Source: Nitrospinota bacterium (GTDB taxonomy: Bacteria; Nitrospinota; Nitrospinia; Nitrospinales; VA-1). From it: 14,452 nucleotides of DNA. Positions 1 to 14,452 of this stretch are shown one piece after another. Within the stretch, counting starts at the first letter, position 1. Every line of letters starts with the position of its first letter. The notes below the pieces were generated by a model. The model was not told where the DNA came from. It worked only from the letters and a program-made list of their open reading frames with translations, and searched no databases. Both the position numbers and the translations under genes were made by a program. The DNA lies in contig JAYNIA010000060.1 in assembly GCA_038108555.1 (NCBI GenBank), forward strand, positions 1 through 14,452, written 5' to 3'.

Positions 1-207
1 GGTATTGGATTTGATTCCCAGCACAGCAACAATATTTTCCAGCCCTTTGTGCGATTGAATGGGAGAAACCAATATGAGGGAACCGGAATTGGTTTGGCAA
101 TCTGCAAAAAAATTGTGGATCGCCATCAGGGCAAAATAATTCCCAGCAGTAAGAAAAATGACGGCTCCGTCTTCCAGGTGACTCTTCCGATCAAACAGGT
201 TTCCTGA
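1..207 (+). CDS. Sensor histidine kinase, C-terminal HATPase_c domain (5'-truncated by window edge)
   Basis: Frame 1 reads GIGFDSQHSNNIFQPFVRLNGRNQYEGTGIGLAICKKIVDRHQGKI...GSVFQVTLP then TGA at 205-207. This contains the G1 (GIG), F (IFQPF) and G2 (GTGIGLAIC) boxes. Absent from the ORF track because its start lies outside the window. Confidence 0.93.
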   Translation, partial: GIGFDSQHSNNIFQPFVRLNGRNQYEGTGIGLAICKKIVDRHQGKIIPSSKKNDGSVFQVTLPIKQVS

Positions 208-251
208 TTTTTTTTCTCTCCTTAATTTAGTTGCAATCCTTGAGGCCTCTC

Positions 252-1124
252 ATGGCAGAAAATCAAAAAAAGAATAATCTGTTCTGTTTTGGTTTCGGCT
301 TTACTGCAAAAGCATTGGCTCAGAGATTGCCCAATGCGGAATGGGAAGTTTCAGGCACCAGCCGGGAAAGAAATGATAAAGATTCTGAAGTTGGGGTGCT
401 GCCTTTTGATGGCACGGGCCCTTCCAAAGAGATCGGTCAAGCCCTTTCCAGGGCCACCCATTTGTTAATCACCATTCCCCCTCAGGTGGAAGGGGAGGTG
501 GTGTTAAAACATTTTGGTCCGAAAATTGCCGAAAATAATAAATTCAAATGGATTGGATACATATCTTCCACAGGGGTTTATGGAGACACTCAGGGCGAAT
601 GGGTGGATGAATCTTCTCCATTGCAGCCACAATCCGAACTTAATAAGCGACGCGTGGAGGCCGAAAAGGCCTGGATCCACTTTGCGGAAAAGCATGGCCT
701 CCCGGTAATGATTTTTCGGTGTGTGGCAATCTACGGTCCCAACAGAAACCTGCTGGTTTCTGTGAAGCAGGGGCGGGCAAGGCGTATTAAAAAACCGGGA
801 CTGGTTTTTTCCCGAATCCATGTGGAAGATTTAGCACAAACTCTTGACGCATCTATTCGAAATCCAAAATCCGGAGAGATCTATAATGTAAGCGATGATG
901 AGCCATCTCCGCCCTGGGAGACGGTCGAATATGCCTGTAGTCTCTTGAACGTTGAACCTCCACCATTAATTCCTTTTGAATCGGCAGAGTTATCAGAGTT
1001 GGCGCGCGGTTTTTATAAAACCTGCAAACGTGTGGGTAATAAAAAAATAAAGGAAGAATTGGGAGTCAAACTCAAATATCCCAATTATAAAATTGGATTG
1101 GACGCAATATTTGAAAAGTTATAG
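252..1124 (+). CDS. Atypical SDR / NAD(P)-dependent epimerase-dehydratase family protein (YeeZ-like)
   Basis: Rossmann motif FGFGFTA, SSTGVYG-D-x-x-G-E-WVDE, R-x-x-x-IYGP, SRIHVEDL, YNVSDD. ATG at 252 follows GAGG (242-245) and is preferred over the TTG at 231. Confidence 0.88.
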   Translation: MAENQKKNNLFCFGFGFTAKALAQRLPNAEWEVSGTSRERNDKDSEVGVLPFDGTGPSKEIGQALSRATHLLITIPPQVEGEVVLKHFGPKIAENNKFKWIGYISSTGVYGDTQGEWVDESSPLQPQSELNKRRVEAEKAWIHFAEKHGLPVMIFRCVAIYGPNRNLLVSVKQGRARRIKKPGLVFSRIHVEDLAQTLDASIRNPKSGEIYNVSDDEPSPPWETVEYACSLLNVEPPPLIPFESAELSELARGFYKTCKRVGNKKIKEELGVKLKYPNYKIGLDAIFEKL

Positions 1125-1138
1125 GTCCATCCATTAGT

Positions 1139-1888
1139 TCAAAGTCCAGTGGGGTAATGCAGAAACTCATTGTCGATATCAAATTTTTCTTTTAAGTGCT
1201 TGCCAATAGATTTTACCCCACCGGTTTCTGTGCCGTAATGGCCGGCAAAAATGAGAATGCAGTTTCCTTCAATTGCTTCGTGGAAATGGTGATTGGCACC
1301 TTCGCCCGTGATGTAGCAATCGAGCCCCTCTTTAATCGCTTGTCTGACGATGTCTGCTGCACCGCCCGTAACCAACCCCACGGTTTTAATTTCTCCCTGA
1401 CCGATTACTTTAACTTGTGAATCAAGTTTCTGTCCCAGCAATTTTCCCAGGTCTTCCGCAGATGTGGGAGTGATGGAACCTTTGAACCCAATTTTGATCC
1501 CATCATATTCGCCAAAAGGTTCCAGGTTTTCCAGTCCGATCAGATCCACCAGGGCTCGGTTATTTCCATGTACAGGATGAAGGTCGAGGGGTATATGAGC
1601 GGAATACAGTCCCAAGTTGGCTTTTATCATGGAGGATAGCTTTTCGTAATGCTGACCGCGTATGGGTTGCAGGCCCGACCAAAATGCACCATGATGAACA
1701 AACATCATTTGGCATTGTTTTTCGATAGCGAGATCAATCGTGGCCTGGCATAAATCGACGGCCAGTCCGATTTTTTTTATGTCTCCACGGTTTTGAACTT
1801 GTAATCCATTCAATGCATTCGGTGCATCGCGAATGGAATTAATTTCCAGAAGGTTGTCGAGATAGTGGCTGAGTTGTAGAATGTCCAT
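1139..1888 (-). CDS. ybgI: Nif3-like dinuclear metal-centre protein (DUF34/YbgI family)
   Basis: NGLQV, AVD, FVHHG, YSAHIPLDLHP..GNN, YITGE, AGHYGTE and C-terminal PTGL are characteristic of DUF34. ATG at 1888 chosen; TTG at 1894 is the alternative. Confidence 0.93.
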   Translation of the reverse strand: MDILQLSHYLDNLLEINSIRDAPNALNGLQVQNRGDIKKIGLAVDLCQATIDLAIEKQCQMMFVHHGAFWSGLQPIRGQHYEKLSSMIKANLGLYSAHIPLDLHPVHGNNRALVDLIGLENLEPFGEYDGIKIGFKGSITPTSAEDLGKLLGQKLDSQVKVIGQGEIKTVGLVTGGAADIVRQAIKEGLDCYITGEGANHHFHEAIEGNCILIFAGHYGTETGGVKSIGKHLKEKFDIDNEFLHYPTGL

Positions 1889-1892
1889 GTTC

Positions 1893-1925
1893 AAAAGTAT
1901 AACTTTTTACAGACGGCAGAGGCAA
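1893..1925. promoter_or_regulatory. Candidate bidirectional sigma70-type promoter between divergent nif3 and oppB
   Basis: Minus strand: TTGCCT (1925-1920), 18 nt, TATACT (1901-1896). Plus strand: TAACTT (1900-1905). Both sit in the dyad AAAAGT-ATA-ACTTTT (1893-1907). Only 39 bp lie between the two start codons. Confidence 0.45.
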
Positions 1926-1927
1926 TA

Positions 1928-2887
1928 GTGGTCAATTTTATTTTGCGCAATATAGGGCAGAGAATCATTCTGCTTGTATTAATTTCTATCATTTCCCATG
2001 CGATAGTTCATCTGGCTCCGGGAGAACCTGCGCTGGTTGACCCGTCCAATCCTCGCATGAAACCCGAAGACATCGCTCGTATTCGGGCTGCCTTTCATTT
2101 GGATGAGCCAATGCATACCCAATATATTTATTGGGTGAGAGATCTATTTACCGGCGAGTTGAAATCTTTTAAAGACAATCAGCCTGTGTTGGGGAAAATT
2201 TGGGAAAGGTTTCTCAACTCCCTTCCCTTATTTTTAATTGCAACTTTAATAACCTGGTGTTTGGCATTTCCTATAGGAATAAGTGCGGCCATAAACCGGG
2301 ACTCGACTTTCGACCGGTCGACTACTTTTATTTCTTTTGCCCTGATTTCCATTCCAGGATTTTTCCTTTCCTATTTGGTTATTATTTTTATGGTGGATAC
2401 GTTTAACGTTCCGGTTCTTGGAAGGCAGACTTTTGGATTAGAGGGAGCCTCGTTTTTATTTCAGTCGATGGACCGAATATGGCATTTAACTATCCCGTCA
2501 TTGATGTTGGCCATAGGGTCAACGGCTGTTCTTTCACGATATGTCCGATCCCAAATGCTGGAAGTGGTTCATCAGGACTATATGAGGACGGCCCGGGCAA
2601 AGGGACTTCCCGAAGATCAGGTTATATACAAGCATGGATTACGGAACGCATTATTGCCTTTTATAACCATGTTTGGTTTGACCATTCCGGGGCTCATCGG
2701 AGGGTCGGTTATTATTGAGCAGATATTTTCCTGGCCGGGAGTGGGAAGGCTCGGGTTCGAAGCCATATTGGCGAGAGACTTCCCCGTCATACTGACTTTG
2801 AATTTTATTGCCGCAGTGCTGGTTCTTTTGGGCACGCTAATATCTGACATTCTTTACGCCGTGGTTGATCCACGAATTAAATTTTAA
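1928..2887 (+). CDS. oppB: Peptide/nickel ABC transporter permease, OppB/DppB/AppB type
   Basis: N-terminal LAPGEP...LDEP..QY..W, multiple TM segments, EAA-loop region DYMRTARAKGL...HGLRNALLP, IEQIFSWPGVG, RDFP, DILYAVVDPRI. GTG start after GAGG. Confidence 0.92.
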   Translation: MVNFILRNIGQRIILLVLISIISHAIVHLAPGEPALVDPSNPRMKPEDIARIRAAFHLDEPMHTQYIYWVRDLFTGELKSFKDNQPVLGKIWERFLNSLPLFLIATLITWCLAFPIGISAAINRDSTFDRSTTFISFALISIPGFFLSYLVIIFMVDTFNVPVLGRQTFGLEGASFLFQSMDRIWHLTIPSLMLAIGSTAVLSRYVRSQMLEVVHQDYMRTARAKGLPEDQVIYKHGLRNALLPFITMFGLTIPGLIGGSVIIEQIFSWPGVGRLGFEAILARDFPVILTLNFIAAVLVLLGTLISDILYAVVDPRIKF

Positions 2888-2897
2888 GGATGAGACA

Positions 2898-3869
2898 GTG
2901 AGCAATCTGGAAACAAATTTAGAAGCCGATGCGCTTCCTCCTTCCAAGGGCATTTTTCAAGAGCGCTGGAGTATTCTCAAGCGGAACCGAATGGCTTATG
3001 CCAGCTATTGGTTTCTTATGCTTCTGTTGGCTCTTGCTTTTTTGGGAAAAATATTAACAAACTATATTGTTGTTTTTGATCCCAAAACGGTGCGACTCTC
3101 AGAAAAATTTTTGCCACCCTTGACTCCTTTCACAAGCACCATTACCCCTAAAGAAGATGCGCCCACCTTTGGGATTTATTTTTTTGGAACCGATGAGTTG
3201 GGACGCGATGTCTTCGCGAGAATGCTGGAGGGAACGTCTGTTTCCCTGAGCGTTGGGTTTGTCGCCGTAGGAATTATGTTGACGGTAGGAATTTTTTTAG
3301 GAGGTATCGCCGGTTATTATGGCAGGAAGAAGCTGTGGTTTTTAACGGTGGATACACTCATCATGCGGTTTGTTGACATTATGTTGTGTTTTCCCACTTT
3401 CTTTTTAATTCTTACTGTCGTGGCCTTATTGCCTCCGAGCATTTACAACATCATGATCGTGATTGGATTAACGAGCTGGATGGGAACCGCTCGTTTTGTT
3501 CGGGCCGAGTTTTTATCGCTTCGCGATCAGGATTTTGTTGCAGCGGCCCGCAGTCAGGCCATCCCGGAGTGGCGAATCATTTTTGTTCATATGGTTCCCA
3601 ATGCAATTGCCCCGGTGTTGGTTTCAGCAACGCTCGGTGTGGCCTCTGCAATACTTACGGAGTCGGCTTTGAGTTTTTTAGGGTTTGGGGTCCAACCTCC
3701 TGATGCGACCTGGGGAAACATACTTTCTGATGGAAAAAACTTTTTGTTTGATGCCCCCTGGCTCACTTTTATTCCGGGTATAACAATTCTTATGGTTGTG
3801 CTTGCGTTTAATCTTTGTGGAGAAGGTTTGCGCGAAGCCTTCAATCCGAAACTAAAACAAACAACTTAA
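2898..3869 (+). CDS. oppC: Peptide/nickel ABC transporter permease, OppC/DppC/AppC type
   Basis: FGTDELGRDVFAR, GGIAGYYG, MRFVDIML.FP, ARFVRAEFLSLR.QDFVAAA, ESALSFLGFG..PP..TWG, FNLCGEGLREAFNPK. GTG at 2898 lies 7 nt after AAGGA and is preferred over the TTG at 2865. Confidence 0.92.
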   Translation: MSNLETNLEADALPPSKGIFQERWSILKRNRMAYASYWFLMLLLALAFLGKILTNYIVVFDPKTVRLSEKFLPPLTPFTSTITPKEDAPTFGIYFFGTDELGRDVFARMLEGTSVSLSVGFVAVGIMLTVGIFLGGIAGYYGRKKLWFLTVDTLIMRFVDIMLCFPTFFLILTVVALLPPSIYNIMIVIGLTSWMGTARFVRAEFLSLRDQDFVAAARSQAIPEWRIIFVHMVPNAIAPVLVSATLGVASAILTESALSFLGFGVQPPDATWGNILSDGKNFLFDAPWLTFIPGITILMVVLAFNLCGEGLREAFNPKLKQTT

Positions 3870-3902
3870 CTCCCTCAAAATTTCGTCCTATTTTCCCAGA
3901 GG

Positions 3903-4005
3903 AACCCTGTGATATTAGTATTGGAAGAAATATGCATCTGGAAGCTTTTTTGAGATAGATTGCGAAATAACGTAGTGACCTATTTGTTCAGGGAAACCCT
4001 GTGAT
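3903..4005 (+). repeat. 11-bp exact direct repeat AACCCTGTGAT (3903-3913 and 3995-4005), each copy containing a GTG preceded by a purine-rich SD-like sequence
   Basis: Read directly from the sequence. Period is 92 bp, with imperfect similarity on both flanks. Confidence 0.6.
3909..3953 (+). CDS. Putative 14-aa leader peptide (MILVLEEICIWKLF) upstream of the ABC-F gene
   Basis: AGAGGA (3898-3903), 5 nt, GTG at 3909, open to TGA at 3951-3953. Its start context duplicates that of the ABC-F gene. Confidence 0.3.
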   Translation: MILVLEEICIWKLF

Positions 4006-5971
4006 TTTTGTTGAAAAGATAAATAAACAGTTTGGCCCGAAAATTATTTTTCGGGATGTGAGTTTTCATTTGCGCCCTAGAGAAAAGGTGGGTCTGGTCG
4101 GTGAAAATGGGACCGGTAAAACCACGTTATTTAAGATAATCACTGGCAAGGAGTCATTGGATGCCGGGCGGGTGACTTTGCGAAAGGGTTTGCGTTACGG
4201 TTTGCTTGAGCAGCATCAGGAAGGAGGGGAGGAAACCGCTCTTGAAAGAGTGGTGATGGGAGATTCTTATTTCCAGCAGGTTAAAAACGAAATGGAGAAG
4301 CTGGAAGCCGATCAAAACTTCCAGGATCGTTACGGTGAGTTGCAGCATGAGTTTGAGCGCCTGGGGGGATATGACCGTGAGGCGCGGGCTAAAATTATAA
4401 TGCAGGGACTGGGCTTTAAGCCCAGCCAATGGGAGAGTTCATTGAATCAGCTTTCCGGCGGTTGGCGTATGCGCGTGGAGTTGTCGCGCATTTTGCTGCA
4501 GAACCCTGATGTGTTGCTACTCGATGAACCTTCAAACCACCTCGATCTGCAATCGGTGATTTGGTTGGAATCTTTTTTAAAATCGTTTGAAGGCAGTGTT
4601 TTATTGATTTCGCATGACAGGAAATTTTTGAATACCCTGGCTACCCGAATTTTTGAGTTGGAACGTTCCAGATTGACGATCTATGCCGGAAACTATGATG
4701 ACTATGAAAAACAAAAAGAGGCACAGCGAGTTCAACTTGAATCTCAGGCGGCCAACCAGAATCGCCGAATAGCGGAGGTAGAACGATTTATTGAAAGGTT
4801 TCGGGCAAAAAACACTAAAGCCACACAGGTGCAAAGCAGGATAAAAATGCTGGATAAAATGGATCGGATACAAACTCCTGAAAGTAGTAAGGCGATCCAT
4901 TTCCGGTTTCCCCAGCCTGTCAGAACAGGAAGAAATGTTCTTGAGATAGACAATGTGACCAAATGTTATGGAGAATTAAAAGTTTATGAAAAATTTTCCA
5001 TCACTTTGGAAAGAGGATGGAAAGTGGCTTTAGCCGGTGAAAATGGAGCGGGGAAGTCCACCCTTCTTAAAATGATGGCAGGGGTGCTTCAGCCGGATGG
5101 TGGCGAGGTCAAGATGGGGGTTAAAGTGTCCCGTTCTTATTTTGCACAGCATCAGGGGGAAACCCTGAATGAGAACCATACCGTTTTAGAATCCTTACAA
5201 GAGTCCGCCCCCGGTCTTTTACGGACCCAACAAAGAAACATTCTTGGAGCCTTTTTATTTTCCGGCGAGGAGGTTGACAAAAAAGTTTCGGTGTTGTCGG
5301 GAGGTGAAAAGTCCCGTCTGGCTTTGGCGCGAATGCTTTGTGGCGATTCGCAATCCGATAATAAGATTTCCGGGGACTCTGGAGTTTCTCCTCCACCTTC
5401 ATTTATTTTACTGGATGAACCTACAAACCATCTCGACATTCGTTCGCGTGAACACCTTGCTGCCGTTTTATCGGATTATGAGGGCAGTTTGATTATCATC
5501 TCACATGACCGTTATTTTCTTGATGGATTCGTCAATAAAGTCTGGGAAGTTTCGAACGGGCAAGTCCGTGAATACGATGGAAACTATAGTGAGTATGAAG
5601 AAGCTAAATTAAAAGAAGAAGCTTTTGAGGAAAAAGGAAAATCCGTAGCAGGAGAAAAAAGTGCTCCCGGCAGTTCTGCTTTAGATAAGGACAGAAAGAG
5701 GAAAGAAGCGGAAGAAAGAAATTTGCGTTACAAGAAATTAAAACCGTTGGAGACCAGACTGGTGGAAGTGGAAAACCGGTTGGAGGTTTTGATGGAAGAG
5801 AATCAAAAGATTCAGTCTGAGCTTGCAGATGCGGGTATTTATGAAGCAGACCAGAAAGACCGTTTGATGAAAACCATGGAACAGCAACGAAACCTTAAAG
5901 AGGAAGAGCAAAGTTTAATGGAAGAATGGGATGAGCTCACCGCTTCCATTGAACAGGTCCAAAAGACTTAG
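4001..5971 (+). CDS. ABC-F family ribosome-associated ATPase (YheS/YdiF/Uup-like) with C-terminal coiled-coil domain
   Basis: Two NBDs: GENGTGKTT/LSGGWRMR/LLLDEPSNHLD/ISHDR and GENGAGKST/LSGGEKSR/ILLDEPTNHLD/ISHDR. Inter-domain linker GNY..Y...FIERFRAKNTKATQVQSRIKML. No TM segments. Coiled-coil tail ending EEWDEL. Confidence 0.95.
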   Translation: MIFVEKINKQFGPKIIFRDVSFHLRPREKVGLVGENGTGKTTLFKIITGKESLDAGRVTLRKGLRYGLLEQHQEGGEETALERVVMGDSYFQQVKNEMEKLEADQNFQDRYGELQHEFERLGGYDREARAKIIMQGLGFKPSQWESSLNQLSGGWRMRVELSRILLQNPDVLLLDEPSNHLDLQSVIWLESFLKSFEGSVLLISHDRKFLNTLATRIFELERSRLTIYAGNYDDYEKQKEAQRVQLESQAANQNRRIAEVERFIERFRAKNTKATQVQSRIKMLDKMDRIQTPESSKAIHFRFPQPVRTGRNVLEIDNVTKCYGELKVYEKFSITLERGWKVALAGENGAGKSTLLKMMAGVLQPDGGEVKMGVKVSRSYFAQHQGETLNENHTVLESLQESAPGLLRTQQRNILGAFLFSGEEVDKKVSVLSGGEKSRLALARMLCGDSQSDNKISGDSGVSPPPSFILLDEPTNHLDIRSREHLAAVLSDYEGSLIIISHDRYFLDGFVNKVWEVSNGQVREYDGNYSEYEEAKLKEEAFEEKGKSVAGEKSAPGSSALDKDRKRKEAEERNLRYKKLKPLETRLVEVENRLEVLMEENQKIQSELADAGIYEADQKDRLMKTMEQQRNLKEEEQSLMEEWDELTASIEQVQKT

Positions 5972-6186
5972 TCTTCAGGTAAATAAAAAGGCCCTTTTGA
6001 TTTTAGCCACTGAAGTTCCTTATCGCTTTTACAAAGTGAAAAAAGCTTTTTATTTAACTCTGAAATTTCTTTTTGGCATTGAATCAATTCGTTCAGTGTG
6101 CTTTTTAAAGTTTTTTGCGATGAGCGAACGGTATCTTCCCCGTTCTCTTTCAAAATGTCCGGTTGGCAGGTTTTGGGATATTCCAT
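5968..6186 (-). CDS. Small hypothetical protein (72 aa), predicted coiled coil
   Basis: Strong SD GGGGAG about 7 nt before ATG. Fills an otherwise empty intergenic gap, its TAA overlaps the ABC-F TAG, and it shows a heptad pattern in LKSTLNELIQCQKEISELNKKL. Confidence 0.6.
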   Translation of the reverse strand: MEYPKTCQPDILKENGEDTVRSSQKTLKSTLNELIQCQKEISELNKKLFSLCKSDKELQWLKSKGPFYLPED

Positions 6187-6233
6187 TTAGATTCTCCCCA
6201 AATTTTTTAATGCATTTAATTTTTAATAGGCTT

Positions 6234-6263
6234 AGAGTAGCATAAAAAAAAACATACTGTAAA
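6234..6263 (-). promoter_or_regulatory. Candidate sigma70 promoter for the 72-aa gene
   Basis: Minus strand TTTACA (6263-6258), 18 nt containing a T9 tract, then extended -10 TG-C-TACTCT (-10 at 6239-6234). Confidence 0.4.
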
Positions 6264-6331
6264 TGTTTTTGTTTTATGGTTAAGCGTTTGTTTTATTGTG
6301 TTTAAGGCGATTTTAATTTGGTGGAATTAAT

Positions 6332-6871
6332 ATGGAATGGACTTTTTTTCTTCTCGGCGGGTTGGTTGTTTTGGCGGGAATGGTGGTTTTGCCCATTTTT
6401 GCTGGGGCACCCTGGCATCCACTCTTGCCGGGAACGATCCGCCGGATTTTGAAATTTTCAGAAATCAAACCCGGTGAAACTATTTGCGATTTAGGTTGTG
6501 GCGATGGACGGGTTTTAATCACCGCTGCTAAAGATTATTCGGCGAAAGGAGTGGGAGTTGAAATTGATCCGATTAAAGTCGGTCTGGGAAGGTTGCTTTC
6601 AAAATTGAAAGGGGTCGAAGATCGGGTAAATATTGTTCGCGGAAATATTTTTGAGTTTGACCCCGGGGATGCAGATGTGCTGTATCTTTATCTTACCCAT
6701 CAGGCGATGGATAAACTTTTTCCCGAGCTTTTAAAAAAACTAAAACCCACGGTGCGAATTGTTTGCTACCGGTTTTGTATTCGGGGGATGATTCCTGAAA
6801 AAGTCAGTGCGGATAAAACTCTTTTCCTCTACCAACTTACCAAGGGTAGTGAGATAAATAGTTTTATATAA
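6332..6871 (+). CDS. Class I SAM-dependent methyltransferase with N-terminal TM anchor (FAM173/aKMT-like putative protein-lysine methyltransferase)
   Basis: Hydrophobic residues ~3-25, then GAPWHP, motif I DLGCGDGR, GVEIDP (post-I), GNIF, ADVLYLYL, LKPTVRIVCYRF. Confidence 0.85.
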   Translation: MEWTFFLLGGLVVLAGMVVLPIFAGAPWHPLLPGTIRRILKFSEIKPGETICDLGCGDGRVLITAAKDYSAKGVGVEIDPIKVGLGRLLSKLKGVEDRVNIVRGNIFEFDPGDADVLYLYLTHQAMDKLFPELLKKLKPTVRIVCYRFCIRGMIPEKVSADKTLFLYQLTKGSEINSFI

Positions 6872-6878
6872 GAGTCAG

Positions 6879-8936
6879 TTATTTTGTTTCCATATTATTA
6901 TCTGTCCGTGGTTCTGCCCATTGCACGACGCCTTCCCAGACATAAGCCGAGCGGTTGCCACGTTTGACCACCAACCAGTTTTTGTTATTCATTTCAATAT
7001 TTGTTCGGCGGACGAACTCCACTTCTGCGCCTTTTTTCAGGCTGATAATTTTGGGAAAGACCGTCCCCGGTCCTTTGCGCAAGGCAACCCCATCTACGGA
7101 AATTCTTAAAATCTTTTTGGGGTCTACTGGCGGTCGAACCATTTTCGGAGTTGCTTTTTTCTTCACCTCTGCAGGTGCCACAGGGGGTGTCGGCGGTTTA
7201 ACGATGGGTTTTTCCGGGGCTGGAGTAAAAGCCTCCGGCATGGCCATTTTAGGTGCAGCCGGTTTTGTCATGGTTTGTGCGCCTGAAACTGAAGGCATCA
7301 CTGGAGGCACGGTTTTTTCGGTCATGGTCTTCGTTCCTGAAATTGAAGGCATAACCGGAGGTGTTGTCTGCCGGGTTTTTGGTGCTGCTGGTTTTGGCGC
7401 AACGGGAGTTCTTACAGGGGGTGGGGGTGTCGTATCCTTTTCGGGTGGGGGTAAAGATGCCACCACCTCGCCAGGAGAGTCTGAGAATTTTACGAAAATG
7501 GGATTGGAAACCAGATGGTCTGTTGAATTGACCATGGCCTTAACTCGGTAATAGGCGCGTCCCTCTTGTTTGTTTCCAACATCTCTCCAGGTCAACTCAT
7601 AAGGTAGTGAAACGGATTCTTGTTTTACCAATACCCCGTTTCGGATAATTTGGATTTGTGCAGTTTTATTCCCACCCTTAATGGAACGCAATTTTATTTT
7701 AACCGCTGGAAAGTCAGTTGAGGTCAGTTCCTGTCCAAGCGTTGCCTGCTGGCCTGTTTTTTGATCTTGAACGGTAAATTCATCGAGAGAAAGTCTGTTG
7801 TCATCGGCTTGCCGGACGGCATACATGCGGCCTTTTCTCATCGCATCCAAAAGAGTGTCGCGATTTTTTTCACGTACCAGAAAAACGGTTCTTACAGATC
7901 CCAATCGGTCTCCATTCTGGTCCTCACAAAGGTAGTCGTTTCCACCATAACCCCAAACGGGTTGATTGCGTTTGCCCTGCAAGTATTCCATAAGTACCTG
8001 GTCCCATTGCTGCCCTGCCTCCGCCTGTTGGATGGGATCGTCTCCAACCACTTGAAACCCGGTATAGTTTTTTGTTTTTAAAAGATCGTCAGGATGGGGA
8101 GGGGTTTCCAGATTGGTTGTTCCATATTGTCGAGTTCCGTGTTTAGCTTCCATATGGTTCCAGAAAACCAGCGCGCCTTTGGAATTCGCATAGTCGATCA
8201 TATTTTGATATGGCTTCATTCCCTGATCCCCATGATACGCATCAAACGGAGAACTTTTAAAAGGATGGTTGTTGATCGTTAACAATAACAATAGAACCAT
8301 CAAGGGAAAAGAAAGGACACGGACATACCCCTTGTAAACCGCGCCCACACTTACCATAAACAGGAATCCTAGGATTATGAATTGATTGAGCAGGGAGTCG
8401 GTATAGTTTAATGAAAGGTTGCTGTTTTGCAGCGGCAGTTGTTCGTAATCTTCTGCAGAGGATAGCCCGACAATCATCAGGTGTTTGTCCCAATTATGTG
8501 CGGTCAGGTTTTTATCAAAATTACTGCCCGACCAATAATAATGGGGGATGGTTTCTACTCCTGGAATCAGGAGTGTTTGTTTTATCTGTCGATTGTTATC
8601 ATTAATTTCGGAAATAAATCCGGCAGCACCGCGTTGGAGGACAGAAGGCCCTTCAGTGGTGTTTTTGAATATCCGTTCAAAGGGTTTGGCTCCAAATTCT
8701 ATAGAGTTTCTTGCGTAATCCCCGAAGATTACCGCATCAATCCCCATTCTTTCAGATTGGTTGCCAATGTCCTTAACAGAAGCGCAGCCCTCGCTGAAAT
8801 TTGTTTTTATATCTGCGATGCCATCAAGTTGGATATAAATGGCAAAAGAGGAAGAGGGGAAGGCCAGGGCAATCCAGAAAACCAGCAAGACACACCAGCG
8901 ATATAAATTTGAATTTTTAAGTGGGCAAAAAAACAT
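6879..8936 (-). CDS. Exported multidomain protein: signal peptide, degenerate PHP-like (CehA/McbA-type) barrel with inserted TM hairpin, Ig-like domain, Pro-rich linker, C-terminal bacterial SH3 domain
   Basis: Signal peptide ending ...PSSSFA. PHP-spaced motifs GIADIKTNFSEG, IFGDY, IPGVE, KHL, FWNH, GGNDY, LDAMRKGRMYA. Ig-like tail YYRV...SNPIFV. SH3b-like VALRKGPGT.FPKI..LKKGAEV...W..V.....AYVW. Start uncertain (ATG 8936, TTG 8945 or 8957). Confidence 0.8.
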   Translation of the reverse strand: MFFCPLKNSNLYRWCVLLVFWIALAFPSSSFAIYIQLDGIADIKTNFSEGCASVKDIGNQSERMGIDAVIFGDYARNSIEFGAKPFERIFKNTTEGPSVLQRGAAGFISEINDNNRQIKQTLLIPGVETIPHYYWSGSNFDKNLTAHNWDKHLMIVGLSSAEDYEQLPLQNSNLSLNYTDSLLNQFIILGFLFMVSVGAVYKGYVRVLSFPLMVLLLLLTINNHPFKSSPFDAYHGDQGMKPYQNMIDYANSKGALVFWNHMEAKHGTRQYGTTNLETPPHPDDLLKTKNYTGFQVVGDDPIQQAEAGQQWDQVLMEYLQGKRNQPVWGYGGNDYLCEDQNGDRLGSVRTVFLVREKNRDTLLDAMRKGRMYAVRQADDNRLSLDEFTVQDQKTGQQATLGQELTSTDFPAVKIKLRSIKGGNKTAQIQIIRNGVLVKQESVSLPYELTWRDVGNKQEGRAYYRVKAMVNSTDHLVSNPIFVKFSDSPGEVVASLPPPEKDTTPPPPVRTPVAPKPAAPKTRQTTPPVMPSISGTKTMTEKTVPPVMPSVSGAQTMTKPAAPKMAMPEAFTPAPEKPIVKPPTPPVAPAEVKKKATPKMVRPPVDPKKILRISVDGVALRKGPGTVFPKIISLKKGAEVEFVRRTNIEMNNKNWLVVKRGNRSAYVWEGVVQWAEPRTDNNMETK
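7267..7361 (-). repeat. Intragenic tandem duplication, 54-bp period (PPVMPSISGTKTMT / PPVMPSVSGAQTMT)
   Basis: 7267-7307 vs 7321-7361 match at 33 of 41 nt by manual comparison. Confidence 0.85.
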
Positions 8937-9069
8937 TGAAGCCAAAATTTCTCCCAAACAACAAAAATTTAAAATTTCAAGCTCAATCCTTTGGCGGATT
9001 TTATTAAAAATCCTTGTGCCAAAATATTCTTATCCAATTTTAGACCTTAAAATTTATCCAGTCCTCAGA

Positions 9070-9084
9070 AAGTATGATATACTT
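9070..9084 (+). promoter_or_regulatory. Candidate extended -10 (TG-A-TATACT) for the romR-like gene, inside the dyad AAGTAT-GAT-ATACTT
   Basis: TG at 9075-9076, TATACT at 9078-9083, inverted repeat 9070-9075 / 9079-9084. No convincing -35. Confidence 0.4.
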
Positions 9085-9133
9085 AAATGGTTGAGATTGC
9101 ACCCCTTAGCTGTTTAAAAATTGCTTTCAGGGG

Positions 9134-9179
9134 GCCGGAAAAAATAAAAACCGGGAAAATTTCTTTCGATTTTTCCGGC
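9134..9179. repeat. Inverted repeat GCCGGAAAAA / TTTTTCCGGC with a second internal left arm CCGGGAAAAT
   Basis: Perfect 10-bp arms at 9134-9143 and 9170-9179. The segment 9151-9160 can pair with 9169-9178 with one G-U pair. Confidence 0.7.
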
Positions 9180-9289
9180 TTAATTAGCAATCGTCCATTT
9201 GAAATGGTTCAACCGGTTTGAAACTCCAATACCAAAAATTTTCCCACTTCGTGGGCTCGCCAAAATAAAATTCTAATGGGTAGACTTTT

Positions 9290-10798
9290 ATGACATTAAG
9301 AATTCTTGTCGCAGATGACAGTATTACCATCCAGAAAATAGTTGCCATGGCTTTTGAAAATGAAGATGTAGAAGTCGAAGGCATTGGTGATGGGCAGGAG
9401 GCATTGGACAAAATTCCTGAATTTAAACCGGATATAGTTCTGGCAGATGTGGATATGCCCGGACTTGATGGTTTTCAACTGTCAGAGAAAATAAAGGAAA
9501 ACCCAGACCTTGCCAATATAAAGGTCTTACTTTTAGCCAGCGATTTTGAAGATTTCGATGAAGGACGTTTCAATAAATGCCAGGCGGAAAACCATATCTC
9601 CAAACCTTTTAAATCCGATGATATTGTTCAAATGGTGACTCAGGTTATGGAAGGAGCCCAGGCAAAGGCTCCAGCCGAAGAAGTTCTGGTGGATGAAGTT
9701 GCTCCAGTTGAAGAACCTGAGGCGGATGCAGAACCCAGCCTGGAGGAACTTTTGGAATCGGTTGAAAAACTCTCTACCGATGCCTTGGATATTGCGGACG
9801 AAAAGGAACCTGTTGAAGAAATTGAAGATCTGCCCACCCCTGTTGAGCCGGTTGAGGCACATGAACCGGAAGAGGTTCCTGAAGTAGAAGAAGAGATTAT
9901 CGAAGAGCCTTCAACCGTTATCGATGATGATATTTTGAGCGGGATGATTCAGGATGTGGGAAAAGAAATCAGTCAGGATGCGGCAGCCCCTGCCGTCAGT
10001 GATGAAGGTATTTCAGGTGACCAGGTGGCAGAGGTTGAAGAGGAAATTGCCCCTGAACCTGCTTTCACTGGAGATAACGATATTCTCGGTGAAATGATCC
10101 ATGAGGTCGAAACCGAACTGGAAGAGCAAGGTTCTGAACCGGAACCTGTTCTTGAAGAGCAAACATTTGATAACGACATTCTCGGTGAAATGATTCAAGA
10201 GGTGGAAACTGAACTGGAAGAAAAAGTTTCAGAGCCAGAACCTGTTTTTGAAGAGCAAACTTTTTCAGATGAGGTTTTTGCGGAAGTCCAGCCCAGAAAG
10301 ATGGATAACCTCGATGACCTCGATTCTGCTTTCAAAGAGATTGTTGCGCGTGAAGCAAAGAAGGAACCGGTTTCCCAGGTAGAAGCCAAAGAATCTGAGA
10401 TGTCGGCATTAGGAGGCATTGTTCCTGAGCCGGAAGACCTTCTCGAAAGAATGGCCCCCGGAGCGTTTTCAGAATCTGAAAGACGGCCTCACACTCCCGA
10501 AGAAATAGATGAAAACCTCAACTCGATCATAGGTTCGGCTTCCTATGGAGCCACCTCTTATCAGGATTCCCGATTGAAGGAAATGGATTTTGAAAACAAC
10601 GATGACCGATTTATTCAGGTTACCGGTGAGCAGGTAAAGCAGGTTCTGGAGAAGTCGCTGGATTCGTCATTGCAAAAAGAAATGTCTGGCCTGTCTGAGC
10701 TAATTGTGAAGACCATTCGGGAGGTTGTCCGGGAAATCACGCCGGGAATCGCCAGGTCCGTCATCCGCGAAGAGATTGAAAAAATCAAAAAGATTTAA
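9290..10798 (+). CDS. romR: RomR-like polarity response regulator: receiver domain, long acidic disordered linker, conserved helical C-terminus
   Basis: Receiver ILVADDSITIQKIV..F...PDIVLADV.MPG..G...LLLA..FE.FDE.R.....A..HI.KPF closely follows Myxococcus RomR as I recall it (D53, A83, H102, K105). C-terminus IREVVREITPGIARSVIREEIEKI resembles RomR-C (IAWEVVPQLAETIIREELERL). Located directly upstream of valS. Confidence 0.8.
   Translation: MTLRILVADDSITIQKIVAMAFENEDVEVEGIGDGQEALDKIPEFKPDIVLADVDMPGLDGFQLSEKIKENPDLANIKVLLLASDFEDFDEGRFNKCQAENHISKPFKSDDIVQMVTQVMEGAQAKAPAEEVLVDEVAPVEEPEADAEPSLEELLESVEKLSTDALDIADEKEPVEEIEDLPTPVEPVEAHEPEEVPEVEEEIIEEPSTVIDDDILSGMIQDVGKEISQDAAAPAVSDEGISGDQVAEVEEEIAPEPAFTGDNDILGEMIHEVETELEEQGSEPEPVLEEQTFDNDILGEMIQEVETELEEKVSEPEPVFEEQTFSDEVFAEVQPRKMDNLDDLDSAFKEIVAREAKKEPVSQVEAKESEMSALGGIVPEPEDLLERMAPGAFSESERRPHTPEEIDENLNSIIGSASYGATSYQDSRLKEMDFENNDDRFIQVTGEQVKQVLEKSLDSSLQKEMSGLSELIVKTIREVVREITPGIARSVIREEIEKIKKI
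10073..10264 (+). repeat. Intragenic tandem repeat, 2 x 96 bp (32 aa), with a degenerate third copy starting at 9923
   Basis: DNDILGEMIHEVETELEEQGSEPEPVLEEQTF vs DNDILGEMIQEVETELEEKVSEPEPVFEEQTF: 28/32 aa and 83/96 nt identical. Degenerate copy DDDILSGMIQDV. Confidence 0.95.
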
Positions 10799-10883
10799 AT
10801 TCTTTCTTTATGGGTAATTTTTTGATAAAAAGCCCTCTCTCATTTCAATAAAATTAAGCTTATTTTGAATTTCCCGGATATGC

Positions 10884-10910
10884 TTGCCCCAAAATTGGGG
10901 TTTATAGAAT
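10884..10910 (+). promoter_or_regulatory. Dyad CCCCAA-AA-TTGGGG followed by TTTA, overlapping a candidate valS promoter (TTGCCC...TAGAAT); weak terminator or operator
   Basis: Inverted repeat at 10887-10900 and TAGAAT at 10905-10910. The TTGCCC spacer is only 15 nt, so the role is unclear. Confidence 0.3.
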
Positions 10911-10926
10911 TGCTTTTGATTTTTGA

Positions 10927-13578
10927 ATGATTCAACTAGACAAACAATATGAACCCGGTGAAGTAGAAAAACGCTGGGGAAAATTTTGGGAAGAAAAAAA
11001 CTTTTTTCATGCCGATGAAACCAGAGAGTCCTCTGCATTTTCTATCGTCATACCGCCCCCGAATATTACGGGCCGACTCCATATCGGTCACGCCTTCAAT
11101 AACACCCTTCAAGATATTCTTACCCGATGGAAAAGAATGCAGGGTTTTAACGCCCTGTGGCAACCGGGTACTGACCATGCAGGAATAGCGACGCAAAATG
11201 TAGTCGAAAAACAACTGCATGCGGAGGGAACCAACCGCCAGGATTTGGGAAGAGAAGAATTTGTCAGGCGGGTTTGGAAATGGCGGGATGAATCCGGGGG
11301 GACAATCACCGGTCAACTGAAAAAACTCGGATGCTCGTTGGATTGGGAGCGTGATCGCTTTACCATGGACGAAGGTCTGTCAAAAGCGGTGCGAGAAGTT
11401 TTCGTTACATTATATGAAGAAGATCTTATCTATAAGGGCGATTACATCATCAACTGGTGTCCGCGTTGTCATACTGCACTTTCAGATCTTGAGGTGGAAC
11501 ATCAAGATACCCAGGGGCATTTGTATCATTTAAAGTATCCCTTAAAAGATAGCGAAGATTTTCTGGTAATAGCCACGACTCGGCCCGAAACCATGCTGGG
11601 GGACACGGCAGTTGCGGTAAACCCCGAAGATGAGCGGTATCAGGGACATAAAGGAAAAAAGCTGATGTTGCCGGTTTTGAACCGGGAGATCCCGCTCATT
11701 GAAGATGGATATGTGGATACTACTTTTGGTACCGGTGCGTTGAAAGTGACTCCGGCACACGATCCGAACGATTTTGAATTGGGTCAACGGCATGAGTTGG
11801 AAACTATAAATGTTATGAATCCCGATGGAACCATGAATTCCCTCGCAGGTTCAGCTTATGAAGGTTTAGACCGATTTGAGTGTCGCAAAAAGCTGGTGGC
11901 CGACTTAAAAGAGTCAGGAGTTTTAGTCAAGATTGAAGACTTGAACCATTCTGTCGGGCATTGTTACCGTTGTCGAACGGTCGTAGAACCCTATCTTTCC
12001 AAACAGTGGTTTGTGGATGCAAAAACACTTGCCAAACCTGCATTAAAAGCGGTGAAGGATGGAAGTATAAAAATAGTTCCAAAGTTTTGGGAGAATACCT
12101 ATTTCGATTGGATGGAAAACATCCGTGACTGGTGCATTTCTCGACAAATCTGGTGGGGCCATCAAATACCGGCATGGAATTGTGGAGATTGTGGCGAGAT
12201 TATTGTGGCCCGCGAAACCCCTGAATCCTGTACAGCTTGTTCTTCTAAAAATCTGGTTCAGGAAACAGACGTGCTGGACACCTGGTTCAGTTCTGCTCTT
12301 TGGCCATTTTCCACTTTGGGCTGGCCCGAAAAAACCGAAAGCCTCAAACGTTTTTATCCCACCTCAGTGCTTTGTACGGGATTCGACATACTGTTCTTCT
12401 GGGTAGCACGAATGATCATGATGGGCATCAAGTTCATGGGTGATGTTCCTTTTAAGGATGTCTATATTCATGCATTGATCCGTGATGCTGAAGGTCAAAA
12501 GATGAGCAAAACAAAGGGAAACGTGATCGATCCCCTGGAAGTTATGGAGAAGTATGGAACGGATGCGTTGCGTTTTACACTTGCCGCTTTTGCCGCCCAG
12601 GGAAGGGATATTAAACTTGCGGAAGATCGAATAGAAGGTTATCGAAACTTTTGCAATAAACTTTGGAATGCTTCCCGTTTTGTATTTATGAACCTGGAAG
12701 ACTACAAAGGTTCCTGTGTCCTTGATAATACAAATACTTTATCAAAACCGGATCGCTGGATATTGAGTCGGTTGAATCAGGCGACAAAAGATGTGAATGA
12801 GGCTTTGGAGGCTTTCAGGTTCAACGACGCGGCATTAACTGTTTATAAGTTTATTTGGAACGAGTATTGTGACTGGTATATCGAGCTTGCAAAACCCAAA
12901 TTATCCGGATCACCTGAGGAAAGAGCGGCAACACAAAATGTGCTGATTCATGTTCTGGATTCTGCGCTCAAACTCTTGCATCCTTTCATGCCGTTTATCA
13001 CCGAAGAAATTTGGCAAAAACTACCTCAGAATGAAAACAGCATTATGGTCAGTGCCTTTCCTGAGTTTCAGGAATCGCAAACCGATGAAGAAATAGAAAA
13101 AGAAATGCAAGTGATAATGGAAGTCATTACCGGCATTAGGAATATCCGTGGTGAGATGAATTTGAATCCGGGATTGAAATTAAACGTATTAATTAAAACC
13201 CAAAACCCCGAAATTCAAAAATCCCTGCTGGATCAGGTTGATTATATAAGGGAATTGGCCCGAGTGGAACGGATGGAAGCAGGCTCAAATATAGAAAAAC
13301 CCAAGGTGTCTGCGTCTTCGGTTCTCGGAGAAATGGACCTGATTATTCCTCTCGAAGGTCTGATGGATTTTGAAGAAGAACGCAACAGGGTAGAAAAAGA
13401 GTTGAAAAAAATTGAAAAAGACCTCATATTTTTAGATAAGAAACTATCCAACCCGAATTTCGTTAAGAAAGCACCTGCCGAAGTTATCGAAAAGGACGAA
13501 CACCGAAAGACTTCACTTTCTGAAAAGCAGGCAAAGCTTGAAATTCATTTGAAAACCATTAAACAGGGTTTATGTTGA
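10927..13578 (+). CDS. valS: Valine--tRNA ligase
   Basis: PPPNITGRLHIGH (HIGH motif), PGTDHAGIATQ, ATTRPETMLGDTAVAV, DWCISRQIWWGH, DVLDTWFSS, KMSKTKGN, anticodon-binding domain and C-terminal coiled coil (KLSNPNFVKKAP). Confidence 0.99.
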   Translation: MIQLDKQYEPGEVEKRWGKFWEEKNFFHADETRESSAFSIVIPPPNITGRLHIGHAFNNTLQDILTRWKRMQGFNALWQPGTDHAGIATQNVVEKQLHAEGTNRQDLGREEFVRRVWKWRDESGGTITGQLKKLGCSLDWERDRFTMDEGLSKAVREVFVTLYEEDLIYKGDYIINWCPRCHTALSDLEVEHQDTQGHLYHLKYPLKDSEDFLVIATTRPETMLGDTAVAVNPEDERYQGHKGKKLMLPVLNREIPLIEDGYVDTTFGTGALKVTPAHDPNDFELGQRHELETINVMNPDGTMNSLAGSAYEGLDRFECRKKLVADLKESGVLVKIEDLNHSVGHCYRCRTVVEPYLSKQWFVDAKTLAKPALKAVKDGSIKIVPKFWENTYFDWMENIRDWCISRQIWWGHQIPAWNCGDCGEIIVARETPESCTACSSKNLVQETDVLDTWFSSALWPFSTLGWPEKTESLKRFYPTSVLCTGFDILFFWVARMIMMGIKFMGDVPFKDVYIHALIRDAEGQKMSKTKGNVIDPLEVMEKYGTDALRFTLAAFAAQGRDIKLAEDRIEGYRNFCNKLWNASRFVFMNLEDYKGSCVLDNTNTLSKPDRWILSRLNQATKDVNEALEAFRFNDAALTVYKFIWNEYCDWYIELAKPKLSGSPEERAATQNVLIHVLDSALKLLHPFMPFITEEIWQKLPQNENSIMVSAFPEFQESQTDEEIEKEMQVIMEVITGIRNIRGEMNLNPGLKLNVLIKTQNPEIQKSLLDQVDYIRELARVERMEAGSNIEKPKVSASSVLGEMDLIIPLEGLMDFEEERNRVEKELKKIEKDLIFLDKKLSNPNFVKKAPAEVIEKDEHRKTSLSEKQAKLEIHLKTIKQGLC

Positions 13579-13620
13579 CCCGTAGAGAAAAGTTGCCCTT
13601 TCTCCACTTCTCATTTATTT

Positions 13621-14452
13621 ATGGATGCTAAAGCAGGAACTTTGACGCGTGAAGAAATTTCCGAACAATCCCAATGGGATCTGTCGGGATTATATTCATC
13701 GAACGAAGCATGGAATGAAGATTTCAAATCGTTGGAAAACGATTTGAAAAAATATTCCGGTTTTCAAAATACACTTGCGCACTCTTTTTCCAGACTCAAA
13801 GAATGTCTCGAATTTGATATGAACTTTTCCAGGAAGTTGGAGAAGCTTTATACCTTTGCTCATTTAAAAAATGATGAAGATAAGACCAACAGTCATCATC
13901 AGGGAAATTTTGAAAAAGCAATGCGGCTTTTAAATGAGGCGGGAAGTGCATCCAGTTTCATACGCCCGGAAATTATGTCTATTCCGCAAGAGAAAATGAG
14001 CCAATTCCTCGAAGAAAAGGGAATGGAGTTTTACCGTTTCCATTTGGAGCAGATCTTGCGATATCGCGAACATACCCTGTCGGAAAAAGAAGAAAAACTG
14101 CTTGCCCAGACGGGTGAAATGAGCCGGGCTGCGAGAGATGGGTTCGACATGCTGGACAATGCAGATCTTCAGTTGGGCGAAGTCGAAGATGAAAAGGGAG
14201 AAAAAATTACCTTGACGCACGGTAATTTTCAGAGCCTGATGCAGAATTATGATCGCCGCGTTAGAAAGGATGCTTTTCATACCTATTATAAAGCTTATGA
14301 GTCCCATCGTTTCACCTACTCAACATTGTTAGCCTCAAGCGTTAAAAAGGATTTGTTTTATTCACGCGCCCGTAATTATTCAAACTATAGAGCCAAAGCG
14401 TTGTTTTCGGAGAATATTGACGAAGGGGTTTATGACAACCTGATTGAATCGG
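13621..14452 (+). CDS. pepF: Oligoendopeptidase F (peptidase M3B), 3'-truncated by window edge
   Basis: Manual translation: MDAKAGTLTREEISEQSQWDLSGLY...LEKLYTFAHLKNDED...SFIRPEI...YREHTLSEKEEKLLA...FDMLDNADL..G...LTHGNF...DRRVRKDAF...ARNY...ALF..NI...VYDNLI. Open to the window end. The HExxH motif lies beyond the window. Confidence 0.93.
   Translation, partial: MDAKAGTLTREEISEQSQWDLSGLYSSNEAWNEDFKSLENDLKKYSGFQNTLAHSFSRLKECLEFDMNFSRKLEKLYTFAHLKNDEDKTNSHHQGNFEKAMRLLNEAGSASSFIRPEIMSIPQEKMSQFLEEKGMEFYRFHLEQILRYREHTLSEKEEKLLAQTGEMSRAARDGFDMLDNADLQLGEVEDEKGEKITLTHGNFQSLMQNYDRRVRKDAFHTYYKAYESHRFTYSTLLASSVKKDLFYSRARNYSNYRAKALFSENIDEGVYDNLIES

Follow-up and report, generated by a model that had tools for sequence, protein, structure and literature searches.

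Proteins of the RomR family consist of a receiver domain, an unstructured linker and a C-terminal region termed RomR-C (PMC3441718, PMC10329633, PMC12719032). In Myxococcus xanthus, RomR-C and the linker are each described as sufficient for polar targeting (PMC3441718), and RomR-C is reported to form trimers (PMC10329633, PMC12719032). Two partner-binding residues have been described: Trp394 is required for binding of MglC (PMC12719032), and Glu108 forms a salt bridge with RomX (bioRxiv 2024.02.20.581209). In the M. xanthus RomR-C an Asp lies 23 residues before this Trp, a Glu-Lys pair at −4/−3 and a Glu at +8 (PMC12719032). In a genome set from 2012 every intact RomR is reported to co-occur with MglA and MglB; the same report describes the linkers as taxon-specific and states that RomR-C is non-homologous to characterised domains (PMC3441718). 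PopZ, which is treated as alphaproteobacterial in the PopZ literature, forms trimers through its H3H4 region, with P146 as the hexamer proline (PMC12999525), and its gene has been reported to precede valS in two species (PMC5686542). A relationship between RomR and PopZ is stated nowhere in the open-licence papers and bioRxiv preprints that we searched.

Here we analyse a window of 14,452 nucleotides, the whole stretch of DNA under study, from a member of the Nitrospinota. A preliminary description of one of its genes had proposed a RomR/PopZ hybrid, i.e. a protein with RomR-type ends and a PopZ-like interior, possibly a phosphorylation-gated polar condensate and evidence for a common valS-linked origin of RomR and PopZ.

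Results

A three-part protein encoded upstream of valS

The open reading frame at positions 9290–10798 of the forward strand encodes a protein of 502 amino acids, which is composed of a receiver, an acidic and mostly disordered linker, and a helical tail. Its named relatives belong to the Nitrospinaceae and the Nitrospinota, and most Nitrospinota genomes have one copy of the gene. The host genome is that of a relative of the marine nitrite-oxidisers within the Nitrospinaceae. An AlphaFold2 model based on a 14-sequence alignment shows a folded receiver, a linker of low confidence and one long helix at residues 437–501. The conserved downstream neighbour is valS, the gene for valyl-tRNA synthetase (10927–13578, forward strand), which starts 128 nt past the stop codon of the RomR-family gene, directly downstream as initially described. 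On the reverse strand, a divergent upstream gene (6879–8957) codes for a CehA/McbA-like metallohydrolase region with a C-terminal SH3b domain; it is a neighbour in most Nitrospinales loci, and nothing ties it to the RomR system. Promoter and terminator scans remained at chance level.

The tail and the receiver are of RomR type

The C-terminal helix (residues 437–501; 10598–10792, forward strand) is homologous to RomR-C and distantly resembles PopZ H3H4. With a pLDDT of 70–90 and a hydrophobic moment of 0.45–0.67 it is indeed amphipathic, as had been proposed, but at about 65 residues it is slightly longer than the 55 or so originally assigned. Pfam and NCBIfam scans gave no match for the linker or the tail, a PDB sequence search matched no RomR-C or PopZ chain, and in the ESM Atlas a Myxococcota cluster (0.89) and a DUF2497 cluster (0.81) both stayed below the bar of 0.9. 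For profile comparisons, canonical RomR tails were collected by a motif scan of metagenomes that covered 120 loci of an estimated 770; because the scan pattern demands a Trp, its invariance in this set is a product of the collection itself. A HHalign comparison of 20 Nitrospinales-type tails with 23 Trp-type RomR-C sequences yielded 96.35%, and a second comparison 96.8%. When a RomR-C matrix derived from 102 tails was run against all 8230 six-frame open reading frames of the same genome, the 502-residue protein ranked first with 29.8 bits, followed by a score of 10.0. Furthermore, the Pro of RomR-C (Pro485) is invariant in all 20 Nitrospinales-type tails.

The receiver (residues 5–116; 9302–9637, forward strand) matches Response_reg with an E-value of 1.2e-21 and is the sole Pfam domain of the protein. 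The acidic pocket (D9 and D10), the phospho-accepting D53 and K105 are all present, so that the initial account of an intact receiver holds for these residues. It does not hold for the Thr/Ser switch position after beta-4, which is Ala83 here and Thr in the aligned solved receiver; the domain is therefore not fully canonical. The LASD context at this site recurs in 121 of 148 homologues, and Trp-type RomR receivers often deviate at the switch position, too. A PDB sequence search with the receiver retrieved generic receivers only. In a quick tree built from 119 receivers and 125 columns, it falls into one clade of 81 rows (SH-aLRT 96) together with the receivers of Trp-type, myxobacterial-like and Nitrospirota RomR, and 38 other receivers of the same genome lie outside. 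The myxobacterial-like group was delimited by the published numbering of M. xanthus RomR (D371–W394 spacing).

Phosphorylation gating of the protein, as suggested in the preliminary description, is doubtful, because the switch position is occupied by Ala83 and because mutations of the phospho-site in RomR have been reported to have little or no effect. In M. xanthus, D53 mutants are described as having none (bioRxiv 10.1101/137695), and those of Bdellovibrio RomR to have little effect (PMC6428892), although an earlier report did describe effects of such mutants (PMC3441718). As D9 and D53 are strictly conserved (148 of 148 homologues), some room for gating is left.

Among 65 Nitrospinota-type loci examined, which include a few genomes fetched twice, two offered no room and two had no tail match; valS lies downstream of the RomR-family gene in 60 of the remaining 61. 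The valS adjacency of Nitrospinota RomR genes thus exceeds chance. Of 63 Trp-type RomR loci with room, 45 carry valS no more than 1.5 kb away, six of them with a spacer of 1.1–1.4 kb; for alphaproteobacterial popZ the corresponding count is 25 among the best-scoring 30 of 85 loci. Together with the published popZ cases (PMC5686542), these counts bear out the statement that romR and popZ are both valS-linked. Judged by the receiver tree, the tail profile and valS synteny, the 502-residue protein is a RomR orthologue, and the claim of RomR-type ends can be upheld. We regard it as a variant rather than a canonical RomR, since the invariant Trp is replaced by Arg481.

RomR is retained in an order in which Mgl partners were not found

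The tail profile detects the protein in 107 of 120 Nitrospinota genomes, in 55 of the 57 that are near-complete and in 94 of 102 Nitrospinales genomes. MglA was found in none of the 102 Nitrospinales genomes and in 8 of 120 across the Nitrospinota; for the Roadblock proteins (MglB/MglC) the numbers are 0 of 102 and 6 of 120. The genome that harbours the window is 91.85% complete. It encodes ParA and ParB, so that of the systems to be sought according to the preliminary description parAB is present, whereas none of the order's 102 genomes gave a match to MglA, MglB or MglC.

The sites by which RomR contacts these partners differ as well. The Trp394 position corresponds to Arg481 (10730–10732, forward strand), and Arg occupies it in 18 of the 20 Nitrospinales-type tails. 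Position 108 (9611–9613, forward strand), the counterpart of RomR Glu108 as matched to M. xanthus by the published numbering, carries a Lys in all 148 Nitrospinota-type sequences, many of which are closely related, and Asp or Glu in all 55 Trp-type RomR. If the correspondence by numbering is right, both known partner-binding residues are thus reversed in charge (Trp394 to Arg, Glu108 to Lys). The loss of the Trp and the loss of Mgl do not coincide cleanly: family f7 possesses mglAB and yet carries Arg, and in two f9 genomes the Trp is kept and mglAB was not found. From the gene content of the 102 genomes, the Nitrospinales RomR appears to be an orphan variant. That a whole order retains it without MglA, MglB or MglC suggests that RomR has a basic function independent of Mgl, an observation relevant to the question, raised in PMC10329633, of how RomR reaches the pole.

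The acidic linker and its H1-like helix

The linker (residues 123–430; 9656–10579, forward strand) comprises 308 amino acids with 30.8% Asp and Glu, a net charge of −78 and 25.3% Pro, Ala and Val, in agreement with the long acidic, Pro/Ala/Val-rich linker initially noted. In the AlphaFold2 model (residues 124–434) it has mostly pLDDT values below 50, interrupted by six short amphipathic helices. Among homologues, both length and sequence of the linker vary. A recent in-frame tandem duplication (10073–10264, forward strand; two copies of 96 nt with 86% matches) has copied one of the linker helices. With 31% Asp and Glu and 8% Pro, the linker can be set against PopZ medians of 36% and 22%. It is important to note, however, that 9 of 55 Trp-type RomR linkers also contain at least 25% Asp/Glu, the values in the myxobacterial-like group being 2–6%. 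Therefore, a PopZ-like interior is not a special feature of this protein.

One of the linker helices (residues 148–164; 9731–9781, forward strand) is amphipathic and resembles PopZ H1. It was scored with a matrix and an HMM; the motif had been noticed by eye before the matrix was built, and the choice of the segment is thus post hoc. With the matrix (32 alphaproteobacterial motifs) it ranks first among the 8230 open reading frames of its own genome, with 19.8 bits versus 18.4 for the next, and one of 5000 shuffled linkers scores as high. True H1 sequences reach 49–57 bits and the Magnetococcia proteins described below 12–26. In a local PopZ H1 HMM the helix is only at rank 11 (E about 7), which is not significant. 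All 112 close homologues have kept the helix, while the linker around it varies. Among 39 Nitrospinota representatives it occurs in 10, where 0.37 would be expected, and among 55 Trp-type RomR in none, no score there reaching 10. The 502-residue protein lacks a second PopZ-type motif (acidic-V-L-E-L-T-like), which 8 of the 39 representatives contain (0.7 expected).

On a ValRS tree of 45 rows, the H1-like helix occupies one nested clade (g1+g9, support 99); family f3 has a version that looks different, f2 a single marginal score, and the deep Nitrospinota branches lack it. The idea that the helix is an inherited RomR–PopZ relic thus found no support on this tree. Since it is confined to nested clades, the helix is probably recent and one of several short linker helices. 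For the same reason a diverged RomR describes the protein better than an inherited hybrid does. What stands of the hybrid proposal are the RomR ends and a probable kinship of the tail with PopZ; the interior, by which the protein was to be distinguished, does not set it apart.

The tails of RomR and PopZ are probably related

Direct comparison of the Nitrospinales protein with PopZ gives a faint signal. DUF2497 has no match in the 502-residue protein at E≤1 and none genome-wide at E≤10, and the NCBIfam model PopZ_fam has none in tail or linker at E≤1; of the two profiles against which the tail was to be checked, only RomR-C was thus matched. HHalign against alphaproteobacterial PopZ reached a weak 74–79% over 20–24 columns. 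A PopZ tail-block HMM does not place the protein among the top five matches of its own genome, and with the corresponding matrix it comes first by 9.8 versus 8.5 bits only. Searched against 101 alphaproteobacterial genomes, a set that includes one unpublished genome (G156) from which no sequence was taken, the Nitrospinales tail profile gave 11 weak matches, two of them on popZ; one contig of Nitrospina type, which belongs to the mixed bin G120, is not counted.

The result is different for canonical RomR-C. In a blind test, for which the profile was built without PopZ and popZ was located independently with DUF2497, this genome set yielded 31 matches at E≤1, of which 13 fell on popZ, among them five of the best six. 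A search of 1.84 billion proteins with the Nitrospinales tail profile gave 122 matches; when 28 low-ranking ones were scanned, three two-repeat Magnetococcales proteins passed the DUF2497 cut-off (30.1, 27.9 and 29.9 bits). A profile based on these Magnetococcales proteins detected further open reading frames in 301 Pseudomonadota genomes. We fetched 20 of these: seven are ordinary alphaproteobacterial popZ genes, and 13 are receiver-less, very acidic frames directly before valS, assigned to the Magnetococcia by their named paralogues (L097–L108, L114). The latter span 484–1120 codons and contain the H1 motif, in frame in 12 and in another frame in the 13th.

Compared as Pro-anchored blocks of 40 columns, the Magnetococcia tails score 97.2% with RomR-C, 97.0% with PopZ and 96.0% with the Nitrospinales tail. 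RomR-C and PopZ match each other at 93.5% with these blocks and at 88.3% with the tool's own alignments. For each of the six tail pairs, all 40 heptad-preserving column shuffles stayed below the observed score, and the real helices of 28 ValRS windows scored at best 13.8, compared with 23.8–46.0 for the observed pairs. A Magnetococcia tail matrix again places the 502-residue protein first among its 8230 own frames (34.9 bits). On the strength of these profile comparisons, RomR-C and the PopZ tail probably share an ancestor. What they have in common amounts to some 25–40 residues of amphipathic helix, and over so short a stretch convergence retains some probability. The suspected common descent of the two tails, for which the blind matches on popZ, the shuffle controls and the Magnetococcia intermediates all speak, is a supported part of the original proposal.

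Discussion

On balance, we favour a scenario in which the Nitrospinales protein is an orphan RomR that acts alone as a predicted self-trimerising pole scaffold and whose tail shares an ancestor with PopZ. By analogy with the trimers of RomR-C and PopZ H3H4, the tail would trimerise via its C-terminal helix, and a polar position would be expected from the RomR proteins of M. xanthus and Bdellovibrio and from PopZ. The acidic linker would space and repel through its charge, and its short helices, one of them H1-like, could bind putative clients, for instance components of pili, flagella or the ParAB system. A new partner would probably dock on the receiver, whose phosphorylation would be a modulator at most. 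The genome encodes polar machines that are candidate clients (PilT/PilU, flagellins, ParA/ParB). Against the scaffold reading weigh other polar or scaffold candidates of this genome, namely DivIVA and a bactofilin, whose gene lies beside parAB; a search for FimV gave no match there. A bactofilin beside parAB would suit a ParAB scaffold of the Myxococcus type.

A true functional hybrid, in which phosphorylation of D53 switches the assembly of a polar condensate like that of PopZ and ParA/ParB are brought in by the H1-like helix in the manner of PopZ, would account for the first rank of this helix among 8230 frames, for its presence in all 112 close homologues and in none of 55 Trp-type RomR, and for the unbroken conservation of D9 and D53. 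A linker charge within the PopZ range (31% versus a median of 36%) and the parAB genes would fit, too. Still, we deem it unlikely, as the helix attains 19.8 bits where true H1 has 49–57, is not significant by HMM, and is found in the nested clade g1+g9 and in a differing f3 version but not in deep branches. Moreover, Ala83 takes the place of the switch Thr/Ser, PopZ P146 is unmatched in register, no H2 equivalent emerged, and the neighbour of parAB is a bactofilin gene. The opposite case is an ordinary diverged RomR whose resemblance to PopZ is convergent, trimer-forming helices and acidic linkers having arisen twice next to valS by coincidence. The weak direct match of the tail to PopZ, the recurrence of acidic linkers within RomR (9 of 55; linkers are described as taxon-specific in PMC3441718) and the apparently recent H1-like helix agree with it. 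Yet it seems improbable in the face of 13 popZ hits among 31 blind RomR-C matches and null tests that all remained far below the observed scores. It would also have to explain the 13 of 13 fetched Magnetococcia-type loci that lie directly before valS, have the H1 motif and carry tails matching both RomR-C (97.2%) and PopZ (97.0%).

The orthologue might also have been kept for a non-polar job after the loss of Mgl, for instance as a soluble adaptor in division, envelope or signalling. Near-universal retention without Mgl and two partner surfaces that were remodelled and then strongly conserved would be in line with such a role, and DivIVA could mark the poles instead. We rate this as quite improbable, because RomR-C and the linker each suffice for polar targeting in M. 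xanthus as described in PMC3441718, Bdellovibrio RomR is reported to be still polar with rewired partners (PMC6428892), and the related PopZ is polar.

If the tails of RomR and PopZ share an ancestor, two textbook polarity systems would have one origin, and the origin of the PopZ condensate could be tested along a graded series of Trp-type RomR, Nitrospinales RomR, Magnetococcia proteins and PopZ. It is conceivable, though we hold it at somewhat less than even chances, that all of them belong to one ancient family of valS-linked pole scaffolds, which would extend from Nitrospinota, Nitrospirota and deltaproteobacterial lineages to Magnetococcia and Alphaproteobacteria, perhaps also Gammaproteobacteria. 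The Nitrospinales RomR, freed from the Mgl GTPases, would then have retained its receiver and come closer to PopZ, as a scaffold that assembles by itself and has a client helix of its own. If this family reading is true, the protein shows a signalling hub turning into a condensate.

Comparison with known systems

PopZ (DUF2497, PF10691; PopZ_fam, NF052660) resembles the Nitrospinales protein in its acidic disordered linker, in the position of its gene before valS and perhaps in an H1-type helix, and both tails share the pattern L/I-P-x-x-V/A-x-x-x-V/I-x-x-E-I. On the other hand, PopZ has no receiver, measures about 180–260 residues and carries H1 at the N-terminus, whereas the Nitrospinales protein has 502 residues and a receiver; in its tail PopZ W151 corresponds to Val, and P146 is not matched in register. 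The Magnetococcia proteins, of which we found no description in the literature searched, have in common with it the H1-like helix, a very acidic linker, a tail devoid of Trp and a gene directly before valS. They differ by the lack of a receiver and by open frames of 484–1120 residues.

Judged from publications, RomR of Bdellovibrio bacteriovorus emerges as a similar case, i.e. a repurposed polar hub with new partners and little dependence on phosphorylation (PMC6428892; bioRxiv 2023.11.29.569176). Unlike the Nitrospinales protein, which has a whole receiver and for which MglA was not found, it keeps MglA and has a shortened receiver. With respect to RomR of M. xanthus and its family, the differences are MglA, MglB and MglC, which were not found in the Nitrospinales, a Lys in place of Glu108, an Arg in place of the 'invariant' Trp, the residues R/E/R at the RomR-C positions E390/K391/E402, and a linker acidity of 31% compared with 2–6% in myxobacterial-like RomR. 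In other respects the protein agrees with this family: it has the same three-part build, belongs to the same receiver clade, has a tail homologous to RomR-C in which the Pro and the I-x-E-E-I end motif recur, and is likewise encoded before valS.

Genomic surroundings of the RomR-family gene

The gene upstream of the RomR-family gene is divergently oriented (window positions 6879-8957, minus strand) and encodes a CehA/McbA-like metallohydrolase region, followed by a proline-rich linker and an SH3b domain. It stays next to the RomR-family gene in most Nitrospinales loci. Nitrospina-type contigs with the romR-valS locus also occur inside two records titled Emcibacteraceae and Nitrosomonadaceae (loci L003 and L012); these look like mixed bins, because genome G120 additionally has a normal popZ.

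Elsewhere in the window's own genome, a bactofilin gene is located directly after parA-parB (G000:C3:68413-71685, locus L242), and it is possible that this bactofilin represents a ParAB scaffold. The match to the FlhF profile is divided between two distinct open frames, at positions 1-65 and 141-286 (G000:C17:40894-41798), so that this assembly may contain a split or frameshifted flhF. The deep-branching Nitrospinota family f7 harbours an mglB-mglA pair (G108:C10; loci L027 and L032), which is flanked by two further Roadblock genes and encodes an MglA of 376 aa, extended by an additional C-terminal domain.

Receiver-less and repeat-tail proteins

Three acidic proteins without a receiver (P0200, P0233 and P0227) have the same tail as the Nitrospinales RomR-type protein. 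At their N-termini they carry an acidic I-I-E-L motif, and their DUF2497 scores are weak; in P0200, which is named Thermodesulfobacteriota, the tail is repeated four times. In the Nitrospirota-type RomR proteins (P0254-P0372), the Trp-containing tail motif is present in two tandem copies.

Upstream of valS, 5 of 30 gammaproteobacterial stretches contain a short, acidic ORF that resembles PopZ in some traits and belongs to no known family (L272, L274, L277, L283 and L293). Those of L272 and L283 have an H1-like start, and that of L274 matches DUF2497 at E 0.025. Since only L274 exceeded the own-proteome null, the apparent PopZ-likeness of these ORFs is a weak lead.

Magnetococcia-type genomes contain a very acidic, receiver-less ORF of 484-1120 codons with the PopZ H1 motif (L097-L108 and L114; e.g. 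G258:C147:29000-36500). It is bordered by valS on one side and by a D-Ala-D-Ala carboxypeptidase gene on the other, the latter as checked in L097. The same genomes encode a second protein, about 120 aa long and built from two tail-helix copies (L085-L096; P0211, P0212, P0216 and P0219), and no valS was observed within 1.5 kb of its genes. One of these genes is located close to a CheW-receiver gene (L095), and in P0219 the protein is fused to CheX; the two-copy protein may be a tether that connects chemotaxis proteins with the scaffold. The acidic valS-linked ORF itself is likely the giant PopZ orthologue of this class, with a tail that lies midway between those of RomR-C and PopZ.
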